IMG/VR virus record: IMGVR_UViG_2884693830_000001 | Span: 1,459-65,458 of that record | Direction: 5' to 3' (one strand) | Length of the DNA: 64,000 bases | From: a virus | Made by a program: the position numbers and the translations under genes | Notes under the pieces: model-generated | Told to the model about the DNA's origin: nothing | Databases searched by the model: none | Seen by the model: only the letters and a program-made list of their open reading frames with translations | Part shown: positions 1 to 64,000 of the stretch, piece by piece | Layout of the letters: each line of letters opens with the position of its first letter | Position numbering within the stretch: the first letter of the stretch is position 1

Positions 1-110
1 TGCTGCGCGAGTGCGACTGGCCGCGCGGCATGGCCCTCGAAGCGATCAACCACGCTATGACGCAGCACACCACGATGCGCATCGCGATGCTCGCCACCCA
101 GACCGGCTGA
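1..110 (+). CDS. 3' end of an unknown protein (truncated by the window edge)
   Basis: Open frame LRECDWPRGMALEAINHAMTQHTTMRIAMLATQTG ending TGA at 108-110 with GC3-rich codons. Confidence 0.5.
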   Translation, partial: LRECDWPRGMALEAINHAMTQHTTMRIAMLATQTG

Positions 111-226
111 CCCACATCCCCACAGTTCCGGCGGCACCCACCGCCAGGCCCGCACAACCAACCCAATCCAGCCTTTCCTGCTAGCACTACAGCTGGCAGG
201 ACGGCAATCCCCCGAGGAGAACAGCC

Positions 227-2551
227 ATGGCACCGAAGCCCACCCTTGAGCAGACCGACATCGTCGAGACCTTCATCCCCGGCGACAAGAACCTCGTCAT
301 CCAGGCCGGGGCCGGCTGCGGCAAGACGTCCGTGCTCAAGATGGCGGCACGCGCGGTCCCGAAGCGCAAGGGCCTGTACATCGCGTACAACAAGGCCATC
401 CAGGTCGAGGCGGCGGCATCGTTCCCCGACTCCGTCACCTGCAAGACCAGCCATGGCCTGGCGTTCGGCGCGGTCGGCCGGAAGTACGCGCACCGGCTCA
501 AGGCGGCCCGCATGAAGTCGGAGGACGTCGCCAAGCTGCTGAAGATCAACAGCCCGATCTACACGCCGACCACCATCATCCCCCCGGCCCACGTCGCCCG
601 CATCGTCATGGCCACGGTCGGCGCGTTCACCCGCTCCGCCCGCATCAACATCCTCACCCAGTCGGTGCCGCGCATCCCCGGCCTCGACGACACCGAGACG
701 ATGCAGACCCTCGCCGCCGAGATCCCGCTCCTCGCGCAGAAGGCGTGGAACGACATCCTCGACCCGCGCGGCCAGCTGCCCTTCTCCCACGACTGCCAGC
801 CTCCCGGCACGCTGGTCCGCCGCGTCGTCCAGCGTGGCAGCAACGGCGACGGCACCTTCGCCAGGACCGAGTTCGAGGACGTGCCGATCGAGCAGATCCG
901 CGAAGGCGACTACGTCGTCAGCTTCGACATGAAGTCACGCCGTGGCTACGTCCGCCGCGATGGGCGGCGAGTCACCGCTGTCGGCGGCCGGGACTACGTC
1001 GGCGCTCTCATCACCGTTATGACCAGGCGCGGCCGGAGCTCGTCTTATACGGCGGAGCACCGCTGCGTGGTCCGCCTCGACTGCGATCTCGCGGACGGCA
1101 ACTATGTCGTGTACCTGGCGCGTCGCGGCAACGACTACCGGATCGGCCGGACGACCTGGCGTACGAAGTCGCAGGGGAACGCGCTGGGAATCCGGCGCCG
1201 GGCCGAGAGCCAGGGCGCTGAGGCGATGTGGATTCTGTCGGTCCACGCCACCGACGCCGAGGCCGCCCTGGCTGAGGCGCTGGCCTCTCACATCTGGCAA
1301 ATCCCAACCTGGCAGTTCCGCTCGGTCAACGAGACCATGCCGCTGCAGCGGTTCTGGTCCGTGGCAGGCCACAACGGCATGAAAGCGGATCGCTGTCTGC
1401 TCGCGCACGGTCTCGACATCCGGTACCCGTTCTGGAAGCAGGGCGACGGCTGGAACACCACGCGGCGGCCGGTCGTGATGCGGGCCTGCAACCTACTGTC
1501 CGGCATGCTCGTGCTGGAGGTAGACGAGATCGAGCCTGGCCCCAAGGGCGAGCTTCGCGCCGACGACGGCGCGAACGGCTGGGCGCCGATCACCGTCAGC
1601 CAGTCCTACTACGAGGGGCCGGTCTACAACCTCGACGTGGACGTGGACCACACCTACATCGCCGACGGCATCGCGACCCACAATTGCTACCTCAAGATGT
1701 GGTGCCTGTCGGAGCCGCAGCTCACCCGGTACGACTACGTACTCCTCGACGAGGCACAGGACTCCAACCCGCCCGTCGCGAAGGTCGTCAACCAGCAGCG
1801 GCACGCCCAACTCGTCCTCGTCGGCGACGACGCCCAGTCCATCTACGGGTGGCGCGGCGCCGACAACGCGATGGCGAAGTTCAACGGCGCACGCAAGACC
1901 TTGAGCCAGTCCTTCCGCTTCGGCCCGGCGGTCGCGGAGGAGGCGAACCTGTGGCTGGAGTACCTGGACGCCCCCCTGCGGCTGCGGGGCTTCGACCAGA
2001 TCAACTCCCGCATCATCGAGTTGGACGAGCCCGACGCGATCCTGTGCCGCACCAACGGAACCGCCATGGCCCAGGTCATGCAGCAGCTGAAGGCTGGCCG
2101 CCGCGTCTCCCTCGTCGGCGGCGGCGACCAGATCCGCAAGCTGGCCGAGGCGGCGATCCAGCTCAAGGACGGCCGCGGCTGTAACCACCCGGAGCTGTTC
2201 GCGTTTAAGAACTGGGGAGAGCTGCAGGATTATGTCGAGGAGGACGAGGGCTCCGACCTGCGGCCCTTCGTGAACCTCATCGACGAGCACGGCCCGGACG
2301 TGGTGCTGGACACGGTGTCCAAGCTCGTCACCGCGAACCCCGAGGTGGAGATCTCCACCTCGCACAAGGCCAAGGGGCGCGAGTGGCACCGCGTCCAGGT
2401 GGCCGCCGACTTCCCCGAGCCCAAGCCCATGTCTGACGGCAAGCCCGGCAGGATCTCCCGCCCGGATGCCATGCTCGCCTACGTCACCGTGACCCGCGCC
2501 CAGTACGACCTCGACAACACTGGCCTGTCCTGGATTCACGAGTACGTGTAA
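227..2551 (+). CDS. UvrD/Rep-family SF1 helicase containing an intein
   Basis: Walker A AGAGCGKT, YNK, TSHGLA, DEAQD, VGDDAQSIYGWRGA, QSFRFG, ILCRTN, STSHKAKGREW and YVTVTRA motifs; RBS GAGGAG. Confidence 0.92.
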   Translation: MAPKPTLEQTDIVETFIPGDKNLVIQAGAGCGKTSVLKMAARAVPKRKGLYIAYNKAIQVEAAASFPDSVTCKTSHGLAFGAVGRKYAHRLKAARMKSEDVAKLLKINSPIYTPTTIIPPAHVARIVMATVGAFTRSARINILTQSVPRIPGLDDTETMQTLAAEIPLLAQKAWNDILDPRGQLPFSHDCQPPGTLVRRVVQRGSNGDGTFARTEFEDVPIEQIREGDYVVSFDMKSRRGYVRRDGRRVTAVGGRDYVGALITVMTRRGRSSSYTAEHRCVVRLDCDLADGNYVVYLARRGNDYRIGRTTWRTKSQGNALGIRRRAESQGAEAMWILSVHATDAEAALAEALASHIWQIPTWQFRSVNETMPLQRFWSVAGHNGMKADRCLLAHGLDIRYPFWKQGDGWNTTRRPVVMRACNLLSGMLVLEVDEIEPGPKGELRADDGANGWAPITVSQSYYEGPVYNLDVDVDHTYIADGIATHNCYLKMWCLSEPQLTRYDYVLLDEAQDSNPPVAKVVNQQRHAQLVLVGDDAQSIYGWRGADNAMAKFNGARKTLSQSFRFGPAVAEEANLWLEYLDAPLRLRGFDQINSRIIELDEPDAILCRTNGTAMAQVMQQLKAGRRVSLVGGGDQIRKLAEAAIQLKDGRGCNHPELFAFKNWGELQDYVEEDEGSDLRPFVNLIDEHGPDVVLDTVSKLVTANPEVEISTSHKAKGREWHRVQVAADFPEPKPMSDGKPGRISRPDAMLAYVTVTRAQYDLDNTGLSWIHEYV
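794..1684 (+). mobile_element. Intein (297 aa) with a GIY-YIG-like central domain
   Basis: Starts C-QPPGTLV, has VPIEQIREGD, block B TAEH, block F VYNLDV..HTYIADG, ends THN followed by +1 Cys; removing it restores FSHD-CYLK; centre has YVVYLARRGNDYRIGRT. Confidence 0.9.
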
Positions 2552-2568
2552 CCGTGTTCCCGCCTGAT

Positions 2569-2586
2569 GCAAGCAACAGTACTTGC
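2569..2586. promoter_or_regulatory. GCNAG-N8-CTNGC operator-like site
   Basis: TGAT-GCAAG-CAACAGTA-CTTGC-GTCA, nearly identical to the 21483 copy. Confidence 0.6.
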
Positions 2587-2619
2587 GTCATGCGCCCTTA
2601 CCGGCAAGGAGCCAACCCC

Positions 2620-3009
2620 ATGGCGAAACTCACCGACATCTTGATCATGCGGACGTACGGCAAGGGCCGGTACGAGGCCGAGATCCCCGGCTTCGGCACC
2701 TTCGAGGCCGAACGCCCCCAACTCGCTACCGAAGCCGCGGTGGCCGCGTTCCAGGAGTTCCACCTGATGGGCGACCACATGAAGGTGGAGTACATCCCGT
2801 GCAACGACGGCAAGACGCTGTTCCACTGCTGGGCCACGCCGCACGGCTGGGCCTGGCAGATCGTCAAGCTCGCCGAGGGCGGACGCAAGACGAGCCTCGG
2901 ATACGAGTCCCGCGACGGCGTGACGAAGACGTGGGAGCAGTTCCTCGACCGGATGCGCGCCTGGGCGGCCGACTACGACGGCACCAACTCCGCTGCCGCC
3001 GCCTCCTGA
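2620..3009 (+). CDS. Hypothetical protein
   Basis: AAGGAG RBS before ATG 2620; GC3 bias. Confidence 0.7.
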   Translation: MAKLTDILIMRTYGKGRYEAEIPGFGTFEAERPQLATEAAVAAFQEFHLMGDHMKVEYIPCNDGKTLFHCWATPHGWAWQIVKLAEGGRKTSLGYESRDGVTKTWEQFLDRMRAWAADYDGTNSAAAAS

Positions 3010-3020
3010 CCACCCCCCGA

Positions 3021-3040
3021 GCCCGGCCGACCGGCCGGGC
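3021..3040. other. GC hairpin preceding a CCAACCC/RBS leader
   Basis: GCCCGGCCG-AC-CGGCCGGGC; similar hairpins lie near 13015 and 34712. Confidence 0.5.
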
Positions 3041-3070
3041 CTCAACCCTCCAACCCGAAAGGGAAACAGC

Positions 3071-3679
3071 ATGTCCAACCCGGACCGCCGCCACATCACG
3101 ATCATCCTTGACCGCTCCGGCAGCATGGGCAGCGTCAAGGCCGACACCGAAGGCGGCCTGAAGGCGTTCCTCGCCGAGCAGGCCGCCAACCCGGGCGAGA
3201 CCTTCGTGTCGCTCTACCAGTTCGACGATGAGTACGAGCCGGTGTACGAGTTCACCGCCCTGGCCGACGTCCCCGACTACCGTCTCCAGCCCCGCGGCTA
3301 CACCGCGCTGCTCGACGCCGTCGGCAAGACCCTCACCACCATGCGCGACCAGTTCGACGCCATGCCCGAGGCTGACGTCCCGGGCAACATCACTGTCGTC
3401 ATCCTCACCGACGGGCAGGAGAACGCCTCCAAGGAGTGGCGTTCACGCAGCAAGATCCGCCACCTGATCGAGGACCTGCAGCGGCAGGGCTGGACGTTCA
3501 TCTTCCTCGGCGCGGACCAGGATGCGTTCACCGCGGCCGGCGACATCGGCATCGGCGCCGACACCACGCTGTCGTACTCGTCCCGCCGCACCACTGAGAC
3601 CATGACCCGCGCCGGGCGGCTGGTGTCGCGTGGGGGCGGCGGGTTCACCCAGGACGACCGCGACGCCACCCGCTACTAA
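3071..3679 (+). CDS. von Willebrand factor type A domain protein
   Basis: MIDAS motif ILDRSGSM, TALLDAVG, ILTDGQEN, FIFLGA. Confidence 0.9.
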   Translation: MSNPDRRHITIILDRSGSMGSVKADTEGGLKAFLAEQAANPGETFVSLYQFDDEYEPVYEFTALADVPDYRLQPRGYTALLDAVGKTLTTMRDQFDAMPEADVPGNITVVILTDGQENASKEWRSRSKIRHLIEDLQRQGWTFIFLGADQDAFTAAGDIGIGADTTLSYSSRRTTETMTRAGRLVSRGGGGFTQDDRDATRY

Positions 3680-3755
3680 CCCCCTGCGGCCCCGCTCACC
3701 CGGCGGGGCCGCTTCCCCTTACGCAAGCAAAAACGCAAGCGAGAAAGGCCAACCC

Positions 3756-4445
3756 ATGGGAAGCACGACCCGCAAGACCTCCAAGAGGCGGCGTCCCCGC
3801 GCCGACTTCACCCCGGAGCAGCGCGCCGCGTATGGGGCGCGCAAGCGCGCCGACAAGCAGACCGCGATAGCGGCCAGGGAGGGTGCGGCGGCGCTCCTGG
3901 CCCAGCGGCCCGCCCTGATCGACCCCTTCCGCGTGTACGCGAGCCGCGTCATGGGGCACCGGACCCTCGGCAACGCCCTCGGCATGATGGCGCAGAACCC
4001 GTCCGCGACCCGCGTCAACAGCGCGTTCTTCTGGGCAAAGGAGGGCCGGGCGGTCCTGCCCGGCGCGGCCCCCATCTGTGTCCTGGCGCGCCGCAAGGGC
4101 AACAAGATCGTCGAAGAGGAGAACCCGGACACCGGTGAGACGGAGGAGACCGTCCAGGGCAAGTGGTCCGGCTGGACCGCAGAGCGGGTTTTCGACGTCC
4201 GCGACACCATCCCGGCCAAGAAGCCGTGCCAGCACTGCGGCACCGAGCCGGGCGGCACCTGCCCCGCGTCGTGCGCCGTGTACGAGCCGGTGGCCGGCCC
4301 CGTCCCGACCCGGGAGGAAGTCGCCGAGCTCCTGGACACCATCCTCCGCGAAGAGGGCGGATTCGACCTCGACTTCCTCGAGGCGGCGGCCGACGAAGCG
4401 CAGGACCTCCTCGACGACGAGCCCGACGACGGGGGCGACGAGTGA
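3756..4445 (+). CDS. ArdC-like N-terminal ssDNA-binding domain protein
   Basis: Pattern RTLGNALGMMAQNPSATRV..FWAKEGRAVLPG...VFDV resembles the ArdC-N/DUF1738 family; acidic C-terminal tail. Confidence 0.55.
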   Translation: MGSTTRKTSKRRRPRADFTPEQRAAYGARKRADKQTAIAAREGAAALLAQRPALIDPFRVYASRVMGHRTLGNALGMMAQNPSATRVNSAFFWAKEGRAVLPGAAPICVLARRKGNKIVEEENPDTGETEETVQGKWSGWTAERVFDVRDTIPAKKPCQHCGTEPGGTCPASCAVYEPVAGPVPTREEVAELLDTILREEGGFDLDFLEAAADEAQDLLDDEPDDGGDE

Positions 4446-4678
4446 CCCGCCCGCCGAACCCGGCCACGAAGACCGGCCGGATCCGGATCGCTCAGCAGGC
4501 CCGCCGCCACGGCTTCTCCCACTTCCGGGAGGAGTTCGAGGTCGGCGTGAAGTGCCCCCTCTGTAACGAGACGGTCCGCGGCGCCGAGCCGCGCGGCCGG
4601 CAGACCTACATCCAGGTGCTCGACGCCCTCATGTACGACCACCTCCTCCGCTACTGCCCGAAGGGACCCCAGCAATGA
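4442..4678 (+). CDS. Small putative Zn-binding protein
   Basis: CPLC...HLLRYC; GTGA overlap with the upstream stop. Confidence 0.6.
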   Translation: MTRPPNPATKTGRIRIAQQARRHGFSHFREEFEVGVKCPLCNETVRGAEPRGRQTYIQVLDALMYDHLLRYCPKGPQQ

Positions 4679-5340
4679 CCACCACCGACGTCATCCTGGA
4701 GAAGCGGTACGTCCTGGCCGGGATGCCCGGCTGGGGCGAGCACGACCACACCATCCGGACGCAGGGCCTGGCCGTCGCCAACGCGCCCCGCCCCCTCGTC
4801 GGAAACCCGACCTGGTACGGCGAGTTCATGCACGGCTGCCACTACGCGGCCGGGAAGCTCGACGAGCTGGCCGAGCGCTGGAAGGCGGATGACGCGGTGC
4901 TGGTCGAGGAGATCACGCCGCAGGCCATCGTGCGGAAGGTCTCCAGCTACATCGCCAGCCACGGCTACACGCTGGAGCAGCTCGCTGGCGCGTATGAGGG
5001 CGCGGTCGGTGACACCGCGCACGAGATGGGCCTGCCGTGGGATGACGCCTGGCTGCAGGTGCCGTTCCTTCCGGCCCCGACGACTCAGGCGATCAGCGGC
5101 ATCCCGCTGTGCGAGCACGGCACCACGGCTCAGGCGTGGATTCTGCAGGTTGTCCGCCCCGGCGCCCCCCTGCCGGAGGACGTGGAGATCGGCTCCATGG
5201 AGAAGAGCCCGACGTCCTTCATGAACCTGAAGGCGCGGGCCGCCGCCATCGAGGGCCTGCCCGACCAGTTCCAGCTCAGCTACGTGCACAAGGACATGTG
5301 CCGCACCGCCAGCGACCCGGGCGTCCGGAGCCTTCGGTGA
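4675..5340 (+). CDS. Hypothetical protein
   Basis: ATGA overlap; GC3 bias. Confidence 0.7.
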   Translation: MTTTDVILEKRYVLAGMPGWGEHDHTIRTQGLAVANAPRPLVGNPTWYGEFMHGCHYAAGKLDELAERWKADDAVLVEEITPQAIVRKVSSYIASHGYTLEQLAGAYEGAVGDTAHEMGLPWDDAWLQVPFLPAPTTQAISGIPLCEHGTTAQAWILQVVRPGAPLPEDVEIGSMEKSPTSFMNLKARAAAIEGLPDQFQLSYVHKDMCRTASDPGVRSLR

Positions 5341-5609
5341 GCGTGGCCACGCTCGGGCTCACGTGCGATAGCGCGCCGACCGTGTTCCTCCGCATGTCTC
5401 TGGCCTGCCCCTACAGCGGCTGCGGTGGCGACTCGATCGTGGAGAGGACCACGGACGGCGACGAGAACCCCGTCTACATCGCCGACGAGCGTGTGATCAG
5501 CGCATCCGCCGACCCGGGCGAACGCACCGCTGGCCACGAGGGCTTCGAGTGCTCCGACTGCGGCCGGCCGGTGTCTCTGCCGCCCGGCTGGACCTTCGAG
5601 CGGTCCTGA
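5337..5609 (+). CDS. Small zinc-ribbon protein
   Basis: CPYSGC...FECSDCG; GTGA overlap. Confidence 0.6.
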   Translation: MSVATLGLTCDSAPTVFLRMSLACPYSGCGGDSIVERTTDGDENPVYIADERVISASADPGERTAGHEGFECSDCGRPVSLPPGWTFERS

Positions 5610-5686
5610 CCTGACCTCCACCCGCCCCCGGGGGGCGGCGGCCACCCACCGCCGCTCCCCTTCCAACCAACCCAGAAAGAGGCGAG

Positions 5687-7318
5687 TTGATCACTATCAG
5701 GCACACCCACGAGGACGGCACCCTCATCTACGGCACGTCCAAGGGCGACGGCGTGTACGAGATCGTCAAGAAGTGGGAGAACGGCAACTTCAAGTACTTC
5801 CCGTCGATGGCCAGGCAAGGGCGCGCGTGCATCGGGCTTCGCAACAGCCGTGACCGGGTCGCCGACCGGTGGGCCATCAACGCCGCGGCGAAGGCCCTGC
5901 GCGCTGCAGGGTACGAGGTCGAGGTTGAGATCGACGACAGCCACCGCGACCGTGCCCAGGTCCTGGAGGACCAGGCCGACCGGCTCGAAGACCGGCGGGA
6001 CGCGCTGGAGCGGAAGGCCGGGCGGCACGCCGGCGAGGCTGCGGCCGCGCACAACCGGGCGCACCAGATCAGCGAGCGGTTCGCGGCGGGCCAGCCCATC
6101 CTGGTCGGCCACCATTCCGAGCGGGGTGCCCGCGCCGACCGGAAGCGGATGGACGCCGCGATGCGCAAGAGCATCGACGAGGACAACGCGGCGCAGAGCG
6201 CTGCTGAGCGCGCCAACGCGGTCGGCCGCCAGATGCGCCGCTCGGCGACTCCGGCCGTGACCAGGCGCCGGATCGAGAGGGCCGAGGCTGAGCTACGCCA
6301 GATCCAGAAGAATCTGGAGGGCTACGAGCGCAGGCACCTCGACTACGGGGGCAACCCGCTCTACGTCGAGAAGCACGACCCTGCGGAGGGCGACTACCGG
6401 GAGATGCAGCTCGCCCGTAAGGCGCAGCTGGAGGACCAGCTCGAATATGACCGGGCGCAGCTCGCCGCCGCGATCGAGGCGGGCGAGTACGTCATGTGGG
6501 ACAAGGGCAACGTGCACGTCGGCGACGTCGTGCACTACTGGGGTATCCGGGCGCGCACCGTGGTGAAGGTCAACAAGGTGACCGTCTCCGTCGAGTCCGA
6601 CTACTCCTGGCCGGACAAGGTGAAGTTCACCGACATCCGTGCCGTCGAGTGCCCGCACGGCGAGAACGGGCCCGAAACCGTCGCGACGAACCGGCCCGTG
6701 AGGAAGAAGGCCCCGGCCAAGCCGAAGTTCGAGGTGCCAGCCCTCGACGTCGAGAAGCTGCAGGCCGCCGGGCAGACCCTCAGCAACATGACGGTCGGCG
6801 CCGGCCGGGAGGCGTTCGTGTCACCGTCCGCCGTGGTGGAACGGCTGGTCTCGCTGGCCGACATCGAGCGCGCCATGACCGTCCTCGAACCTTCGGCCGG
6901 GACCGGCAATATCGCCGCGGCCGCCGTCGAGCTCGGCGCGATCGTGGACTGCGTCGAGATCGACAACGGGCTCGTCGAGGTCCTGGCGTCCCGCGTCCCC
7001 GGCGCGAACCTGTTGTACCGCCACGACTTCCTGGAGACGGACACGTCGCAGCTCGGCACCTACGACCGGGTCGTGATGAACCCGCCGTTCTCGGAAGGGC
7101 GAGACATCGCGCACGTCATCCACGCCCTGCAGTTCGTCAAGCCCGGCGGTCGCCTCGTCTCGGTGATGGGCCAGGGCGTCACGACCAGCCGGACAAAGGC
7201 CGCCACGTCGTTCCGAGACATGGTCGACGAGCGCGGCGGCTGGTTCGAGGACCTGCCCGCGGGTTCCTTCGCCCCGGCGACGACCTTCAGCACGGTCATC
7301 GTCGTCATCCCCTGCTGA
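5687..7318 (+). CDS. DUF3560-domain protein fused to an amino-DNA methyltransferase
   Basis: N-terminal GQPILVGHHSE..RA signature (DUF3560); C-terminal VLEPSAGTG (motif I) and VVMNPPF (motif IV). Confidence 0.85.
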   Translation: MITIRHTHEDGTLIYGTSKGDGVYEIVKKWENGNFKYFPSMARQGRACIGLRNSRDRVADRWAINAAAKALRAAGYEVEVEIDDSHRDRAQVLEDQADRLEDRRDALERKAGRHAGEAAAAHNRAHQISERFAAGQPILVGHHSERGARADRKRMDAAMRKSIDEDNAAQSAAERANAVGRQMRRSATPAVTRRRIERAEAELRQIQKNLEGYERRHLDYGGNPLYVEKHDPAEGDYREMQLARKAQLEDQLEYDRAQLAAAIEAGEYVMWDKGNVHVGDVVHYWGIRARTVVKVNKVTVSVESDYSWPDKVKFTDIRAVECPHGENGPETVATNRPVRKKAPAKPKFEVPALDVEKLQAAGQTLSNMTVGAGREAFVSPSAVVERLVSLADIERAMTVLEPSAGTGNIAAAAVELGAIVDCVEIDNGLVEVLASRVPGANLLYRHDFLETDTSQLGTYDRVVMNPPFSEGRDIAHVIHALQFVKPGGRLVSVMGQGVTTSRTKAATSFRDMVDERGGWFEDLPAGSFAPATTFSTVIVVIPC

Positions 7319-7383
7319 ACCCCCTTCGGCGCTGGCCGTCATGCAAGCGATACGGCTAGCGCCACTACCTGAGGAGTTTCATC

Positions 7384-7884
7384 GTGACCTGGAACAGCGG
7401 TCCGCGCATCGACGGCCCCGAGCCGGAGCCCCGCATGCTGACTGTCACGCTCGCCAGCGACGTCTGGGACCACATCATCGACCGGCTCGGCGACTACGCC
7501 GACCAGGCCGAGGAACGCCCGTGGCTGGGCGACTGCCACGACTGCGACACGGCCAACCCCGGCATGTGCCCCAAGCACCAGGAGGCAGCCGGGTACGGCG
7601 CCCAGGTCCGTGCCTGGCGTGACCAGATCGTGGGCCAGCTCGCCGAGCAGACCACGACGACGGCCGACCTGGTGCGGCGGACCCAGATACCGCTGGACAC
7701 GTCGCTCCGTGACGTCATCCACCCCCCGTACATCGCGGTGCGGAACCTGCTCATGCGGGACGACATCCTCACCATCGGCGACCTGGCCGCTTCCAGCGAT
7801 GACGATCTGCTCTCGATCAGGAACTTCGGCGCGGGCCGGTTAGCCGAGTTGCGGACCGTGCTGCGCAAGGTGTCCGAGAGCTGA
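7384..7884 (+). CDS. Protein with a C-terminal RNA polymerase alpha-CTD-like domain
   Basis: VRNLLMRDDILTIGDLAASSDDDLLSIRNFGAGRLAEL matches the RpoA CTD helix-hairpin-helix (DLLDIRNFG). Confidence 0.75.
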   Translation: MTWNSGPRIDGPEPEPRMLTVTLASDVWDHIIDRLGDYADQAEERPWLGDCHDCDTANPGMCPKHQEAAGYGAQVRAWRDQIVGQLAEQTTTTADLVRRTQIPLDTSLRDVIHPPYIAVRNLLMRDDILTIGDLAASSDDDLLSIRNFGAGRLAELRTVLRKVSES

Positions 7885-8653
7885 TGTCCCCGCAGCCGCT
7901 CTACCTCGCGCCGCCATCGACCCCGTCCATCCGGACAGAGGTTGCCGCTGGCCGTCTGGGGCGATCCTCAACCCCGCCAGCGGCAACCGGCTGCCCGACG
8001 AGGGGCTGTTCGGCGTGGACAACGCGGTGTTCAGCGGCAAGTACCCGGACGACCGGAAGTATCTGCGCTGGCTGGAGCGGTTCGTGCCGCACGCCGACCG
8101 GTGCCTGTTCGTGACCGCGCCCGACGTGGTGGGCAACGCGTTTGCCACGGTGGCGCGGTCACGACACATGCTGAAGGAGATCCGCGCCATGGGTCTCCCG
8201 GCCGCCCTGGTCGCGCAGGACTACATGGAGTTCTGCCCGCTGTGGGACTGGGAGGACTTCGACTGCCTGTTCATCGGTGGCTCGACGGCGTGGAAGCTGT
8301 CGCCAGCCGCCGAAAACCTCGGGCGCGTCGCCAACTCGATCGGCCTCTGGACCCACGTCGGCCGGGTCAACTCCCTGCTGCGCTACCGGACGCTCCGCTG
8401 GGCCCTCTCCGTCGACGGCACGTACCTGCAGCGCACGGGCCCCGACCGGGGACTGCGGACCGTCCTCGGCTGGCACGACGCGCTGCTCCGCGACGACGAG
8501 CCGCCGCCCGGCCTGTTCGACTCACCCCCTCCAGAACCGGACGACCTCGACCCGTGGGACGGCAGCTACGACCTCGCGCAGTGGCTGCCGCCCGGGTGGC
8601 CCCGGCAGCAGAAGCCGCCGCGGCCACAACCCGAACAACTCGCTCTGCTGTGA
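7884..8653 (+). pseudogene. Frameshifted conserved phage TIM-barrel protein, possibly TGT/DpdA-like
   Basis: N-terminus MSPQPLYLAPPST...GRLG joins AILNPASGNRLP..DNAVF if one G is added to the G4 run at 7958-7961; motifs APDVVG, ALVAQD, FIGGST.WK, HVGRVN, SVDGT. Confidence 0.55.
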
Positions 8654-8664
8654 AAGGAACCGAC

Positions 8665-9147
8665 GTGGACGACAACACCCTGTTCGACCCGCCGCCGGCC
8701 GCCGACGAGCCGGCCGGGACCGCGCACGGCTGGACGGCCATCAGGCGGAAGAAGGTGACGGTGACCATAGAAGACGAGGTTGGCGCCGCCGAGCCCATCG
8801 TCCGGCCTGGTCAGCGCGACTTCTTCCCCCACAACCTCATCTACCGCTGGGTGTGGACGCCCGAGACCGGCTGGACGCTCTCGCTGTACGAGGCCAGCGG
8901 GCCGAACCGGAAAGCGAACGGCGATGTCGGCCTGATGATCGTCACCGAGCGCCTGCACGGAGCCGCCCCAGAGTCGTGGTCCAAGCTGCCCGACTGGCTG
9001 TACCTGGCCATGGCCGCCGCCCTGCCCAACTGGGATCCTCCCGCCGCGCAGCTCCAGCCGGCCGAAGGCGCGGTCGAGGCCGTTATGGCGGCGGCCGACG
9101 AGCCCCGCGTACGCGCCGATGACGATCTGGAGAGGGGCCGGCCGTGA
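8665..9147 (+). CDS. Hypothetical protein
   Basis: GAAAGGA RBS, GTG start, GC3 bias. Confidence 0.65.
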   Translation: MDDNTLFDPPPAADEPAGTAHGWTAIRRKKVTVTIEDEVGAAEPIVRPGQRDFFPHNLIYRWVWTPETGWTLSLYEASGPNRKANGDVGLMIVTERLHGAAPESWSKLPDWLYLAMAAALPNWDPPAAQLQPAEGAVEAVMAAADEPRVRADDDLERGRP

Positions 9148-9593
9148 TGAGCAGCGCGGCCACGGCGGCCGCCACCGCGGCCCGCAGGCGTCAGCGAGTC
9201 TTGCGGAAGGAGCGGACCGCGCAGCTACTCAGCGACGGCATCACCGACCCGGCCATGATCGGGGAACACGTCGGCGTCCACGAGCGGACCATCCAGCGGT
9301 ACCTGCGGGAGTTAGAGGGCGACGTCGACCGGCGAGCCATCGTGTACTCGTCCATCAAGCCGCGGGTGATGGAACACCTCCGCAAGTACCCGCATCTCCG
9401 GATCAGCGCGTGGCAGCTCACCCGGGTGCTCCAGCTGCCGGAGTCGTCATGCAAGACCGTCAGGAACGCGTTGCGCAGCCTGGAGCGCGACGGCCTCGTG
9501 CGGCATGAGATCGGCACCCGCAAGGAGGGCGACTACCGCAGCTGCATGAAGCTGATCCTGTGGTCGCTCCTCGAGCAGGAGGCGGCCCGATGA
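9144..9593 (+). CDS. HTH DNA-binding protein
   Basis: PAMIGEHVGVHERTIQRYLRE HTH plus a second winged-helix-like segment. Confidence 0.7.
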   Translation: MMSSAATAAATAARRRQRVLRKERTAQLLSDGITDPAMIGEHVGVHERTIQRYLRELEGDVDRRAIVYSSIKPRVMEHLRKYPHLRISAWQLTRVLQLPESSCKTVRNALRSLERDGLVRHEIGTRKEGDYRSCMKLILWSLLEQEAAR

Positions 9594-10186
9594 GCGGCGA
9601 GCCGTGCGGCGCTGCCGCCCGCCACGCCGCGCTCCTTGGCCTCCCGGTCGGTCAGGGGCGCGGCATGTGGGGCATCTACTTCAGCCACCCGGGCGCGAAC
9701 GCGCGCGGCGACTTCCCGTCGACCGCGCCCGAGCACCGGCCGACCCTCCTGGCCCGCGTGGTCGACGAACCGAAGTGGCACCAGCTGTACCGGGGCGCAT
9801 GCCTCGGGTGCGACTGGGAGGGCGAGACACGGCGCCGGAGCGGCGACGCAATCGAGGACGCACACGACCACGCCTGGCCCGGCTGGCGGGACCTGCCCGC
9901 CGTGAAGCCGCCGAAGTCGAACTACGAGCGGTGGCTGACCGAGATCAAACGCGCGTACCCGCCGGGCTGGCTGGAGGCTGGCGGCCCGATCGTCAGCGTC
10001 CGCGCCGACTCCCGGTTCTCCCGGCACACGCCCGGCAAGGCACCGGGCGGCGGCTACGACCTGGCCGCGTCGTACTACCAGGCGAAGAGGTCTCGGGACC
10101 TCCGTCCCGTTCAACCGGCCCTGGATCTGGAGTGGCAGGGGGTGCCGAGTGACTGCGTAAATCTGGCTATGGGTCGCGGCGACTGA
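9590..10186 (+). CDS. Hypothetical protein
   Basis: ATGA overlap; CLGC...HDH motif. Confidence 0.6.
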   Translation: MSGEPCGAAARHAALLGLPVGQGRGMWGIYFSHPGANARGDFPSTAPEHRPTLLARVVDEPKWHQLYRGACLGCDWEGETRRRSGDAIEDAHDHAWPGWRDLPAVKPPKSNYERWLTEIKRAYPPGWLEAGGPIVSVRADSRFSRHTPGKAPGGGYDLAASYYQAKRSRDLRPVQPALDLEWQGVPSDCVNLAMGRGD

Positions 10187-10355
10187 CCCACGTACGGCGC
10201 GGGCAAGGCGTACCGGTTCGATATGAGCACCGTGACGCACGCTCGGGAGCTGGGCGCGATGCTGCCCCCGGACGCGCCGCCGCTGGCGCAGGTGTCGAAG
10301 GAAAAGTGCTGAGCGAGTAAACCCGACCATGTAAGACGCCCTGCGCTCCCCGGGA

Positions 10356-11174
10356 CTATAGGAATCTAATGCCGATCGCGTACGCCTTCACTTTTGCGGG
10401 TGATGAGCGCTGATGGTCTTTGGATGCGGTCGTGACACCCTGAACGTTGCCGTTCCTAGGTTCGAGCTTCCAGAGCAGGGAGCCCGGTTCTGAGAAAAAT
10501 ACTTCTGCGCCGACGCCAGTCAATGCAAAAGCTTCGTCCAGCGAAAAGTGGGCAGAGGGATGTGCAGCTTCTGAGCTAGTGCCGTCTTCGACTATACGCT
10601 CCCATCCACCCACGCCAGGGATGGAGTTGCGTAGTGCAATGCCGAAGACGTCGATTGTGCATGGTGACGCGGCGAAGTGATCCTTGGACCGCGCTTTCCA
10701 CGATCCGCCGACTGGGAAAGATCCGGTGGCGAGGTTGCCTGGACCAGGTGCCCAATTCACGCGGAATCCTCCTCCGATAAGCTTGAAGCCCTGTGGCGCA
10801 CTGACATCCTCAACCGGATGTGCCGCGACGTCGCTCGTTTCTCGTACGAACCTCAGGTTCCCCATGAGGTCGTCTCTGGTCAACCCGTTGATTTTCATGC
10901 CTATGGCGTAGACCGTCAGACGATGCGGGTTGGGGACATTGTGATCTTTGGAGGAGGCCCTCCAGCCTGTCCGGTTCTCGTTCGGATAGGAGGCGGTAAG
11001 CAGTGCGCCGTTCGGTTTGTCTGTGGCGGTCGCGCCACCGCCAACGACGACCATATCCGGATCGACGTCGGCCTGGAGATCGAAATGATGCGCTTGCTCT
11101 TGTGAGGAAACCTCCTGGAATACTGCGATTGTAACCTTGCCCGACGAATCTTTATGGTCGAAAACTTTGCCCAT
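10356..11174 (-). CDS. Low-GC moron protein with three internal repeats
   Basis: AAGGGGG RBS before ATG 11174; three repeats of GGG/GVG..G.LL...P...SKDH...P..(V/I)...I(G/A). Confidence 0.75.
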   Translation of the reverse strand: MGKVFDHKDSSGKVTIAVFQEVSSQEQAHHFDLQADVDPDMVVVGGGATATDKPNGALLTASYPNENRTGWRASSKDHNVPNPHRLTVYAIGMKINGLTRDDLMGNLRFVRETSDVAAHPVEDVSAPQGFKLIGGGFRVNWAPGPGNLATGSFPVGGSWKARSKDHFAASPCTIDVFGIALRNSIPGVGGWERIVEDGTSSEAAHPSAHFSLDEAFALTGVGAEVFFSEPGSLLWKLEPRNGNVQGVTTASKDHQRSSPAKVKAYAIGIRFL

Positions 11175-11406
11175 GATGAACCCCCTTGCAGGCATTGGTC
11201 GAAATGGCTCAAGAATGCATCGCCCCTGTTCTCGCGACGTTGCGATTTTGTCTAGGCTATGGAATATGCAGCAATTGAGCTCTGCAGGGGAATACCCATT
11301 GGCGCGATAATATACGCAGCGGCGACCATCCGCAGTTCGCAAAATATTTCTTATAAGGTCATGCCCCCAGGGCATGATCGCGAAAGGGAAAGCATGCCCG
11401 TGCCTG

Positions 11407-11895
11407 TCAGGCGCCAGGCGTCCGCCGGTAGAGGGGGATGCCGTGCTTGAGGAGCCATGCCTTGAGGGCTGTCTCCAGGATGTCCTGGGGGCCGGTGGCA
11501 GTGTTCAGGCAGGCGACGGTGAGCCGGTCGTTCGTCTGGTGGGTGATGCGCGGGCCGATGTTCACATCGTCGATCTCTTCTCTGGCCCGGCGGGTGCGTC
11601 GCTTGACGCTGCGTTCCCGCTTGGGGCGGGTGCCGTCTGGGTTGAGCGGCGGCTTGGCGTCGGCGGGGATGCCGAGGAAGTCGAGGTAGTCGGTGAGTGC
11701 GGCTTCGACGATGCCGGAGATGCCGAGCCCGGTCTCCTCGTTGGCCTGGGTGAGGCGTTCGTTGGTGTGGTAGCTGATGCGAACGACGAGGGTGGGTTTG
11801 TCCTGGCGGCTTTTGGTGCGGGGGCGTGCCGCTTGCCGTTCTGCTTGCTTGACCAGCGCCTTGCGAGCGGCAGCGGCTTGAGTCGAGCGGGCCAT
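11407..11895 (-). CDS. Tandem ribbon-helix-helix (RHH)-like DNA-binding protein
   Basis: Two similar units: VVRISYHTNERLTQANEETGLGISGIVEAALTDYL and GPRITHQTNDRLTVACLNTATGPQDILETALKAWL; AAGGAGG RBS. Confidence 0.65.
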   Translation of the reverse strand: MARSTQAAAARKALVKQAERQAARPRTKSRQDKPTLVVRISYHTNERLTQANEETGLGISGIVEAALTDYLDFLGIPADAKPPLNPDGTRPKRERSVKRRTRRAREEIDDVNIGPRITHQTNDRLTVACLNTATGPQDILETALKAWLLKHGIPLYRRTPGA

Positions 11896-11964
11896 GAGCG
11901 GCGGTGCCTCCTTGGCGGGCGAGCGTGATGTCGCTACCCACCCTTCCGTGCTTCGGTTTTTTCT

Positions 11965-11982
11965 GCAAGTGACGTTGCTTGC
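11965..11982. promoter_or_regulatory. GCNAG-N8-CTNGC operator-like site upstream of the RHH gene
   Basis: GCAAG-TGACGTTG-CTTGC, perfect arms. Confidence 0.6.
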
Positions 11983-12274
11983 GTTTTGTGCGGTCGTTGG
12001 CGCAGCGGATGCACGGGAAACGCCCCGCTGGCGTGGCCCTGGCATGCACGCGTGCGACACTCAAGGCAAATCTCAGCGTTGTTGATCACGATTTGCGCGG
12101 GTTGATCGTTCCGCGCGTCGTCGCCGCTCAGAGGGCATTTCAGCCCGCCACAAGGGTCGTTGCGAAAACAGAACAAACATGCAAGAATGGCGCAAGATCC
12201 AAAAGCAAGCGAGCGAGAGCAAACCCAACTCACGCAAGCAAAACCGCTAACGACCAACCCAGAAAGGCGGGCAC

Positions 12275-13006
12275 GTGACCACCGCTGCCTCAGAAAAGAC
12301 ACTCGACCGCATCCGCAAATACCTCGCCATCGCGGAACACCCCAACACCGGCCCCGCGGAAGCCGAAACCTTCCGCGAGCGCGCCTACAACCTCATGGCC
12401 AAGCACGGCATCGAACGCGCCCACCTCGCCGCCGCCGGCCAGATCACCGACGAACTCGCCAGCTGGGCCCTCGTCATCGACGGAACCCACCAGGCCGAAC
12501 AAGTGCAGCTCCTCGCAGCCGTCACCAATGCCAAGACCTGCCGCACCCTGTCCTGGAAGGTCGTCGACACCACGTACCTCATGGTGTCCGGCTACCAGAG
12601 CGACCTCGAGGTCGTGAAGATGCTCTACGCATCCCTGTCGCTCCAGATGGCCAAGGAAGTCAAGGCCGTCACCCGCAAGGGACGCATGAGCCTGGCCACC
12701 GTCCGCAAGAGCTTCATGCTCGGGTTCGCCTCCCGCGTCGGCGAGAAGCTGCGCGAGGCCAACACCGCCGCCGCGGCCGAAGCGCCCACCACCAGCACGG
12801 GCCGCTCCACCGAGCTCGTTCTTCGTGACAGGCGGGCCGCCGTGGACGCCTACTTCAACCGCCAGACCCCCAACACCCGGTCCAGCAGCGGCCCGAAGAT
12901 CCGCGACCCTCACGCCTTCCTCGCGGGCCGCGACGCGGGTGACCGCGCCGACATCGGCGGCAACGCCCGCCTCAGCGCCACCGGCCAGCGCGCCATCAGC
13001 TCATAA
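12275..13006 (+). CDS. DUF2786-domain protein
   Basis: LDRIRKYLAIAEHPNTGPAEAETFRERAYNLMAKHGI signature; SFMLGFASRV; AFLAGRDAG. Confidence 0.8.
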   Translation: MTTAASEKTLDRIRKYLAIAEHPNTGPAEAETFRERAYNLMAKHGIERAHLAAAGQITDELASWALVIDGTHQAEQVQLLAAVTNAKTCRTLSWKVVDTTYLMVSGYQSDLEVVKMLYASLSLQMAKEVKAVTRKGRMSLATVRKSFMLGFASRVGEKLREANTAAAAEAPTTSTGRSTELVLRDRRAAVDAYFNRQTPNTRSSSGPKIRDPHAFLAGRDAGDRADIGGNARLSATGQRAISS

Positions 13007-13064
13007 CCTCCAGCGGCGGGCGCCACCCAGCGCCCGCCTCTCAACCAACCCCGAAGGAGAAACC

Positions 13065-13688
13065 GTGAAGAACACGAAAACGACCTGCACCAGCTGCAAG
13101 ACCCCCCTCATCAACCAGGCCGCCAACGGCCGCCCCGACGTGTGGGCGCACACCACCGTCACCGAACCCCACTGCTACACCCCGAACCCGCCGTACGAGA
13201 TCGAGCAGGCCCTGCCCCGCGAAATCCGCAAGGTGCGCATCCGGGTCCAGGAGCTCATCACCTACGAGGTGGAGAAGAAGATCGAGGTCCACACCGGCGT
13301 GACCATGGAGGAACTGCCCGACTGCCTCACCGCCAACACCGAGGGATGGGCCGACGACATCGAAGACCACTTCCTCGCCGCGTGCGACCGCGAGGTGCTC
13401 GACGAGGACTACACGTACTTCACCGACAACGCCGGCTACCTCGCCAAGCTCGCTCTCCAGATCGAGGTGTGGCCCAAGCACATCGTGAAGTGGCTGACCT
13501 TGACCTGCCCCGTGTGTGGCGTCCAGCCCGGCGCGGACGACTCCCGGCACCAGAGCGTCGGCTGGTTCGTCGGGATCGCTTGCAACGGCATGCGCGTCGT
13601 CAATCCCGCCTTCATCAACATGGAGGGCACCGGGTGGGAGGACTGGACCGAGCAGACCGTTGACGCAAGCGGAAAGGCTGGCCAGTAA
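13065..13688 (+). CDS. Hypothetical protein with CxxC motifs
   Basis: GAAGGAG RBS, GTG start; CTSC and CPVC. Confidence 0.65.
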   Translation: MKNTKTTCTSCKTPLINQAANGRPDVWAHTTVTEPHCYTPNPPYEIEQALPREIRKVRIRVQELITYEVEKKIEVHTGVTMEELPDCLTANTEGWADDIEDHFLAACDREVLDEDYTYFTDNAGYLAKLALQIEVWPKHIVKWLTLTCPVCGVQPGADDSRHQSVGWFVGIACNGMRVVNPAFINMEGTGWEDWTEQTVDASGKAGQ

Positions 13689-13945
13689 TGGCTTCCCGCA
13701 TCGTCGTGAAGATTGAGCCAGTCGACGTCAACGGCGAGCGGCGATACCAGGCCGTCTGCCACACGCCCGGGTGCACGCTCGGCGTCGACGGCGGCCTGTG
13801 GGCCAGCCACCCCGGCGTGGTCAAGGCCGCGCCGGAGGAACTGGCTCGCTACCACCGGGCCGACCACCGCGAGCCCGATCGGCGACCGATCTCTACAGCC
13901 TCGGCGGCGAAGCGGGTGGCGCAGGAGACCCAGCAGCCCGAATGA
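13688..13945 (+). CDS. Small hypothetical protein
   Basis: TAATG coupling; CHTPGC...H..H. Confidence 0.6.
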   Translation: MASRIVVKIEPVDVNGERRYQAVCHTPGCTLGVDGGLWASHPGVVKAAPEELARYHRADHREPDRRPISTASAAKRVAQETQQPE

Positions 13946-13964
13946 CCATCCGGGTGGCCCGGCC

Positions 13965-14528
13965 ATGCGCCGGGCCGCCCGTCCCCTCAACCCCGTGGAG
14001 AACCCCTTGCCCGGCCCTACCCAGCCGCCATGGACGCCGCCGCACCGCACCGTCCCCCTCGACTACCTCGAAGGCGACACCAGCGAGGTGCTGCGCGGCT
14101 ACCGCTACGAACTCCTCGTCGAGTGCCGCCAGTACTACATCCACCGCAAGTCCGTCACCCCGTACACCAGCCGCTTCGGCTACGGCTTCGCCATCCAGAG
14201 CGACAGCCGCTACGGCGACAAGAACACCGCCACCCTCTGGACCACCCGCCACACCTGGCAGACGTTCCGCCTCAAGGCCGGCAGCGCCGAGTACCGCACG
14301 CTGATGGACCTGCCGGAGTACGGCAAGCTGCTGGAGGCCGTCGGGCAGGACTACCCGCCGGGCAGCCTGACCAGCGAGCTGACGGCGACGCTCGCGCAGG
14401 TTTTGCAGCTGTGGGCCGCCGCCAAGGACGACGGCCGCAACCACCTGGACCTGCGGCCTGTCGACGAGGTCGTGGCCGCCCGGCTCAACCCGTTCGTCAG
14501 GGCGTGGCTCTGCGAGGACAACATCTGA
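13965..14528 (+). CDS. Hypothetical protein
   Basis: GC3-biased ORF coupled to the next gene; start uncertain. Confidence 0.55.
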   Translation: MRRAARPLNPVENPLPGPTQPPWTPPHRTVPLDYLEGDTSEVLRGYRYELLVECRQYYIHRKSVTPYTSRFGYGFAIQSDSRYGDKNTATLWTTRHTWQTFRLKAGSAEYRTLMDLPEYGKLLEAVGQDYPPGSLTSELTATLAQVLQLWAAAKDDGRNHLDLRPVDEVVAARLNPFVRAWLCEDNI

Positions 14529-14770
14529 TGGCCAAGTGCGTCGAGTGCCGCGAGGAGGACCACTTCCTGCGCATCGTCCCCATCTCCTACTGCGAGCACC
14601 GCCTGTGTCTGGAGTTCCGGCGGGAGGACTGCCTAGACATCCATCTCAGGACCTGCGCCACCTACTGCCGCTCCGTCGGCCGCACCCCTGAACCCCACCC
14701 GCGCGACCTCGCCCGCCAGGCCGAGGAAGCCGCCCAACCCCAACAGCTCGACCTGTTCGCCGAGCTGTAA
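14528..14770 (+). CDS. Small Cys-rich protein
   Basis: TGATG coupling; CVEC..CEH..C..C..H..C..C. Confidence 0.6.
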   Translation: MAKCVECREEDHFLRIVPISYCEHRLCLEFRREDCLDIHLRTCATYCRSVGRTPEPHPRDLARQAEEAAQPQQLDLFAEL

Positions 14771-14790
14771 CCCCATAGAGAGAGGACATC

Positions 14791-15471
14791 ATGACGAAGT
14801 ACGTCTACCTGGACACGGAGGAGACCCACCTCGACCCCGAGTTCGGCTCCCTCTGGGAGGCCGCGCTGATCGTCCGCGACACCGACTTCCCGGACGGTGG
14901 CGACCTGGAGTTCTGGTGGCAGGTGAGGCCCGACCTCACCACCGCCGACCCCAAGGCGTTGCAGGTCAGCCGGTACTACGACAGGTGCCAGGTCGCCCAC
15001 TTGCCGATCGGCCACGGCGTGCAACTGTCGTGCGGCGCGGCCGGGGAGGCCGTCGCCGAGGGCGAGATTCGTGAGAGCGTGACGGCGGCCGACATCGCGC
15101 TCCAACTCGCCCAGCACCTCGACGGCGCGACGATCGTGGCGAACAACCCCCGCCACGACCGGGACTTTCTGCGCGCGTTCCTGCGCGCCCACGGGGAGGC
15201 GTTCACGGCGTCGCACCGGATGGACGACGTCCGGGCCATGCTGAAGGGCTACGTGCTCGGCCGCTTGGCCGCGGCCGGCGGCAAGGTGGACGAGGCGTTC
15301 GAGGGCGAGGCTGCGGACCACGTACGTGACTGGCTGGAAGGTGGCACGGACGTGCTGGCCTGGGAGATCGTCGGCGTCACCCAGGACCCGGCGACCAAGC
15401 ACACCGCGTTGGGTGACGCCCGCTGCGTGCGGGACGTGGCCGACGGCATCACGCACGGAATCCACAGGTGA
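14791..15471 (+). CDS. DEDDh 3'-5' exonuclease (DnaQ-like)
   Basis: ExoI LDTEET, ExoII N..HDRDFL, ExoIII HTALGDAR. Confidence 0.85.
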   Translation: MTKYVYLDTEETHLDPEFGSLWEAALIVRDTDFPDGGDLEFWWQVRPDLTTADPKALQVSRYYDRCQVAHLPIGHGVQLSCGAAGEAVAEGEIRESVTAADIALQLAQHLDGATIVANNPRHDRDFLRAFLRAHGEAFTASHRMDDVRAMLKGYVLGRLAAAGGKVDEAFEGEAADHVRDWLEGGTDVLAWEIVGVTQDPATKHTALGDARCVRDVADGITHGIHR

Positions 15472-15861
15472 GCGCTAGGCACTGTGGCACTTCAAGCCTC
15501 TCGTTCCTGAAAGCGGAAAAGCTGTTGGGAAGGGACCGCAGAGACGCCTGACCTCTTCGGTGTGAACTCGGGAGGTGAGGGTCGCTGGGAATCGACGTAG
15601 CGCTCATACGAGCAGCGGAGATCACGAACGGCCGCAATAGGTCGCTGAGGTTGCTGTACTTTGCTGCTGCAACGCGTGCGCAGGCGAGCTGTGTGGTCCT
15701 CTGAAGCTCCAGACCCGTTCGCTACCTCGTTGAACGGTACGAATACCGTAGTGGCTTGATACGAGTGACATCACTGTGCTAGCTGTAACGTTTTGGGCGC
15801 TCAAGCGATTACCCCGATATCGGTATCGTGCAGTAGCGATGATCCAGCAGCAGGAGAGCCC

Positions 15862-16611
15862 ATGAATGCATTGAAACGCGAAATTAAATCGCAAATGAGT
15901 GCTCATAAGACGAAGCTGGGGCCAGCGCGACTGTGCCTCGATGACATTCGCGATCTGCTCGATGCCGTGAAGGAGTTTCAAGGCGGTAGATCTAAAAAGG
16001 AAAATGATTCCTCTGGAACAGAGGTCGCCAATGATCCCTCGGAGAATATGAGTTCAGTTAAGCTGCTGGCTGGAAATGCGGTGGCAGAATCAGTGGAAGA
16101 TCTCAAGGAAGCCACTCCGGAGGAGCTTCGGCACGTGTCGATATCCTCACGTGAGCCGCTGATGGAGATCGATCTGTGGCACACTTCGGCCGAAATTACC
16201 GTCGATACACAGGACGTTGCGGCTCGCGCATTCGCAGACAGTGTTGCAAGTTTTATCGGTGAAAGAAAAGCCAGCCCGCTCATTTTCGCCTTTCGTCCAA
16301 TAGATTGGCTGTTTATTCCATTAATGCTATCCTATGGCATATTTCTCTACTTCTTCTATCGTGGAGATGCTAGCGTTGGCCTTTCGGCTGTGGGGCTACT
16401 GTTGGCATTTGTGGCAATTTTCGCCGCCGGCTCTCGTATCTACTGGGCGCGCAAATTGGGTAGCGTGAAAGTCGACCCGGTATGGAGAAATGAGAAGCGG
16501 ACGTTAAGTTCTCAAGCTAGAACTAATATCTTGATCGCAGTTGGGGCTGCCTTGCTCGGTGCCGTAATTACTAGTATTGCTGGACTATGGCAAGGGTGGT
16601 TCGTCAAATGA
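15862..16611 (+). CDS. Low-GC moron membrane protein
   Basis: CAGGAG RBS; three C-terminal hydrophobic helices; AT-rich codons unlike the flanks. Confidence 0.7.
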   Translation: MNALKREIKSQMSAHKTKLGPARLCLDDIRDLLDAVKEFQGGRSKKENDSSGTEVANDPSENMSSVKLLAGNAVAESVEDLKEATPEELRHVSISSREPLMEIDLWHTSAEITVDTQDVAARAFADSVASFIGERKASPLIFAFRPIDWLFIPLMLSYGIFLYFFYRGDASVGLSAVGLLLAFVAIFAAGSRIYWARKLGSVKVDPVWRNEKRTLSSQARTNILIAVGAALLGAVITSIAGLWQGWFVK

Positions 16612-17179
16612 AAGTTATGATGGAAAATATGGATAGACGATAGGCGATAGGCATCTGACTCGGGTACTGGGCACAAGTGATCATCTCCTCGTCAGGCAGG
16701 CTTAGCCATACCTGGCCGGGCGCGCCACGGCCACTCCCCGTTCGCGTGTACATGCCTCCCGCTGACGTTCCTCATACGCTGGTCGTCCTGCCCGCAACTG
16801 GCGGCTTGCCTGACGTGACTGGCCTGGTGTCCCTTGTGCTGACCGGCGAGGAGACGGCCTGAGGACGACCGAGGTTCAGGGCAGGCCCGATTCCTTCCTT
16901 CACGTTCCCGCGGTCGTCTTTCGCCGCTTCGCCTTTGCTCGGTGTTTCTAACTGTGGGGCTTTCGCCATCCCTCGTCGTGGGCGTGTTGAGCCGACCGGG
17001 TGGCGTGCCGTGGGCCCTAACTGTCGCGCTGGACTGGTGGAAGACCAAGGGGGCAGCGAATCGCAGAGACGAACGGCGTTTGCTTCCTGGGGGACGTACC
17101 GTAGTCCATTAACGCGAGTTGTATCGCTTGCATCAAGCGGTTCAGCTGGCGACCCCTCCTGGACTGCGGAAGGACAGCG

Positions 17180-17911
17180 TTGCCCGAGGCTACGAACCCG
17201 CTGTGCATCGGCCCTCGCTGCGGACGTGGGGGAGAACCCCGCCAGGCCGCAGCCGGCCGCCTCATCTGCGACACCTGCACGACCAAGCTGCGCCGCGACG
17301 TGGATATCACGCCGCGGCTCATGCGGTGGCTGGAGCAGCACAAGACGCCGGGCCAAGGCGGCGGGGACCGGGTGTCCGGGTCGCAGGAGGCCGGCACGCC
17401 GACGCGACTCGATGTGCTGTCGATGTTGAACGATGGCGCGGTGCCGATCCACGGCGACGATGAAGACCAGATCGGCCCGCCGTCGATCCCGAGCACGTTG
17501 AAGAACTGGGCGTGGCTGATCGCCGAGCATCGCGGCTTGGTCTACCCGCAGCGGGCCGACGTTGACGAGCTGTCGGTCTGGCTGCTGCGGCATCTGGATT
17601 GGGCGACCGGGCAACCGTGGATTGACGACATGATCGGGGAGGTCGCTGCATTGCGCCGGTGGGCGCATGGGCTCGCGCCGTGGGCCGTCCACGTGCAGGA
17701 ACTCGTCGGGCCGTGCCCGTCGTGCGGCAAGCGGGCGCTGATCCGCACGGCGGGGGAGCGGTACATCGAGTGCGACGCCCGGGAGTACGTCGGCGGGTGC
17801 GGCGGCTTGTGGACCGAGGAAGAGTACGAGGAGCACGTGGCCGATCTGGTGGGTCGGCGCCGCCAATCCCGAAAGGTCAACGCGAAAACGAAACGAGGTG
17901 TGGCAGACTGA
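17180..17911 (+). CDS. Actinophage-type hypothetical protein with Zn-finger motifs (possible transcription regulator)
   Basis: TTG start after GAAGGA; CIGPRC/CDTC, WAWLIAEHRG, WLLRHLDW, GPCPSC. Confidence 0.65.
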   Translation: MPEATNPLCIGPRCGRGGEPRQAAAGRLICDTCTTKLRRDVDITPRLMRWLEQHKTPGQGGGDRVSGSQEAGTPTRLDVLSMLNDGAVPIHGDDEDQIGPPSIPSTLKNWAWLIAEHRGLVYPQRADVDELSVWLLRHLDWATGQPWIDDMIGEVAALRRWAHGLAPWAVHVQELVGPCPSCGKRALIRTAGERYIECDAREYVGGCGGLWTEEEYEEHVADLVGRRRQSRKVNAKTKRGVAD

Positions 17912-18216
17912 TGTTTATGAAGAACCCTGGGCGGCTCCCCCCGAAGGAGCAGAGAATCGCAGCGGAGAAGGCCCTCCTGGAGGCGGCCCGCGAGTACTAC
18001 AAGGCCATCGAGGAGCCGACCAGGAAGTTCAACGAGGCCCTCGCCGCTGCGGCGGGCCCGCCCGAAGGCGTGCCCGCCAGCGACAAGAAGTCCTTGGTGA
18101 CTCGTCGCCGCATGGTGGAGATCACCAAGGAGGCAGACCCTGAGGGAGAGGGCCTGAAGCTCTACACGATCCTGAAGATCGTTGCGGCTCTCACGGGGGA
18201 CACGCCGGACGAGTAG
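17911..18216 (+). CDS. Hypothetical protein
   Basis: TGATG coupling; GC3 bias. Confidence 0.65.
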   Translation: MFMKNPGRLPPKEQRIAAEKALLEAAREYYKAIEEPTRKFNEALAAAAGPPEGVPASDKKSLVTRRRMVEITKEADPEGEGLKLYTILKIVAALTGDTPDE

Positions 18217-18229
18217 ATACGTCGTCGAA

Positions 18230-18577
18230 TCAGCTTCGGGAGGCTCCGGTCGTCGCCGGAGCTTCCTGCGTTCCAGGGCTCGACGGTGTGCAATCGGCCG
18301 GCATCGTCATCGAGTCTCGGATGTCGATCCCGGTCTCCAGCCCAACTGCGAATGCCTGCGCAGCGTCGCCGACCATGCGCTCGAAAGCTCGCAGCGCGAC
18401 CAGCAACATGGTGCTCACGGTTGCCACGATGGCGAAGCTGTGCAGCCATAGCAGGTAGGTGGGGATGTGGTGGAGGTTGGGGTTGAGGACGACATAGGCA
18501 GTTGCGGCCCCCGCAGCGATCCAACCGAACACAGCAGTGGCCAGGGACGCGATTAAGGCGCGTTTGGTGCGCAGCAT
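18230..18577 (-). CDS. Small two-TM membrane protein
   Basis: Two hydrophobic helices. Confidence 0.55.
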   Translation of the reverse strand: MLRTKRALIASLATAVFGWIAAGAATAYVVLNPNLHHIPTYLLWLHSFAIVATVSTMLLVALRAFERMVGDAAQAFAVGLETGIDIRDSMTMPADCTPSSPGTQEAPATTGASRS

Positions 18578-18611
18578 TGAAATTCCCCCAGAGATGACGT
18601 TGGGTTACTGG

Positions 18612-19544
18612 CTACAGCCAGTTCTTGGTTGCGTAGTGGATGAGCTGCCCTCGGGTGGACACCCCTGCCATCTCGCGCATCCGCGCGATGCGGCGGCCTA
18701 CGGTCCGCGGGGAGGACTCACACACGCGGGCGATCACCTTGTCGGTTTCGCCGGCGACGACCTGCTGCAGGATTTTGAGGTCCTGCGGGTCCAGGTCGGG
18801 GGGCGCGCCGCTGATGTCCATGTTGTAGGGGATGGCTTTCTCCCATTCCTCCTCGAAGCGGGAGATCTGCCCGGCGATGAGCGGGGCTGAATGGATCATC
18901 AGCATGGGCAACTGGCCCCGCTCCTCGGCGGGAGTCAAGGCGACAGCGTTGTCAACGATGAGCAGCTTTGTGGGCAGCCGGTCGGTAAACCGCACCTCGC
19001 CCCCGCCCCAGCGCAGTGTGGCGCGCAGGCCGTCCATGACTTCTGGATTGGACATGACCTCTCGCTCGTACACCACGCGCCGGCGGCATTTGTGAGCGCT
19101 AACGGGGTCAGTGCTCTGCTCCGGCGAGTGGGCCCCGGCCATGGGGATGAACGGGGCCGTGATGAGCTGCATCCATTCCTGCCTGGCCGTCTTCTGCAGC
19201 AGGCCGAAGACGGCGGTGAGCTCTTCCCGGCTGGTCAGCTTGGATATGGGCTCGCCCGCGTTCGCGTAGTGAGGGCTGGCCTCGTACCGCTGCTCCAGGT
19301 CCTGCATGAGTTGCTTCAGCCGGTCCAAGGCGTGGGCTGCCTCGGAGACGGCCGGGGTGAGCGCGTGACGTGGGCGCCGCGCACGGGGCGGGTCGCCTAT
19401 GACGAACCCGTGGCCGAGCAACCAGTCCAGGGTGTGGTCCGGGTCTGGAACGACGTCGAGCAGGTTCTCTGCTGGGGTGGGTCCGTGCTCGATCAGATAT
19501 TTATACAGGCGCAGCTCATGGCTGTCGTCCGCGGTTAATGGCAT
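18612..19544 (-). CDS. TrmB-like/LuxR-HTH transcriptional regulator
   Basis: N-terminal LYKYLIEHGP, central RVVYE...LPTKLLIVDNAVAL (PLD-like), C-terminal GETDKVIARVCESSPRTVGRRI..TRGQL. Confidence 0.85.
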   Translation of the reverse strand: MPLTADDSHELRLYKYLIEHGPTPAENLLDVVPDPDHTLDWLLGHGFVIGDPPRARRPRHALTPAVSEAAHALDRLKQLMQDLEQRYEASPHYANAGEPISKLTSREELTAVFGLLQKTARQEWMQLITAPFIPMAGAHSPEQSTDPVSAHKCRRRVVYEREVMSNPEVMDGLRATLRWGGGEVRFTDRLPTKLLIVDNAVALTPAEERGQLPMLMIHSAPLIAGQISRFEEEWEKAIPYNMDISGAPPDLDPQDLKILQQVVAGETDKVIARVCESSPRTVGRRIARMREMAGVSTRGQLIHYATKNWL

Positions 19545-19626
19545 GAGAGGTCCTCATGAGGGGTTGGGCAGGTTCAGGAGTCCGTTGATGAACCGCCTCT
19601 GCTGGGTTGGTTGGGGGTTCGCTTTG

Positions 19627-19971
19627 TTACATACCGCCTGTGCTGCTGTTGGACTCGGCGGGCTTGGTGGTGGCGGGTGCGGGGACGACGGTGATGGTGA
19701 CGGTCGTGGTGGTGCTGGTCTTCGTGATCACTTTGCTGCCGTCTGGATTGGTGACCGTCTGGGTTGACGTGGTCTCGGTTGTGGTGGTGCCGGGGCTGGT
19801 CGGGGCCGGGCTGGGCGTGCTGGTCTCCGCGATGGTGGGGGTGATGGTGGGCGTGCTGATGGGACTGCTGGTCGGGGTGCTGTCGTCGGCGTAGGCGGCG
19901 GTGGCCCCGGACAGGAGTAAAGCCAGGGCAAGAGTGGCGGCGGGAAGGCGTAGACGGCTGAACAGAGGCAT
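19627..19971 (-). CDS. Secreted Thr/Pro/Ser-rich small protein
   Basis: Sec signal MPLFSRLRLPAATLALALLLSGATAAYA|D followed by a low-complexity T/P/S mature part. Confidence 0.7.
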   Translation of the reverse strand: MPLFSRLRLPAATLALALLLSGATAAYADDSTPTSSPISTPTITPTIAETSTPSPAPTSPGTTTTETTSTQTVTNPDGSKVITKTSTTTTVTITVVPAPATTKPAESNSSTGGM

Positions 19972-20293
19972 GACGATACTCCTAAAGACGGTTTGGTTAC
20001 CTGAACCGTTCCAACTGCGGCGCGGGCCGTTAGCCTCGGCTGGCGCCGCAGAACGGTGGACAACTAGTTGTAAAGGTTCCGAACGGTATCCGTCTAGAGA
20101 AGATCATGAGAAAGTCATGGCCGAAACGTGTCATGGCCGATGTCGGCCATGTGGGCGCATGTCTTCGCAGCGGTGCGCGAAGTGCCTGTTGGCGGCCTAC
20201 GACGCGTACCCCATCGCCTTGGTTGACAGATGAATTATCTAAATTAGCCGAGCTTTCGGTGTCCGGAATATAACGACGCCGGTGGCCGGAATC

Positions 20294-20788
20294 TCACGGC
20301 GCTTGGTGCCGCATGATGTCCATCTGCTTGTCGTGCAAGTCGAGCAGTGCGTCCACCTGCCGCAGGAGCACTTCGATCATCTGGGTCTGCGTTTCCTCGC
20401 TGAAGGGCAGTTCCCGGATCCGGGCGATGGCGGCCTCGACTCGCTCGACCGTCCGTGCGGATGCGCCGCTCAGCTCAGGCGTGCGGCGCCGGTCGAGTTC
20501 CTGACTCAGAAGTTTGGCGGCTTCGTCGCGGCCGGCGGCTTGCACATCCTCTGGGGTTGCGCCGACGACGAGAGCCATGAGGACGTACTCCCGGTCGGGG
20601 ATGGCCCTCTTGCCTTGCTCGTAGGCGGACCAGGAGCGGTCGCTGAACGGCCGGGCGGTAAAGGTGCCCAGCATCTCGGTGCACTTGGCGACGGTTAGGG
20701 GACCGTCGAGACCTCGGTTGGTGCGTAGCCGCTGGATGAGGGCGGCATCGGCCGGCAGGGAGGCGTCGTGCGGTGACGGCTGCGACAT
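20294..20788 (-). CDS. XRE-family repressor (CI-like)
   Basis: IQRLRTNRGL...SDRSWSAYEQGKRAIP HTH; divergent from an excisionase-type HTH. Confidence 0.8.
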   Translation of the reverse strand: MSQPSPHDASLPADAALIQRLRTNRGLDGPLTVAKCTEMLGTFTARPFSDRSWSAYEQGKRAIPDREYVLMALVVGATPEDVQAAGRDEAAKLLSQELDRRRTPELSGASARTVERVEAAIARIRELPFSEETQTQMIEVLLRQVDALLDLHDKQMDIMRHQAP

Positions 20789-20850
20789 AGCGGCATGCTT
20801 CCTTCGGTTCTTGCGGTGATCTTCAGTTTGTGCGGCACGGCGTCACCGTA

Positions 20851-20952
20851 TCACTTGCTGCGCGAACATGTCTGTATTTCGCGAAATAGTCGTTACCCTC
20901 AGTAGTTGTATGTCGCTTCGCGAATTTCGCGAAATCACTTGCTTTTCGCGAA
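20851..20952. promoter_or_regulatory. Immunity-region operator cluster (TTCGCGAA x4, TCACTTGCT x2)
   Basis: Palindrome TTCGCGAA at 20878, 20917, 20926 and 20945, partial copy at 20859; lies between divergent regulators. Confidence 0.7.
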
Positions 20953-21024
20953 CAACCGAGTAGTGTCAGTTCTGACATCCGATGATCTTCGGAACGGAGA
21001 TCACAAAACACTCGGGAGGTGCCA

Positions 21025-21435
21025 ATGACCAGCACAAACACGGCAACGACGCCGGAGCAGATCGTCGGCGACCTCATCGACGCCGTAGTACCGGACGACG
21101 TCACCATGCTCGAAGTCAGGGATGTGGCACGCGTCCTCAACGTGACCGACCGCGCCGTCCTGTACCTCCTGCAAGACCACCGGCTCAGCTACATCCGCAC
21201 GGGCAAGCGTGGATACCGCGTCCCCCGCGTCCTGCTGGCCGAGTACCTGCTGCAGAGCTTCATCCCCCGGCAGCTCACCGCTGCCGAACAGCAACTTGCC
21301 GAAACGCAGCAGGCCATCCAGGAAGCGACGGACAGGCTGTCCGAACTCACCGCGCGCATCGCCGTGGCGGAAGCCGAGCTCGGCCTGACCGACGCGTCCC
21401 CTCCACGTGGACGGTCCACCCAAACCGTCCCGTAA
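21025..21435 (+). CDS. Excisionase/Cro-like HTH_17 protein
   Basis: MLEVRDVARVLNVTDRAVLYLLQDHRLSYIRTGKRGYRVP; C-terminal coiled coil. Confidence 0.8.
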   Translation: MTSTNTATTPEQIVGDLIDAVVPDDVTMLEVRDVARVLNVTDRAVLYLLQDHRLSYIRTGKRGYRVPRVLLAEYLLQSFIPRQLTAAEQQLAETQQAIQEATDRLSELTARIAVAEAELGLTDASPPRGRSTQTVP

Positions 21436-21470
21436 CCAACCCACCAGCACAAACAGGAGATCCAACGTCC

Positions 21471-21797
21471 ATGACCTCTGATGCAAGCAACAGCGCTAGC
21501 GTCAATGAGCGGCCGACCCTGCCGTTCGACCGGAAGTACGCCGTCGTGGCCATGCACGCCGCCTGGCACATGACCTGCCCGCCGTTCGACGCGCTGCGCA
21601 AGCTCCTCGTCGACCTGCTCCGCGCGGACGGCTACGTGCCCGCCGACGCGGACCTGCACGCCGACAACCTGATCAACATCGCGCACGGCGTGATCGACAG
21701 CATCGACGCGGGCGAGCCCCGCAAGGTCCCGTGGCCCGGCGGCCAGCATGCGAAGCCGTACGTGAAGGCCATGTACGAGATGGAGACCAGCAAGTGA
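21471..21797 (+). CDS. Hypothetical protein
   Basis: CAGGAG RBS; GC3 bias. Confidence 0.65.
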   Translation: MTSDASNSASVNERPTLPFDRKYAVVAMHAAWHMTCPPFDALRKLLVDLLRADGYVPADADLHADNLINIAHGVIDSIDAGEPRKVPWPGGQHAKPYVKAMYEMETSK

Positions 21798-22900
21798 GCC
21801 GACTCGCAGCCGCCGCCGTCGAAGACCTGGCCGAGGCCGAGGACGCCAACGACTGGGACCAGGCCGCAGAGCAGGTGTTCCCCGACCTCTACCCCTGCCC
21901 TGGGGAGGAGTGCAGGAAGACGGGCAAGCTGCAGAAGGTCAACAGGACCGGCAGGATCCGCAAGCACAAGGCGAACAAGGGCGACGTGCTGCCGTGCACC
22001 GGCTCCGGCGCTCCGATCCTGACTGCGCGCATCCCGCACCGCAGCAAGTCCGGCTTCTACAAGGACCCCGAGTCCGGGGTGCTGCTGCGGTCGGTGACGA
22101 CGATCCTCAACCAGGGGTCGGCGCACGAGGGGCTGGTCTACTGGGCGGCCAAGGTCACCGCCGAGACCGCGATGGACAACGCGTTCGCGATGCTCGACGC
22201 CGCCCGCACCGAGGAAGGCCGGGCCGAGTTCATCAAGTGGCTCAAGCAGGAGCCGAACCGCCGTCGTGACGAGCGGGCCGACGTCGGCTCGGCGGTGCAC
22301 AAACTCGTGGAGTGCAAGATCCTCGGGGAGCCCGCCCCGGTGCGACTGATGGCCAACGAGGATCTCAAGCCGTACATCGAGCACTTCAACCGGTGGGTCG
22401 CCGAGTGGGAGATCGACTTCGAGGCGTCGGAGATGGTCGTCGCCCACTACGACGACAAGTACGCCGGGACGCTCGACTACCTGTTCCGGTCCCGGCCGCT
22501 CGCCCGCAAGCTCGGCGTCCCCGCCGACACCATCTTCCCGGGCGACACCAAGACGGGCGGCACTCTCAACGGGACCACGTACGACGGCAGCGTGCACGGC
22601 GTCTACCCGGAGGCCGGCCTGCAGATGTCCGCCTACCGCAAGGCGCCGTGGGGGTGGGAACGCGACGGTGAGCGTATCGAGCTGCCGCCCCGGCACGACG
22701 TGGGCGTGATCTTGCACCTGCGCCCGGAGGGCTACAACCTCTACCCCGCTCGCTGCGGCGACGACATGTACGAGATCTTCCAGACCATCCGCCGCGTCGC
22801 CGAGTTCCACACCGGCTTGTCCAAGAGCGTCATCGGTGAGCCGCTGACCCTCGACGACGACGGCACTGAGGACCCCCAGACCACGGAGGAGGCAGCCTGA
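21794..22900 (+). CDS. PD-(D/E)xK exonuclease (RecE/RecB-like)
   Basis: SVTTIL, GSAVHKLVE, SEMVV, YAGTLD, GDTKTG, LQMSAY. Confidence 0.85.
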   Translation: MSRLAAAAVEDLAEAEDANDWDQAAEQVFPDLYPCPGEECRKTGKLQKVNRTGRIRKHKANKGDVLPCTGSGAPILTARIPHRSKSGFYKDPESGVLLRSVTTILNQGSAHEGLVYWAAKVTAETAMDNAFAMLDAARTEEGRAEFIKWLKQEPNRRRDERADVGSAVHKLVECKILGEPAPVRLMANEDLKPYIEHFNRWVAEWEIDFEASEMVVAHYDDKYAGTLDYLFRSRPLARKLGVPADTIFPGDTKTGGTLNGTTYDGSVHGVYPEAGLQMSAYRKAPWGWERDGERIELPPRHDVGVILHLRPEGYNLYPARCGDDMYEIFQTIRRVAEFHTGLSKSVIGEPLTLDDDGTEDPQTTEEAA

Positions 22901-24615
22901 TGGGCGGGCGCATCATCGACCGGCAGCACCGGCTCCGCACGATCGGCCGGATCCGGCTCGGCACGTTCGAGGGCAGGCCGAAGGCGTCGGAGTTCTTCAT
23001 CCCCACCTCGGAGTTCGAGCACTTCATCCGGCAGATGGCCGACATCTACGGCGGCAAGGTCGAGCAGTGGAAGCCGCAGGGCGACGGCGGCATGCAGTGG
23101 CGGCTCATGAACGAGGACCTGACCTCCATCGAGGCGATCATCCCGCCCGGCCGTGACCCGCTCGACCAGGCGTACGAGAAGTGGTCGCGCGGTGGCAAGC
23201 AGGCCCGCTGCAACGGTGAAACCGTCGAGAACCTGGGCGGCCGTCCCTGCGTCTGCAAGGCGCAGTGGGGGCCACGCTTCTGGGAGCAGGCGCCGCCGCA
23301 GCAGGCATGCAAGCTGCACACCCGCCTCAACATCTGGATCCCGGAGATCCAGGACATCGGGGTGTGGCTGCTGGAGACCAAGGGCGCGAACGCCGGAGCC
23401 GAGTTGCCCGGCTTCGTCGACATGATCCAGGGCATGTTCGGCACCAAGGTCGCCGTCCCGATCAGCCTGTGGCTCGTGCCCCGCACCGGCCGAGAAAAGG
23501 GCAAGCTCAAGCACTACACCAAGGTCGAGATCGCGATCCGGGGCATGAACGCCATGCAGGCGGCCTCCCGCATCATGGCCGCCGCGCCCGAACACGCCGA
23601 GCTCAGCGCCGGATCGTCGGAGGACCGGCTGGCGATCGAGTCGGGCAAGCCCGAGCAGACCGACTACATCGCGATGATCGGCGCCGCGCAGACCCGCGAC
23701 ACGGTGATCGAAGTGTGGCGGCAGGCCAAGGCTGACCGCGACGCGTGGATGACCAGCGGCGAGCAGATCGAGGCGGAAGCGGCCAGGCGGGTCAAGGAGA
23801 TCGAGCGACTGGCCGAGCTATGGAAGGAAGTCGTCACCGCCTGGGACGGCGGCGAGATGGACGCGCTGCACAGCGCGTTCACGGACTTTTCCCGCGGCCG
23901 CCGCATCGAGGAAGCGACAGTTGCGGAGCTGAAGGCGTTCCTCGTACACATCCAGCCCAACGAGCGCCCGGCCACCGAGGAGGCCCCGCCGGTGCAGGCG
24001 CCCGCCGGCCGCAGCACGGAAGACGTCGCAGTGCCGCCGGATGACGAGATCGAGGACGCTGACGTGGTCGACGCCGAGGTGGTCGACGACCAGCCGGTGG
24101 CGAAGGAACGCCTCACCCGCCTCAACATCATGATCGGTGAGCGCGGCATTACCCCGCACACCGGCAAGGGCAGCACCGCGGCGAACAAGGCAGCCAAGGC
24201 GGCGTTCCTGAACGACACCGTCAAGCGGCTGGACGGCCCGCCCATCGAGTCGACCGCGGACCTCACCGAGAGCGAAGCCGACCTGGTGATGGCGCGCCTC
24301 AAGAGCATGCCGATCACCCACCCGACCAAGCCCAAGCAGGCCACCCGCCAACAGGCCGCCGACCAGCAGGACCCGGCCGCGCGCCGCGCCTACATGCTGA
24401 ACCTGTTCGGCCAGCTCGGCATCAAGGACCGGGAAGACGTCCTGCGGGACATCAGCATCATCACCGGCTCCAACGTGGACACGGCCGCTCCGCCGACCCC
24501 GCAGCAGGTCCAGGACTCCATCGACGTCCTAGAGTCCGCCAGCGGCGACGTCGCCACCTACGACGCGATGATCGCGCAGATCCAGGAAGCCCGCGCTCAG
24601 CAGGCCACGAACTGA
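22900..24615 (+). CDS. Gp3-like (recombination directionality factor-like) protein with a long C-terminal extension
   Basis: IGRIRLG, RCNGE, CVC...CKLHTRLNIWIPEIQDIGVWLLETKG.NAGAELPG. Confidence 0.7.
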   Translation: MGGRIIDRQHRLRTIGRIRLGTFEGRPKASEFFIPTSEFEHFIRQMADIYGGKVEQWKPQGDGGMQWRLMNEDLTSIEAIIPPGRDPLDQAYEKWSRGGKQARCNGETVENLGGRPCVCKAQWGPRFWEQAPPQQACKLHTRLNIWIPEIQDIGVWLLETKGANAGAELPGFVDMIQGMFGTKVAVPISLWLVPRTGREKGKLKHYTKVEIAIRGMNAMQAASRIMAAAPEHAELSAGSSEDRLAIESGKPEQTDYIAMIGAAQTRDTVIEVWRQAKADRDAWMTSGEQIEAEAARRVKEIERLAELWKEVVTAWDGGEMDALHSAFTDFSRGRRIEEATVAELKAFLVHIQPNERPATEEAPPVQAPAGRSTEDVAVPPDDEIEDADVVDAEVVDDQPVAKERLTRLNIMIGERGITPHTGKGSTAANKAAKAAFLNDTVKRLDGPPIESTADLTESEADLVMARLKSMPITHPTKPKQATRQQAADQQDPAARRAYMLNLFGQLGIKDREDVLRDISIITGSNVDTAAPPTPQQVQDSIDVLESASGDVATYDAMIAQIQEARAQQATN

Positions 24616-24675
24616 CTCCCTTCACCCCGGCCCGCACCCAGGGCCGGGGACCCAACCCCTAAGGAGAACCGACTC

Positions 24676-25260
24676 ATGCGACCCCTCTACGTGGAGTCCG
24701 AAAACCTCAGCACCGACCGCATCGGTTACATGCGGCACGAGCACGAGGCGGCGCTGTCGATCGGCGCGTACCGGCTGCCCACGAGCACCAACGACCTGGG
24801 CGCGCTCAAGGAGAACGCCATCCTCTACCGGAAGATCGCGGAGGCCGCCGAGCACGCCTACCGCGACGTGAGCGCTCGGGCCACGTTCCTGGAGAACCAG
24901 GAGGAGCAGCGCAGGCTGGCCGCCGCTCACACCCACGCCGCCGCCGCGCGGCCCGCCCCGGCCCCGGCCGCACCGTGCATGTGCGGCGAGCCGGCCGCGC
25001 CGAACACCATGCACCGCGCCGAAGCACCCTGCTACCGGGCCGACAGTCCCCCCTGCCCGACCTGCCAGGGGAAAGGCTGCCCCAGCTGCGCGAACTCCGG
25101 TCTCGCCATCGTCAACCCCCCGCAGCACCCCGCCGGGACGACCAATGCCCTGCGGCTCGTCCACGACGACACCCGGGCACCCATGCCGAGCACGGCCGCG
25201 TTCAACCCGCCCGCCAGGCCCCCGGCGACCCCGGCGGCACCGGCCGGTCCCGGCCACTGA
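24676..25260 (+). CDS. Hypothetical protein with Cys-rich motifs
   Basis: AAGGAG RBS; CMCG, CPTC.GKGCPSC. Confidence 0.6.
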   Translation: MRPLYVESENLSTDRIGYMRHEHEAALSIGAYRLPTSTNDLGALKENAILYRKIAEAAEHAYRDVSARATFLENQEEQRRLAAAHTHAAAARPAPAPAAPCMCGEPAAPNTMHRAEAPCYRADSPPCPTCQGKGCPSCANSGLAIVNPPQHPAGTTNALRLVHDDTRAPMPSTAAFNPPARPPATPAAPAGPGH

Positions 25261-25297
25261 CCCCCCAGCACAACCACGATCACGAAAAGGACAGGAC

Positions 25298-25606
25298 ATG
25301 AGCGAAAACCGCAACCTCGCCGACATCGCCGCCATCGTCGCTGACGCGACGGACCTCGAGGTGAAGGTCGCGAAGAAGGCCGTCAAGGCGACGATCTTCG
25401 CGATCCAGCAGGAGGTGGCCAAGGGCAACAAGGTGGCGTTCGTCAACTTCGGCAAGTTCGAGCTGGTCCACTCCGAGGCCCGCACGGCGCGGAACCCCAA
25501 CACCGGAGCCGAGGTGAACGTGCCGGAGAAGTGGAGGCCGAAGTTCTTCGCCGGGCAGGGCTTCCTCGGCCTGGTCCAGCAGACGCAGACGGAGATGAAG
25601 GGCTGA
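25298..25606 (+). CDS. hup: HU-family DNA-binding protein
   Basis: GNKVAFVNFGKFELVHSEARTARNPNTGAEVNVPEKWRPKF. Confidence 0.92.
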   Translation: MSENRNLADIAAIVADATDLEVKVAKKAVKATIFAIQQEVAKGNKVAFVNFGKFELVHSEARTARNPNTGAEVNVPEKWRPKFFAGQGFLGLVQQTQTEMKG

Positions 25607-25887
25607 TGCAGTACCGCATGTTCCGAGGGTGGGGCGGGCTGCGCGTCTACGCAGCCTGGCACCCTGAGCGGGGCACGTTCACCGCGTACGCCCGCGACAC
25701 CCACGACACGGTCGTGTGGCAGGTCGGCCAGGTCGACGTCGAACTGCCCACGATTACCGCCCTGCAGCAGGCGATCGAGCCACGCCGGGCGTACCTCACC
25801 GTCGAGGTGGTGGCTGCTCTCCTGGGTGACCAGGAGGGCGGCCCTGCCGCTCTGGCCGCCAGCGGCAGGGTGGGAGTTGCGCAGTGA
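25606..25887 (+). CDS. Hypothetical protein
   Basis: TGATG coupling. Confidence 0.6.
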   Translation: MQYRMFRGWGGLRVYAAWHPERGTFTAYARDTHDTVVWQVGQVDVELPTITALQQAIEPRRAYLTVEVVAALLGDQEGGPAALAASGRVGVAQ

Positions 25888-26192
25888 CCGGAGTCCCCGA
25901 CGTGGCGTTCATCGTCGGAGGCGTGATCGCCGTCCTCGGCGGGCTCATCGTGGCCAGCTATCTGTCCAGCTCGCCCCGCCACCACCGGTGCCGGTGGTCG
26001 CCGGTGGCCGTGTCCAACGTGAGGTCGGCGCCGTTCACACCAGAGGAGACAGCCGTGCTCAAGCGGTGCGCCCGCTGCGGCGACCTGCAGTCGACGACGT
26101 TGGTCGGCTCGTGGACGTTCGCCCAGGTGATCGGGCTCGACGCCGAAGCGGGGGCCGCGGCCGGCATCGCCGCCGAGGACACCGCCCAGTGA
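25884..26192 (+). CDS. Small membrane protein with Cys motifs
   Basis: N-terminal TM; HRC...CARC. Confidence 0.6.
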   Translation: MTGVPDVAFIVGGVIAVLGGLIVASYLSSSPRHHRCRWSPVAVSNVRSAPFTPEETAVLKRCARCGDLQSTTLVGSWTFAQVIGLDAEAGAAAGIAAEDTAQ

Positions 26193-26338
26193 GAAAGCCG
26201 CTGCTCTTCCTCATCGTCGGCGTGCTGCTCGGCATCACGGCCTTCGCCATCCTCGTCTGGATCCTGTCCAGCGCCGACGATCGCGCTGTCCAGCGGAGCA
26301 CCCCACCGCCCGAATACCTGCAGGCCAGCGCCCAGTAA
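26189..26338 (+). CDS. Small membrane protein
   Basis: GTGA overlap; single TM. Confidence 0.5.
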   Translation: MRKPLLFLIVGVLLGITAFAILVWILSSADDRAVQRSTPPPEYLQASAQ

Positions 26339-26417
26339 GGGCGGTGAGAGGGTGCGCTGATCACGGCGGGGGCCTGATCAGCGCACCCTCACCACGTGTA
26401 AGGAGATTGGAGAAGTT

Positions 26418-26666
26418 GTGAGAGAGCGTCTGATCGTGGCCTCGTGGTCGGCCCTCGCGGTCACCTTGTGGGTCATGGCGTATGTGTGGCCGCTCGTCGC
26501 TTACGTGCTCATCCCCTTCGGCGCGGTCGCCATGGCGTTCGTCGTGCTGTTCCTCGGCGAGGGCGTCATCCGGGAGGTGCGCGGCACCATCCGCATGCGC
26601 CTGTACGAGCGGCGGCGGGCGGAATGGCTCGCGCGGCGTAAGCGGCAGGAAGCGAGCGGCGAGTGA
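26418..26666 (+). CDS. Small membrane protein
   Basis: Two TM helices and a basic tail. Confidence 0.55.
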   Translation: MRERLIVASWSALAVTLWVMAYVWPLVAYVLIPFGAVAMAFVVLFLGEGVIREVRGTIRMRLYERRRAEWLARRKRQEASGE

Positions 26667-27085
26667 CAACTCTCCTCACGGCGATCGGGGCCGTGCCGGC
26701 CTGGCACCGGGACGCCGCGTGCGGCTACCTCGGGAAGCTGTTCGCGTCCAAGAAGCCCCGCGACGTCGACGCGCAGCGGAGGGTGTGCGCGGGCTGCCCC
26801 GCGCTGAGCAACTGCCGCGCGGACGCGCTGGCGAAACCAAAGCACAAGCTGCCTGACCTCGTCATGGCCGGGCGGACGCGGGCCGAACACCTCGACAGCC
26901 GCACGACCAACGCGCGCCGCGCATGCACGAAATGCGACGAGAAGAAGCCGCTGACCGACTTCAACCTCAGGACGGGCGGCAAGCACGGCCGAAGGTCGAT
27001 CTGCAAGAAGTGCGAGAACGCGCGGCAGCGGGCCGCCTACCAGGCCAAGAAGACGCAGACCAACACGGAAGGAACGACCGCATGA
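26663..27085 (+). CDS. whiB: WhiB-family Fe-S regulator fused to a Zn finger
   Basis: WHRDAAC..LF...VCAGCPALSNC..AL..VMAG followed by CTKC..KPLTDF...SICKKC. Confidence 0.8.
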   Translation: MTTLLTAIGAVPAWHRDAACGYLGKLFASKKPRDVDAQRRVCAGCPALSNCRADALAKPKHKLPDLVMAGRTRAEHLDSRTTNARRACTKCDEKKPLTDFNLRTGGKHGRRSICKKCENARQRAAYQAKKTQTNTEGTTA

Positions 27086-27324
27086 GTGGCTCTCTGGAGC
27101 ACCCCACCCCGTACAGCAACCGCAAGAAGAAGAAGCCCCGCAAGATCGACGGGAAGCGGGTCGTCCGGCTCAAGAAGAAGACGCAGCAGCTGCCCCGGCA
27201 CCGGATCGTTGTCAGCGACGGCGTCGTGGCCGTTGTGGAGGGCTACGGCGTCACGGAGGCGGACCTGGCCAGCGCCCGTGCGATGGTGCTCGGCATCCCC
27301 GTGGCGTCCACAGGGGGTTTGTGA
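27082..27324 (+). CDS. Small basic hypothetical protein
   Basis: ATGA overlap; Lys/Arg-rich. Confidence 0.55.
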   Translation: MSGSLEHPTPYSNRKKKKPRKIDGKRVVRLKKKTQQLPRHRIVVSDGVVAVVEGYGVTEADLASARAMVLGIPVASTGGL

Positions 27325-27686
27325 TGAAGGCTGGTGACTTCCTGGCCAACGCCGCAGTGCGGGCCGCCATCACTCGGGAGGTCCTGGCGGAGCGGATGCG
27401 CCAGCACCGCAAGTACGGCCAGCAGCAGCACCGCGACCACGCCACCTACGAGGCGGTCGAGTTCGAGTACCCCGCGAAGCTCGCCAGCATCGAGCGGTAC
27501 ATCAACGCCGACCCAGACAAGAAGACGTGGCAGTCGATCCTGCTGGAGCAGGTATACGGGGCGATGGCCGCCGACGAGCTGCCCGGCCAGCGTCAGCGCC
27601 TCGTCCAGGCCGCCGCGGTCATCCTGGCGTGGATCGAGGACATCGACACCAGGCCCGCGCCGGGGGGCAGTGTCGATGGCAGTTGA
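27324..27686 (+). CDS. MazG-like NTP pyrophosphohydrolase fold, degenerate
   Basis: AERMRQ..KYG.Q, TWQSILLEQVYGA, LVQAAAV..AWIE. Confidence 0.65.
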   Translation: MKAGDFLANAAVRAAITREVLAERMRQHRKYGQQQHRDHATYEAVEFEYPAKLASIERYINADPDKKTWQSILLEQVYGAMAADELPGQRQRLVQAAAVILAWIEDIDTRPAPGGSVDGS

Positions 27687-28566
27687 CCAGACCCGCCGTG
27701 TGAAGGCGGCGTCCAGCCAGCGGAAGGCGTACCGTCTCGGCATCAAGAGGCGGGTGAATGCGTCCCGCGCCCGCCAGTACCTGCAGCTCCTTCGCCGCAC
27801 CATGAGCATTCAGGACATCGCGGAGGCCGCGGACATGGCGTACACGGCCATCTGGGCGATCCTGCACGACCGGGAGACCGTCTTGCCGGCCACCGAGCGG
27901 AAGATCCTCGCGGTGACCCCCATCAACGGGGCCGTCCTGCTGGACTCGATCGGGGCGCGGCGGCGCGTCCAGGCGCTCGCCACGAAGGGCTGGACGGTCA
28001 AGGAAATCGGCCGCCAGGTGGCGAAGCGCCGAGGAGACGCCTGGGCCAACATCACCCGAGTCCTGCAAAGCCAACGGCTGACGGCGAGCCTCGCTCACGA
28101 GATCCACGCCGTCTACACGGACCTGTGCCAGCAGGTCCCGCCCGCCGACGTTCACGCCACACAGGCCAAGGCACGGGCTCAGCGCAACGGGTGGGCACCG
28201 CCGGCGGCGTGGGAGGCCGTCGACATCGACGACCCGGACGCCCAGCCGGACTGGGCGGCGGTTCGGTGCGAGTCCGAGTGTGGCCGGGCGGTGAAGCCGG
28301 GCCATCTCCGCTGTCCGGCGTGCCTGAAGCGGCTGAAGGCGCTCGGCACGTTGGACGGTTACAGCCCGCTCAGGAACGGGCGGGCGCTCGCGGAGGACGC
28401 CTGGTTCATCTCCAAGAACGAGGGGCTGTCACTCGGCAATGAGCAGCAGGCGGCGATGGTCGCGGAACGTCTCGGCGTGACCCTCGCAGCGCTGCAGGCG
28501 AGCCTCGTACGGCACGGCACGATGAAGATGCAAGCAGAACGGCTAGCGAAAGAAGAGACGCAGTGA
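27676..28566 (+). CDS. Multi-HTH actinophage DNA-binding protein
   Basis: SIQDIAEAADMAYTAI, ARRRVQALATKGWT, WAPPAAWEAVDIDDPDAQP. Confidence 0.7.
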   Translation: MAVDQTRRVKAASSQRKAYRLGIKRRVNASRARQYLQLLRRTMSIQDIAEAADMAYTAIWAILHDRETVLPATERKILAVTPINGAVLLDSIGARRRVQALATKGWTVKEIGRQVAKRRGDAWANITRVLQSQRLTASLAHEIHAVYTDLCQQVPPADVHATQAKARAQRNGWAPPAAWEAVDIDDPDAQPDWAAVRCESECGRAVKPGHLRCPACLKRLKALGTLDGYSPLRNGRALAEDAWFISKNEGLSLGNEQQAAMVAERLGVTLAALQASLVRHGTMKMQAERLAKEETQ

Positions 28567-28838
28567 AGGGGAGAAAGCAGGCGCTCAGGCCGATCGACGC
28601 CGACCGGCACTTCGGTTACTGCAAGGAGTGCGGCAGGGTCCGGTACGCGTCGAAGCGGATGGCGAAGGTCGCGGCCCGGCAGATCCACCCGGGCAAGAAT
28701 CTGCGGGCGTTCCCGTGCGGCGACTACTGGCACTACGGCCCGCTCACCGTGGCGAAGAAGAGCCGGGGCTTTCAGGGTATGCGGGCGACCCTGGTCATCG
28801 TCGACGAGTGCACGCGCCTGCCGGGAGAGGCGTCATGA
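28563..28838 (+). CDS. Small Zn-finger-like protein
   Basis: CKECGRVRYASK...AFPCGDYWH. Confidence 0.65.
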   Translation: MKGRKQALRPIDADRHFGYCKECGRVRYASKRMAKVAARQIHPGKNLRAFPCGDYWHYGPLTVAKKSRGFQGMRATLVIVDECTRLPGEAS

Positions 28839-29272
28839 CGTCGACCATGACGCTGACCGACTGGCGAGGCGTCCCGTACACGATCGGCACGCTGATCGTC
28901 TATCCGCGCGGGTCGGGCGGCGCCATAGAGGTCCAGGAGGGCGAGGTCCTCGACATCTGGGAGGCGGTCTACGACACCGACGTGTTCCGGTGGGTGCGGT
29001 ACGAGCCGAACAACACCGACCACGATGGGCTGGAGCGCGTCACCAGGGTCAAGGTGCAGCCGACCGGCCGCTGCTCCCGCGAGCCCATCCGCCACCAGCA
29101 ACTGCACTACGGCGAGCAGGGCCACATCGTCTTCGACGAGAACGGGCGGCCCGTGCTCGTCCCGGCCAAGGCCAAGCCCGTCGTGCTGCTCATCACCGAG
29201 AACATCACCGTCGCCACCCCCGATTGCCAGTGCTGTACGCCTGGCCAGCACGAAGGAGCCGACCCGGCATGA
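28835..29272 (+). CDS. Hypothetical protein
   Basis: ATGA overlap. Confidence 0.65.
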   Translation: MTSTMTLTDWRGVPYTIGTLIVYPRGSGGAIEVQEGEVLDIWEAVYDTDVFRWVRYEPNNTDHDGLERVTRVKVQPTGRCSREPIRHQQLHYGEQGHIVFDENGRPVLVPAKAKPVVLLITENITVATPDCQCCTPGQHEGADPA

Positions 29273-29829
29273 TCCCGACGTACGGAATCGACTTCGACGG
29301 CGTCATCCACCGCTACGGCAAGGGGTGGTTCGACGGCACGATCTACGACGAGCCGATGCCCGGCGCGTTCGACGGGCTGCACCTGCTGATGCAGCACGGC
29401 GCGGTGTTCATCCACACCAGCCGTGACCCCCTTCAGGTGGGGCTGTGGCTGGGCGAGCGCGGCGGCTTCTCCTGGACCGCGACGGTCGGGAACGACAAGT
29501 TCTGGACGACCAAGGGCCTGCTGCTCATCACCAGCCGGAAGTACCCAGCGAAGGCGTACCTCGACGACCGGGCCGTCAAGTTCACGTCGTGGGAGCTCGC
29601 GCTCGCCGAGCTGCTGCCGCCAGAGCCGCGGCCGGCTGCGGCCGACGCCGCCACGGCGTCCGGACCCGGTGCTGGCCTGGTCACGGTCCCGGTGGAGGAC
29701 CTGCGCACGATCATGCAGCTTGCGCGGTGCCCCGCTGACGGCTTCTTCACCGCTGAGGACCTGGCCGTCATCGAGCGGCTGCACGCCCATCTCCGGAGCG
29801 CGACGCCGGGGAAGGGCGGGGTCCGATGA
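29269..29829 (+). CDS. HAD-superfamily phosphatase/nucleotidase
   Basis: IDFDGVIH (motif I), IHTSR (II), KYPA..YLDDRA (III/IV). Confidence 0.85.
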   Translation: MIPTYGIDFDGVIHRYGKGWFDGTIYDEPMPGAFDGLHLLMQHGAVFIHTSRDPLQVGLWLGERGGFSWTATVGNDKFWTTKGLLLITSRKYPAKAYLDDRAVKFTSWELALAELLPPEPRPAAADAATASGPGAGLVTVPVEDLRTIMQLARCPADGFFTAEDLAVIERLHAHLRSATPGKGGVR

Positions 29830-30071
29830 CCGCCGGGGGGCGGCCGTGCGCTGCTGTGAAGGAGATCGACCTGGGCCTGTCGTGCGGCGCGCCCAGCATC
29901 GCGAAGGTCGTGGCGCGGTGCGCGCACGGGCACGACCGCGAGGGCTGGACGTGCGACCGGCACCTGCAGCAGATGCGCGCCGGGCTCACGTTCTGCTACT
30001 CGTGCTTCATCGCCGCGCATGCCTGCCGCGTGTTCGTGGCCGAGCACGAGGCGGTGGACGCCGATGCGTAG
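29826..30071 (+). CDS. Small Cys-rich protein
   Basis: Multiple Cys/His pairs. Confidence 0.55.
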   Translation: MTAGGRPCAAVKEIDLGLSCGAPSIAKVVARCAHGHDREGWTCDRHLQQMRAGLTFCYSCFIAAHACRVFVAEHEAVDADA

Positions 30072-30432
30072 GGGTTACAGCAGCGACGGCGACGGGTGTG
30101 GCGTCGCGATCGGCGCGGTCGCGGTGCTGTCCGTCGCCGTCGCCATTGTGGCCTTCGGCGGCGGCGAGGACGACGCGGAGGAGGTCGTCGCCGACTGCGT
30201 GATCGCCACCCAGCAGGCGGACGGCACCTACCAGGTGGTGGACGACCGGTACTGCGACGGCGGCTCCCACGCCGCCTACTACCACTGGCTATACGGCTCC
30301 TCCACCACCGGCCGCACCGGGTACGTGCGCGGAGGCACCACGACCAAGCCCGCGAACGCGCAGATCACCACCCGCACCGGCAAGGTGATCTCACGCGGCG
30401 GTTTCGGCGGCCGCGGGACGGGGGGCGGCTGA
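30064..30432 (+). CDS. Membrane-anchored protein with a C-terminal SRGGFG motif (DUF1190-like)
   Basis: N-terminal TM, Cys pair, ends ISRGGFGGRGTGGG. Confidence 0.6.
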   Translation: MRRGYSSDGDGCGVAIGAVAVLSVAVAIVAFGGGEDDAEEVVADCVIATQQADGTYQVVDDRYCDGGSHAAYYHWLYGSSTTGRTGYVRGGTTTKPANAQITTRTGKVISRGGFGGRGTGGG

Positions 30433-31013
30433 TGGTGTCGTCCCCGAGGGCAAGGGTCAGCGTCGACCAGCGGCAGCACATGGCCCGCACCCTCCACGCC
30501 ACCCTGCAGAGCAGCGGAGTGTCGCCGGAGCAGGCCCGGCGCGCCGTGTACAGCTTCTTCTTCACGGACGTGTCGGCCTGGTGCGAACCGGACTGGTTCA
30601 CCCTCGGCTACACCGGGTGGAGGCACGCGTCCCGGGAGAAGGTGCAGGCCGACCTGACGCAGCTGCGCGCCAAGGTCGGCCCGATGCGGTTGATCGTCGG
30701 CTTCGACCCGGAGAAACGCATCCCGGGCGGCGGCGACATGGCGGCCTACGACTGGGCGATGGCAGCGCCGGGCGTGGTGGTGGAGTGCCTGCCCGCGCCG
30801 TGGGGCGTCCCCGAGCTGGACAAGTCCGCAGGGCCGTACCGGAACGGCGCGATCGTGGAGCGGACCCTGGCTGCGGTTGGCGGGAAAGCGCTGCTGGCAC
30901 ATCTGCATCCGGCGTCGCGCGGCGCGGCCGGCACCGCGGCGTACGCCACGTTCCGGGGCCTGAAGGTGATCGAGAAGTTGGCGGTGATGCCGCGAGAGGA
31001 GGGGCGGCGGTGA
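30432..31013 (+). CDS. SLOG-family (DUF2493/YspA-like) protein
   Basis: YTGWRH, GGGDMAAYDWA, W...KSAGPYRNGAIV, GTAA. Confidence 0.75.
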   Translation: MVSSPRARVSVDQRQHMARTLHATLQSSGVSPEQARRAVYSFFFTDVSAWCEPDWFTLGYTGWRHASREKVQADLTQLRAKVGPMRLIVGFDPEKRIPGGGDMAAYDWAMAAPGVVVECLPAPWGVPELDKSAGPYRNGAIVERTLAAVGGKALLAHLHPASRGAAGTAAYATFRGLKVIEKLAVMPREEGRR

Positions 31014-31288
31014 GCGATGACCCGTTCGAGCTGGCGTGCGTCATCGTCGATGAGGGCGGTGGCGACGAGCCGTGCGGCCGGGACACCGTGATGGTGCTGT
31101 TCATGGGGTGCGTCCACGAGCACATGGGCAACACCCCGGTGTGCCAGTTCCATGTGCAGTGCGCGGCGGACGGGGAGCTGCTGTGCCCGGACTGCTACGA
31201 GCTGGCCGGGGAGCGGCAGCACTCATGCCGCCTCGACGTCCTGGCTGAGGTGACGAGCTCGGGGGAGATCCGTGTTCTCCAAGGCTGA
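31010..31288 (+). CDS. Small Cys-rich protein
   Basis: C..C, CVHEH, CQFH, CPDC. Confidence 0.55.
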
Positions 31289-31805
31289 TGTCCGCCGCTG
31301 CAGGGGGTTCGGCGTCAAGCCGTCGTGCGGGCAGCTGGTCCGGTGGACGAGGACAGAGGCGGGCGCGCCGTTCCCCGTGAACCTCGCCCCGGACCCGAAG
31401 GGCAACACGGCGGTGTGGCGCGACGTGGCCGGTGTGCTGCGGTCGCGTCGCGTCACCAAGGAGAGGCCTCTCGCGCCGTGGGAGAAGCTGATGATGCCGC
31501 ACGTCGCGACGTGCACGCCGCCACCTCGGAGACCACCGCCGCGGCCGCCGCGCCCCCCGAAGGCGAGGCCGGCGGCGGGCGAGACGTTCTACCAGGTGCT
31601 CGGCGTGGAGCGGGGCGCGAGCGACGACGACATCAAGCGGGCGTACCGGCGGCTGGCCCGGCAGCTGCACCCGGACGTCAACCCGGACCCGGGCGCGGCC
31701 GAGCGGTTCAAGCGGGTGACGGAGGCGTACGACGTGCTGTCGAACCCGAGCAAGCGGAAGACGTACGACCTGACCGGCCGGGCGCCGCGCCCTGGCCGGC
31801 GGTGA
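31272..31805 (+). CDS. J-domain (DnaJ-like) protein with an N-terminal Cys/His domain
   Basis: [58 protein letters not shown] with intact HPD. Confidence 0.9.
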
Positions 31806-31941
31806 CGTGTTGGGAGGAAAGCTGATGGCAGATGGTAGAGGCCAGCAAAAGGGCTGGCGTTACGGTGTGGGTGCCGTGAGCGGCCGGTGTGACCTGATAT
31901 GACCGCCCTTCCCTCAAGGACGATGATGCACGACAGGGGGA

Positions 31942-32337
31942 GTGGTGGCCGAAAGCCTGGTCGGGGAGGTGTGTGCCTGGCTCGACACGCCTGCAGCGCA
32001 GGGGATGACGACAGCGGAGCGGCTGACGCTCCTCATCATCGCCGAGCGCAGCAACAAGAAGACCCGGCAGATGTGGGCGTATAAGGGCGACGGGAAGACG
32101 TTGACGGATGTCATCGCGGCCCGGGTCGGCGTCGAGGCGGACAGCCTGACGAAGGTGTTCCGGCGTCTCGCCGCGCGGGGCCTGGAGGTGCGGGTCCCGA
32201 TCGGCGTCAACGGCAAGGGCCAGCCGGTGTTCGCGGTTCGTGGGCGCGCCAGCGACTACGTGCTGCCGGAACTGCCGGCGTCGGTCGAGCTGCCGCCCCC
32301 ACGGCGGCCTAAGCCCGGATCACCGTCCGGGCAATGA
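31942..32337 (+). CDS. Replication initiator-like winged-HTH protein (short or split)
   Basis: AERLTLLIIAE...VIAARVGV...LTKVFRRLAARGLEVR...GRASDY; stops inside a repeat array. Confidence 0.6.
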   Translation: MVAESLVGEVCAWLDTPAAQGMTTAERLTLLIIAERSNKKTRQMWAYKGDGKTLTDVIAARVGVEADSLTKVFRRLAARGLEVRVPIGVNGKGQPVFAVRGRASDYVLPELPASVELPPPRRPKPGSPSGQ

Positions 32338-32470
32338 CGAGGCGGGGAGCCTGTGGATAACTCGTCCACGGGCCCCCCGAAACCGACAGAAAGCCCGGAC
32401 CACCGTCCGGGCAATCGCGGACGAGAATCCGGGCAATCGGCCGAAATGCCCGGACGAGCGTCCGGGCCCA
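32314..32470 (+). repeat. Four 22-bp iteron-like repeats (probable origin)
   Basis: CCCGGATCACCGTCCGGGCAAT (32314), CCCGGACCACCGTCCGGGCAAT (32394), CGCGGACGAGAATCCGGGCAAT (32416), CCCGGACGAGCGTCCGGGCCCA (32449); followed by a relatively AT-rich CCTATAG repeat. Confidence 0.7.
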
Positions 32471-32601
32471 TCCCTATAGAAGCTCCCTATCTATCCCTAT
32501 AGACACACTCCTCGCCGTACGGGGCTAAGGAGGAAGAGGAAAGATCAGCCGCCCGAAGAAGAAGATCACGCATCACTCACGCAAGCACGAAGGACCCACC
32601 C

Positions 32602-32916
32602 ATGACCCGCACTCGACACGACGACAAACCCACCCTCCGCCACGCCTACGGCCCCCTCGCCGCACTCCTCACCGAAATGCGCGCCGACTGGGACCTCGAC
32701 CAAGTCCTCCGCGAACTCACCAGCTGCCCCTGGAACCCCCACCTCGTCCTCCAAGCCTTCCTCGCCGCACGAGACGACCCCAACGACCGCCTCCGCGTCC
32801 GCGACGCCGTCCTCCCCATCCGCTCCCAACAACAGCGACTCACCCCCGAACAGCACGCCGCCCACCGCGCCCACGCAGAACGCATCATCAACCGACGCCA
32901 CGGAGGCAACGCATGA
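32602..32916 (+). CDS. Hypothetical protein (resembles the C-terminal part of actinophage replication proteins)
   Basis: GAAGGA RBS; LAALLTEMRADWD motif. Confidence 0.55.
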   Translation: MTRTRHDDKPTLRHAYGPLAALLTEMRADWDLDQVLRELTSCPWNPHLVLQAFLAARDDPNDRLRVRDAVLPIRSQQQRLTPEQHAAHRAHAERIINRRHGGNA

Positions 32917-33179
32917 GCATCCACACAATCGTCCTCAGCTGCGACAACTGCGCCGTCCTCTGCGGCATCACCGCGCCCACCAGCATCAACGACGCCCGAG
33001 GAACAGCATCCGCAGCCTTCGGATGGACCAAAACCGGAAACACCGACCACTGCCAGACCTGCAGCAGCCAACACGCCCCCGGCACCCCCTCCTCGTCGCT
33101 GATGGGTTTCAACCACGACGCCACGGACACGCACGGACCCACCCAGGACCCCCCTAGAACGCGCTCAGACGCAAGCTGA
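32913..33179 (+). CDS. Small Zn-ribbon protein
   Basis: LSCDNC...GW...DHCQTC. Confidence 0.6.
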   Translation: MSIHTIVLSCDNCAVLCGITAPTSINDARGTASAAFGWTKTGNTDHCQTCSSQHAPGTPSSSLMGFNHDATDTHGPTQDPPRTRSDAS

Positions 33180-33399
33180 AGCGCTCGCATGACGGACTGG
33201 TCCCATTACGCACGGAACATGATCAAAAACGCTCCACGGGCAAACCAGCGCCACACAAGGACAAACGGACACACAAGCCAAAAGAAGGACACCAAAAGAA
33301 GAAGCGATAGCCAGGCCACAACGTCGGACCTGCGAAAACTCCCGGAAAAAGCACCGACAGGGGTTGTCTCGAAAACGCAACAACCCATAGGGTTGGGGC

Positions 33400-34077
33400 A
33401 TGAGATACACGAGAGCGCACGGGAGATCAGCGGGGGCAGCCGCCGCCGCCCTCGCGTGCGCATGCCTGCTCACGCCACCCCTGGCATGGGGGTCCGCCAT
33501 GTCCCCGGCGGAGCCGCCCCCCACGGTGACGGCGGAGCCCCCGGTGACGGTCACCACCACGGCGACCGTTACCGTGACCGCCCCCGGCCCCACCACCACG
33601 GCCCCGGGTCCCACCACGACGGTGACGGCCCCGGGACCCACCACCACGGTGACCGCCCCCGGTCCCACCACTACCCGGACGGTCACCACGACCGCCCCCG
33701 CACCCCCCACGCCACCGACACCCCCGACGCCCCCGGCCCCCACGGTGTTCGTGACCACGGGACCCCTGCCCACCTTGCAGGGACCCGCCACGGGGGGAAT
33801 CCCCACCACGCCCGCCACGTCCGGGGAGGACCTGCACATGCCCATGGCGGCATGCGCGACCCCGCCGGTACCCAACGTGGCGTGCGTCCCCGCACCGCCC
33901 GTGCCGACCGTCACCTTGACCGCCGCCCCGGCGGCCATGGACGGACCCATGGGCGTTGCCCTCTCTGCCCTCGGCGTCGTCGCCGTAGGGTCCGCCGGTA
34001 CGGCTGTCTGGCTCTACCGTCGTTCACGCAAGCAAAACCGCTCGCGTAAGGTCCCAACCAACCCGCAGGAGAACTGA
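33400..34077 (+). CDS. Secreted or surface-anchored Thr/Pro-rich protein
   Basis: Signal peptide, TVTAPGPTT repeats, C-terminal TM and basic tail (YRRSRK). Confidence 0.7.
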   Translation: MRYTRAHGRSAGAAAAALACACLLTPPLAWGSAMSPAEPPPTVTAEPPVTVTTTATVTVTAPGPTTTAPGPTTTVTAPGPTTTVTAPGPTTTRTVTTTAPAPPTPPTPPTPPAPTVFVTTGPLPTLQGPATGGIPTTPATSGEDLHMPMAACATPPVPNVACVPAPPVPTVTLTAAPAAMDGPMGVALSALGVVAVGSAGTAVWLYRRSRKQNRSRKVPTNPQEN

Positions 34078-34079
34078 TC

Positions 34080-34703
34080 ATGTCGGAGAACACGACCGCC
34101 GCCGCCTCTGAGGTCAAGCTGACTGAGGAGCAGGCCACCATCCTTCTGCCCGTGTTCGCGTGGCTGACCCGCGCCGAGACCCCCAAGGGGGGCAGCGCTC
34201 GCGGAACCGCGTCGTTCTGGTCGTTCGTCGGGGGCATGCGCCCGAGCATCGCGACCCTGGTCGCGCTCCACCAGATGGAGCAGCTTGCCGGGGACACCCT
34301 GGTCGGGGAAGACCTGATCGACGTTCCCGACGTCGAGAACTACCCGGCGATGTTCGTCTACACGAAGGGGTCGGGGAAGACCGCGAAGCGACTCACGACC
34401 CGTCGTGAGTACGGGATGTTCCTGCTCCACGTGGACGCGGAACACCCTCTCGCTAAGCCCGCCGGTGTCAGCGTCTCGGACCTCACGAAGTGGATCAAGG
34501 ACGTCATGCCCGACGCCATGGACCGGATCAAGGCCCAGCGTGAAGCGGCCCGCAAGGCGGCGGAGCGTCGCGCGGCGGCGGAGAACCTGGAGAACACCAT
34601 CGCGAACCTTCGGGCCGCTATCGAGGTCGCGGAGAAGAACGGCATGGACGTGACCGCCCAGCGCGCCATGCTCGCGGCCTTCGAGGAGCAGGCCCAGCAG
34701 TAG
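34080..34703 (+). CDS. Hypothetical protein with a C-terminal coiled coil
   Basis: CAGGAG RBS; GC3 bias. Confidence 0.7.
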   Translation: MSENTTAAASEVKLTEEQATILLPVFAWLTRAETPKGGSARGTASFWSFVGGMRPSIATLVALHQMEQLAGDTLVGEDLIDVPDVENYPAMFVYTKGSGKTAKRLTTRREYGMFLLHVDAEHPLAKPAGVSVSDLTKWIKDVMPDAMDRIKAQREAARKAAERRAAAENLENTIANLRAAIEVAEKNGMDVTAQRAMLAAFEEQAQQ

Positions 34704-34775
34704 CACCACAGCCGGGCCGCGTACCCGCGCGGCCCGGCTTCCCTCCCAACCAACCCACAGCCGGGAAGGCAACCC

Positions 34776-35177
34776 ATGTACAACACGACCCCCACGAACG
34801 CCCTGATCGACGAGACGGCCGAGCTGTACGCGCTTGCCATGGCAGAGCTCCACATCATCGGTCGCGTCATCCTGTCCACGTCCGGCGAACCCCGGCGGAC
34901 CGTGTTCCTGATGGATGACCACTGCGAAGCCGTCCACAAGGCCGCGATCTTCTGGCACGAGGGCATTGCCGCGCCTCTGGCCGACGCCCACAACGCCGCG
35001 CATGACCTGATGGGCATCACGCTTGCCCGTAAGCAGGTCAACGCCCCGGCGAACAGTCCTCACGAGGTCGCGGTTCGCCAGGAGATCAAGCGGCTTCGCC
35101 TCACGATGGCGGAGAGCGAAGCCGCGATCCGTCGCGAGATGGCGCAGGTTCTCAGGAACCCGACCAGGTACATCTAG
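34776..35177 (+). CDS. Hypothetical protein
   Basis: GGAAGG RBS; follows a hairpin. Confidence 0.65.
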   Translation: MYNTTPTNALIDETAELYALAMAELHIIGRVILSTSGEPRRTVFLMDDHCEAVHKAAIFWHEGIAAPLADAHNAAHDLMGITLARKQVNAPANSPHEVAVRQEIKRLRLTMAESEAAIRREMAQVLRNPTRYI

Positions 35178-35301
35178 CGATCAGCGTGTCTCCGCGCCCC
35201 ACGTGCTTCCGCGCGTGGGGCGCTTTCGCGTTCACCGGCCGACCGGCGCGCGCGACCCCCCCACCCCCCCGCCGGCCGCTGGGGGGCGGGTGCGGTTGGT
35301 G

Positions 35302-36736
35302 GTTCACGTCCAGGGAGATGGTGTGCGGGTGATCTAGCCCATGCTGTGGTGTGGGAGAGATCCATGTGACAAGAGACGGCCACTCCGTAATCCTTCGATT
35401 CGCTCATATCAACACGAAGGGGACGAAGTGGCCGTCAATGACATTGTGCCCGCTGCCGGGGAGTACTTGGAAGACACCCTCGCCGCGGCGAGCCCGGACC
35501 TGCTCCGGACGATGATCCGCGAGTTCGCCCAGCGGATGATGGACGCCGAGGTCGAGCAGCTGTGCGGCGCCGGCTACGGCGAGGTGTCCAGCGAGCGGGT
35601 CAACACCCGCAACGGCTACCGCGCCCGGCCGTGGGACACCCGCGCCGGAAGCATCGAGCTGGCCGTGCCCCGGCTGCGGCAAGGCTCCTACTTCCCGGAC
35701 TTCCTGCTGGACAAGCGACGCCGGGCCGAGCGGGCGCTGACCAGTGTGGTGGCGACCAGCTACCTGCTCGGGGTGTCGACGCGGCGGGTGGAGAAGCTGG
35801 CCGAGGCGATGGGCATCACCTCGCTGTCGAAGTCGCAGGTCTCGGCGATGGCCGCCGAACTCGACGCGATGGTCGAGCAGTTCCGGTCCCGGCCGTTGGA
35901 CGCCGGCCCGTACACGTTCGTCTGGATCGACGCGCTGACCCAGAAGGTCCGTGAGGGCGGCCGGACGGTGAGCGTGCATGCCCTGGTCGCCACCGGCGTC
36001 AACGCCGACGGGCAGCGGGAGATTCTCGGCCTGGACGTCGTCTCCAGTGAAGATGGCGCGGGCTGGCTGGCGTTTCTGCGCAGCCTGGTCGCGCGCGGCC
36101 TGTCCGGCGTGCTGATGGTGACCTCCGACTGTCATGCCGGGCTGCGTGACGCGATCGCCTCCACCTTGCCGGGCGCGTCCTGGCAGAGATGTCGGACGCA
36201 CTACGCGCGGAATTTGATCACGCGCGTTCCGAAGTCGGCCCAGCCGTGGGTGGCCACCATGCTGCGCACCGTTTTCGAGCAGCCCGACGCCGAGTCGGTC
36301 TACGCCCAGCATCGTCATGTCGTGCAGGCGCTGGAGGCCAAGTACCCCAAGGCGGCCGAGCATCTGGACGAGGCCCGCGACGACATTCTGGCCTTCGCCG
36401 CCTTCCCCAAGGCCGTCTGGCGTCAGACATGGAGCAACAACCCCCAGGAGCGCCTGAACAAGGAGATCCGCAGGCGGACCGACGTGGTCGGCATCTTCCC
36501 CAACCGCGACTCGATCATCCGCCTCGTCGGCGCAGTGCTGGCCGAGCAGAACGACGAGTGGACCGAGCAGCGCCGCTATATGGGGCTGGAGGTCCTCGCC
36601 GAGTGCCGCAAGAACACCGCATCACCCGATCTCGAAAACAAGACAAACGATGCTAAAGTGACTACTGAGGCGATAGCTTCCTAATAGTCACCGATTACGG
36701 GTGACCTTCTCAAACACCACTTCCCTGGGCGCGGCC
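35302..36736 (+). mobile_element. IS256-family insertion sequence (1435 bp) with an 8-bp target duplication
   Basis: GGTTGGTG duplicated at 35294-35301 and 36737-36744; imperfect terminal IRs sharing CCAGGGA..TGGTGT. Confidence 0.92.
35428..36684 (+). CDS. IS256-family (mutator) transposase
   Basis: RNGYR, GVSTRRV, FVWIDA, VTSDCHAGL, WQRCRTH, SNNPQERLNKEIRRRT; start inferred from GAAGGGG RBS. Confidence 0.93.
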   Translation: MAVNDIVPAAGEYLEDTLAAASPDLLRTMIREFAQRMMDAEVEQLCGAGYGEVSSERVNTRNGYRARPWDTRAGSIELAVPRLRQGSYFPDFLLDKRRRAERALTSVVATSYLLGVSTRRVEKLAEAMGITSLSKSQVSAMAAELDAMVEQFRSRPLDAGPYTFVWIDALTQKVREGGRTVSVHALVATGVNADGQREILGLDVVSSEDGAGWLAFLRSLVARGLSGVLMVTSDCHAGLRDAIASTLPGASWQRCRTHYARNLITRVPKSAQPWVATMLRTVFEQPDAESVYAQHRHVVQALEAKYPKAAEHLDEARDDILAFAAFPKAVWRQTWSNNPQERLNKEIRRRTDVVGIFPNRDSIIRLVGAVLAEQNDEWTEQRRYMGLEVLAECRKNTASPDLENKTNDAKVTTEAIAS

Positions 36737-36807
36737 GGTTGGTGTCGGTGTGTTGTGCTGGCCTGGTCTGTCTGTCTGCCTGCCTTGGCTCTGCTGGTGT
36801 GTGGTGC

Positions 36808-37074
36808 ATGCTGGTTGGTGTGTGGGTGTCGTTTGAGGTGGCTGCTGGTCGTGTGGGTGTGGATCGGTCGACGGTGGGCCGGTGGGTGTCGTCGGGGCGT
36901 CTCCGGTGTCTGGTGGTTGACGCGTCGACGGGGTTGCCGCGGCCGCGCCGGCGTGGGGAGGCGGGGGGCCTGGTGGAGCTGCGGGAGTTGTTGGAGGTGG
37001 AGTTGGAGCGTCGTCGTTCCCGTGGCAGGCCGGGGCCGAGGTTGCGAGGATTGGGGGGTGGAGATGCAGGGTGA
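36808..37074 (+). CDS. HTH DNA-binding protein
   Basis: VSFEVAAGRVGVDRSTVGRWVSSGRL. Confidence 0.6.
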   Translation: MLVGVWVSFEVAAGRVGVDRSTVGRWVSSGRLRCLVVDASTGLPRPRRRGEAGGLVELRELLEVELERRRSRGRPGPRLRGLGGGDAG

Positions 37075-37285
37075 GTTGACGGTGGAGCAGGCGGCGGACG
37101 TGTTGAACGTGTCGCCGGAGTTCGTGGTCCGGCTGTTGGATGAGGGGGCGATCCCTTCCCACGGTGTTGGCGAGGATCGGCGGGTCGCGGCCGAGGATGT
37201 GGAGGAGTTCCGGCGCGCCGATGATGAGCGTCGGCGCGCGGCTGCGGATGAGTTGGGGCGGCTGGGCCAGGAGTTGGACACCTGA
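37064..37285 (+). CDS. Excisionase-family HTH protein
   Basis: ELTVEQAADVLNVSPEFVVRLLDEGAIP..VGEDRRVAAEDV. Confidence 0.8.
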   Translation: MQGELTVEQAADVLNVSPEFVVRLLDEGAIPSHGVGEDRRVAAEDVEEFRRADDERRRAAADELGRLGQELDT

Positions 37286-37471
37286 TTGCGCGAGGTGGGA
37301 ACGTCGGCGGGTCTTCGCCAGCGGCAGCGAGGCTTGTGCGCCCCGCAGCGGACTTGTTGCGGGTTCGCCCTGTGGAGCGCGATCTAACCGCGCAACGAGG
37401 CGCGCCTGTGTGATGATGCGGATACCAGCTCAGCGCAAGGCCGCCGACTTGGTGGCTGGAGGAGGTGGACC

Positions 37472-37738
37472 GTGGAAGTTCTAGCGCTTCTGGTGTTGAT
37501 CGGTCTGGTCATCTGGGCGTTGGACGGCTCGGGCAGTGGTTCCGGCAGTGGTTCCGGCAGTAGATCGGTCGGCAGCACTCGCAGCGCCAACAGGTACGCG
37601 AGGCGGGTCCAACGGAAGCGCGACCGGGAGCTTGACAACCTTGTGAGGAAGTACCGCGAGTCCGAGGGTGGCGCCGGGTATGGCGGGGGCCGGGGTGATG
37701 GAGGCTTCGGTGGAGATGGGGGCGACGGCGGCGACTGA
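37472..37738 (+). CDS. Small membrane protein with Gly/Ser repeats
   Basis: GGAGG RBS, N-terminal TM, GSGSGS and Gly-rich tail. Confidence 0.55.
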   Translation: MEVLALLVLIGLVIWALDGSGSGSGSGSGSRSVGSTRSANRYARRVQRKRDRELDNLVRKYRESEGGAGYGGGRGDGGFGGDGGDGGD

Positions 37739-37817
37739 CCGCTCTTCACCAGCTCAACAGGTTTCCGATGGAAGTATGGGCCGGTAACGATCTGTTGCTG
37801 GCCTGCGATTCCCTGTC

Positions 37818-38246
37818 ATGCCGGGTTTCCAGTTCGTAGCGTCTCTGGTGGATTCTCTGGCCTGGCCTGTCGCTGTGGTGGTGGCGGTTGTGGCGTTGCG
37901 TCGGCCGTTGGCCGCGGCGATGGGGCGGGCGAAGCGGGTAGAGGCCGCGGGGGTCGCACTGGAGTTGGCCGAGGTGGAGCACGCTCGGGAGAGCGTGGAG
38001 CAAGACTTGGCGCAGGCCAGCGCAGAGGGTGCATCTCTTGGGGCGGCCGAGGTGGATGAGTTGGTAGGGAAGGCCGCTGACTTGGGGTGGTATTTGGGGC
38101 GCATGATGCCAGAGCTTTCGCCTGATGTGGTGGTGGATCGGTCGGGCGACAAGCCGGTGGTGCGCTCGGAGACTGAGAAGCGGATCAGAAAATTGTTGGC
38201 ACGGGACTTCGAGCCGACTCACCCACGTTGGCGGACATGGTTGTAA
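37818..38246 (+). CDS. Membrane-anchored hypothetical protein
   Basis: LAWPVAVVVAVVALRRPL TM followed by a coiled coil. Confidence 0.6.
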   Translation: MPGFQFVASLVDSLAWPVAVVVAVVALRRPLAAAMGRAKRVEAAGVALELAEVEHARESVEQDLAQASAEGASLGAAEVDELVGKAADLGWYLGRMMPELSPDVVVDRSGDKPVVRSETEKRIRKLLARDFEPTHPRWRTWL

Positions 38247-38254
38247 TGCAACCT

Positions 38255-38288
38255 ATAACTCACGATAATCCCTCTTATCGTGAGTTAA
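38255..38288. other. lox-like recombination site (13-8-13)
   Basis: ATAACTCACGATA-ATCCCTCT-TATCGTGAGTTAA; arms are inverted at 12/13 positions; about 100 bp upstream of a Cre-like recombinase. Confidence 0.8.
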
Positions 38289-38392
38289 GATGATCTCTGA
38301 GAGCGCATGATCACGACACTCTGGAACTCGCCCGGTGCACCCACGCCGGGCGTCCGACCAACCCGGAACACGCAAGCGAAAGGACTAGCGGC

Positions 38393-39418
38393 ATGTCGAC
38401 CCCCGATGCCGTGCACCCCGAATCCAGCACAGTGGGTGCACTGGAACTCCATAGCGGCGGAGAGTTGGAGACCGCAGACGATGCCGCCCGCTGGGCCCGG
38501 CTCGCCGAGCTCGACCAGGCGGCAGAGGCGTTCGAACCCCGCGCCGACAACACCCTGCGCTCATACGCGTCCGACTGGCGAGTGTGGGAACGGTACGTCG
38601 CCGCGGCGGGCATACCGCTGGAGGCCGGCACACCGGGAGCCTTCCTCGGGTTCGTGATCTGGCTCGGCAAGGAGGGCAAGGCGCCGTCGACGATCCAGCG
38701 GAACCTGTACGGCGCGGCGGTGTCCCTGCGGGAACGCGGTGTCGCAGTGCACCCGGACGGCCCGAAGAAGGCGAAGAAGGCGGTCGACGCGCTGGCCCGA
38801 ATGCTGGCCGAGGCGGGGGAGCAGCGGGGCCGCGGCAAGGCCCCGGCGTTGACGGTGATGCAGCTGCGCGCGATGTCGAAGGCGTTGCCGGACACGTTGA
38901 AGGGGCTGCGTGACCGGGCGATCCTCACGGTGGGGTTCGGCATGGCGGCGCGCCGGTCGGAGCTGGCGAACCTCCGTGCCCAGGACGTGGCGGTGACGGA
39001 GAAGGGTCTGCAGGTGTTCGCCCGGTACGGCAAGACCGGCGCCCGCTCGCCCGCGATCAAGAAGGGTGAGAACGAGTGGACGTGCCCCCGGCGCGCCTGG
39101 GTGGCGTGGGCGGCGGCTGCGGACCTCGACCCGGACGGGCCTGCATTCCTGCGCTTCAACCGGCACAAGATGCTGGGCCCGATCACCGCGCAGGGCATCG
39201 GGATCGCCGTCACGGCGGCGGCCGAGGCGGTGGGCTTGGACGGCGTCACCGGGCACAGCATGCGTGCCGGCCTCGCCACGGCGGCGCGGGAGGCCGGGCA
39301 CGACTATCGGACGATCGCTGTCCAGGGCGGATGGGCGCCGAACTCCACCGCGCTGCACGAGTACCTGCGGATCGTGGACCAGTGGGCGGACAACGCCACG
39401 GCGGGAATCGGGATGTGA
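38393..39418 (+). CDS. Cre-like tyrosine recombinase/resolvase
   Basis: N-terminal NTLRSYASDW; catalytic R (ARRSEL), K (GKTG), H-x-x-R (GHSMRAG), W (GGW), Y (HEYL). Confidence 0.9.
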   Translation: MSTPDAVHPESSTVGALELHSGGELETADDAARWARLAELDQAAEAFEPRADNTLRSYASDWRVWERYVAAAGIPLEAGTPGAFLGFVIWLGKEGKAPSTIQRNLYGAAVSLRERGVAVHPDGPKKAKKAVDALARMLAEAGEQRGRGKAPALTVMQLRAMSKALPDTLKGLRDRAILTVGFGMAARRSELANLRAQDVAVTEKGLQVFARYGKTGARSPAIKKGENEWTCPRRAWVAWAAAADLDPDGPAFLRFNRHKMLGPITAQGIGIAVTAAAEAVGLDGVTGHSMRAGLATAAREAGHDYRTIAVQGGWAPNSTALHEYLRIVDQWADNATAGIGM

Positions 39419-39909
39419 GCGCGCCCAGCTGTCACTGTTGACACTTTTCGAGGGTGGGACCAGCTGCTCAAGCTACCCCGCGCGCCATGGCGATGAGCGC
39501 AGAAGGCACAATCCTGCCACGACGGTAGCCGCACTCGCCAAGGCCGTTGTCCGGCCAGTCCTTGTGGACCAGCCGACTCCTCTAGGCCCCCTGATGCTCT
39601 GGCGGCACTGACCCGAGGGCCGTTCCGGCGCCACTCCTCGGAGCAGCCACAATCGCTCAAAGTGTGTGCGAGGGCACAACCTTCGAGTCGTTCCGCTGCT
39701 CAGCGGCAACAAGGCGGCATATATTGGCGCCCGATTCAAAGCGCGTACATCAGTAACGGCCGCCTCATTGTCGCTGGTCGAGAGCGCCCGCCATGTCCAT
39801 CACAAGAATGGCGGTTAAACCACCCTAAGTAACTTGTCAAGCCTTGAAATTGCCCTGGTCAAATACGATGATCCTTCGTGGCCATGCCTCGTCAAGCGGA
39901 AGGATTCTT

Positions 39910-41136
39910 GTGATTAGACGGACACGTTCTGTGTTCAGGATCGTGTTAGCCGCGATCGCCTCGTCCATCATTCTGGCGGGATTACCGGCGACTGCGGCTC
40001 AAGCCCTACCTCCCGATGCCGATGAGATCGCACAGAGAATCCGGCAGGGCAACGCTTCGATCCGCCAAGACACCAGCGCCGGAAAGAAGGCCAGTTCCAA
40101 GCGCAAGGTAAGGTATCTGCAATCGTGCGATGAACTGCGCAAACAGCGTAAAAACTCATCGACGCGAAGCAAGAAAAAGGTCGCATGCAGTACTGGCCCG
40201 AAGATGAGGACAGCAGCCGCCAATCCCGAGGGGGGTGTACCGCCCGGTGTTCCTGACTGGTGCAAGGACGCCGGCCTAGGGTGGTATGCGGCCACCCGCT
40301 TCAACCAGTGCACTTGGCGAACTGAAGGCATCGAGTGGTGGGCTGGCGACTTCGTCGTCGGAGGCATCGACTTCACCCTTTACAACGACATCGTAACCGT
40401 CTGGAATGAGGGGGCGTTCATCTTCGGTGATCACGTCTGGGCCTACAACGAATGGGGGGAATGGGAGCCGGATATGCTCCTTGCCTCCGTCGCGGTCTGC
40501 TCAGCCAACTGCACCATCATAGCTGCGCCACCCAACAAGGACCTTCAGCTGCGTACCTGGATACAATTCAACACCGTAATGCGGTCCACCGTTGCCGCTA
40601 ATGCTGTCGAGACACTGGATCCGGCATCGGGGCTCATATGGGATGGACCGGCATCGGACGATGACGTGGAGTACGTCACCGAGGGCCCGTCCGACCTCCG
40701 CTGCGACAACGGGCTACTCAAGGGCACCGATAACGAGGGATGCGTCATGGCGAACGCCTGGCCTACCCTGACATACAAGGGAAGCGAATGGGACGAGATA
40801 GCACCCCACATAAGCCGATCTCAAGCAGCTGGGTCTCCTGGAACACCGGGAGTCGAGCCTCTTCATCGAATGTACGACGATGCTGATGCCGCGCAGAACC
40901 GCAGGGATGCGTGCAGCTTCATTACTGGCTCCCGTCCGCCCAACTCAGACTGCGACGAGTACCCCATGGCCCACACGTACGAGGGTGCCTACACCTGTGG
41001 CTGTGATGACTTCACCGTAGAATGGGTCGACTCAAGTCAGAACCAGCTGGCCGGACAACGGTACGGTGACTTCGGCCGTGAACAGAGGCTTCTGGACAAC
41101 GATCCGTTCTTCGTCTACGCGGATCTCAGCTCGTAG
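39910..41136 (+). CDS. Secreted protein with a C-terminal NucA/NucB-type nuclease domain
   Basis: Signal peptide ending AAQA; LHR, NRRDAC, CDEYPMAHTYEG, QNQLAG; lower GC. Confidence 0.8.
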   Translation: MIRRTRSVFRIVLAAIASSIILAGLPATAAQALPPDADEIAQRIRQGNASIRQDTSAGKKASSKRKVRYLQSCDELRKQRKNSSTRSKKKVACSTGPKMRTAAANPEGGVPPGVPDWCKDAGLGWYAATRFNQCTWRTEGIEWWAGDFVVGGIDFTLYNDIVTVWNEGAFIFGDHVWAYNEWGEWEPDMLLASVAVCSANCTIIAAPPNKDLQLRTWIQFNTVMRSTVAANAVETLDPASGLIWDGPASDDDVEYVTEGPSDLRCDNGLLKGTDNEGCVMANAWPTLTYKGSEWDEIAPHISRSQAAGSPGTPGVEPLHRMYDDADAAQNRRDACSFITGSRPPNSDCDEYPMAHTYEGAYTCGCDDFTVEWVDSSQNQLAGQRYGDFGREQRLLDNDPFFVYADLSS

Positions 41137-41152
41137 ACAGTAGGATTCCCTT

Positions 41153-41686
41153 GTGGGTAGCGCTGACACGTCATTTCGATCGCATGTCCGGTTGTCCTAC
41201 CATCAGATTTACCTCTTGGACCCGGATGAACTTCTGCCTCAGCCGCCACCGGCCTTCCCCAACGGGCTCATCGGTTTGGACGACGAACCGGATGGGGCGA
41301 CCATCCTCACCGGCATTGCGATGGGCTGTGTGGACATGACAGTGCAACTCGCCAGGAAGGGCCCCCCTGTAGACCTTGACTCGTGGGAGGAAGTGGTTGA
41401 GGTCTCCATCGAGTCCACAACCGGATCGCTGTTTGTATGTGGGCTCGATGGAGACCTTCCGGAGCATCTGCCGAACTTGGCTACAGAAGGCGCAGGATTC
41501 TATCGGTTGCGAGTGCACGCTACCGGTCGCGACACCAACGTCAATGGGATAGCCGAGACTCCAACTGAACACTATTTGATCACTGCGTGGCCAGCCCCTC
41601 CCGAGGCGGAGATCGTATACAAAGCGTCTGACGCTTACGGTGAAGAGGTTCGTCACCGGCCGCGTAGACGCCCACCTGGCACGTGA
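41153..41686 (+). CDS. Putative immunity protein for the upstream nuclease
   Basis: Immediately downstream, acidic, no signal peptide; YHQIYL, WEEVVEVSI, YRLRVHATGRD, EHYLITAWP. Confidence 0.65.
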   Translation: MGSADTSFRSHVRLSYHQIYLLDPDELLPQPPPAFPNGLIGLDDEPDGATILTGIAMGCVDMTVQLARKGPPVDLDSWEEVVEVSIESTTGSLFVCGLDGDLPEHLPNLATEGAGFYRLRVHATGRDTNVNGIAETPTEHYLITAWPAPPEAEIVYKASDAYGEEVRHRPRRRPPGT

Positions 41687-42492
41687 CTTGTTCACCGACT
41701 ACTGCGGTAGCACACTGACCGAGGCCAAGTCCAAGCCCCAGCGCTGCTCACCAGGTTCCATGGTGGAAACCGCCGCTGGCTGCTCCGCTCGGCCCCGATG
41801 GTCTGGATGGAGTTTGGCATCGGGGAACCGCCACGTGGGTTTCAGCCGAGGCGAGTCTCGCACCGAAGGTGGCGAATTGATTCCGCCTGGATGGCACTGG
41901 CATCCCCTCGGCTGTCCGGCGCACTTGCCAGCCCACCACGACCGAGTTGTGATCGTCACCGACGAGCAGTCCCGGCCACGCTGGCTGCCGTCGAACGGCT
42001 ACGGCTGCGGCAGCGAGATACGGACCGACACGTGGCCCCGCAGTGCAGCGGCTCCTACGGGGCTTGGCATCACGGGACAGCGCTCCCAGCCCGGGGCGTG
42101 GCCATCAAGCGATGTCTGCATCAACAAGATCACCCCCGTCTCACCGGTTTCCGGCGTGGCGTGCTTGCGGTACTTGACAACAATGCATATGCTGCGCGCC
42201 AGAGTGGGATACGCATGCCAAAGTGCTTGCGTGTTCGCATATGCGCGTCTCTGAGCCCACGTGTGTCGCCCGTTCGCGATGCCCTCCATGGCTCTCCGAC
42301 CCCCCAAGAGTCGATCTTTCCTGAGGCGCTCTGAGACGCGCACACACATTGGAAGGCCCCGCCCCCGCAGATGGGACGGGGCCTTCCCCATGTCCACCCG
42401 GTCCCCGGCGCGGCCCTGCGCCGCACGGGGGAGGCGCGGAAAACGAGCCGGGGGCCGGGTCACCTTCACCCCTCACCGCCAGGAGGCCCCTC

Positions 42493-43548
42493 ATGTACTG
42501 GCACACCCGCGACAACATCGAGCAGGAGCGCCGCGAGCGTGGCCGCCTGGCCGACCGTGGCTTCTGGCTCCACGACGCGCCCCGGCTCACCCTGGGGTGC
42601 CGCATCTTCGGTCACAAGCCGGTCGTCGACGGGTACGAGGCCCACGGGCGCGGCCTGCCCGCAAGCCGCTGGGTCACCTGCGACCGGTGCGGTGTCCGCC
42701 CCGACCCGCAAGGCCACCTCGACCCGGACGAATGGCCCATCGGCGTCCACTACGACGGCCTGTACGAGACGCCGGAGCGGCACGTCCTCACCACCGAGCA
42801 GATCCGGACGGCCATGGCCCGCGTCCGCGCCGGCCTCCGGCTGCCCGGCCCCTGGCCGGACAAGCCCACCGGCGCGATCGGCGGACAGCTGATCGTCGGC
42901 CGTACCTTCGGCGGGTTCTCCGTCGAGGTGGAAGTCGGGTGCGCCGGCGCCGAGAACACGCTGGCCGCGCACCTGCGGATCAACCCGCTGGGTGCGCTCT
43001 ACCTGCACACTGAGGGGTTCGGCACGTGGCTGCAGCGCCGCTTGGTCCCGACCGGCTACACGTCGCGGCAGATCAGCCTGTCCATCGACAGGTGGGCGAT
43101 CCACACGAAGCTGTGGGCCCGCGAAGGCGAATGGTCCCGGGATGACCCGTGGTGGATGCACGGCCGCCTCTCCTTCGACCTGGTGGAAAAGCTGCTCGGC
43201 CCCAAGCGGTACAGCTACCGCACCGTCGACGGCCCGGTCATGGGCTGGATCATGATGCCGGAGGGCGACAGCCACCAGGTGCAGCTCACCCTGAAGCGGG
43301 TCCGGCTGGGCAGGCCGCGCGCCGAGTGGGCCGCGAAGTACCACTGGGACGTCGAGTGGGAGTCGGCCACACCGATCGTCACCTGCCCCGGCAGAGGCGG
43401 CACCACCGCGGCGTCGGTGCGGGTGCCCGACCAGGCCGTGGAAGCCCACTCCTGGGACGTCCTCGCCTGCACGCTGGCCGCGATGAAGCTGAGCGAGCAG
43501 CGCGCCGCGTACGGCTACCAGCCTGGGAAGGGAGACAGCGCCAGATGA
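42493..43548 (+). CDS. Hypothetical protein
   Basis: AGGAGG RBS; GCRIFGHK...CDRCG. Confidence 0.7.
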   Translation: MYWHTRDNIEQERRERGRLADRGFWLHDAPRLTLGCRIFGHKPVVDGYEAHGRGLPASRWVTCDRCGVRPDPQGHLDPDEWPIGVHYDGLYETPERHVLTTEQIRTAMARVRAGLRLPGPWPDKPTGAIGGQLIVGRTFGGFSVEVEVGCAGAENTLAAHLRINPLGALYLHTEGFGTWLQRRLVPTGYTSRQISLSIDRWAIHTKLWAREGEWSRDDPWWMHGRLSFDLVEKLLGPKRYSYRTVDGPVMGWIMMPEGDSHQVQLTLKRVRLGRPRAEWAAKYHWDVEWESATPIVTCPGRGGTTAASVRVPDQAVEAHSWDVLACTLAAMKLSEQRAAYGYQPGKGDSAR

Positions 43549-43730
43549 GCGCCACCATCACCCGCTGGTCCTTCACCGCGACCATCAACGACAGCGACCA
43601 CCTGCCCGAGGACGTGAGCTACGACGAGGTGACGGCCGAGATCGAAGAGGTCGTCACCGACGCGCTCACCGCCTGGTACAACGAGCGCGGCCACCAACTG
43701 CTTGCCTGCGAACCGGTCGTCGCGTGGTAG
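43545..43730 (+). CDS. Small hypothetical protein
   Basis: ATGA overlap. Confidence 0.6.
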   Translation: MSATITRWSFTATINDSDHLPEDVSYDEVTAEIEEVVTDALTAWYNERGHQLLACEPVVAW

Positions 43731-44314
43731 GCCTCGTGATCCCCGCTGTTCTGGGCCTGCGCGTCGGCTCGCAGGAGCTCACCCTGGCCACATTCGACCT
43801 GCCGATCACGGCGCAGCCCGCCGGCGACTCCGGCGAGGCGAACTTCGCCCTGGACGTCCCCGAGTTCCGCAGCCTCCTCGCCGCCGCGCTCCGCGAAGCC
43901 GCGGCAGAGGTGGAGAAGATCCCCCATGATGATTTCCGCACCCCTGAGGACCCCCGCATGAAGGTGTACGTCACCACGATCGCCCGCGTCTGCCACGAGG
44001 CGAACCGTGTCCTGCAGATCGCGGCGGGTGAGGAGCCGTCACCGCACTGGCCGGACGCGCCCGACTGGCAGCAGGAGTCCGCGATCAAGGGCGTCGAGGC
44101 TGCCCTGTCCGGTGCGACCCCGCAGCACCTCCACGAGTCGTGGTGCGCGGCGAAGCTGGCCGACGGTTGGACGTACGGCCCGGTCAAGGACGCGGCTGCG
44201 CGCACCCATCCGTGCCTAGTGCCGTACGGCGACCTGCCCGAAGCCCAGCGAGTCAAGGACCACCTGTTCCACGCGATCGTCCGCGCCTTCCCCGTGGCCA
44301 GGACGGAGACCTGA
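43724..44314 (+). CDS. RyR-domain protein
   Basis: HESWCAAKLADGWTYGPVKDAAARTHPCLVPYGDLPEAQRVKD. Confidence 0.85.
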   Translation: MVGLVIPAVLGLRVGSQELTLATFDLPITAQPAGDSGEANFALDVPEFRSLLAAALREAAAEVEKIPHDDFRTPEDPRMKVYVTTIARVCHEANRVLQIAAGEEPSPHWPDAPDWQQESAIKGVEAALSGATPQHLHESWCAAKLADGWTYGPVKDAAARTHPCLVPYGDLPEAQRVKDHLFHAIVRAFPVARTET

Positions 44315-44934
44315 TGCAGCGCTACATCAAGTACATGCCGCTGCAGGACATCCCGTCCGCGACGCGGAACGCCAAGGATCATGACCTGGCCAGCATCCGC
44401 CGCTCGATCGAGACGTTCGGGTGCGTTGTCGCTGGAGAGATCGACGAGCGCACCGGCCGGCTCGTCGCCGGTCACGGCCGCAAAGAGGTCCTGATGGCGA
44501 TGTGCGCCGAAGGCGTCACCCCTCCGGAGGGCGTGCAGCTGGCCGAGGACGGCACGTGGCTCGCGGCGCTCGTCCGCGGTTGGCGGTCACGCTCCGACGC
44601 GGACGCCGAGGCGTACATGATCGCTCATAACCGCACCAACGAGCGGGGCGGTTGGGACCAGGACGTGCTGATCAAGTCCCTGGCGGACATTCAGCAGGCG
44701 GACTCGTCCCTGCTCGCGGCCACGGGCTACAGCTCCGACGAGCTGGCCGACCTCGAAGAGGCTCTCGCCGTGGATGCTCATGTGGCCGTGGGCGTGCACG
44801 ACGACGGCGGCGAGGTCGACGACAACACCGCCACCGGCCCGTCGCCGGAGGAGTTCCAGGAGTTCGACGACGACATCGCCACCGACTACCAGTGCCCGCG
44901 CTGCGGTTACGAATGGAGCGGCAAGCCCCGATGA
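44314..44934 (+). CDS. ParB/Srx-like protein of the DNA-modification-associated type, with a C-terminal Zn ribbon
   Basis: RNAKDH..SIETFG..GRLVAGHGR..AYMIAHNR..GGWD; YQCPRCGYEW. Confidence 0.8.
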   Translation: MQRYIKYMPLQDIPSATRNAKDHDLASIRRSIETFGCVVAGEIDERTGRLVAGHGRKEVLMAMCAEGVTPPEGVQLAEDGTWLAALVRGWRSRSDADAEAYMIAHNRTNERGGWDQDVLIKSLADIQQADSSLLAATGYSSDELADLEEALAVDAHVAVGVHDDGGEVDDNTATGPSPEEFQEFDDDIATDYQCPRCGYEWSGKPR

Positions 44935-46022
44935 CCACGCCGCCGTACCACGTACCGAGCATGGCTGAGGTGCGGGCGGTGCCGTGGAACGGCTTCAACG
45001 GCATCAGCACCTTCTCCGGGGGCGGCGGCTCGTCGCTCGGCTACCGCATGGCCGGCCTCCGCATGCTGTGGGCGAGCGAGTTCATCCCGGCCGCCGCCGA
45101 CACGTACCGAGCCAACACCGCGCCGCACACCCACCTGGACACCCGCGACATTCGCAAGGTCACCGCCAAGGACATCCTCGACCGGACCGGCCTGAAGGCC
45201 GGGGAGCTCGACCTGCTGGACGGGTCGCCGCCGTGCGCCGCGTTCTCGACCTCCGGCAAGCGAGAGGCCGGGTGGGACACCGTCAAGACCTACTCGGACA
45301 CCAGGCAGCGGGTCGACGACCTGTTCTTTGAGTTCACCCGCCTCCTGGGCGACCTGCAGCCGAGGGTGTTCGTCGCGGAGAACGTCGCCGGGCTGGTGCA
45401 GGGCACCGCGAAGGGCTACTTCAAGGAAATCCTGGCCGCGCTGCGCAAGCCCGGATACCGCGTCACGGCGCGGCTGCTCGACGCGCAATGGCTCGGCGTG
45501 CCGCAGGCCAGGCGACGGCTCATCTTCGTCGGCGTCCGCGACGACCTCGACATGGAGCCGGTCCACCCGGCGCCGCTGCCGTACCGGTACACGGTGCGCG
45601 ACGCGGTCGGCGATCTGCCCGGCGCGTTCGACGACCTGCAGGAAGACCCGGAGACGGGGCAGCCGCTCACCCTGCGCGGCTACGCCCTCGAAAAGTACTG
45701 GCACCAGCTGCGCCCAGGCCAGGGCCACCGGGTGCGGACCAGCCTCAAGAGGCTGGCCTGGGACCAGCCAGCGCACACGATCGTGGCCAGGGCAGGCACA
45801 GCGGGCACCGCCGCCATCACCCACCCCGACCACCCGCGCTACCCAACCCTCGCCGAACTGCGCAGGTTGGGAGGCTTTCCGGACGACTTCACGCTCACCG
45901 GCAACTACTACCGCAGGTGGGAGAGGATCGGCCGCGCGGTTCCGCCCGTGATGATGGCGCGGATCGCCGCGACCATCCGCGACCAGGTGCTCGTCCCATT
46001 GCGTGACGCGGGGAGGATCTGA
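44931..46022 (+). CDS. C5 cytosine DNA methyltransferase-family enzyme, predicted carboxymethyltransferase
   Basis: FSGGGG (I), GSPPC (IV), ENVAGL (VI), PQARRRL (VIII); motif X reads IGRAVPP instead of GNAVPP. Confidence 0.9.
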   Translation: MTTPPYHVPSMAEVRAVPWNGFNGISTFSGGGGSSLGYRMAGLRMLWASEFIPAAADTYRANTAPHTHLDTRDIRKVTAKDILDRTGLKAGELDLLDGSPPCAAFSTSGKREAGWDTVKTYSDTRQRVDDLFFEFTRLLGDLQPRVFVAENVAGLVQGTAKGYFKEILAALRKPGYRVTARLLDAQWLGVPQARRRLIFVGVRDDLDMEPVHPAPLPYRYTVRDAVGDLPGAFDDLQEDPETGQPLTLRGYALEKYWHQLRPGQGHRVRTSLKRLAWDQPAHTIVARAGTAGTAAITHPDHPRYPTLAELRRLGGFPDDFTLTGNYYRRWERIGRAVPPVMMARIAATIRDQVLVPLRDAGRI

Positions 46023-47437
46023 TGTGCGGTGTCGTCGCCGGTCTCGGGAAACTCGACCTGGCCCCGGCCGTGGGCGCGCTCAAGCACCGAGGCCCCGATG
46101 CGGCCCGGATGGTCACGGTGGCTGGCGTGCACCTCGGTCATACCCGGCTCGCGGTGCAGGACCTCGATCCGCGGTCGGACCAGCCGTTCCGTTCCGGGCC
46201 GGTCACGATCGCGTACAACGGCGAGATCTACAACGCCGCGCAGCTGCGCCAGGCCGTGGAGGAGCGCGACCCGGGCCGGGCCTGGGCGACGACCGGCGAC
46301 ACGGAGGCCCTGGCCGCCGCGCTCGCCGTGCTCGGCCCTCAGCGGGCGCTGCCGCTGGTCGACGGCATGTTCGGCGTGGCGTGGGCGGACGACCGGCGGC
46401 CCGGCGTGCTTCACGTCGCCCGTGACCGGCATGGCGAGATCCCGCTGCATCTGCACCTGGCGCAGCCCGTCATGGCCGCGTCGGAGCTGAAGGCGTTCGC
46501 CGCGGTGGGCCGCCCCATGGCCGCCCACCTGATCGCGGACGTCCCGGCTGGCCAGTGGGGCACGATCCACGGTGGTCGCGCCTCCTGGCAGCGGTTCCAC
46601 AGCCAGCGGTGCACGCCGGTGGGCTACACGCTGGCGCAGGCGTCGACCCGGTTGAAGGCTGCGCTCGCGCAGGCCGTGCGGCGGCGGCTCGTCGCTGATG
46701 TGCCGGTGTGCGCGCTGCTGTCCGGGGGGATCGACTCGGCCGCCATTACGTACGAGCTGGCGCAGCACGTGCCGGGCTTGGTCGCCTACACCGCCCGCAT
46801 GGATCCCCGGTCGCGGGACCTGCGGTGCGCGCGCGAGACCGCCGAGCATCTCGGGATCGAGCTGGTTGAGGTCGACATCCCGGCGCCGACCGCTGACGAT
46901 CTGGCCCGCGTGGTGTGCGTGATCGAGATGCCGTACAAGGCGCAGGTGGAGATCGGTTGGGCGTGTCTGCTGCTCGCCGAGCGGATCCGGGCGGACGGCT
47001 TCAAGGTCACGTACTCCGGTGAGGGGTCCGACGAGCTGTGGGCGTCGTACGGCTTCGCCTACCACGGGCTCAAGACGGCCGACTGGCACATCTACCGGCG
47101 CGACCTGATGGCCGCCCAGAGCAGGAAAAACTTCCCCCGCGTGAACAAGACGTTCATGGCGTACGGCGTCGAGGGGCGGCTGCCGTTCTGCGACCCGGAC
47201 GTGGTCGATCTGGCGCTGTCGCTGCAGCAGCACGCCGTGGCGGACGGCAAGGCCCACCCCAAGGCCGTACTCCAGCGCGCGTACACCGGACTGCTGCCCG
47301 ACGCCGTGGTGCGTAGGCCGAAGGTCGCCTTCCAAGACGGGCTGGGACTCAAGGACGCGATCAGGAGCGTCCTGCCGAACCCGACCCGCTTCTACCGGGC
47401 CGAGTACCAACGTCTCGTCAGGAACAGCAGAGCATGA
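46022..47437 (+). CDS. Asparagine synthetase (glutamine-hydrolysing)-like amidotransferase
   Basis: N-terminal MCG nucleophile, HRGPD, HTRL, YNGEIYN, LLSGGIDS PP-loop, SGEGSDEL, GVEGRLPF. Confidence 0.92.
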   Translation: MCGVVAGLGKLDLAPAVGALKHRGPDAARMVTVAGVHLGHTRLAVQDLDPRSDQPFRSGPVTIAYNGEIYNAAQLRQAVEERDPGRAWATTGDTEALAAALAVLGPQRALPLVDGMFGVAWADDRRPGVLHVARDRHGEIPLHLHLAQPVMAASELKAFAAVGRPMAAHLIADVPAGQWGTIHGGRASWQRFHSQRCTPVGYTLAQASTRLKAALAQAVRRRLVADVPVCALLSGGIDSAAITYELAQHVPGLVAYTARMDPRSRDLRCARETAEHLGIELVEVDIPAPTADDLARVVCVIEMPYKAQVEIGWACLLLAERIRADGFKVTYSGEGSDELWASYGFAYHGLKTADWHIYRRDLMAAQSRKNFPRVNKTFMAYGVEGRLPFCDPDVVDLALSLQQHAVADGKAHPKAVLQRAYTGLLPDAVVRRPKVAFQDGLGLKDAIRSVLPNPTRFYRAEYQRLVRNSRA

Positions 47438-48165
47438 GTAACGACATCGCGGAGCAGTTCGACACGGGCGGTTGGCGGTTCACCGCCGATGTCGCCGAGG
47501 TGTTCGACGACCACGTGCGGGCCAGCGTGCCGCACTACGACGTGATCCAGGACCTCGTGGCCGAGACGACCGACTGGCTCGTCCCGGCGGGCGGCCTGGT
47601 CGCGGATCTCGGCGCATCGACCGGCGCGTCGGCGCGGCGCATCCTCCAGCGGCACCCCACCCGAGACATCCGAATGGTGCTGTACGACCAGCAGCCCGCC
47701 ATGCTCGACCAGGCCGCCGCGGAGCTGAGCAAGCTCGACGGTGAGCACGACGTCACCTTGAGCGCGACCCGCATCCAGTATGGGCCGCTGGTTCACGAGA
47801 ACGCTGATCTCACCTTGGCCTTGTTCACGCTGCAGTTCCTCCCGCAGGAGGAACGCGTGACCGCGCTGCGGCTCGCGCGGGAGTGCTCGGCGCAGAGCGG
47901 CGCGCTGATCGTCGCGGAGAAGATCCGCGCCGTCGACTCGAGGTGGGCGGAGATCGGGAACGACGTCGCGCACGACTACAAGGCGGCGCACGGCATCACG
48001 GACGCGGCGATCCGGGCCAAGGCCCGCGCGCTGCGCGGCGTGCTCCGGCCGTACCCGCAGCAGACGACGATGCAGGCCATGGCCGACGCCGGATGGCACG
48101 CGCCCGAGGTCCTGTTCCGGTGGCATTCGTGGGCGGTGATCGGGGCGTTCGCCTCAGCCCAGTAA
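47434..48165 (+). CDS. CmoA-like carboxy-S-adenosyl-L-methionine synthase
   Basis: WRFTADVAEVFDDHVRASVPHY, DLGASTG, FTLQFL, LIVAEK, K..L.GVL are the CmoA-family layout. Confidence 0.8.
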   Translation: MSNDIAEQFDTGGWRFTADVAEVFDDHVRASVPHYDVIQDLVAETTDWLVPAGGLVADLGASTGASARRILQRHPTRDIRMVLYDQQPAMLDQAAAELSKLDGEHDVTLSATRIQYGPLVHENADLTLALFTLQFLPQEERVTALRLARECSAQSGALIVAEKIRAVDSRWAEIGNDVAHDYKAAHGITDAAIRAKARALRGVLRPYPQQTTMQAMADAGWHAPEVLFRWHSWAVIGAFASAQ

Positions 48166-48180
48166 CGAGGGGGGTGACCG

Positions 48181-48573
48181 ATGTGGTTCGACGAGCAGCC
48201 GCCCCCCGACTGGTCGATCGAGTTACCGCCCGGCCTGGACCTACTGAACTCGAATCAGCGGCTCCACCCCATGGTCAAGGCCCAGATGACGAAGCGGCTG
48301 CGCCGTGCTGGCTACCGGGCGTCCATGGAGATCGGCCTGCCCCGGCTGGAACGGGTGTACGTCGTCGGCGAGCTCCGGCCGAACGACCGGCGCAGGCGCG
48401 ACCCGGGCAACTGGTATCCCTCGGCGAAGGCCGCGGTGGACGGCGCGATGACCGACGCCGGCGTGCTGGTGGACGACGACGCCGAACACCTGGTCGGCCC
48501 GGACATGCGGCTCGGGAGGGTCGTGAAGGGCGGCCAGCTCGTCCTGCACATCTGGCGCGGCACCGACACCTGA
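48181..48573 (+). CDS. RusA-like Holliday junction resolvase
   Basis: LLNSN, RRRDPGNWYPSAKAAVDG..DAGVLVDDD. Confidence 0.8.
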   Translation: MWFDEQPPPDWSIELPPGLDLLNSNQRLHPMVKAQMTKRLRRAGYRASMEIGLPRLERVYVVGELRPNDRRRRDPGNWYPSAKAAVDGAMTDAGVLVDDDAEHLVGPDMRLGRVVKGGQLVLHIWRGTDT

Positions 48574-48580
48574 TCAGCGC

Positions 48581-48859
48581 TCACCACGAAGGGCGGTGCG
48601 CGTCCACGTACGGCCGTCGCTGCTCCCACCGCTCATCGCACCCGGGACTGTGCTTGTCGATCTCGTAGCGGCGCTCCGCAGCGAACGCGCACGCGGTGCA
48701 GCAGTGGGCGACGCCATGCGGCACTCCTCGTTCGCAGTCCGGCTTCGCGCAGTCGTAGTGCAGCCGACCGTCGATCTCGACGGGCCACAGCACCTGGCCG
48801 CGCCGGGCCGGTTCATCGTCGGGCCACGACTCGTCAACGATCCACGGCTCCTCGTACAT
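48581..48859 (-). CDS. Small Cys/His-rich protein on the opposite strand
   Basis: GAAGAGGG RBS; HYDC..DC...HCCTAC..HS.GC. Confidence 0.5.
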   Translation of the reverse strand: MYEEPWIVDESWPDDEPARRGQVLWPVEIDGRLHYDCAKPDCERGVPHGVAHCCTACAFAAERRYEIDKHSPGCDERWEQRRPYVDAHRPSW

Positions 48860-48898
48860 GCCCTCTTCCCCTGTCGTAATTGAACGGAGGCCCCCCTC

Positions 48899-49378
48899 AT
48901 GGTTTCCAGCAGAAAGCGAGCGTCGGCCGCCGTCGTTGCTGAGCGTAGGGCCAAGGCGGTACAGATGCGGATCGCAGGTATCTCGCCGACGATCATCGCG
49001 GAGAACCTCGGCTACTCCGGCGGCTCGGCGGCCGTCGTCAAGGACATCACCCGCTCGATGCAGAAGGCCGCCAAGGCCGAGCACATCGCGTCGGAGCACC
49101 TCCTACAGATCGAGATTGACCGGCTGGACCGGCTCATGGCCGCCGTCTGGGCCAAGGCGCTGTCCGGTGACGTGAAGGCCGTCGAGCAGGCCGAGAAGCT
49201 AATCGCCCGCCGGTGCTCGCTGCTGGGCCTGGATCTGATCAACCGCAACGGGTCGGAGAACTCGGACATCGCCAGCCTGCTGGGCAACCTGTTCGCCAGC
49301 CTGCAGGCCCGGCACGGCCAGGACGAGGTGACGGTCGAGGTGGTCGACGCTATCGAGGCCGGCGAGGACAGCCCGTGA
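48899..49378 (+). CDS. terS: Terminase small subunit
   Basis: HTH (MRIAGIS..IAENLGY), RLDRL...GDVKAV...RRCSLLGLD; directly before terL. Confidence 0.8.
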   Translation: MVSSRKRASAAVVAERRAKAVQMRIAGISPTIIAENLGYSGGSAAVVKDITRSMQKAAKAEHIASEHLLQIEIDRLDRLMAAVWAKALSGDVKAVEQAEKLIARRCSLLGLDLINRNGSENSDIASLLGNLFASLQARHGQDEVTVEVVDAIEAGEDSP

Positions 49379-50670
49379 GTCTGGCGGTCGTCACGCTGTC
49401 GCCCGCGCAGGAGCGCAGCATCGCGGAGTCGACGGCGCGGATCAACGTGTGGACCGGCAGCGTACGGTCGGGCAAGACGATCGCTTCGCTGTTCCGGTTC
49501 TTGATCTACGTGACGCAGGCGCCGCGCGGCGGCCACCTGGTGATCGTCGGCAAGACGGCGGACACGATCGCGCGCAACGTGTTCGAGCCGCTGATGGACC
49601 CGAGCTTGACGGGTCCGGTGGCGCGGCGGATCTTCTACACGCGCGGCGCGGTCACCGCGAACATCCTCGGCCGCCGCGTCGAGATCATTTCTGCGAACGA
49701 CGTCCGCTCGGAGTCCCGCCTACGAGGTCTGACCTGCGCGGGCGCGTACGTAGATGAGGCGACCCTGATCCCGGAGGCGTTCTGGGACCAGCTGCTGGCC
49801 CGCTGCTCGGTGCCAGGCGCGATGATCTTCGCGACGACGAACCCGGACGCGCCCAACCACTGGCTGCGCAAGAGGTTCTTGCTCCGCTCCCACGAGCTGG
49901 ACCTGCGCTGGTGGCACTTCACCCTCGACGACAACCCGTCGTTGGACCCGGTGTACGTGGCCAACCTCAAGGCCGAGTACACCGGCCTCTGGTACCGCCG
50001 GTACGTGCTCGGCGAGTGGTGCATGGCCGAAGGCGCGATCTTCGACATGTGGGACCCGGATCGGCACATCGTAGACGAACTGCCGCTCATGGAACGGTGG
50101 CTCGGCGTCGGCATCGACTACGGCACCGTCAACCCGTTCTCGGCCCTGCTCGCCGGGGTGTCCATCCCGGACGCGGACGGGCAGCGGCGCATCTACCTGT
50201 CCTCCGAATGGCGGTGGGACTCCCGCCTGGAACGGCGGCAGCTGACCGACTCGGAGTACTCGTCAAAGATCACCGAATGGCTGGACACCGTGCCGGACAC
50301 GTACGGGCCCGGCACGATGGGCCTCCGGCCGGAGTGGATCATTGTCGACCCCAGCGCCGCCAGCTTCGTGACCCAGCTCCTCCACGACGGGCTGCTGCCG
50401 CAGCTCGGCGACAACGCCGTGCTCGACGGCATCCGCACCGTCTCCAACCTGATCGCGAGCGACCTGCTGCGGGTGCATCGCTCCTGCCATGGATGGCTCG
50501 GCGAAGTCGGCTCTTACAGCTGGGACGACCGGAAAGCGGAGAAGGGTGACGACGCCCCGGTGAAGCTCGACGACCACAGCATCGACGCCAGCCGGTACAT
50601 CCTGCACACCACGCAGGCCGTCTGGACGCCGCTGATGGAGCCCGTGCCCGACTACTGGCGCAAGCGATAA
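49375..50670 (+). CDS. terL: Terminase large subunit (PBSX family)
   Basis: GSVRSGKT, YVDEA, TTNPD, GIDYG, VDPSA, DDHSIDA. Confidence 0.93.
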   Translation: MSLAVVTLSPAQERSIAESTARINVWTGSVRSGKTIASLFRFLIYVTQAPRGGHLVIVGKTADTIARNVFEPLMDPSLTGPVARRIFYTRGAVTANILGRRVEIISANDVRSESRLRGLTCAGAYVDEATLIPEAFWDQLLARCSVPGAMIFATTNPDAPNHWLRKRFLLRSHELDLRWWHFTLDDNPSLDPVYVANLKAEYTGLWYRRYVLGEWCMAEGAIFDMWDPDRHIVDELPLMERWLGVGIDYGTVNPFSALLAGVSIPDADGQRRIYLSSEWRWDSRLERRQLTDSEYSSKITEWLDTVPDTYGPGTMGLRPEWIIVDPSAASFVTQLLHDGLLPQLGDNAVLDGIRTVSNLIASDLLRVHRSCHGWLGEVGSYSWDDRKAEKGDDAPVKLDDHSIDASRYILHTTQAVWTPLMEPVPDYWRKR

Positions 50671-50860
50671 CGCTCGCGCCACAGACGCCCGCCACCTCCA
50701 TGGTGGGCCCGCTCGACGCAACCTCGGGACTGCGTCGAGCCGGTGCGGTCCCCGGCCGCTCGCCGTTGAGGGGCGGCGTGGGGCCGGGGCCGTACCCCCC
50801 AACCAACGAACGTCAGGGCCATCCGACCGGGTGGCCCGTCTGCATGTCCGGGAGGGCACG

Positions 50861-51412
50861 ATGCGGGACAACGCGCGACTGACCGAAGGTCGGCACCTGG
50901 CGGCCGGCGTGAGCCGCCACGACACCGCCAAGTGGCGGTGCCACTGGAGGCTGGAGAAGTACGCCGGTGACAACATCGGCCCGGACACCACACCGTTCGA
51001 GACGATCGAGCGTGACGGCAACGCACTGATGTACGGCGGGGTGGCCGCGCTGTGGCACCGCCTCACCGGCGGCTCCACCGTCGACGCGTTCGACGCGACC
51101 AACGCCCGGATCGGCGTCGGCGACGGCACCGCCGCGGCGGACCCTCTGCAGGTCGATCTGCAGGGCGCAAACAAGGTCCGTAAGGGCATGGACGCCACCT
51201 ACCCGCAGCACACGGACGGCACCGACGCCACCGCCGTAACGGTGACGTTCCGGGCGACCTTCTCCACCGCGGAGGCGAACTTCGTGTGGAACGAGTGGGG
51301 GATCTTCAACGCCGTCGACGGCGGCCGGATGCTCAACCGCAAGGTCGAGAACCTGGGGGAGAAGACCAGCGCCGCCTCCTGGGTGTTCACGGTCCAGCTA
51401 TCCCTGGCCTGA
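50861..51412 (+). CDS. Putative virion structural protein
   Basis: RIGVGDGT, TFRATFSTAEANFVWNEWGIFN..MLNRKV pattern typical of phage baseplate/tail-associated proteins. Confidence 0.65.
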   Translation: MRDNARLTEGRHLAAGVSRHDTAKWRCHWRLEKYAGDNIGPDTTPFETIERDGNALMYGGVAALWHRLTGGSTVDAFDATNARIGVGDGTAAADPLQVDLQGANKVRKGMDATYPQHTDGTDATAVTVTFRATFSTAEANFVWNEWGIFNAVDGGRMLNRKVENLGEKTSAASWVFTVQLSLA

Positions 51413-51453
51413 GCCGCAACGCGACTGCCTGACGGGGGAGGGAGGCGCAGCGG

Positions 51454-53676
51454 GTGGCCACCATCCTGGAGGACTTCGAGGACGACGCCTTCAACCTCAC
51501 CATCGAGGGCGACTGGGCGCGAGACAACGAATACGCCGCTCCCGGCGGCAGCTGGTCGCTCAAGAGCGCCCCGATTACCGGGGAGCAAACGTCGGAAGTA
51601 GCGGTCACCGTCCCGCCGCAGGCGACGTCCCTGACCTTCTACTACCGGGTGTCGTCCGAAGAAGACTACGACGTGTTCTCCGTCCTGATCGACGGCTTGG
51701 ATCAGGAGATCACACCCAACTCGGGCGAGGTCGAGTGGACACCGGCGACGCTCGATGTGACAGGCGCCTCCGAGGTGACGTTCCTCTACACCAAGGACAT
51801 CTCGGTGAACGCCGGGGATGACGCGGCGTGGGTGGACCAGATCGAGTTCACCGTGCCGGACACGGGAACGCCCGTGGCGGCCAGCGACACCGCGGCGCTG
51901 ACCGAGATGGCGTCCGTTGTCGCAGCGCCAGAAGCCGGAAAGGCCAGCAGCGACAGCGGGCACCTGGTTGAGCTGCGCTGGAGGGGAGAGCCACAGGGCG
52001 GCACCCCACCATCGATCCGCTCGACCGCAACAGCGGCATCCGGGGAGTCGTCGTACATCATCGGCGCGCCTGACGGCGTCGCAGAGGATGACGTGCTGAT
52101 CGGCATCCAGGCGGCGGATCGCGGGTCCACGGCCAACATGACGACCCCGACCGGCGGCGCCACCTGGCAACCGCTGGACTCCCTGGACGCGACCAGCGAC
52201 CTGGGTGTCACCCAAGCCATCCGGGTCTGGTGGAAACGCGCCGGATCCGTCGAGCCTGGCCTGTACACGTTCAACCAGGCCAGCGGATCGGACGGCGTCT
52301 GCCTGGTCATCGCGATCAAGGACGCGTCACAGTCGGCGGCCCCGAAGATCACGCGTTCGACGGACGGGACCGGCCCGAACATCACGACGCCGGGCATCAC
52401 CCCATCGTCGGAAAACGACGTAGAGCTCCGGATCGTCGCGGCGTACTCGCTCGGCACCGCCATCACCTTCACGGCGCCGGACGGGCTCACCCCGCTGAAC
52501 AGCATCCAGTCGCGGATCTACACCGCGATGGCGGCGGCCGTCCGCACCCTGAACACCTCGTCGCCGACCGACCCCGCGGACTTCATTGCCTCGCCCGACG
52601 ACTCGGCGGACTGGCGGGCCGGCTACACCGTGGCCATCGCTCCGGCAGTCACCGGGCCACCGCAGGTGGATAAGGCGGCGTCGGACGTCGCTGCTGTGGT
52701 CGAGTCGGCTACGACTATCGTCATGCCTGACGGTGAGCACGTCGCGGCCGACGACACCGCCACCCTGACCGAGACAGCAGCGGCCACGGCCGACGTCACG
52801 ACGTCGGACATGGCCGCTCTGGTCGAGGCCGCGACGATCGAGGCCGGCCCCGGCGGCGTCGACCAGGCGGCGCTGGCCGAGACGTCGATGCTGCAGCAGG
52901 CGTGGAGCGGCGACGACCAGGCACTCCTCATCGACACCGGCCAGGTGGACGCGCAGGTCGTAGCCGTTGACGCGGGTGAGCTGACTGAGCTGGTGGACGT
53001 CGCGAAGACGATCGGCCCGGTCTCCAACGACGTGGCCGCGCTATCCGAGGCCGTGACCGTGGCCGCGGAGGCGGCGGCAGCCGACGCGGGCGCGCTGGCC
53101 GAGATGTCGAGGCTGGAGATCGGTCGCGAGGTCACCGACCAGGCGCTCCTGGCCGAGACCGTTCAGGTGGACGCGCGGGCCAGCGGCGTCGATGCCGGCG
53201 CGTTGGCCGAGGCGGTGGACATCTCCAGGACGATCGGCCCTCTCGCCAACGACGGAGCCACGCTGTCCGCGTCCGCCGCCGTGGATGCGCAGCTGGCGGC
53301 AGCCGACACTGGAGCGCTGACCGAGACGGCCGTGGCGGCGGTGGTCAAGCAGGCTGGCGACTCCGGGCAACTCGCCGAGCAAGTCTCAGTCGGCCTGGAC
53401 GCGGCCGACGCTGCGGCCCTCGTCGAAACCGCCGCAGTTGATGCGGCCATCGCGACCTCCGATAGCGCGGCCCTGACCGACAGTGCGTCGCTGGTGATGC
53501 CCAAGTTCGCGGCTGACGCTGCGGCGCTCGTCGAGCACTCCGAGGTGATCGACATCGGCCGCGCCATCGTCGGCGCCGAGCTCATCCGTCGCGGCTGGTC
53601 CGCTCATTCGCCGCGCCGCCGCTGGGCGGCGGGTAAGCCGCGCCGGGCTTGGCGGGCGGATTCACCCCACACGTAG
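51454..53676 (+). CDS. Large fibre or adhesin-like virion protein with an acidic repeat shaft
   Basis: N-terminal beta-sandwich (LTFYYRVSSE..YD, WVDQI), central DDVLI..W..W domain, about 18 D-x-A/G-x-L-x-E repeats, Arg/Trp-rich tail. Confidence 0.65.
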   Translation: MATILEDFEDDAFNLTIEGDWARDNEYAAPGGSWSLKSAPITGEQTSEVAVTVPPQATSLTFYYRVSSEEDYDVFSVLIDGLDQEITPNSGEVEWTPATLDVTGASEVTFLYTKDISVNAGDDAAWVDQIEFTVPDTGTPVAASDTAALTEMASVVAAPEAGKASSDSGHLVELRWRGEPQGGTPPSIRSTATAASGESSYIIGAPDGVAEDDVLIGIQAADRGSTANMTTPTGGATWQPLDSLDATSDLGVTQAIRVWWKRAGSVEPGLYTFNQASGSDGVCLVIAIKDASQSAAPKITRSTDGTGPNITTPGITPSSENDVELRIVAAYSLGTAITFTAPDGLTPLNSIQSRIYTAMAAAVRTLNTSSPTDPADFIASPDDSADWRAGYTVAIAPAVTGPPQVDKAASDVAAVVESATTIVMPDGEHVAADDTATLTETAAATADVTTSDMAALVEAATIEAGPGGVDQAALAETSMLQQAWSGDDQALLIDTGQVDAQVVAVDAGELTELVDVAKTIGPVSNDVAALSEAVTVAAEAAAADAGALAEMSRLEIGREVTDQALLAETVQVDARASGVDAGALAEAVDISRTIGPLANDGATLSASAAVDAQLAAADTGALTETAVAAVVKQAGDSGQLAEQVSVGLDAADAAALVETAAVDAAIATSDSAALTDSASLVMPKFAADAAALVEHSEVIDIGRAIVGAELIRRGWSAHSPRRRWAAGKPRRAWRADSPHT

Positions 53677-53687
53677 GGAGGTGCCCA

Positions 53688-53981
53688 GTGGAACCGATGT
53701 CCTCCCTGTCCAGGGAGTTTCTGTACGTCTACGTCGAGGGGGCGACCGGCAACGAGGCCGTGGAGATGGCCTTCACCGCCCCGGACGCGAAACCGATCGA
53801 CACCGACTGGCGCACGGCCGAGTGGGGACCGCCGCAACCGGACGGCGCTGACGCGAAGATCCTCGTCGGCCCCGGTGACGGAGCGGTGCCGCTGCCCGCA
53901 GGCACCCATCTGGCGTGGGTGCGGGTGACCGCCGTCGATGAGCAGCCCGTGCTGTCGTCCGGGCTGGTCCCCATCACATGA
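53688..53981 (+). CDS. Small beta-rich virion-associated protein
   Basis: GGGAGG RBS; LVGP..G..LP.G....WVRV. Confidence 0.6.
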   Translation: MEPMSSLSREFLYVYVEGATGNEAVEMAFTAPDAKPIDTDWRTAEWGPPQPDGADAKILVGPGDGAVPLPAGTHLAWVRVTAVDEQPVLSSGLVPIT

Positions 53982-54006
53982 ACGACCGCGAACGAGAGGT
54001 GGTGTG

Positions 54007-55578
54007 ATGCCGCTCCCCACTCAAGACCAGGAGTGGCCGCCCCCGCACATGCGTGCTGAGATGCGCCTGTACCAGCAGCACGGAGCCTGGTACTCCGGTG
54101 ACCCTGACCGGCTCGCCGAGGTGTACGGCAACGGGGCGGTCACGCCGGGTTTGGGCCTCGACTTGAAGGGCTGGGACCGGCCGTTGCAGTGGGCTGGCGG
54201 AGCGGTCGGCCGTGTCGCGCGCTGGTTCTGGGGCTCGCCGATTCCGGCCGGACAGTCCCGCTCGACGAAGCTGCACGTGCCGCTCGCGGCCGACATCGCG
54301 GCCAAGTCCGCGGACCTGCTCTTCTCGGAGCCGCCCACCCTGCGTGCGGCGGGTAAGAAGACGCAGAAGCGTCTCGACCAGATCATGAACGAAGGCAGCG
54401 TGTACGCCGGGCTACTGGAGGCCGGTGAGCTGGACAGCGCGTACGGCGGCGTCTACCTGCGGGTCGGCTGGGACACCGAGATGGCCGACTACCCGGTGGT
54501 CGACTCGCTCCCTGCCGACTCGGCCGTGCCGGAGTTCCACAGCGGCCGACTGGCGGCGGTCACGTTCTGGCGGGTCGTGGGCGAGGACCAGAAAGTGGTC
54601 TGGCGGCACCTGGAGCGGCATGAGCGGGGCCGCGTCTACCACGGCCTCTACCAGGGCGATGATTCCCGGCTGGGCCACCCGGTGCCGTTGGAGGACCACC
54701 CGGCAACCGCCGGGTTCGCGGCCATCGTGGACTCGGATGGCGGGTTCGATTCCGGCTATCAAAAGGGCTTGCTTGTTCACTACGTGCCCAACATGAGGCC
54801 TCACCGGACGCTCCGGGGTACGGCGCTGGGCCGCTCGGACTACGCGGGCGTGGAGCCCCTGATGGACGCCCTGGACGAGACCTGGACGTCCTGGATGCGG
54901 GACCTGCGGCTCGGTAAGGCGAGGATCATCGTGCCCGAGGTCTACCTTCAGAACACGGGCCGCGGCCGGGGCTCGTACTGGGACCCGGATCGGGAGATCT
55001 ACAGCGGTCTCGGCATGCTGCCGCCGGCGAACGGCGGCGGCAACATGATCACCGTCTCGCAGTTCGCCATCCGGGTGGAGGAGCACCAGCAGACCGCCAA
55101 GTCGCTGGTGGCGCAGATTCTCCGGGGCGCTGGGTATTCGGTGCAGTCGTTCGGTGAGGCCGGGGAGGGCGTGGAGGCCACCGCGACGGAGATCCACTCC
55201 CGCGAGCGGCAGTCCCTCACCACCCGGGGCCGGAAGGTCGGCTACTGGACGCCCGCGCTGGCGTGGCTGGGCGACTGCCTGCTGAACGTCGACCACTACA
55301 TCTACAAGACCAAGGTCACCGCCGAACGTCCGCAGATCGAGTGGCCGGACGGCGTGTTCCTGGAGACCGAGTCGGTAGCCCGCACGGTGGATCTGCTGAA
55401 CCGGGCGCAGTCCGCGTCCATCGACACCCGGATCCGTATGGTTCACCCGGACTGGGACGACGACCAGGTGTCGGCCGAGACGAAGCGTCTGCGGGATGAG
55501 ATGGGCCTGAACGTAGAGGACCCGGATTCGTTCGACGAGCAGATCCTCCCCGGCCAGGACGACGACCTCGATGGCTGA
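54007..55578 (+). CDS. Portal protein
   Basis: Position; HVPLAADIA..SADLLFSEPP, YVPN, GRSDY, MDALDETWTSWMRD. Confidence 0.88.
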   Translation: MPLPTQDQEWPPPHMRAEMRLYQQHGAWYSGDPDRLAEVYGNGAVTPGLGLDLKGWDRPLQWAGGAVGRVARWFWGSPIPAGQSRSTKLHVPLAADIAAKSADLLFSEPPTLRAAGKKTQKRLDQIMNEGSVYAGLLEAGELDSAYGGVYLRVGWDTEMADYPVVDSLPADSAVPEFHSGRLAAVTFWRVVGEDQKVVWRHLERHERGRVYHGLYQGDDSRLGHPVPLEDHPATAGFAAIVDSDGGFDSGYQKGLLVHYVPNMRPHRTLRGTALGRSDYAGVEPLMDALDETWTSWMRDLRLGKARIIVPEVYLQNTGRGRGSYWDPDREIYSGLGMLPPANGGGNMITVSQFAIRVEEHQQTAKSLVAQILRGAGYSVQSFGEAGEGVEATATEIHSRERQSLTTRGRKVGYWTPALAWLGDCLLNVDHYIYKTKVTAERPQIEWPDGVFLETESVARTVDLLNRAQSASIDTRIRMVHPDWDDDQVSAETKRLRDEMGLNVEDPDSFDEQILPGQDDDLDG

Positions 55579-57784
55579 CTCGATCGAGGCGGTGGAGGCG
55601 CGTGTCGCGCTCGCCGCCTCTATCGCCGCAAGGTACGCCGAGGCTGAGACGCACCTGTTCGAGGTCATCGCCAGGGCGGTGGCCAAGGGCAAGGACGCGC
55701 CGCAGCAGGCCAGCGCTCGGCTGGCTGAGGTGCAGGCACTCAGTCAACAGGCTGAGAAGATCCTGCGGGAGTTGGAAGGGCTCGCGGCGCGGGCAGTGGA
55801 GAACGGCGTCACGGAGGCGTGGGAGGCGGGGTACGAGCGGGCGGTCCAGGAGTTGGAGAGCCTGGGCGAAAGCCAGGGCATCAGCCCCGGCGCGGGTCTG
55901 GTGGAGTTGCTGAAGGAGGCGCAGGGTCTGCTGCCTGCTCTCACCACGGGGGCTTTGCGGCAGGTCAACGACATCTATCGGCAGGTGATCGCTGAGTCGA
56001 CGCCGCTGGCGCTGACCGGAGCCATGACGCGGGAGCAGGCGACCGCCCGGGCGCTGCAGAGGTTCGCCGCGAAGGGCATCACGTTCTTCGACGCCAAGGG
56101 CCGGACGTGGTCGATCTCGTCGTACGCGGAGATGGCGACCCGGACGGCGATGGCGCGGGCGGCGAATGAGGGGCACCTGGCGACGCTGCGGGCGAACGGC
56201 CGCGATCTGGTGATGGTGTCGCGGGCGCCGTACACGTGCCCGCTGTGCGACCCGTGGGAAGGCAAGGTGCTGACCCAGACCGGGGCGGCCGGCGACCGCC
56301 AGGAGAAGAACGTCCTGACGGGCGAGCCCATGACCGTGTACGTGGCGGGCACCGTGGCGCAGGCGCGTGCGGAGGGCCTGCAGCACCCGAACTGCCGGCA
56401 CACGTTCGGCATCTTCCTGCCGGGGCTGACGAAGCGTCCGCCGAAGCCGGAAGCGAAGGGCAGGTACGAGGACACGCAGAAGCAGCGCTACCTCGAACGG
56501 CAGATCAGGGGGTGGAAGCGGCGCGCGGCGGCGGCCCCTGCGGGTAGCTCGGAGAGGAAGCTCGCCGAGCAGCACGTCAAGGCGTACCAGGCGCAGATGA
56601 AGGAGCACCTGGACAAGACGGGCCTGCTTCGGCAGACGTCTCGTGAACGGGTTCGCCCGGACGAGACGACGACGCCGGATGACCACCCGTCGCTCCGGCC
56701 GAAGCCGGACAGGACTCCTCCGAGGCCCGATCCGAGCAGGACACCGCCCTCGGGGGAGCCGCAGCCGGCCAGGTCGAGGCGGTCCGGGGACGCGCCTCGT
56801 CCGGTGGTGTCCGATCGGGCGCGCAAGGCGATCGACGATGCCAAGGCCGCGCTTCCGCCCAGCAATGCGGCGTGGCTTGCTGATCGCAAGGGGCGTGAAG
56901 ACCAGGGCTACATCATCGACCGTGGGGGGCAGCGCCGCCCGTCGAGGAAGTATGAGGAGCACCTGAACGCGGTCCTGGCGGCCGGTCGGGCGTTGCTCGA
57001 TGACCTGCGTGACACGTTCGACCGGGATCCGCAGCTACGGCGTCTCCGGGAGCGCGAGCAGAAGGCGACCGGTTATCAGCGCACGCAGGAGCATCAGGCC
57101 GTGGCACGACGGGAGAAGCAGATCATCGAAAATCTGCTGGCGGATCTGCGTCCGATGGGCGGAAAGATCAATGCGGAGAGGGCCCGGCCAAGCAGCGTCG
57201 CATCGTCTTCGCGGGTCTACAAGGCCCCTGACGACTGGGACCGGTTGCTTGACGAGGCAGCGCAGCACTTCCCTGCGGATTGGCACGACCGGGTAGATCG
57301 AGATGCCCCGGCGCCCCTCAGGGTGGTCGGCTCCGAGCGGGCGTTTTTCGACTATGTCGATGATGTGATGGCTTTGCCGACCAAGCCGCGTCGATATGAC
57401 GGCGCTTTCGCGGACCAGAGCCGCGAAACTACCGTGCATGAGATGGGCCACCGCATGGAGAGGTACATTTCAGGGCTTCGACAACTGGAATACACGTTCG
57501 TGCGTCGGCGTGCAACGAATCGTGCTGGCGTACTTGATCGGCAGCGCGACATGCACGACATCTACGCCTACTACTCGCCTGGCAGGGAGTACACCTACGA
57601 AGACCAGTGGGCGAACGCCTACGCCGGAAAGGCGTACGTACCCGAGGGGCATCCTGATCCGGCCAGTGGGTACAGCGAGGTGTTCCAGGTCGGGTTGCAG
57701 GATTTGTACGGCCGTAGCAATATCCGGTTTGATCACACGGATGAGCTGCAGGCGTTCACTCTCGGGATTTTGGCGGTGCTGTGA
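55571..57784 (+). CDS. Minor capsid (MuF-like) protein with a C-terminal HExxH metallopeptidase-like extension
   Basis: GRTWSISSYAEMATRT, CPLCDPWEGK, GLQHPNCRH, QRYLERQIRGWK; Pro-rich linker; VHEMGH at 57437-57451. Confidence 0.85.
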   Translation: MADSIEAVEARVALAASIAARYAEAETHLFEVIARAVAKGKDAPQQASARLAEVQALSQQAEKILRELEGLAARAVENGVTEAWEAGYERAVQELESLGESQGISPGAGLVELLKEAQGLLPALTTGALRQVNDIYRQVIAESTPLALTGAMTREQATARALQRFAAKGITFFDAKGRTWSISSYAEMATRTAMARAANEGHLATLRANGRDLVMVSRAPYTCPLCDPWEGKVLTQTGAAGDRQEKNVLTGEPMTVYVAGTVAQARAEGLQHPNCRHTFGIFLPGLTKRPPKPEAKGRYEDTQKQRYLERQIRGWKRRAAAAPAGSSERKLAEQHVKAYQAQMKEHLDKTGLLRQTSRERVRPDETTTPDDHPSLRPKPDRTPPRPDPSRTPPSGEPQPARSRRSGDAPRPVVSDRARKAIDDAKAALPPSNAAWLADRKGREDQGYIIDRGGQRRPSRKYEEHLNAVLAAGRALLDDLRDTFDRDPQLRRLREREQKATGYQRTQEHQAVARREKQIIENLLADLRPMGGKINAERARPSSVASSSRVYKAPDDWDRLLDEAAQHFPADWHDRVDRDAPAPLRVVGSERAFFDYVDDVMALPTKPRRYDGAFADQSRETTVHEMGHRMERYISGLRQLEYTFVRRRATNRAGVLDRQRDMHDIYAYYSPGREYTYEDQWANAYAGKAYVPEGHPDPASGYSEVFQVGLQDLYGRSNIRFDHTDELQAFTLGILAVL

Positions 57785-58062
57785 GCTGGCGCGTTGAATC
57801 ACGGATCGTCCCCGGCCGGTGGGTTGACCACGATGGCGAGAGCTGGACCGCGGATGGGGTAACCACGGACCTGCTGCCAGCGCTCATCCGGAACTCTCTG
57901 CCGCTCACGCCGACAGGGCCGTGGTACGAGCCGGAGGGGGACGACGATCCTGTCGGTGTTTTCCTCTGCGCGTTGGCGCTGATACCGGCCCCCACGGTTT
58001 CGGGTGATCCTCCACCCGTGCCTCCCATCGACGCCGACGAAAACCCGAACATAGTTCACTAG
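57781..58062 (+). CDS. Small acidic protein, candidate immunity partner
   Basis: GTGA overlap with the MuF-like stop; TPTGP motif. Confidence 0.55.
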   Translation: MSWRVESRIVPGRWVDHDGESWTADGVTTDLLPALIRNSLPLTPTGPWYEPEGDDDPVGVFLCALALIPAPTVSGDPPPVPPIDADENPNIVH

Positions 58063-58214
58063 ATCACCGTGGAAGGCCCGCCCGGCGCGGGCCTTCCGCA
58101 CGTTCAGGGCGCACCCCACCAGGTGCGCCCTTTTTCATGCCCGCCCGCAGGCCGGGCGGCGTGCGACAGCCCGTAGGCCGGGCGGCACATCACCGATTCG
58201 CAAGGAGTCAGCTC

Positions 58215-59000
58215 ATGGCAGACGAGCAGATCGAGGTCTCCTCCACCGCCGACCAGGCCGCCACCCAGGCCGGTCAGGCTGGCCAGGACGCATCCGCGCC
58301 GGAAGCGGTGAAGGACACCGCTCCCGAGCAGGCGCCGGCCGCCGACGGGGACAAGGGCAAGCCGGACGCGCGGAAGATCGACGACCTTCCCACGTGGGCG
58401 CAGGCTGAACTGCGGCGCGCTCGCAACGACGCGGTCAAGTACCGCACGCAACTCCAGGAGAAGGAGAAGGCCGCCGAGCAGCAGGCCGGGCCGTCCCCGG
58501 AGGAGGTCGCCGCGGCGGCTAAGGCCGAGCTGGCGCAGCAGATCGGTAAGGCCCTCGGCCTGGTCGCCGAGGAGGAGAAGCCGGTCGACCCAAAGGAGAT
58601 GGTCGAGCGGCTGACCGCCGAGCGGGACAGCACGGCGAAGGAACGCGACTCCGAGCGGGAGCTGCACCGCCGGGCGCTCGTCGAGCTCGGCGTGCACCGC
58701 ACCGCGCTCAAGCAGGGCGCGGACGGCGACGCGCTGCTCGACAGCCGGTCGTTCCTGCGCAGCATCAAGGACCTCGACCCGAACGCCGATGACTTCGGCA
58801 CTGCCCTGGCTGAGCGGATCACTCAGGCGGTCGAGGACAACCCGAAGTTCAAGGCGGCCCAGCTGAGTGGGCCGCCCGCGAGGAGCGGAGGGGAGTTCAC
58901 CGGTGGGCCCGGTGGCCGTAGCTCCGACCCGGACCAGATGACCACCGACGACTTCCGCGCGGCGCGGCGCCGCCAGAAGTCCAACCCCAACAAGGAGTAG
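58215..59000 (+). CDS. Capsid scaffolding protein
   Basis: Coiled coil, LPTWAQAELRRARNDAVKYR, LLDSRSF, SGGEF; precedes the capsid gene. Confidence 0.85.
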   Translation: MADEQIEVSSTADQAATQAGQAGQDASAPEAVKDTAPEQAPAADGDKGKPDARKIDDLPTWAQAELRRARNDAVKYRTQLQEKEKAAEQQAGPSPEEVAAAAKAELAQQIGKALGLVAEEEKPVDPKEMVERLTAERDSTAKERDSERELHRRALVELGVHRTALKQGADGDALLDSRSFLRSIKDLDPNADDFGTALAERITQAVEDNPKFKAAQLSGPPARSGGEFTGGPGGRSSDPDQMTTDDFRAARRRQKSNPNKE

Positions 59001-59006
59001 GCCCAC

Positions 59007-59954
59007 ATGGCTAACACCTTTCTGACCCCGAGCGTGATCGCCCGCGCGGCGCTGGCCACCCTGTACGAGACCACGGTCATGGCGATGCTCGTGCACCGCG
59101 ACTACGAGGAGGAGTTCGCGGCGCGCATCGGCGACACCGTGAACGTCCGCAAGCCGGCCGTCTTCACCGCGGAGGAGTACATCAGGGACGACGGCATCAA
59201 GATCCAGAACGCTGAGGAGAAGAGCGTTCCGGTCCGCCTGAACCACTTCGCTGACGTGTCCTTCGCCGTGACCACGGAGGAGCTGACGCTGCGGATCGAG
59301 GACTTCGGCGTGCAGCTGCTCAACCCGGCGATGGAGGCCATCGCGCAGAAGATCGACCGCGACATCCTGGCGCTGCGGGACGACGTGCTGCAGGAGGTCG
59401 GCGTCACCGCGGAGGGTGGCGTGCAGTTCCCCGCGAACCCGGTCGGCAAGAACATGTTCGACTACAGCGACCCGAAGGTTGCGATCGACGCCCGGCGTGT
59501 GCTGAACCAGCGCAACGTCCCCAGCGCTGACCGCTACCTGGTGATCGGCCCGGAGATCGAGGCTCAGTGGCTGGGCGACGAGCTGTTCCACAGGGCCGAC
59601 GCGCGTGGCGACACGGACGGCCTGCGTGAGGCGTCCCTCGGTCGTCGCGTTTTCGGTTTCGACCCGTACCAGACGCAGAACATCAAGGTCCCGGTGCAGG
59701 AGACCGGCAACAGCACGACCGAGGTCGGCGTCGCCTTCCACCGGACTGCGTTCGCTCTCGTGACCCGTCCCCTGGTGCTTCCGCAGGGCGCGGCCAACGC
59801 CGCCGTGGCGTCGTACAAGGGCTTCGGCCTGCGCGTCGTCATGGACTACGACATCGACAAGAAGCAAGACGTGGTCTCGATCGACTGCCTCTACGGCACC
59901 AAGACCCTCGACGAGAACCGCGCCGTTCTCATCAAGGGCGCCGACGTCGTCTAG
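59007..59954 (+). CDS. Major capsid protein (P22-coat-like)
   Basis: MANTFLTP, RDYEEEF..IGDTVNVRKP, A..IAQKID, GRRVFGFD, SIDCLYG. Confidence 0.9.
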   Translation: MANTFLTPSVIARAALATLYETTVMAMLVHRDYEEEFAARIGDTVNVRKPAVFTAEEYIRDDGIKIQNAEEKSVPVRLNHFADVSFAVTTEELTLRIEDFGVQLLNPAMEAIAQKIDRDILALRDDVLQEVGVTAEGGVQFPANPVGKNMFDYSDPKVAIDARRVLNQRNVPSADRYLVIGPEIEAQWLGDELFHRADARGDTDGLREASLGRRVFGFDPYQTQNIKVPVQETGNSTTEVGVAFHRTAFALVTRPLVLPQGAANAAVASYKGFGLRVVMDYDIDKKQDVVSIDCLYGTKTLDENRAVLIKGADVV

Positions 59955-59961
59955 ATATCAC

Positions 59962-59979
59962 GCAAGTACTACAGCTTGC
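59962..59979. promoter_or_regulatory. GCNAG-N8-CTNGC operator-like site after the capsid gene
   Basis: TCAC-GCAAG-TACTACAG-CTTGC-GTGA, 9-bp perfect arms. Confidence 0.6.
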
Positions 59980-60045
59980 GTGATGTTCCCTGCCCGCCCG
60001 CACCCCGGGCGGGCCTTCCATCTCCCAGCCTCAGGAGGGGCAGCG

Positions 60046-60423
60046 ATGGGCCACAAGGTCAACACCGTGGACGGCAAGGCAGGCGACGTCGACCTGTCCG
60101 CCGCCCGCACCTTCACCAAGGAGTACCGCGTCCCCAAGGGCGTGGCCGGCACCTACATGGTGACCAGGCTCCCGGTCGCGTGCACGGCCATTGCTGTGCG
60201 CGCCTACCGGGCAGGCGGGATCGGCGGCGCGGTGAACGCACAGCGCAACGGCGGCAACCTGCTCGCGGAGCCCCTGGCCACCACCACGGACGCGTGGGCG
60301 GGTTGGACGCACCTGCAGAACGCCGCGTTCGCCGCGGGCGACACCCTGTCGGTCGTTACCGCCGACCCGGCGGGGAGCCCAGCCGAGGTGATCGTCCAGG
60401 TCGACTTCCGAGTGAACCCGTAG
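60046..60423 (+). CDS. Putative capsid-associated protein
   Basis: GGAGGGG RBS; beta-rich; position. Confidence 0.6.
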   Translation: MGHKVNTVDGKAGDVDLSAARTFTKEYRVPKGVAGTYMVTRLPVACTAIAVRAYRAGGIGGAVNAQRNGGNLLAEPLATTTDAWAGWTHLQNAAFAAGDTLSVVTADPAGSPAEVIVQVDFRVNP

Positions 60424-60433
60424 GGCGGCGCGC

Positions 60434-60721
60434 GTGTACGTCTACCGCAACAGCAACACCGGCGCCTTCTACGAGACACCGCAGAGGTCGGTGCGGCTGG
60501 AGACCCTGCCGAACTGGCTGCTGATTTCCGCATCGGACGGGCAGTCGGCCGACCCGGTGGCCACGCCTCCGGCCAGGTCATCGCGCCCGCTCGACACCGA
60601 CAACAGGGCCGCATGGGTCGAATACGCGATCTCCCAAGGCATGCCCCCGAAGGACGCCCGCGCCCTCAGCAAAGCCTCGCTCGTGAAGGAGTTCGGCCGA
60701 GAGGAGGACGACGATGCCTAG
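60434..60721 (+). CDS. Small protein with a C-terminal HeH/Rho-N-like helix pair
   Basis: WVEYAISQG...LSKASLVKEF. Confidence 0.6.
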   Translation: MYVYRNSNTGAFYETPQRSVRLETLPNWLLISASDGQSADPVATPPARSSRPLDTDNRAAWVEYAISQGMPPKDARALSKASLVKEFGREEDDDA

Positions 60722-61064
60722 GACCGACCTGCCCGTCACGAAGATTGTCCGCGCTGGTCACGACCTGGCGGCGGCGCTGCCCACGCCCGCGATCGCGGAC
60801 GGGCACGCGTTCGTCAACAACGGCCGCCGCATGCTCCGCGTGAAGAACACCGATGCCGCCCCACGGACGGTCACGGTGCAGATCCCCGGCGAGGTGGAGG
60901 GGCAGCCGCTGCCGGACGTGCCGTACACGATCCCGGCAGACGGCGGGGATGTGCTGATCCCACCGCTGCCCGCGGTCTACAACCAGAGCGACGGCAAGGT
61001 GTACCTCGACTACTCCGACCCGGCCGGGCTGATGGTGCACGTCCTCGAACTTCCTGCGGGGTAG
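60714..61064 (+). CDS. Structural protein
   Basis: F.NNGR..LRVKN..RTVTV..IPP...YNQ..G.VY pattern; position. Confidence 0.7.
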   Translation: MPRTDLPVTKIVRAGHDLAAALPTPAIADGHAFVNNGRRMLRVKNTDAAPRTVTVQIPGEVEGQPLPDVPYTIPADGGDVLIPPLPAVYNQSDGKVYLDYSDPAGLMVHVLELPAG

Positions 61065-61067
61065 CCG

Positions 61068-61448
61068 ATGCCGACGTACGCCACGGCCGAGGACTACACC
61101 GACTACACCGGCAAGCCGGGCCCGGACGACATCGCCCGGCGGCTCGCGCGCGCGTCGGAGCGGGTCGACGAGCTGCTGTCCAACGCGATCTACGAGACGA
61201 CCGCCGAGGGCGTCGCCGTCGACCCGGTGCTCAAGGACGCCATCACCCGGGCGACCTGCGCGCAGGCCGCGTGGACGCTCGCGGTCGGCGACGAATTCGG
61301 CACCACGTCGGCCTTTAAAAACGTGTCGATGGGGTCCGTCCGCCTGGCCAGGGTGGACACCAAGACCGGCGAGGCGCCCAGGTACGCGCAGGACGCGGTG
61401 TCGATCCTGCTGCAGGCCGGGTTCCTGATTGCGGTGATGACCTGGTGA
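61068..61448 (+). CDS. Head-tail connector (adaptor)
   Basis: YATAEDY, LARASERVD, ATCAQ. Confidence 0.8.
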   Translation: MPTYATAEDYTDYTGKPGPDDIARRLARASERVDELLSNAIYETTAEGVAVDPVLKDAITRATCAQAAWTLAVGDEFGTTSAFKNVSMGSVRLARVDTKTGEAPRYAQDAVSILLQAGFLIAVMTW

Positions 61449-61759
61449 CCGCCATCCCGGACTTCATGTTCCGCCACGAGGCGATCGTCGAGCCGCTGAC
61501 CGGCGAAGGAGCGTACGGGCCGGTCTACGGCCCCCCGGTTACGGAGCCGTGCCTGGCCGACGACAAGCGGCAACTCGTCCGCGACGCCAACGGCATGGAG
61601 ATCGTGTCCGACACGACGGTGTACTTCAAGCCCGGCGTCGTGTGCCCGCCCGGCAGCCGGGTCACGGTCAATGGCCGGTCGAGCACGGCCATCACGAGCC
61701 TCGTGCGCGACGGCGGTGGCCTGCCGACGCCCGACCATGTGGAGGTGGCGCTGAAGTGA
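61445..61759 (+). CDS. Head closure/stopper protein
   Basis: GAYGPVYG, LVRDANGMEIVS, PPGSRVT; position. Confidence 0.8.
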   Translation: MTAIPDFMFRHEAIVEPLTGEGAYGPVYGPPVTEPCLADDKRQLVRDANGMEIVSDTTVYFKPGVVCPPGSRVTVNGRSSTAITSLVRDGGGLPTPDHVEVALK

Positions 61760-62118
61760 GAGACGGCATCGACGTCGACCTCGACCTGCACCTCAACCCG
61801 GCCGCGTTCACGGAGGAGACCAAGACGACGTCGGCGCGGGCGCTCAAGGACGCGGCGCTGCACGTGCTGCAGGTTGCGAACACGAGGGTGCCCATCCAGG
61901 AGGGGCACCTGCAAGACAGCGGTGACACGGCGGTCGACCGGAACGAGATGCGGGCCTACATCAGCTACAACCAGCCGTACGCGGTGTATCAGCACGAGAA
62001 CCTCGACCTCAGGCACGCCCCCGGCCGCGAAGCGAAGTACCTGGAGACGGCGCTGGAAGAGGAAGCCGCGGCGGTGCGGGCGCTGCTTGCACAGCAGCTG
62101 AAGGAACTGTTCAGGTGA
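61756..62118 (+). CDS. Neck protein (HK97 gp10-like)
   Basis: VPIQEGHLQDSG, SYNQPYAVYQHE, AKYLE. Confidence 0.8.
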   Translation: MRDGIDVDLDLHLNPAAFTEETKTTSARALKDAALHVLQVANTRVPIQEGHLQDSGDTAVDRNEMRAYISYNQPYAVYQHENLDLRHAPGREAKYLETALEEEAAAVRALLAQQLKELFR

Positions 62119-62573
62119 CGCCGCCACCGCAGGGATGGACTCGGCTGCTTCTGGAGGGCCTCGGTCAGCTGCTGGAGGACGCGGGCGCGGGCGACTGGAA
62201 CCCCCAGGGCATCTACACTCCCGACCAGACCGCGATCACGCTCGGCGGGCTGCCCACGGCGCCGGACCTGGCTATCTCGCTCGCGACGTACGGCCTCGGC
62301 CAGGCCGGCGACGACGTCGAGCAGGCCGACAGCTCCGTGCTGGTGCAGTTCCGGATGCGGGGAGGCCCGGACCCTCGCGTGGCCGACGACCTGGCCGACG
62401 CGGTCTTCAACGCGGTGCACGGCCTGAGCGAGCGCCGCCTGTCGACCGGCGTGATGGTGCTGCTGGCTCAGCGGCGCATCATCGCCCCGCACACGCGGGA
62501 CGGTTCTGGCCGGGTGGAGCGGGCCGACAGCTACGAGCTGATGTGCGTTCGCCCCTCCACCTACCGGGACTGA
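62115..62573 (+). CDS. Tail terminator
   Basis: LGGLPTAPD, VQFRMRG, LHG..., RVERADSY. Confidence 0.75.
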   Translation: MTPPPQGWTRLLLEGLGQLLEDAGAGDWNPQGIYTPDQTAITLGGLPTAPDLAISLATYGLGQAGDDVEQADSSVLVQFRMRGGPDPRVADDLADAVFNAVHGLSERRLSTGVMVLLAQRRIIAPHTRDGSGRVERADSYELMCVRPSTYRD

Positions 62574-62645
62574 CCCTCCCCTGTTCCCCCTTGTCGCTAG
62601 CAATCGTGCTTGCGGCATTTCGGCATGCGCTCACAAGGAGATGAG

Positions 62646-63116
62646 ATGACGCTGCGCAGCCTGCTCGCCAAGGACTGGGTTGTCGAGATCAACACCGGCA
62701 CCACTGCCGCGCCGACCTGGACGCCCGTCAAGGGCCTCACCGAGTTCGCTGAGGAGATCAACACCGAGACCGAGGACGACTCGGACTTCGACGGCGACGG
62801 CTGGGCCAGCCAGGTCGTCACCCAGCGCGGCTGGACCCTGACCCTCAACGGCAACCGCAAGCGCGACGCCGACGCCGTGGCGTTCGTCCCGGACCCTGGC
62901 CAGGAGTTCCTCCGCAAGGCTGGTCACATCGTCGGCCCCGGCGCGGACGTCCACTGCCGCTGGTACCGCCGCGACGGCTCGCCCGACGCGTACGAGGGCC
63001 GCGCCGCCGTTGACTACAAGGGCGCCGGCGGAGAGAACACTGACCTGGAGCCGTTCGAGATCGAACTGCTGGGCCAGGGCAAGCCCGAGGAGATCGAGAA
63101 CCCGGTGGCGGCGTAA
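62646..63116 (+). CDS. Major tail (tube) protein
   Basis: WTPVKGL, DSDFDGDGW, LNGNRK, DPGQEFL, RWY, YEGRA, LLGQG. Confidence 0.85.
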   Translation: MTLRSLLAKDWVVEINTGTTAAPTWTPVKGLTEFAEEINTETEDDSDFDGDGWASQVVTQRGWTLTLNGNRKRDADAVAFVPDPGQEFLRKAGHIVGPGADVHCRWYRRDGSPDAYEGRAAVDYKGAGGENTDLEPFEIELLGQGKPEEIENPVAA

Positions 63117-63119
63117 CCC

Positions 63120-63599
63120 ATGGCGAAGCTCAAGGCCCTCGACGAGTTCTTCGACGACACTCTCACGCTGCCGATCAGCGGCAAGGAGTACACCATCCCT
63201 GCGCCGGACGCGGAGACCGGCCTGCTGTGCCAGCGGCTCATGCAGGCCGGTGTCGCCGCTGCGAATGGCCAGGCGGCGGACCTGTCCGACCTGGCGGAGT
63301 TGGATGACGACCAGGAGACCGACCTCTACAGGCGGTGTCTCGGCACCGTCTATGACGAGCTGCTGGCTGACAAGGTGACGTGGCCGCGGATCAAGCACGC
63401 CGGCATCACCGCGTTCCTCTGGATCGCAGTCGATCTCGACGCTGCGATGAAGTTTTGGGACGCCGGTGGCCTCCCGGAAGCACTCGCCCCGAACCGGGCC
63501 GCCTCCGAGGTGGCGGCGAATACGACTCGGCCACGGGGCTCTACGAGTGGTACGAAGCCGCCCCGGCAGGCCCAGCGCTCACGTGGGAAAAGCTCCTGA
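63120..63599 (+). CDS. Tail assembly chaperone (G-like)
   Basis: Position; LTLPISGKEYTIP, APNRAA. Confidence 0.8.
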   Translation: MAKLKALDEFFDDTLTLPISGKEYTIPAPDAETGLLCQRLMQAGVAAANGQAADLSDLAELDDDQETDLYRRCLGTVYDELLADKVTWPRIKHAGITAFLWIAVDLDAAMKFWDAGGLPEALAPNRAASEVAANTTRPRGSTSGTKPPRQAQRSRGKSS

Positions 63600-63802
63600 G
63601 CCACTGGGACCTCATCGAGGCCGATCTCCACAGCCACTACGGGATCGACCTCGATGAGCCCGGCCTGCTGGCCGGCCGCACCTGGCGGTGGCTCCGCACC
63701 CGGATCCTCGGCCTTCTGACGGCGGATACCCGGCTCGCGCGCCAGCTCGCCCCGCCTCCCGACAAGACGGCCAGCCGCGCACGGGGCCGGACACACGACT
63801 GA
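63510..63802 (+). CDS. Second tail assembly chaperone segment (T-like), overlapping in the -1 frame
   Basis: WDLIEADLHSHYGIDL..RTWRWLRTRILGLL in a frame open from 63380 with no convincing start; 5' boundary unknown. Confidence 0.6.
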
Positions 63803-63847
63803 CGGCGCTCGCGCGAGCACTACCGCTAGCACCTGGGGAGGTGAACC

Positions 63848-64000
63848 GTGGCTCTGTCCATCGGCGACCTGTACGCGACCCTGAGCCTGCGCGACAAGAT
63901 GTCTGGGCCGCTCGGCAAGGCCGAGGCGGGGATCAGGGTTCACGCCTCCGGTATCGAGGCCGCCTTCATCGCTGCGGGCTTGGCGGCCACGCGCATGGCG
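63848..64000 (+). CDS. Tape measure protein, N-terminus (truncated by the window edge)
   Basis: GGGAGG RBS; MALSIGDLYATLSLRD follows the chaperones. Confidence 0.8.
   Translation, partial: MALSIGDLYATLSLRDKMSGPLGKAEAGIRVHASGIEAAFIAAGLAATRMA

Follow-up and report, generated by a model that had tools for sequence, protein, structure and literature searches.

We propose that a perfect palindrome just upstream of a Cre-type tyrosine recombinase gene, in a prophage of an actinomycete, is the target of that recombinase. The two would form a Cre/lox-like module of the MrpA/mrpS type that serves multimer resolution or circularisation and may also be autoregulatory; we put the probability of this reading at roughly 65%. 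The window, by which we mean the whole 64,000-nucleotide stretch of DNA analysed here, lies within a phage. Downstream of the recombinase come genes for terminase, an SPP1-type portal and a MuF-like minor capsid protein; upstream of it the phage encodes a helicase, an exonuclease and a protein with a Gp3-like directionality-factor domain, and an amidase endolysin lies further right. An earlier note on this DNA had assigned it to an actinophage, and this was borne out: the element is a phage, carried as a prophage in a Nonomuraea-type actinomycete. The features at the centre of the argument are these (positions in the window):

38255..38288, no strand assigned: lox/mrpS-like site within the limits given by the earlier note, 13-8-13, 12/13 arm symmetry
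38256..38268, plus strand: left arm, TAACTCACGATAA, perfect complement of the right arm
38269..38274, plus strand: presumed crossover (overlap) region TCCCTC, 6 bp; 7 spacers among 9 loci, arms fixed
38275..38287, plus strand: right arm, TTATCGTGAGTTA, inverted repeat; one substitution in relative L008
38288..38392, plus strand: conserved leader, with a -10-like TAnnAT hexamer, two TGATC boxes, a block ending GAAAGG (ribosome-binding site) and ATG (from the alignment)
38393..39418, plus strand: Cre-type (MrpA-family) tyrosine recombinase, 341 aa, Pfam Phage_integrase 1.5e-10

A perfect 13-6-13 palindrome precedes the recombinase gene

The earlier note had described a 34-bp 13-8-13 site upstream of a Cre-type recombinase, and we located it at 38255-38288. 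The 13-8-13 register can be read, with its 12/13 arm match, but the site is better described as the perfect 13-6-13 inverted repeat of 32 bp that a repeat finder returned at 38256-38287, with arms TAACTCACGATAA and TTATCGTGAGTTA. Its central TCCCTC is asymmetric and pyrimidine-rich on the sense strand of the recombinase gene. The site starts 9 bp past the stop codon of an ORF at 37818-38246, and 105 bp separate its end from the recombinase ATG at 38393. As the earlier note had said, it is an AT-rich site in a GC-rich genome: its GC content is 38%, against 67% for the DNA it lies in and 0.66-0.70 in its surroundings.

The site is also alone. Allowing up to 2 mismatches, the arm 13-mer occurs at only two places in the window, where 0.13 would be expected, and neither a second full site nor a half-site turned up when the 95-kb record and 10 kb of its left flank were searched. 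The earlier note had proposed a search for a second copy in the full replicon and the host chromosome. Run on the record and on host chromosomes, this search found the site single-copy: it is intact and occurs once in each of six host genomes, with no second site at up to 3 mismatches of 24.

Jelicic et al. (2023; PMC10250229) define Cre-type targets as palindromes at most 1 kb from the gene, with 13-15-bp arms, an 8-bp spacer and at most 2 asymmetries. In these terms the window site is a 13-8-13 palindrome with 1 asymmetry, 105 bp from the gene, and a GATA motif adjoins its 8-bp spacer, as in the published search criteria (PMC10250229).

The recombinase resembles Cre in sequence, profile and predicted fold

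Residues 1-23 of the recombinase are disordered and unconserved; the source annotation begins the protein at TTG 38465. Searched as a single sequence, the protein has Cre as its best PDB match, with both domains aligned (E 3e-9). A 25-member family profile returned Cre at E 2e-19, followed by XerA (2e-11) and XerD (4e-9). An AlphaFold (AF2) model built on the family alignment reached pLDDT 86, and in Foldseek its top 32 matches were all Cre or Tre (TM 0.63-0.74, 18-21% identity), whereas lambda Int, IntI, Tn1549 Int and XerA scored TM 0.55 or less, query-normalised. Model and fold comparison revealed no arm-binding domain.

The earlier note had read an R-K-HxxR-W-Y catalytic set with Trp, as in Cre, and every one of these residues aligned, as did a Glu: R187, E190, K214, H288, R291, W314 and Y324 correspond to Cre R173, E176, K201, H289, R292, W315 and Y324. 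Apart from the Trp, which is W in 19 and H in 6 of 25 homologues, the catalytic residues are invariant in all 25. Membership of the Cre type, as laid down in Jelicic et al. 2023 (PMC10250229), concerns length, fold and catalysis; the window protein has 341 aa (range 300-400), a predicted two-domain Cre-like fold and the full catalytic set. Against the NCBIfam XerC, XerD and XerS models it scored about 20-40 bits, where the equivalog cut-offs are 267-335, which places it outside those families. The assignment to the Cre type thus holds by sequence, profile and predicted fold.

A relative of known function: MrpA/mrpS of SCP2*

Is a pair of this kind already known? According to PMC3218068, which cites Warth, Haug and Altenbuchner (2011, Arch Microbiol 193:187), SCP2* MrpA is a tyrosine recombinase that resolves plasmid multimers, and PMC4685060 describes recombination of mrpS-bearing plasmids by MrpA in E. 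coli. The mrpS oligonucleotide (PMC4685060 supplement) places the site 16 bp upstream of mrpA (SCP2.07c); in SCP2, mrpS is a 15-6-15 inverted repeat with the centre GATAA-CGTTCC-TTCTC. An hhalign comparison of MrpA with the family gave a probability of 100%, E 2e-44 and 32% identity over 293 columns, spanning residues 48-341 of the window protein and 52-371 of MrpA. By BLASTP, the window recombinase and MrpA are 36% identical over 205 aa (E 3e-23). Both have a GGW motif and a GIG[LM] C-terminus, and MrpA's best PDB relative is also Cre.

The sites are alike too. Each is an inverted repeat with a GATAA-N6 core and a 6-bp pyrimidine-rich centre of the same polarity, placed just upstream of the gene; the arms, however, agree at only 9/13 positions, and mrpS lies 16 bp from the start codon whereas the distance in the window is 105 bp. 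The replicons differ as well: SCP2* is a conjugative plasmid of Streptomyces coelicolor with parA, whereas the window replicon is an integrating prophage in which neither ParA nor ParB was found. At the level of sequence, full-length homology, the shared motifs and Cre as the common best relative identify the window pair as an MrpA/mrpS-type, Cre-like module. The earlier note had announced a new Cre/lox-like pair. The pair is real, and each part of that reading that could be computed held, but its kind was already known from SCP2* MrpA/mrpS.

A second close system is Cre/loxP of phage P1. Cre is the closest solved structure, has the same catalytic residues including Trp and, like the window recombinase, has a single phage-borne site next to its gene. 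The loxP site shares the 13-8-13 reading and the TAACT...ATA arm layout; the earlier note had counted a 9/13 match between the left arm and the loxP arm, and the arithmetic is correct. The window palindrome is, however, one base longer on each side (13-6-13), and the two proteins share no more than 18-21% identity. The P1 prophage is a plasmid and has partition genes; the window phage integrates via a serine integrase. For this reason, and as neither ParA nor ParB turned up in the record, the analogy that the earlier note drew with P1, where Cre/loxP resolves plasmid-prophage dimers, is only partial.

A further relative, gp036 of the Streptomyces phage-plasmid pZL12/phiZL12, annotated 'integrase/recombinase' (NC_013420), is 43% identical over 86% of the protein, and a site centred on GATAA-GCTCAC-ATATC lies 43 bp upstream of gp036 in this phage of about 90 kb. 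The pZL12 element is kept as a plasmid and its parA and parB are named (PMC4487206), whereas the window phage integrates.

Xer systems (XerS/difSL, XerH/difH, XerCD/dif) likewise combine a simple tyrosine recombinase with a 6-bp centre and a role in dimer resolution; the inner ATAA...TTAT of the site is shared with E. coli dif, and XerS and XerH, like the window recombinase, have their site next to the gene. Xer structures, however, match the window recombinase far worse than Cre does, and Xer is chromosomal whereas the window system is phage-borne.

Conservation of the arms in sister prophages

Eight homologues are close (85-89% identity); they come from genomes of Nonomuraea and Streptosporangium and from one IMG/VR provirus. 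All eight are encoded by syntenic prophages, and the site is present in 8/8. Across the nine loci (the window and these relatives), the 24 inner arm bases have 99.1% pairwise identity, compared with 53-59% for the 100-bp flanks of the site and 66% for the central 6 bp. The 12 inner bases of the left arm are unchanged in every related prophage. In the spacers, position 6 is invariably C. One relative, L009 (= L078, N. fuscirosea), has lost about 325 bp from within its recombinase gene, yet keeps perfect arms, which speaks against the preferred reading. The sequence of the site is under purifying selection. Fixed arms around a free centre fit recognition of the arms by a dimeric DNA-binding protein that has a crossover region, and not merely a hairpin, because a hairpin in RNA would tolerate compensatory changes in the arms.

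The palindrome travels with the recombinase family

More distant homologues in other actinomycetes, at 38-64% identity, are each preceded by a version of the site, at a distance of between 16 bp and about 1.1 kb. Their arms vary, for example to TGACTCATGATAA or TAGCTCGCGATAA, round a constant GATAA-N6-(T/A)TATC core; a Streptomyces subgroup has a 7-bp centre instead of 6 (GATAA-N7-(T/A)TATC). Palindrome score alone was unspecific in GC-rich loci, so sites were sought by core motif and by PWM against a 360-420-kb background; by chance, the core motif matches about once per 100 kb of related GC-rich DNA. About 21 of the 24 family loci examined carry such a site. These scans gave no convincing site in three loci (L030, L065 and L066), and the candidate in L064 scored inside the background range.

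With tblastn, we found the family on 74 actinomycete plasmids and on the phage-plasmid pZL12, and the core motif precedes the gene in pZL12 and in several of the plasmids sampled. The genes round the site vary from locus to locus. A 401-genome sample of the class contained 3 genomes with a homologue at E<=1e-40, too few for statistics.

Where else do the arms occur? A scan for the exact 12-6-12 arms in one genome from each of 185,579 species returned 8 loci, of which 6 are prophages from this set of nine; the scan found no exact arms outside a prophage or plasmid-type context. The other two are gammaproteobacterial, in the chromosome of Microbulbifer sp. MCCC 1A16149 and in an Oceanospirillaceae MAG. 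Both have identical 13-14-bp arms directly upstream of a Cre-type recombinase that is 29% identical to the window protein, has Cre as its best PDB relative and stands opposite a KfrA-like gene. As in the window, the arms enclose a centre of 6 bp; spacers, phylum and the low-GC, plasmid-like context are different. The orthogonality suggested by the earlier note would accordingly extend to loxP, rox and probably mrpS, but not to every natural system, given the identical arms in these two gammaproteobacteria.

The shorter 9-6-9 core occurs at 45 loci across many phyla, 13 of them with an adjoining family recombinase. Only about 18 of the 45 have a recombinase-type or KfrA neighbour; about 9 hits to the core would be expected by chance. 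In Desulfobacterota, genes for fusions of a tyrosine-recombinase domain with TOBE (molybdate-binding) domains (L087:4566-5797 and L098:3505-4883) adjoin a TCACGATAA-N6-TTATCGTGA palindrome, and the L098 fusion also adjoins a molybdate transporter gene. These fusions are likely recombinase-derived regulators; we take them to resemble the TunR class. The 9-6-9 loci, these fusions included, suggest that the DNA code is older and wider than the window phage and can serve regulation alone.

On plasmids, phage-plasmids and prophages, and even in different phyla, the palindrome accompanies this family of recombinases. Since neighbouring genes differ and the co-occurrence crosses phyla, the recombinase is the site's only constant partner.

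Integration by a separate serine integrase

The Cre-like gene is the only tyrosine recombinase gene in the record, and it lies in mid-prophage with phage genes on either side. No serine recombinase was detected within the record (PF07508, PF00239). In the phage's own 11.27-Mb host chromosome, however, a 536-aa large serine recombinase is encoded 5.3 kb left of the helicase, outside the record; there, at the left end of the prophage, its gene adjoins TetR, MarR and FAD-type host genes. Four other genomes share synteny that continues left past the record to a conserved 3.6-kb block, which in a Streptosporangium chromosome encodes a 537-aa large serine recombinase. In our extract of the region the serine integrase gene occupies L063:3130-4740, and the IMG/VR record starts about 3.6 kb to its right, so that the record is incomplete at its left end. 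The Gp3-like directionality-factor domain forms the N-terminal part of a 571-aa protein (window 22900-24615). The serine integrase and the Gp3-like factor explain integration, and the Cre-like recombinase is not the prophage integrase. Nor does its site behave as an attP of the lambda type: the gene is in mid-prophage and the site is intact, with no split into attL and attR.

A stable plasmid state is not evident from the gene content of the window phage, since the record contains no match to ParA (AAA_31) or ParB_N, and it is in such a state that multimer resolution matters most. Relatives found on plasmids include a 94-kb Microtetraspora plasmid and pZL12, and another Nonomuraea element has been reported both integrated and as a multicopy circle (PMC5431353).

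Several observations on the wider element are recorded here. In both complete chromosomes the prophage sits about half-way along the sequence record, at 5.55 of 11.27 Mb in its own chromosome and at 5.33-5.42 of 10.30 Mb in G001; a search of the complete Streptosporangium chromosome for a dif-like pattern gave nothing clear. An IS256-family transposase gene at 35341-36684 (Transposase_mut 1.5e-135) belongs to an insertion private to the window genome (35300-36780), and in all eight related prophages the sequence that corresponds to about 35296 is joined directly to that of about 36784. At the right end of the record, outside the window, genes for a GntR-type regulator, an SsgA-like protein and a RecD2-like helicase (G000 83300-95254) recur, beyond a variable gap, in every related element and probably belong to the element. 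In the tail region, also outside the window, two segments of about 1.8 kb (G000 70400-72250 and 74050-75900) are 66-69% identical to each other; they appear to be paralogous segments of tail or fibre genes.

Regulation, integration and cargo as alternative roles

The site lies at the start of the recombinase operon. The -10-like hexamer of the conserved leader directly abuts the right arm, and a promoter-like match (38241-38269) overlaps the site. In L007 and L008 the same leader stands ahead of inserted cargo genes, which are followed by the recombinase. As the leader downstream of the right arm would drive the operon and cargo genes, an additional operator role for the site is likely, and part of its conservation could be regulatory.

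Might the palindrome be an operator and nothing else, bound by the recombinase for autoregulation or by another phage regulator, with the recombinase acting at some other site? The hexamer at the right arm, the leader with its ribosome-binding site and the promoter-like match all suit this idea, as do the SCP2* site only 16 bp from the start codon and the recombinase/TOBE fusions, presumably regulators, that adjoin the same core palindrome beside a molybdate transporter. We nevertheless think it improbable. The equivalent site of SCP2* is a recombination substrate, as described in PMC4685060; no other conserved candidate site accompanies the gene, whose catalytic residues are all kept; and in L005, L007 and L010 cargo genes separate the site from the recombinase gene by 1.7-2.5 kb.

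The palindrome could instead be a spare attP, through which the phage or a plasmid form would integrate into a chromosomal look-alike site in other hosts; in this lysogen, where the serine integrase did the work, it would have stayed unused. Enzymes of the Cre type also catalyse integration, and the authors describing pSLE1, which is pZL12-like, speculated that its integrases allow chromosomal insertion (PMC4487206). A second site is nevertheless missing from the six host genomes at up to 3 mismatches of 24, and exact arms always fall in prophage or plasmid-type contexts among the 185,579 species genomes. The spacers of close relatives are also unlike one another, and the protein has no arm-binding domain. 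With no partner site and with spacers that differ between sister phages, an attP role is unlikely: differing spacers are tolerable between identical sister copies, but not with a shared attB. We rate this explanation somewhat below the operator one.

Still less probable is a cargo-capture platform, in which site, promoter and recombinase would work as a small integron that collects cassettes at or near the site. It is true that variable genes (DUF7574, GNAT and others) stand between leader and recombinase in 5/9 relatives, that a variable segment lies directly 3' of the gene, and that repeats of the gene's 3' end bracket the inserts of L004 and L009. There is, however, one site per genome, cassette-borne partner sites were not found, and the inserts do not start at the site (that of L007 begins about 110 bp to its right).

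The inserts themselves are varied. Those upstream of the gene (L005:2290-4000, L007:1400-3380, L010:1520-4000 and L008:3220-4000) encode DUF7574 proteins, a GNAT acetyltransferase and hypothetical proteins; because they lie between site and gene, the site is 0.5-2.5 kb from the recombinase in these four loci. On the 3' side, window 39420-42148 is a variable segment of lower GC (0.60) with an ORF that encodes a NucA/NucB DNase domain (39844-41136), and relatives have unrelated inserts of 1-1.4 kb in its place. Pentapeptide-repeat protein inserts of 1.3-1.45 kb with a 15-nt periodicity occupy L004:4961-6330 and L009:4546-6066; their flanks are 74-79-bp direct repeats of the recombinase gene 3' end, stop codon included.

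An intrinsic terminator of the upstream gene (37818-38246) can be set aside: as RNA the site would form a strong hairpin with a 13-bp stem 9 bp past the stop codon (folding z-score -4.5 for an 85-nt stretch), but the stem is 31% GC and is followed by AGATGATC, there is no T-run, no terminator-like call was made in 37700-38600, the arm sequence is conserved and not merely its pairing, and the upstream gene is missing or different in L005, L010 and all distant relatives.

Proposed mechanism and significance

The reading we prefer, in which the palindrome is the target of the adjacent recombinase, would work as follows. One recombinase monomer would occupy each 13-bp arm, a pair of sites would come together in a tetrameric synapse, and strand exchange would take place over the central 6 bp, on the model of Cre/loxP and MrpA/mrpS. 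The pair would be supplied by sister or concatenated circular phage genomes, or by an injected genome whose ends are terminally redundant, so that multimers or linear redundant genomes become monomer circles in the extrachromosomal phase of the phage; integration is left to the large serine integrase. An occupied site would probably also damp transcription of the recombinase operon, whose start it adjoins. We infer binding, catalysis, the cleavage position and the biological role of the window pair. Multimer resolution or circularisation, as with MrpA and P1 Cre, is the role that is left, since a single site cannot drive inversion or excision and an attP is unlikely.

Could the code be older still? 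Tentatively, and with the odds against it, we suggest that the (TAAC)TCACGATAA arm with a 6-bp centre is an ancient code of a cross-phylum Cre-type clade, with members on actinomycete phages and plasmids and on plasmid-like elements of proteobacteria, and even of the TOBE regulators, that the centres of the sister prophages (7 variants in 9) make mutually incompatible sites for one enzyme, and that the module serves circularisation or monomerisation and not plasmid maintenance.

If active, the pair would be a recombination tool native to high-GC DNA, Cre-like and free of accessory factors, for genome engineering in actinomycetes and in general. Its arms are unlike those of loxP, rox and mrpS, and the sister prophages offer natural spacer variants for heterospecific sites. 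PMC10250229 reports predictions of about 500 Cre-type recombinase/target pairs with a success rate of about 50%. As hundreds of such pairs have been predicted and several validated, and a member of this family has already been characterised, the gain is incremental. For the biology of these phages, an MrpA-type resolution module known from a conjugative plasmid would be a stable core part of a family of serine-integrase prophages of about 100 kb, and the DNA code of its site is conserved across phyla.

Follow-up and report, generated by a model that had tools for sequence, protein, structure and literature searches.

The locus described here lies in a window of 64,000 nucleotides (the whole stretch of DNA that was analyzed), part of IMG/VR virus record IMGVR_UViG_2884693830_000001. 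The record, 95 kb long, represents a provirus integrated into a Nonomuraea-like genome. Four genes on the plus strand, spanning 44314-48165, follow one another closely enough to be linked through overlaps of 1 or 4 bases. Direct reading of the sequence gives the junction motifs TGATG at 44312-44316, ATGA at 44931-44934, TGATG at 46020-46024, and ATGA at 47434-47437. An earlier note had described four genes with such overlaps upstream of a RusA/terminase block, and the coordinates, strand, and junctions were all confirmed. The genes of the locus and those that follow it are as listed here.

44314..44934, plus strand: ParB-like accessory protein, 206 aa (PHROG 620, ParB-like)
44931..46022, plus strand: homologue of CmoX-type DNA cytosine C5-carboxymethyltransferases, 363 aa (PF00145, 8YF3)
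46022..47437, plus strand: homologue of glutamine-type CmoY, an AsnB-family amidotransferase/ATP-dependent amide ligase, 471 aa (Pfam GATase_6/7 and Asn_synthase)
47434..48165, plus strand: homologue of CmoA-like carboxy-SAM synthases, 243 aa (TIGR00740, PHROG 4752)
48181..48573, plus strand: RusA-like resolvase (PHROG 34, E 5e-21)
49213-50670, downstream of RusA: large terminase

Shine-Dalgarno-like GGAGG or AGGA runs are found upstream of the four starts. The GC3 of the called frames is 0.88-0.93, compared to 0.76 for a long antisense shadow ORF, which argues that the called frames are the real ones. Terminator-like sites within 41-51 kb show no excess over chance (3 found, 3.1 expected). 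The RusA-like gene, 15 bases downstream, is outside the modification module and is the first gene of the packaging block.

The product of the second gene matches C5-cytosine methyltransferase models (PF00145, E 3e-49; TIGR00675, E 2e-46), and its best match in the PDB is 8YF3 (E 2e-62), the crystal structure of SpCmoX. That enzyme belongs to the CmoA/CmoX/CmoY system of Synechococcus phage S-B43, which has been characterized by biochemistry as well (Yang et al., Nat Commun 2025, PMC12783734). Motif IV of the homologue reads G-S-P-P-C, with the cysteine at C102 (codon 45234-45236), and aligns with S95-C98 of 8YF3. Motif X reads I-G-R-A-V-P-P, with R335 (45933-45935) at the position where Asn is usual; in one search output R335 aligns with R350 of 8YF3 (V-G-R-M-V-P-P), and HaeIII has I-G-N-A-V-P there. 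Motif VI (E150-N151-V152) and motif VIII (Q-x-R-x-R) are also present. The homologue thus bears both published CmoX signature features, SPPC and an Arg replacing the motif-X Asn, and the same pair occurs in all eight of the eight CmoX homologues that adjoin relatives of the ligase. The motif-X change from Asn to Arg is the published determinant, and wild-type SpCmoX takes carboxy-SAM only (PMC12783734). A basic residue in place of the motif-X Asn likewise lets a C5-methyltransferase use carboxy-SAM in the engineered M.MpeI N374K carboxymethyltransferase (cited in PMC12783734), although in that enzyme, a CG-specific mutant made in the laboratory, the residue is Lys, whereas the Arg of the window's CmoX is natural.

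The fourth gene product covers 222 of the 239 positions of the CmoA model TIGR00740 (E 3e-33) but, at 115.3 bits, misses its cut-off of 193.3. The assayed enzyme of S-B43, SpCmoA, scores 115.6 bits and is also under 193.3, so this cut-off is too strict for phage enzymes; judged by this score, the window's protein matches the CmoA model as well as the biochemically validated one. It also matches PHROG 4752 (E 5e-52) and PDB entries 4GEK, 1IM8, and 4IWN (E about 1e-21), and its identity to assayed CmoAs is just 25-28%. The alignment to E. coli CmoA, of the CmoA/CmoB tRNA cmo5U34 pathway (4GEK, 4IWN), is full length, and the SAM-binding residues, for which Tyr39, Asp62, Gly64, Asp89, and Phe137 of the E. 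coli enzyme served as references, are kept as Y35, D58, G60, D85, and F135, each invariant in 120 clade members. The window differs from the E. coli pathway in having no CmoB partner, in the displacement of Arg199, and in its presumed acceptor, a DNA cytosine rather than tRNA.

In E. coli CmoA, Arg199 pairs with the carboxy-SAM carboxylate through a salt bridge (PMC3663124). The corresponding helix in the window's protein is K196-A-R198-A-L-R201 (codons 48019-48036), compared to K-R199-S-M-L-E in E. coli, so that the strictly aligned residue is Ala197, with Arg198 at +1 and R201 at +4. An ambiguity at this position (KARAL versus KRSML) had been flagged in the earlier note. The discrepancy is real, and SpCmoA also has no Arg there, its residues at the aligned, +1, and +4 positions being Glu, Lys, and Arg; both proteins fit the pattern K-x-[KR]-x-L-R. 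R201, one helical turn past the aligned position, is shared by every one of the 120 clade members. Sister modules, in which CmoX and CmoY are 53-57% identical to those of the window, have a canonical CmoA of the K-R type in the corresponding position, an argument for functional equivalence of the two CmoA types. As judged by these alignments, the putative carboxy-SAM synthases of such modules form two distant lineages, and both the window's lineage and SpCmoA lack an Arg at the aligned Arg199 position.

The same data bear on a plainer reading, that the locus pairs an ordinary 5-methylcytosine methyltransferase with an unrelated SAM-dependent methyltransferase and brings about no carboxymethylation. 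Pfam gives generic domains only (DNA_methylase and Methyltransf_25), and the CmoA-like protein is under the NCBIfam cut-off and without Arg199 in the strict alignment, all of which would fit. We regard this reading as extremely unlikely, however, given the Asn-to-Arg determinant of an enzyme family whose wild-type member uses carboxy-SAM only (PMC12783734), the failure of assayed SpCmoA to reach the TIGR00740 cut-off by the same margin, and the substitution of canonical CmoA for the window's type in sister modules.

The gene arrangement is conserved. We compared 10 loci with a ligase relative of at least 52% identity: directly upstream of the ligase gene there is a C5-methyltransferase gene in all 10, and just downstream there is a CmoA-type methyltransferase in 9. 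The tenth locus, L117, is on a fragmented contig, where the downstream position is taken by a 93-aa piece of a methyltransferase and a 219-aa gene with no annotation. In the seven lineages where it was tested or has a Pfam match, a ParB-like gene lies ahead of CmoX, every complete related locus has such a homologue upstream of CmoX, and terminase genes follow in eight of the related loci. The earlier note had proposed a search for the four-gene synteny; the gene order recurs across the 10 related loci, fragmentary downstream in the case of L117. Viral AsnB-like genes at about 30% identity lack such neighbors. An RyR gene and a 399-aa gene occur in a single relative only, and the module has no further modification gene that is conserved.

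The 95-kb provirus record yielded no match to CmoB. Nonomuraea sp. B19D2 carries a 92% relative of the module in a 12.3-Mb genome, in which the best CmoB score is 29 bits against a cut-off of 275, with none reaching it, and in which the prophage copy is the sole CmoA-family match. The lack of a visible cmoB, from which it had been proposed that carboxy-SAM is probably consumed by the C5 DNA transferase, is thus borne out in both, and together with the CmoX signature and the CmoA-model match it supports that proposal at the level of sequence.

The third gene product has the two-domain architecture of E. coli AsnB (1CT9, E 5e-39) and shares the catalytic residues of both active sites. Its glutaminase site comprises the Ntn nucleophile Cys2 (46025-46027; the protein starts M-C-G), R42, N66, E68, and D93, and its synthetase site comprises the PP-loop S-G-G-I-D-S at 234-239 (46721-46738), S-G-E-G-S-D-E at 332-338, and K434. 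Among 120 clade members, 116 have the catalytic Cys right after the start codon, and each of the glutamine-site and PP-loop motifs is retained by 114-120. This conservation indicates that the glutaminase is under selection, and an intact glutaminase Cys and glutamine site would make sense only with ammonia as the nucleophile. The ligase is 65% identical over 465 residues, its full length, to A0A7T0Q3R0, which is gp124 of Streptomyces phage TurkishDelight and the representative of the glutamine-type CmoY cluster. Since membership in the network of Yang et al. has a threshold of about 30% identity (PMC12783734), the ligase belongs by sequence to this cluster. Ammonia use has been predicted for the cluster, from which Yang et al. 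got no soluble TurkishDelight protein (PMC12783734).

The resemblance to AsnB raises the possibility that the protein is an auxiliary metabolic asparagine synthetase acting on free aspartate, leaving the DNA with 5-carboxymethylcytosine. All of the AsnB synthetase-site motifs are kept, including the acidic S-G-E-G-S-D-E cluster, to which the aspartyl-AMP alpha-amino group binds in asparagine synthetase, so a free-aspartate substrate is possible as far as the motifs go. Nonetheless, the protein is about 80 residues shorter than AsnB at the C terminus and scores below both AsnB equivalog cut-offs (TIGR01536, 244 versus 267.1 bits; NF006949, 227.5 versus 499). It also falls in a separate phage/prophage clade that spans 52-92% identity, compared to no more than 36% for its nearest cellular AsnB relatives. 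Furthermore, it is embedded in a DNA-modification operon, with start/stop overlaps in the window and with the C5-methyltransferase and CmoA-type neighbors noted above, and native S-B43 DNA holds the ligated form only (PMC12783734). We consider a free-asparagine synthetase quite improbable.

Comparison with S-B43 shows how far the precedent extends. In both phages, genes for the same three enzyme families are clustered and run in one direction, and both encode a CmoX with SPPC and Arg (350 in SpCmoX), a phage CmoA without CmoB, and an Asn-synthetase-fold ATP-dependent ligase adjoining CmoX. The order is A-Y-X in S-B43, however, compared to ParB-X-Y-A in the window, and CmoX and CmoA of S-B43 are just 40% and 25% identical to the window's. 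The host of S-B43 is a cyanobacterium and its target is GC, whereas the host of the window is a high-GC actinobacterium. The ligases differ most: SpCmoY (271 aa) lacks a glutaminase domain and attaches glycine, whereas the 471-aa ligase of the window has this domain intact and is therefore expected to use ammonia. The kinship between the two is only distant (28% over 160 residues). The cyanophage precedent to which the earlier note pointed is real in S-B43 (PMC12783734), but it does not extend to amidation with ammonia.

Because the assayed homologue attaches glycine and the family has several ligase clusters with different pockets (PMC12783734), the module might make 5-carboxymethylcytosine and finish with something other than a simple primary amide, through another nucleophile or further processing such as a QueC-like dehydration. 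A weak QueC match over the PP-loop region of the ligase (E 5e-3 in Pfam, 5e-4 in NCBIfam) points the same way, but it reflects the shared PP-loop and is far under the cut-off. The clade-wide conservation of the glutaminase and the absence of any conserved extra modification gene, the RyR and 399-aa genes being confined to one relative, also speak against such an end product, which we consider unlikely. It is also conceivable that amidation comes first, with the AsnB-like enzyme amidating carboxy-SAM, an aspartate-like small molecule, and CmoX then transferring a carbamoylmethyl group. Small molecules are the usual substrates of AsnB relatives, and the retained aspartate-like pocket would fit the amino-acid end of carboxy-SAM. 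This order is very improbable in our view, since the CmoX Arg that pairs with the donor carboxylate is kept and is invariant in all relatives, and SpCmoY works on 5cxmC already within DNA (PMC12783734).

A relative isolated in culture is the 93.6-kb phage TurkishDelight (MW291017), whose genes 122-125 are the same four, identically ordered and next to the genome's packaging end. Identity to the window is 59% for CmoX (gp123), 65% for CmoY, and 64% for CmoA; at the DNA level, 80% of the operon aligns at about 70% identity. TurkishDelight differs in that the variable target-recognition region of its CmoX is longer by about 40 residues, that a second ParB-like gene lies upstream, and that it is a cultured phage rather than an integrated provirus. 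As the glutamine-type representative in print is thus a Streptomyces phage protein, the actinophage lineage, which the earlier note thought might be novel, is not new; the chemistry and the lineage have both already been predicted (PMC12783734).

In the ParB-like protein, a putative ParB-N-like domain at the N terminus holds the invariant residues H54 and R56 (GHGR). After it come a linker of acidic character and, at the C terminus, the tail C-P-x-C-x-Y-x-W-S-G-K-P (codons about 44893-44931), which is conserved in an alignment of six homologues. It matches PHROG 620 (ParB-like, E 9e-29). Pfam ParB_N (PF02195) gave no match even at E 0.1, and homologues match it weakly. An AF2 model (pLDDT 65) had ParB, KorB, and Noc as top Foldseek hits, with E about 7e-3 and TM about 0.4. 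The protein is a conserved accessory and may serve in DNA loading or targeting.

Taken together, these features make it likely that the locus is a CmoA-CmoX-CmoY post-replicative cytosine hypermodification module of a prophage, in a glutamine-dependent variant. The CmoA-like enzyme would convert SAM and host prephenate to carboxy-SAM, which the actinobacterial host itself presumably does not make. CmoX would flip out the target cytosine for attack on C6 by Cys102 and would transfer the carboxymethyl group from carboxy-SAM to C5, with Arg335 gripping the carboxylate, to give 5-carboxymethylcytosine in double-stranded DNA. CmoY would then hydrolyze glutamine at the Cys2 glutaminase site, adenylate the base carboxylate at the PP-loop site, and join it with the ammonia to yield a neutral primary amide. 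On balance, we favor this conversion of 5-carboxymethylcytosine in DNA to a predicted 5-carbamoylmethylcytosine by the window's CmoY; the same amidation had been proposed before, and the intact Cys2, the PP-loop, and the cluster membership support it. We found no report of 5-carbamoylmethylcytosine in any DNA in the literature searched. Phage Mu Mom makes N6-carbamoylmethyladenine, in which a DNA base likewise bears a carbamoylmethyl group for an anti-restriction purpose, but at adenine N6 rather than cytosine C5 and through an unrelated enzyme family and chemistry. Since the genes are translationally coupled and directly precede RusA and terminase, phage DNA is probably modified once it has been replicated, either ahead of packaging or while packaging proceeds. 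The likely gain would be protection against host restriction and other DNA-targeting defenses.

If this is correct, the prophage is a further carrier of the carboxymethylcytosine route, which would extend to Nonomuraea and other Streptosporangiales. The finding has modest but real practical value. The Nonomuraea orthologue and roughly 120 sequence clusters of relatives provide alternative proteins where the published attempt failed, the TurkishDelight protein being insoluble, and a first demonstration of the predicted cytosine C5 primary amide could draw on them. The two CmoA lineages help to annotate phage CmoA genes, which are now labelled "methyltransferase" or "tRNA methyltransferase" in databases. 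Should such prophages be induced, their DNA should withstand some restriction enzymes and may give odd readings when sequenced by nanopore or bisulfite-type methods.

The earlier note had placed four overlapping genes just upstream of a RusA/terminase block, and both the genes and their setting were recovered as described. The module comprises the following features:

44314-44934, plus strand, ParB-like gene, first gene of the module
44931-46022, plus strand, C5-cytosine methyltransferase homologue (CmoX), second gene
46022-47437, plus strand, glutamine amidotransferase/asparagine-synthase gene (CmoY ligase), third gene
47434-48165, plus strand, CmoA-like gene, last gene

The junctions read from the sequence are TGATG, ATGA, TGATG, and ATGA, and a RusA-like resolvase gene begins 15 bases past the last stop, followed by the large terminase gene. 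On inspection of the sequence, purine-rich, ribosome-binding stretches precede the starts of the four genes. Third-position GC is 0.88 to 0.93 in the module frames, compared to 0.76 in a long antisense ORF, which identifies the called frames as coding. A promoter and terminator scan around the module gave nothing above chance. The provirus record that holds the window is 95 kb long, is rated 96% complete, and lies on an 11.3-Mb contig; relatives of window proteins at least 90% identical occur in Nonomuraea species.

Two genes upstream of the module, encoding a 399-aa protein (42349-43548) and a RyR-domain protein (43724-44314), were considered as core parts and rejected. Each is found only in comparison locus L006 and is absent from L024, the 92% relative; since neither is conserved, the core module consists of four genes. 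The RyR-domain protein has 196 aa (PF02026, E 2e-12), and the stop codon of its gene shares one base with the start of the ParB-like gene. Farther upstream, the GC content of window 39844-42300 is about 0.60, compared to 0.68 to 0.70 in the flanks, and the ORFs there, including one of 430 aa at 39844-41136, show only a weak GC signal by codon position and match nothing in Pfam or PHROG; this segment may be a recently acquired insert. A tyrosine-recombinase/integrase-like gene (38393-39418; PHROG 216, PHROG 1) is located mid-provirus, not at an end.

A pathway of this kind is known from Synechococcus phage S-B43 (Yang et al., Nat Commun 2025, PMC12783734). Its CmoA (SpCmoA) produces carboxy-SAM; its CmoX (SpCmoX), a C5-methyltransferase homologue, transfers the carboxymethyl group onto cytosine C5 at GC sites; and its CmoY (SpCmoY) is a ligase of the asparagine-synthetase fold that attaches glycine (PMC12783734). 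CmoX candidates were defined by an S-P-P-C motif together with an arginine (R350), in place of the motif-X Asn, that touches the carboxylate of carboxy-SAM; thousands of them were found in IMG/VR, UniProt, and MGnify, many of these lie near genes for CmoA, a ligase, and a ParB-domain protein, and no non-C5 carboxymethyltransferase candidates were found by those authors (PMC12783734). The second-largest ligase cluster, represented by A0A7T0Q3R0, has a glutamine-hydrolyzing domain, and use of ammonia was proposed for it (PMC12783734). The earlier note had mentioned a comparable cyanophage pathway and had suggested that the novelty might be the actinophage lineage; S-B43 supplies the precedent, but an actinophage representative is already published. 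Everything from the system and its chemistry to the ParB association and the actinophage representative appeared in print in December 2025. The survey took in IMG/VR v4 (PMC12783734), the kind of collection that holds this record, and the locus may therefore already be among its candidates. Literature searches turned up neither a follow-up to that paper nor a description of the amide base 5-carbamoylmethylcytosine, and no paper mentioning Streptomyces phage TurkishDelight was among the top matches.

The four-gene synteny was sought elsewhere in ten independent loci with a ligase 52 to 92% identical to that of the window: TurkishDelight, one IMG/VR provirus, Nonomuraea sp. B19D2, Streptomyces sp. 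NBC_01207, and six metagenomic or draft contigs. In all ten, the ligase gene is immediately preceded by a C5-methyltransferase gene, and in nine it is closely followed by a gene for a CmoA-type methyltransferase; in the tenth, a fragmented contig (L117), that place shows just a 93-aa methyltransferase fragment and a 219-aa gene with no annotation. The ParB-like companion pointed out in the earlier note precedes CmoX in seven lineages where this was tested or a Pfam hit was present, and terminase or other packaging genes follow the module in 8 of the 10 loci. Locus scans with single proteins found two close relatives only, among viral and genome contigs; the remaining matches in those scans, AsnB-family genes about 30% identical, those in viral contigs included, had no CmoX or CmoA neighbors.

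The best solved-structure match of the window CmoX is SpCmoX (PDB ID 8YF3, E 2e-62), with HaeIII and Dnmt1 far behind at about 1e-24. In the 8YF3 alignment, G-S-P-P-C of the window protein is paired with the SpCmoX S-P-P-C, and I-G-R-A-V-P-P with V-G-R-M-V-P-P, the Arg of which is R350 by counting along the alignment; the same position in the HaeIII alignment is the Asn of I-G-N-A-V-P. The corresponding window residues are C102 and R335, and E150-N151-V152 and Q-x-R-x-R are intact. Both published CmoX signature features are present in the window protein, and S-P-P-C and G-R-x-V-P-P occur in all eight CmoX genes checked among related loci. Plain methylation, without carboxymethyl transfer, is at odds with the motif-X Arg and is highly improbable. 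The Streptomyces sp. NBC_01207 locus (L104, CP108554.1, 2603-5001) has two tandem CmoX-type genes, of 361 and 415 aa, upstream of a glutamine-type ligase. The presence of S-P-P-C and G-R-A-V-P-P in each of the two suggests that a single module has two carboxymethylation specificities.

The target sequence of the window CmoX is not predictable, since its variable target-recognition region aligns poorly to SpCmoX and differs in length among relatives, and composition shows no trace of it: GC, GGCC, GCGC, CCGG, and CGCG are not depleted in the window (0.88 to 1.01 of expectation). GATC occurs 411 times in the window, compared to the 190 that base composition predicts (ratio 2.2).

The CmoA-like protein covers 222 of the 239 positions of the NCBIfam model TIGR00740 (E 3e-33) with 115.3 bits, below the cut-off of 193.3. 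SpCmoA, whose activity is biochemically validated, reaches 115.6 bits, and thus the cut-off does not separate active from inactive phage enzymes. In E. coli CmoA, Arg199 contacts the carboxylate through a salt bridge (PMC3663124). The earlier note had cautioned that this residue was ambiguous here, and rightly so: the aligned residue is Ala197, in K-A-R-A-L-R-G compared to K-R-S-M-L-E-N in E. coli. SpCmoA, with K-E-K-E-L-R-D, likewise has no Arg at the aligned position and has a basic residue at +1 and an Arg at +4. Among 120 members of the window CmoA clade, none has Arg at the aligned position, 114 have Arg or Lys at position 198, and R201, one helical turn past the Arg199 position, and K196 are invariant, as are the SAM-site residues Y35, D58, G60, D85, and F135. 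From this pattern we infer that the carboxylate contact may have been taken over by R201 or R198. In two sister modules (L106 and L107), CmoX and CmoY are 53 to 57% identical to those of the window, but the gene in the CmoA slot (L106 6358-7089, L107 4248-4943) is only about 29% identical to 47434-48165 and encodes a protein of the canonical K-R type (K-R-x-S-L-E, about 160 bits), not of the window K-A-R-A-L-R-G type. The slot looks like a case of gene replacement inside a conserved module, and two distant CmoA lineages in the same place are what would be expected of a position that has to be filled by a carboxy-SAM synthase.

As the earlier note had remarked, cmoB is missing; none was found in the 95-kb provirus. 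Nonomuraea sp. B19D2, whose module ligase is 92% identical to that of the window, provided a 12.3-Mb genome in which the best CmoB-model matches reached 29 bits against a cut-off of 275 and the sole CmoA-family match was the prophage copy. With neither a CmoB nor a second CmoA, the host cmo5U tRNA pathway is apparently absent, so that no user of carboxy-SAM other than CmoX is evident. Gordonia phage Evaa (L003, OP434461.1, 1-3952) has a CmoA-like protein 49% identical to that of the window, directly upstream of the terminase, and no PF00145 C5-methyltransferase in its whole 61-kb genome. Its CmoA-like gene adjoins a ParB-like gene and a gene for a 511-aa protein (gp2) annotated as a methyltransferase, in which a ParB-N domain is joined to some 400 residues that belong to no known family (PHROG 5475, unknown function); it matches neither a Pfam methyltransferase domain nor any PDB entry. 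This protein could be a different consumer of carboxy-SAM.

The ParB-like protein of the window matches PHROG 620 (E 9e-29) and has no Pfam match. In six aligned homologues, a variable acidic linker connects an N-terminal domain, in which H54 and R56 (G-H-x-R) are invariant, to a well-conserved C-terminal tail, F-x-x-F-D-x-x-I-x-T-x-[YFH]-x-C-P-x-C-x-Y-x-W-S, which continues with G-K-P in all but one. The tail, which in the window protein ends with C-P-x-C-x-Y-x-W-S-G-K-P (window 44893-44931), persists where the remaining protein is only 28 to 30% identical. Its single CxxC does not by itself amount to a full zinc ribbon, and the tail may serve as an interaction peptide or contribute one half of a metal site shared between subunits. 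The structure predicted from the six-sequence alignment was a weak model (pLDDT 65), and Foldseek placed CDP-bound ParB, KorB, and Noc first at borderline significance, adding little to the PHROG match. ParB-N domains are often fused to methyltransferases. One may speculate that the ParB-like protein of the window loads or targets the modification enzymes on DNA.

The window ligase begins M-C-G, and thus the Ntn glutaminase nucleophile is present; R42, N66, E68, and D93 align with the AsnB glutamine-site residues R49, N74, E76, and D98. The synthetase site has the PP-loop S-G-G-I-D-S and the S-G-E-G-S-D-E and K-x-x-F-x-D-G motifs. By exact-sequence look-up, A0A7T0Q3R0 is gp124 of TurkishDelight, and its 65% full-length identity places the window ligase in the published glutamine-type cluster, whereas SpCmoY, a glycine ligase of 271 aa without a glutaminase domain, is only remotely similar. 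A search of 5.8 billion proteins gave at least 120 sequence clusters 52 to 92% identical to the window ligase, all about 460 to 470 aa, from Nonomuraea, Microbispora, Streptosporangium, Streptomyces, and metagenomes. Cys directly follows the start codon in 116 of 120 clade members, and the glutamine-site and PP-loop motifs are kept in 114 to 120 of them. Such strong conservation of the glutaminase implies that the ligase uses glutamine-derived ammonia as its nucleophile, in which case a primary amide would result. A product of another kind is unlikely, and amidation of carboxy-SAM before its transfer to DNA is very unlikely. The acidic S-G-E-G-S-D-E cluster retained here holds the alpha-amino group of aspartyl-AMP in human asparagine synthetase (PMC6748925), as would suit a metabolic asparagine synthetase, but the ligase scores below both NCBIfam AsnB equivalog cut-offs, and we consider that role quite unlikely. 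As a conjecture, the alpha-amino pocket of a DNA-amidating ligase might be occupied by the N4 amino group of 5-carboxymethylcytosine, near the carboxymethyl arm.

The substrate and product of the ligase are the weakest link of the proposed chain, in part because the acidic cluster is kept; Yang et al. could not obtain a soluble enzyme of the A0A7T0Q3R0 cluster (PMC12783734). The earlier note's observation and interpretation both stand. The module very probably belongs to the CmoA/CmoX/CmoY family, and the full chain, which we regard as reasonably likely, would have the CmoA-like enzyme supply carboxy-SAM, CmoX use it to make 5-carboxymethylcytosine, and the ligase amidate that base to 5-carbamoylmethylcytosine.

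Follow-up and report, generated by a model that had tools for sequence, protein, structure and literature searches.

The locus considered here raises the question of whether a phage-encoded homologue of DNA cytosine methyltransferases, in which Arg takes the place of the canonical motif X Asn, transfers a methyl group from SAM or a carboxymethyl group from carboxy-SAM (Cx-SAM), and what is then made of the modified base. The window, meaning the whole 64,000-nucleotide stretch of DNA that was analysed, spans positions 1459-65458 of an IMG/VR provirus record that is 95,254 bp long and, by estimate, 96% complete; all of the large ORFs lie on one strand, at 66-71% GC. The ORF at 44931-46022 is very likely a CmoX-type DNA cytosine C5-carboxymethyltransferase acting with a CmoA homologue and a putative amidating ligase in a temperate actinophage. 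The genes and motifs concerned are as follows.

44314..44934, + strand: ParB-like (ParBc-type) protein, first gene of the module, matching phrog_620 (ParB-like partition protein, 9.3e-29)
44931..46022, + strand: CmoX-family DNA cytosine C5-carboxymethyltransferase homologue, 363 aa, assigned from PF00145, the 8yf3_A match and the AF2 fold
45225..45236, + strand: motif IV S-P-P-C (S99-P100-P101-C102), with the nucleophile Cys102 equivalent to SpCmoX Cys98, invariant in a 24-sequence alignment
45378..45386, + strand: motif VI E-N-V (E150-N151-V152), E150 and N151 invariant in the 24-sequence alignment
45927..45947, + strand: motif X I-G-R-A-V-P-P, with Arg335 in the canonical Asn place, predicted binder of the Cx-SAM carboxylate
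46022..47437, + strand: AsnB-type glutamine-hydrolysing ATP-dependent amide ligase, 471 aa (GATase_6/7 + Asn_synthase), predicted to convert 5-carboxymethylcytosine (5cxmC) to the primary amide in DNA
47434..48165, + strand: CmoA homologue of 243 aa, expected to act as a carboxy-SAM synthase that makes Cx-SAM from SAM and prephenate, assigned from TIGR00740, PDB and phrog_4752
48181-48573: RusA-like resolvase gene, downstream of CmoA, as are the terminase genes

The first four genes, in the order ParB-like, CmoX, AsnB-type ligase and CmoA, overlap by ATGA or TGATG, with the ATG of the ParB-like gene overlapping the stop of an upstream RyR-domain gene (TGATG) and its own stop overlapping the CmoX ATG (ATGA). 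The CmoX homologue matches PF00145 DNA_methylase in Pfam (1.2e-49, residues 22-349) and TIGR00675 dcm (2.2e-46), and all of the SPPC, ENV and QxRxR catalytic motifs of a canonical C5-methyltransferase are present, motif VIII being kept as Q192-A-R-R-R196. A preliminary description of this DNA had read G-R-A-V-P-P at motif X with the PC and ENV motifs intact. Translation of 44931-46022 on the + strand confirmed this reading, with 'GRAVPP' beginning at residue 334, a CGC codon for Arg335 at 45933-45935, and the PC and ENV motifs present as SPPC (Cys102) and E150-N151-V152; the span noted at the time, 45921-45947, was also right, its start merely taking in the two preceding residues E-R. Arg335 replaces the Asn of the G-N-x-V motif X found in C5-methyltransferases of the Dcm/M.HhaI type.

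The engineered CpG methyltransferases M.MpeI N374K and M.MedI N377K use carboxy-SAM to generate 5-carboxymethylcytosine, with low carboxymethylation efficiency and retention of SAM activity (PMC12015181), a precedent that the preliminary description had stated correctly for M.MpeI. More recently (December 2025) CmoX of Synechococcus phage S-B43 (SpCmoX) was reported to be a DNA cytosine C5-carboxymethyltransferase, with a crystal structure in the presence of carboxy-SAM, 8YF3 (Yang et al., Nat Commun 2025; PMC12783734). In SpCmoX, Arg350 replaces Asn304 of M.HhaI and contacts the carboxymethyl group of Cx-SAM, the carboxylate being bound, in a manner that 'strikingly mirrors' the engineered M.MpeI N374K (PMC12783734). 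Wild-type SpCmoX accepts Cx-SAM only, while SpCmoX R350N is inactive with SAM and with Cx-SAM (PMC12783734). In the same study SpCmoA was shown to make Cx-SAM, the target of SpCmoX was found to be GC, SpCmoY was identified as a glycine ligase acting on 5cxmC, ParBc proteins were noted to adjoin many CmoX genes, and mining by SPPC + R350 gave 5,615 CmoX homologues with 4,257 CmoA on their contigs (PMC12783734). The earlier proposal that natural carboxymethyltransferases could be mined by their motif X residue was thus sound as an idea; the novelty it implied does not stand, since natural Asn->Arg enzymes, a structure and residue-based mining have already been published, and the window is an actinophage/provirus addition to the known CmoX family.

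The relationship to SpCmoX was evident in every comparison made. A sequence search of solved structures returned 8yf3_A as the best match (E 2.1e-62, 214 bits) with M.HaeIII as the next distinct sequence at 89 bits, and the two proteins are 40% identical by BLASTP (E 5e-78) and 40-43% identical over the whole length. An AF2 model built from the 24-sequence alignment (pLDDT 91.6, pTM 0.91) likewise found 8yf3 first in a fold search (E 9.2e-31, TM 0.78/0.85), the next match being at 1.5e-23 and HaeIII, DNMT1/MET1 and HhaI ranking below, such that by both sequence and fold the window enzyme is closer to SpCmoX than to the SAM-dependent C5-methyltransferases. In the HMMER alignment 'werIGRavpp' stands opposite 'terVGRmvpp' with Arg335 on residue Arg350 of the 8YF3 chain, and the same equivalence was obtained in the BLASTP and global alignments. 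The global alignment also paired F25, E47, F48, D69 and S95-P96-P97-C98 of SpCmoX with the identical residues F28, E50, F51, D73 and S99-P100-P101-C102, in addition to R350 with R335, so that all nine of the residues named for SpCmoX (Arg350 and eight others) are identical in the window protein; the equivalents of Phe25, Glu47, Phe48 and Asp69 are invariant or nearly so in the 24-sequence alignment.

The preliminary description had further supposed that the Arg aligns with M.MpeI N374 and pairs with the carboxylate of Cx-SAM. In the sequence comparison with the window protein M.MpeI fell below the reporting level (E 1e-5 not reached), and the equivalence to HhaI N304 and MpeI N374 was established via the 8YF3 alignment together with the published superposition, the HhaI match ranges and the DNMT1 and HaeIII alignments. 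The M.HhaI match, pairing query residues 12-346 with chain residues 2-315, is consistent with Arg335 being the counterpart of Asn304, and ungapped HMMER alignments set Arg335 opposite the Asn of V-G-N-A-V-P-P in DNMT1 and of I-G-N-A-V-P in M.HaeIII. Through Arg350 of 8YF3 and the published superposition both suppositions are upheld, the second by analogy with the Arg350 contact (PMC12783734). In M.MpeI N374K and M.MedI N377K a basic residue at the motif X Asn forms a salt bridge with the Cx-SAM carboxylate, as is proposed for Arg335, but those enzymes carry an engineered Lys, are CpG-specific and lack CmoA or ligase partners, whereas the Arg of the window enzyme is natural.

All 24 aligned homologues, 38-62% identical to the window protein, have Arg at the position of Arg335, which together with the nearly invariant E331 and R332 forms a W-E-R-x-G-R signature. 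Among the 44 homologues examined, 43 have Arg at motif X; the sole exception, L026, has Cys at this position and is a pseudogene, its reading frame broken by a frameshift and an in-frame stop. Judged by this pattern of conservation, Arg335 is not a chance substitution. Such invariance, lost only in a pseudogene, bears on the possibility that the window enzyme is an ordinary SAM-dependent 5mC methyltransferase in which the motif X Arg is tolerated, with CmoA serving tRNA cmo5U formation or the depletion of host SAM. The canonical fold and complete set of catalytic motifs would suit such an enzyme, the engineered N->K enzymes do keep some SAM methylation (PMC12015181), and a sister clade with Met at motif X exists without CmoA. 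Against this, wild-type SpCmoX uses Cx-SAM only (PMC12783734), a dedicated carboxylate-activating ligase is coupled to the window enzyme, and no CmoB-like tRNA carboxymethyltransferase was found among the neighbouring genes scanned. The residue itself would be necessary, but its reversion would not yield a methyltransferase, because SpCmoX R350N is inactive with both cofactors; for the same reason an R335N form of the window enzyme would probably be dead and is not expected to switch to SAM.

The distribution of CmoA separates Arg from other residues at motif X. In total 136 loci with 8-kb flanks were gathered and each scored for a CmoA homologue in the flanks. The set comprised 40 IMG/VR relatives of the window enzyme; the cultured phages TurkishDelight, S-B43, Mcat8 and PaBG; 11 relatives of an Asn-type methyltransferase, gp54 of Arthrobacter phage Pitbull; and 80 relatives of an enzyme with Met at the motif X position, that of Flavobacterium phage FpV9. 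By residue the counts were as follows.

Arg: CmoA in 42/43 loci, the exception being a contig that ends 172 bp past the gene
Asn: CmoA in 0/11 loci
Met: CmoA in 0/80 loci
Cys: CmoA in 0/1 loci, this locus being the pseudogene L026

CmoA therefore lies within 8 kb in 42/43 Arg loci and 0/92 non-Arg loci (Asn, Met, Cys), as had been anticipated for enzymes of the GR type, with the caveat that the loci compared, Arg and non-Arg, are drawn from three clades and the counts are not independent events. The linkage nonetheless extends across unrelated phages, namely Streptomyces phage TurkishDelight, the Pseudomonas jumbo phage PaBG, the Moraxella siphovirus Mcat8 and the cyanomyovirus Synechococcus phage S-B43, and on a small scale it echoes the mining of Yang et al. 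(PMC12783734). With this co-occurrence, an ordinary SAM-dependent methyltransferase becomes very improbable. A shared partner gene that might hint at another cofactor in the Met-type, FpV9-like sister clade was also sought, and the idea was dropped as no neighbour occurred in more than 18 of the 81 loci.

The adjacent CmoA homologue scores 115.3 bits on TIGR00740 (E 3.4e-33), compared with 115.6 bits for the biochemically validated SpCmoA, and both are under the NCBIfam curated equivalog cutoff of 193 bits that was set for bacterial CmoA. Its top PDB matches were 4gek and 1im8 (both at about 1e-21) and 4iwn, the closest solved relatives being E. coli CmoA and H. influenzae YecO, and it matches phrog_4752 at 5.5e-52. 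For E. coli CmoA the listed residues include Glu164 and also Arg199, which pairs with the carboxylate of the cofactor in a salt bridge (PMC3663124). The window protein keeps the equivalents of Tyr39, Asp62, Gly64, Ser66, Asp89 and Glu164 (E162 in the window protein). Opposite Arg199 an ungapped alignment places Ala197, which is next to Arg198 and one helical turn ahead of Arg202. The score under the cutoff and the Arg199 column weigh against the proposed reading; both recur in the validated SpCmoA, which is likewise without Arg in this column (Glu/Lys) and has the later Arg in common with the window CmoA.

It is highly likely, by analogy with the chemistry of SpCmoX and from the alignments and the model, that the window enzyme uses Cx-SAM to carboxymethylate cytosine at C5, the carboxylate being held by Arg335. 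Making of Cx-SAM, carboxymethyl transfer and a ligase step are established for SpCmoA, SpCmoX and SpCmoY, respectively, and the first two would extend to the window CmoA and CmoX. In the proposed sequence of events, CmoA (47434-48165) would first make carboxy-SAM out of SAM and host prephenate. The target cytosine would then be flipped out by CmoX and attacked at C6 by Cys102, as in C5-methyltransferases generally, and the carboxymethyl group of Cx-SAM would be transferred to C5 while its carboxylate is gripped by Arg335, giving 5-carboxymethylcytosine in DNA. Which cytosines would be chosen is a separate matter, as BLASTP shows little conservation with SpCmoX in the target-recognition region (about residues 215-300), and because of this divergence the GC specificity of SpCmoX is not transferable to the window enzyme. 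By way of illustration only, a GC target as in S-B43 would make about 1/3 of the cytosines in the window targets.

The gene between CmoX and CmoA encodes a protein that matches TIGR01536 (3.7e-72, 244 bits) and PRK09431 (227.5 bits) below the respective cutoffs of 267 and 499, and PDB 1ct9 (E. coli AsnB) at E 5e-39. Like E. coli AsnB, it has an N-terminal Cys nucleophile, starting M-C-G, and keeps the AsnB glutamine pocket (Arg, Asn-Gly-Glu, Asp), the SGGxDS PP-loop and the SGEGSDE segment; it differs in length (471 aa against 553 aa for AsnB) and in falling under both equivalog cutoffs. A set of 13 CmoX-linked homologues, of 35-92% identity, shows no variation at Cys2, R42, N66-G67-E68, D93, S234-G-G-x-D-S239 and SGEGSDE. 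Conservation is absent from the stretch opposite AsnB 322-325, where Thr322 and Arg325 bind aspartate in AsnB. On these scores and residues the ligase is AsnB-like in its predicted working but is not an asparagine synthetase, and 5cxmC in DNA, instead of aspartate, is its predicted acceptor because the gene is genetically coupled to that of a DNA-modifying enzyme.

Among the published phage ligases, SpCmoY consists of a PP-loop ATP-binding domain alone, about 270 aa long, with no glutaminase domain and with a site for the carboxylate of glycine, while for a glutaminase-bearing cluster (representative A0A7T0Q3R0) the use of ammonia from glutamine has been predicted, soluble protein not having been obtained (PMC12783734). 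The window ligase is not of the SpCmoY type, having a complete glutaminase domain at the N-terminus of its 471 aa and only 28% identity to SpCmoY over 160 residues, confined to the PP-loop domain. It is 65% identical to gp124 of Streptomyces phage TurkishDelight, which by exact look-up is UniRef A0A7T0Q3R0, and on the basis of this identity it is placed in the cluster that ranks second in size among the ligases of Yang et al. (PMC12783734). A pattern-based IMG/VR search for ligase relatives returned one close relative, the rest being generic amidotransferases, and does not constitute an independent association test.

In the remaining steps of the proposed pathway, the translationally coupled AsnB-type enzyme (46022-47437) would adenylate the carboxylate of 5-carboxymethylcytosine and amidate it with glutamine-derived ammonia to give 5-carbamoylmethylcytosine, and DNA modified in this way would be expected to protect the phage from host restriction. 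The formation of this primary amide by the coupled ligase, which we infer from the intact glutaminase site and the operon coupling, is favoured with less confidence than the carboxymethyl transfer. 5-carbamoylmethylcytosine is in print as a predicted product; literature searches found no report of it in DNA. The ligase may, as one alternative, act after carboxymethylation just as described and yet leave a different final base, either by attaching another amine, by using a nucleotide or protein substrate, or by forming a further product, such as the nitrile from a QueC-like dehydration. For related phage ligases the amine is glycine, with others possible, and the product of the glutaminase-bearing cluster is predicted only (PMC12783734); moreover the loss of the segment aligned to the AsnB aspartate site means that the acceptor pocket is clearly remodelled, and the PP-loop of the ligase weakly resembles QueC (E 0.005). 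The QueC match, however, is below threshold and limited to the PP-loop, translation of the ligase gene is coupled to that of CmoX on one side and of CmoA on the other, and Cys2 and the whole glutamine pocket remain invariant in the 13 CmoX-linked homologues down to 35% identity, which argues for the use of glutamine-derived ammonia because such conservation of the pocket would otherwise not be kept. A final base other than 5-carbamoylmethylcytosine is on balance unlikely.

The setting of the module differs from that in S-B43. Both systems share the fold, SPPC, ENV, QxRxR, the cofactor residues and the carboxylate-binding Arg, and as in S-B43 there is an adjacent CmoA, with a ParB-like neighbour as in many relatives of SpCmoX. 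S-B43, however, is a T4-like cyanophage, whereas the window element is a temperate actinophage of 68-70% GC; the gene order is CmoX-ligase-CmoA in the window and CmoA-ligase-CmoX in S-B43, and the ligase partner is glutaminase-bearing in the former and the glycine ligase CmoY in the latter. A megablast of 44000-49000 against the phage collection gave no matches, and a protein-level search was therefore needed to find phage relatives, which identified Streptomyces phage TurkishDelight as the closest cultured phage. TurkishDelight gp121-125 (MW291017) have the same order of ParB-like, CmoX (59% identity), ligase (65%) and CmoA (64%) genes with an identical I-G-R-A-V-P-P motif, and the module lies at the genome end next to packaging genes. 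TurkishDelight is a cultured phage of Streptomyces scabiei with two ParB-like genes, whereas the window element is an integrated provirus with one ParB-like gene, 28% identical to gp122 (ParB-like nuclease domain protein), and with a RusA gene downstream.

The window CmoX protein was also present on a contig of 11.27 Mb, and near-identical CmoX proteins are annotated in Nonomuraea. Six genomes of Nonomuraea and one of Streptosporangium carry the whole ParB-CmoX-ligase-CmoA-RusA arrangement intact, with amino-acid identities of 76-92%. The host of the provirus is Nonomuraea-like and the element is a temperate actinophage. As the record is classed as a provirus, and one homologue elsewhere (L026) is a pseudogene, the module could be conceived of as an inactive relic in a decaying prophage that modifies nothing. 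This is extremely unlikely given that none of the four ORFs is disrupted or lacks a catalytic residue, that the same intact module recurs in those seven other genomes, and that the provirus is estimated to be nearly complete. An active module remains the preferred reading, and it is reasonably probable that the virion DNA of the Nonomuraea provirus and its relatives carries 5-carbamoylmethylcytosine, made by the glutamine-dependent AsnB-type ligase.

The locus adds an actinobacterial temperate-phage member to the CmoX family and another well-conserved example of its glutamine-dependent ligase branch. The locus set forms a clean natural control, in which Arg goes with CmoA, Asn, Met and Cys do not, and the only Arg-less member of the family is a pseudogene. 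The association of a basic residue at the motif X Asn with the use of carboxy-SAM is correct and useful for epigenetic-sequencing enzymology, and natural CmoX enzymes with recognition domains unlike that of SpCmoX (GC) could widen the toolbox for DNA carboxymethyl-labelling. If the proposed pathway is true, the module would offer a route through a culturable actinomycete or its prophage, with TurkishDelight as a lytic alternative, to the class of ligases that was insoluble in the hands of Yang et al. (PMC12783734).

The wider signature of the CmoX family of DNA cytosine C5-carboxymethyltransferases is W-E-R-x-G-R (window 45921-45935: E331, R332 and R335), with Glu331 and Arg332 lying close to Arg335 and almost invariant across the family, whereas canonical enzymes carry K/R-Q or similar at these two positions. 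Glu331 and Arg332 may contribute to the shape of the carboxylate pocket and are not discussed by Yang et al. (PMC12783734). The motif X Arg was absent from only one CmoX-family homologue (L026:1-1260; IMGVR_UViG_3300002231_000719), in which motif X reads W-A-R-L-G-C-S-V-P-P with the conserved Glu also gone. This homologue is a pseudogene: an in-frame stop interrupts it and a frameshift runs through motif I. No CmoA lies within 8 kb downstream of it; decay of the Arg accompanies pathway loss.

A large sister clade of phage C5-methyltransferase homologues, with 442 IMG/VR relatives, includes that of Flavobacterium phage FpV9 (L046:7884-8951) and those at loci L059-L138, showing about 33% identity to SpCmoX. 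SPPC and ENV are retained in this clade with Met at the motif X Asn/Arg position (Y-L-I-G-M-S-V-P-P). No CmoA was found near the Met-type genes (0/80 loci), and no neighbor recurs in more than 18 of 81 loci. The cofactor of this clade is presumably SAM.

In the predicted carboxy-SAM synthase CmoA of the window, residues 196-202 read K-A-R-A-L-R-G (window 48019-48039). In ungapped alignment, the E. coli Arg199 column lacks Arg in phage CmoAs, including the validated SpCmoA, but an Arg one helical turn further on, in the E. coli Glu203 column, is common to these proteins; K-R is retained in other phage CmoAs. This suggests that the carboxylate-binding Arg may have moved within the helix.

Upstream of the modification module the window encodes:

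38393-39418, + strand, tyrosine recombinase/integrase (phrog_216, 1.1e-15)
39844-41136, + strand, 430-aa protein ending in a NucA/NucB DNase domain (PF14040, 1.3e-6)
43724-44314, + strand, 196-aa RyR-domain protein (PF02026, 1.7e-12; phrog_5154, 1.9e-40)

The first two lie a few kb from the module. The RyR-domain gene lies directly 5′ of the ParB-like gene with a stop/start overlap (TGATG) and is kept in most Nonomuraea copies of the module; unlike the window, the module of Streptomyces phage TurkishDelight lacks it.

The complete ParB-CmoX-ligase-CmoA-RusA block was found in seven actinomycete genomes of Nonomuraea and Streptosporangium (L139-L144, L146) with 76-92% protein identity, some copies being on 90-120 kb contigs and others within replicons of 0.4-10 Mb. 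As such, the phage lineage of the window is widespread in Streptosporangiaceae.
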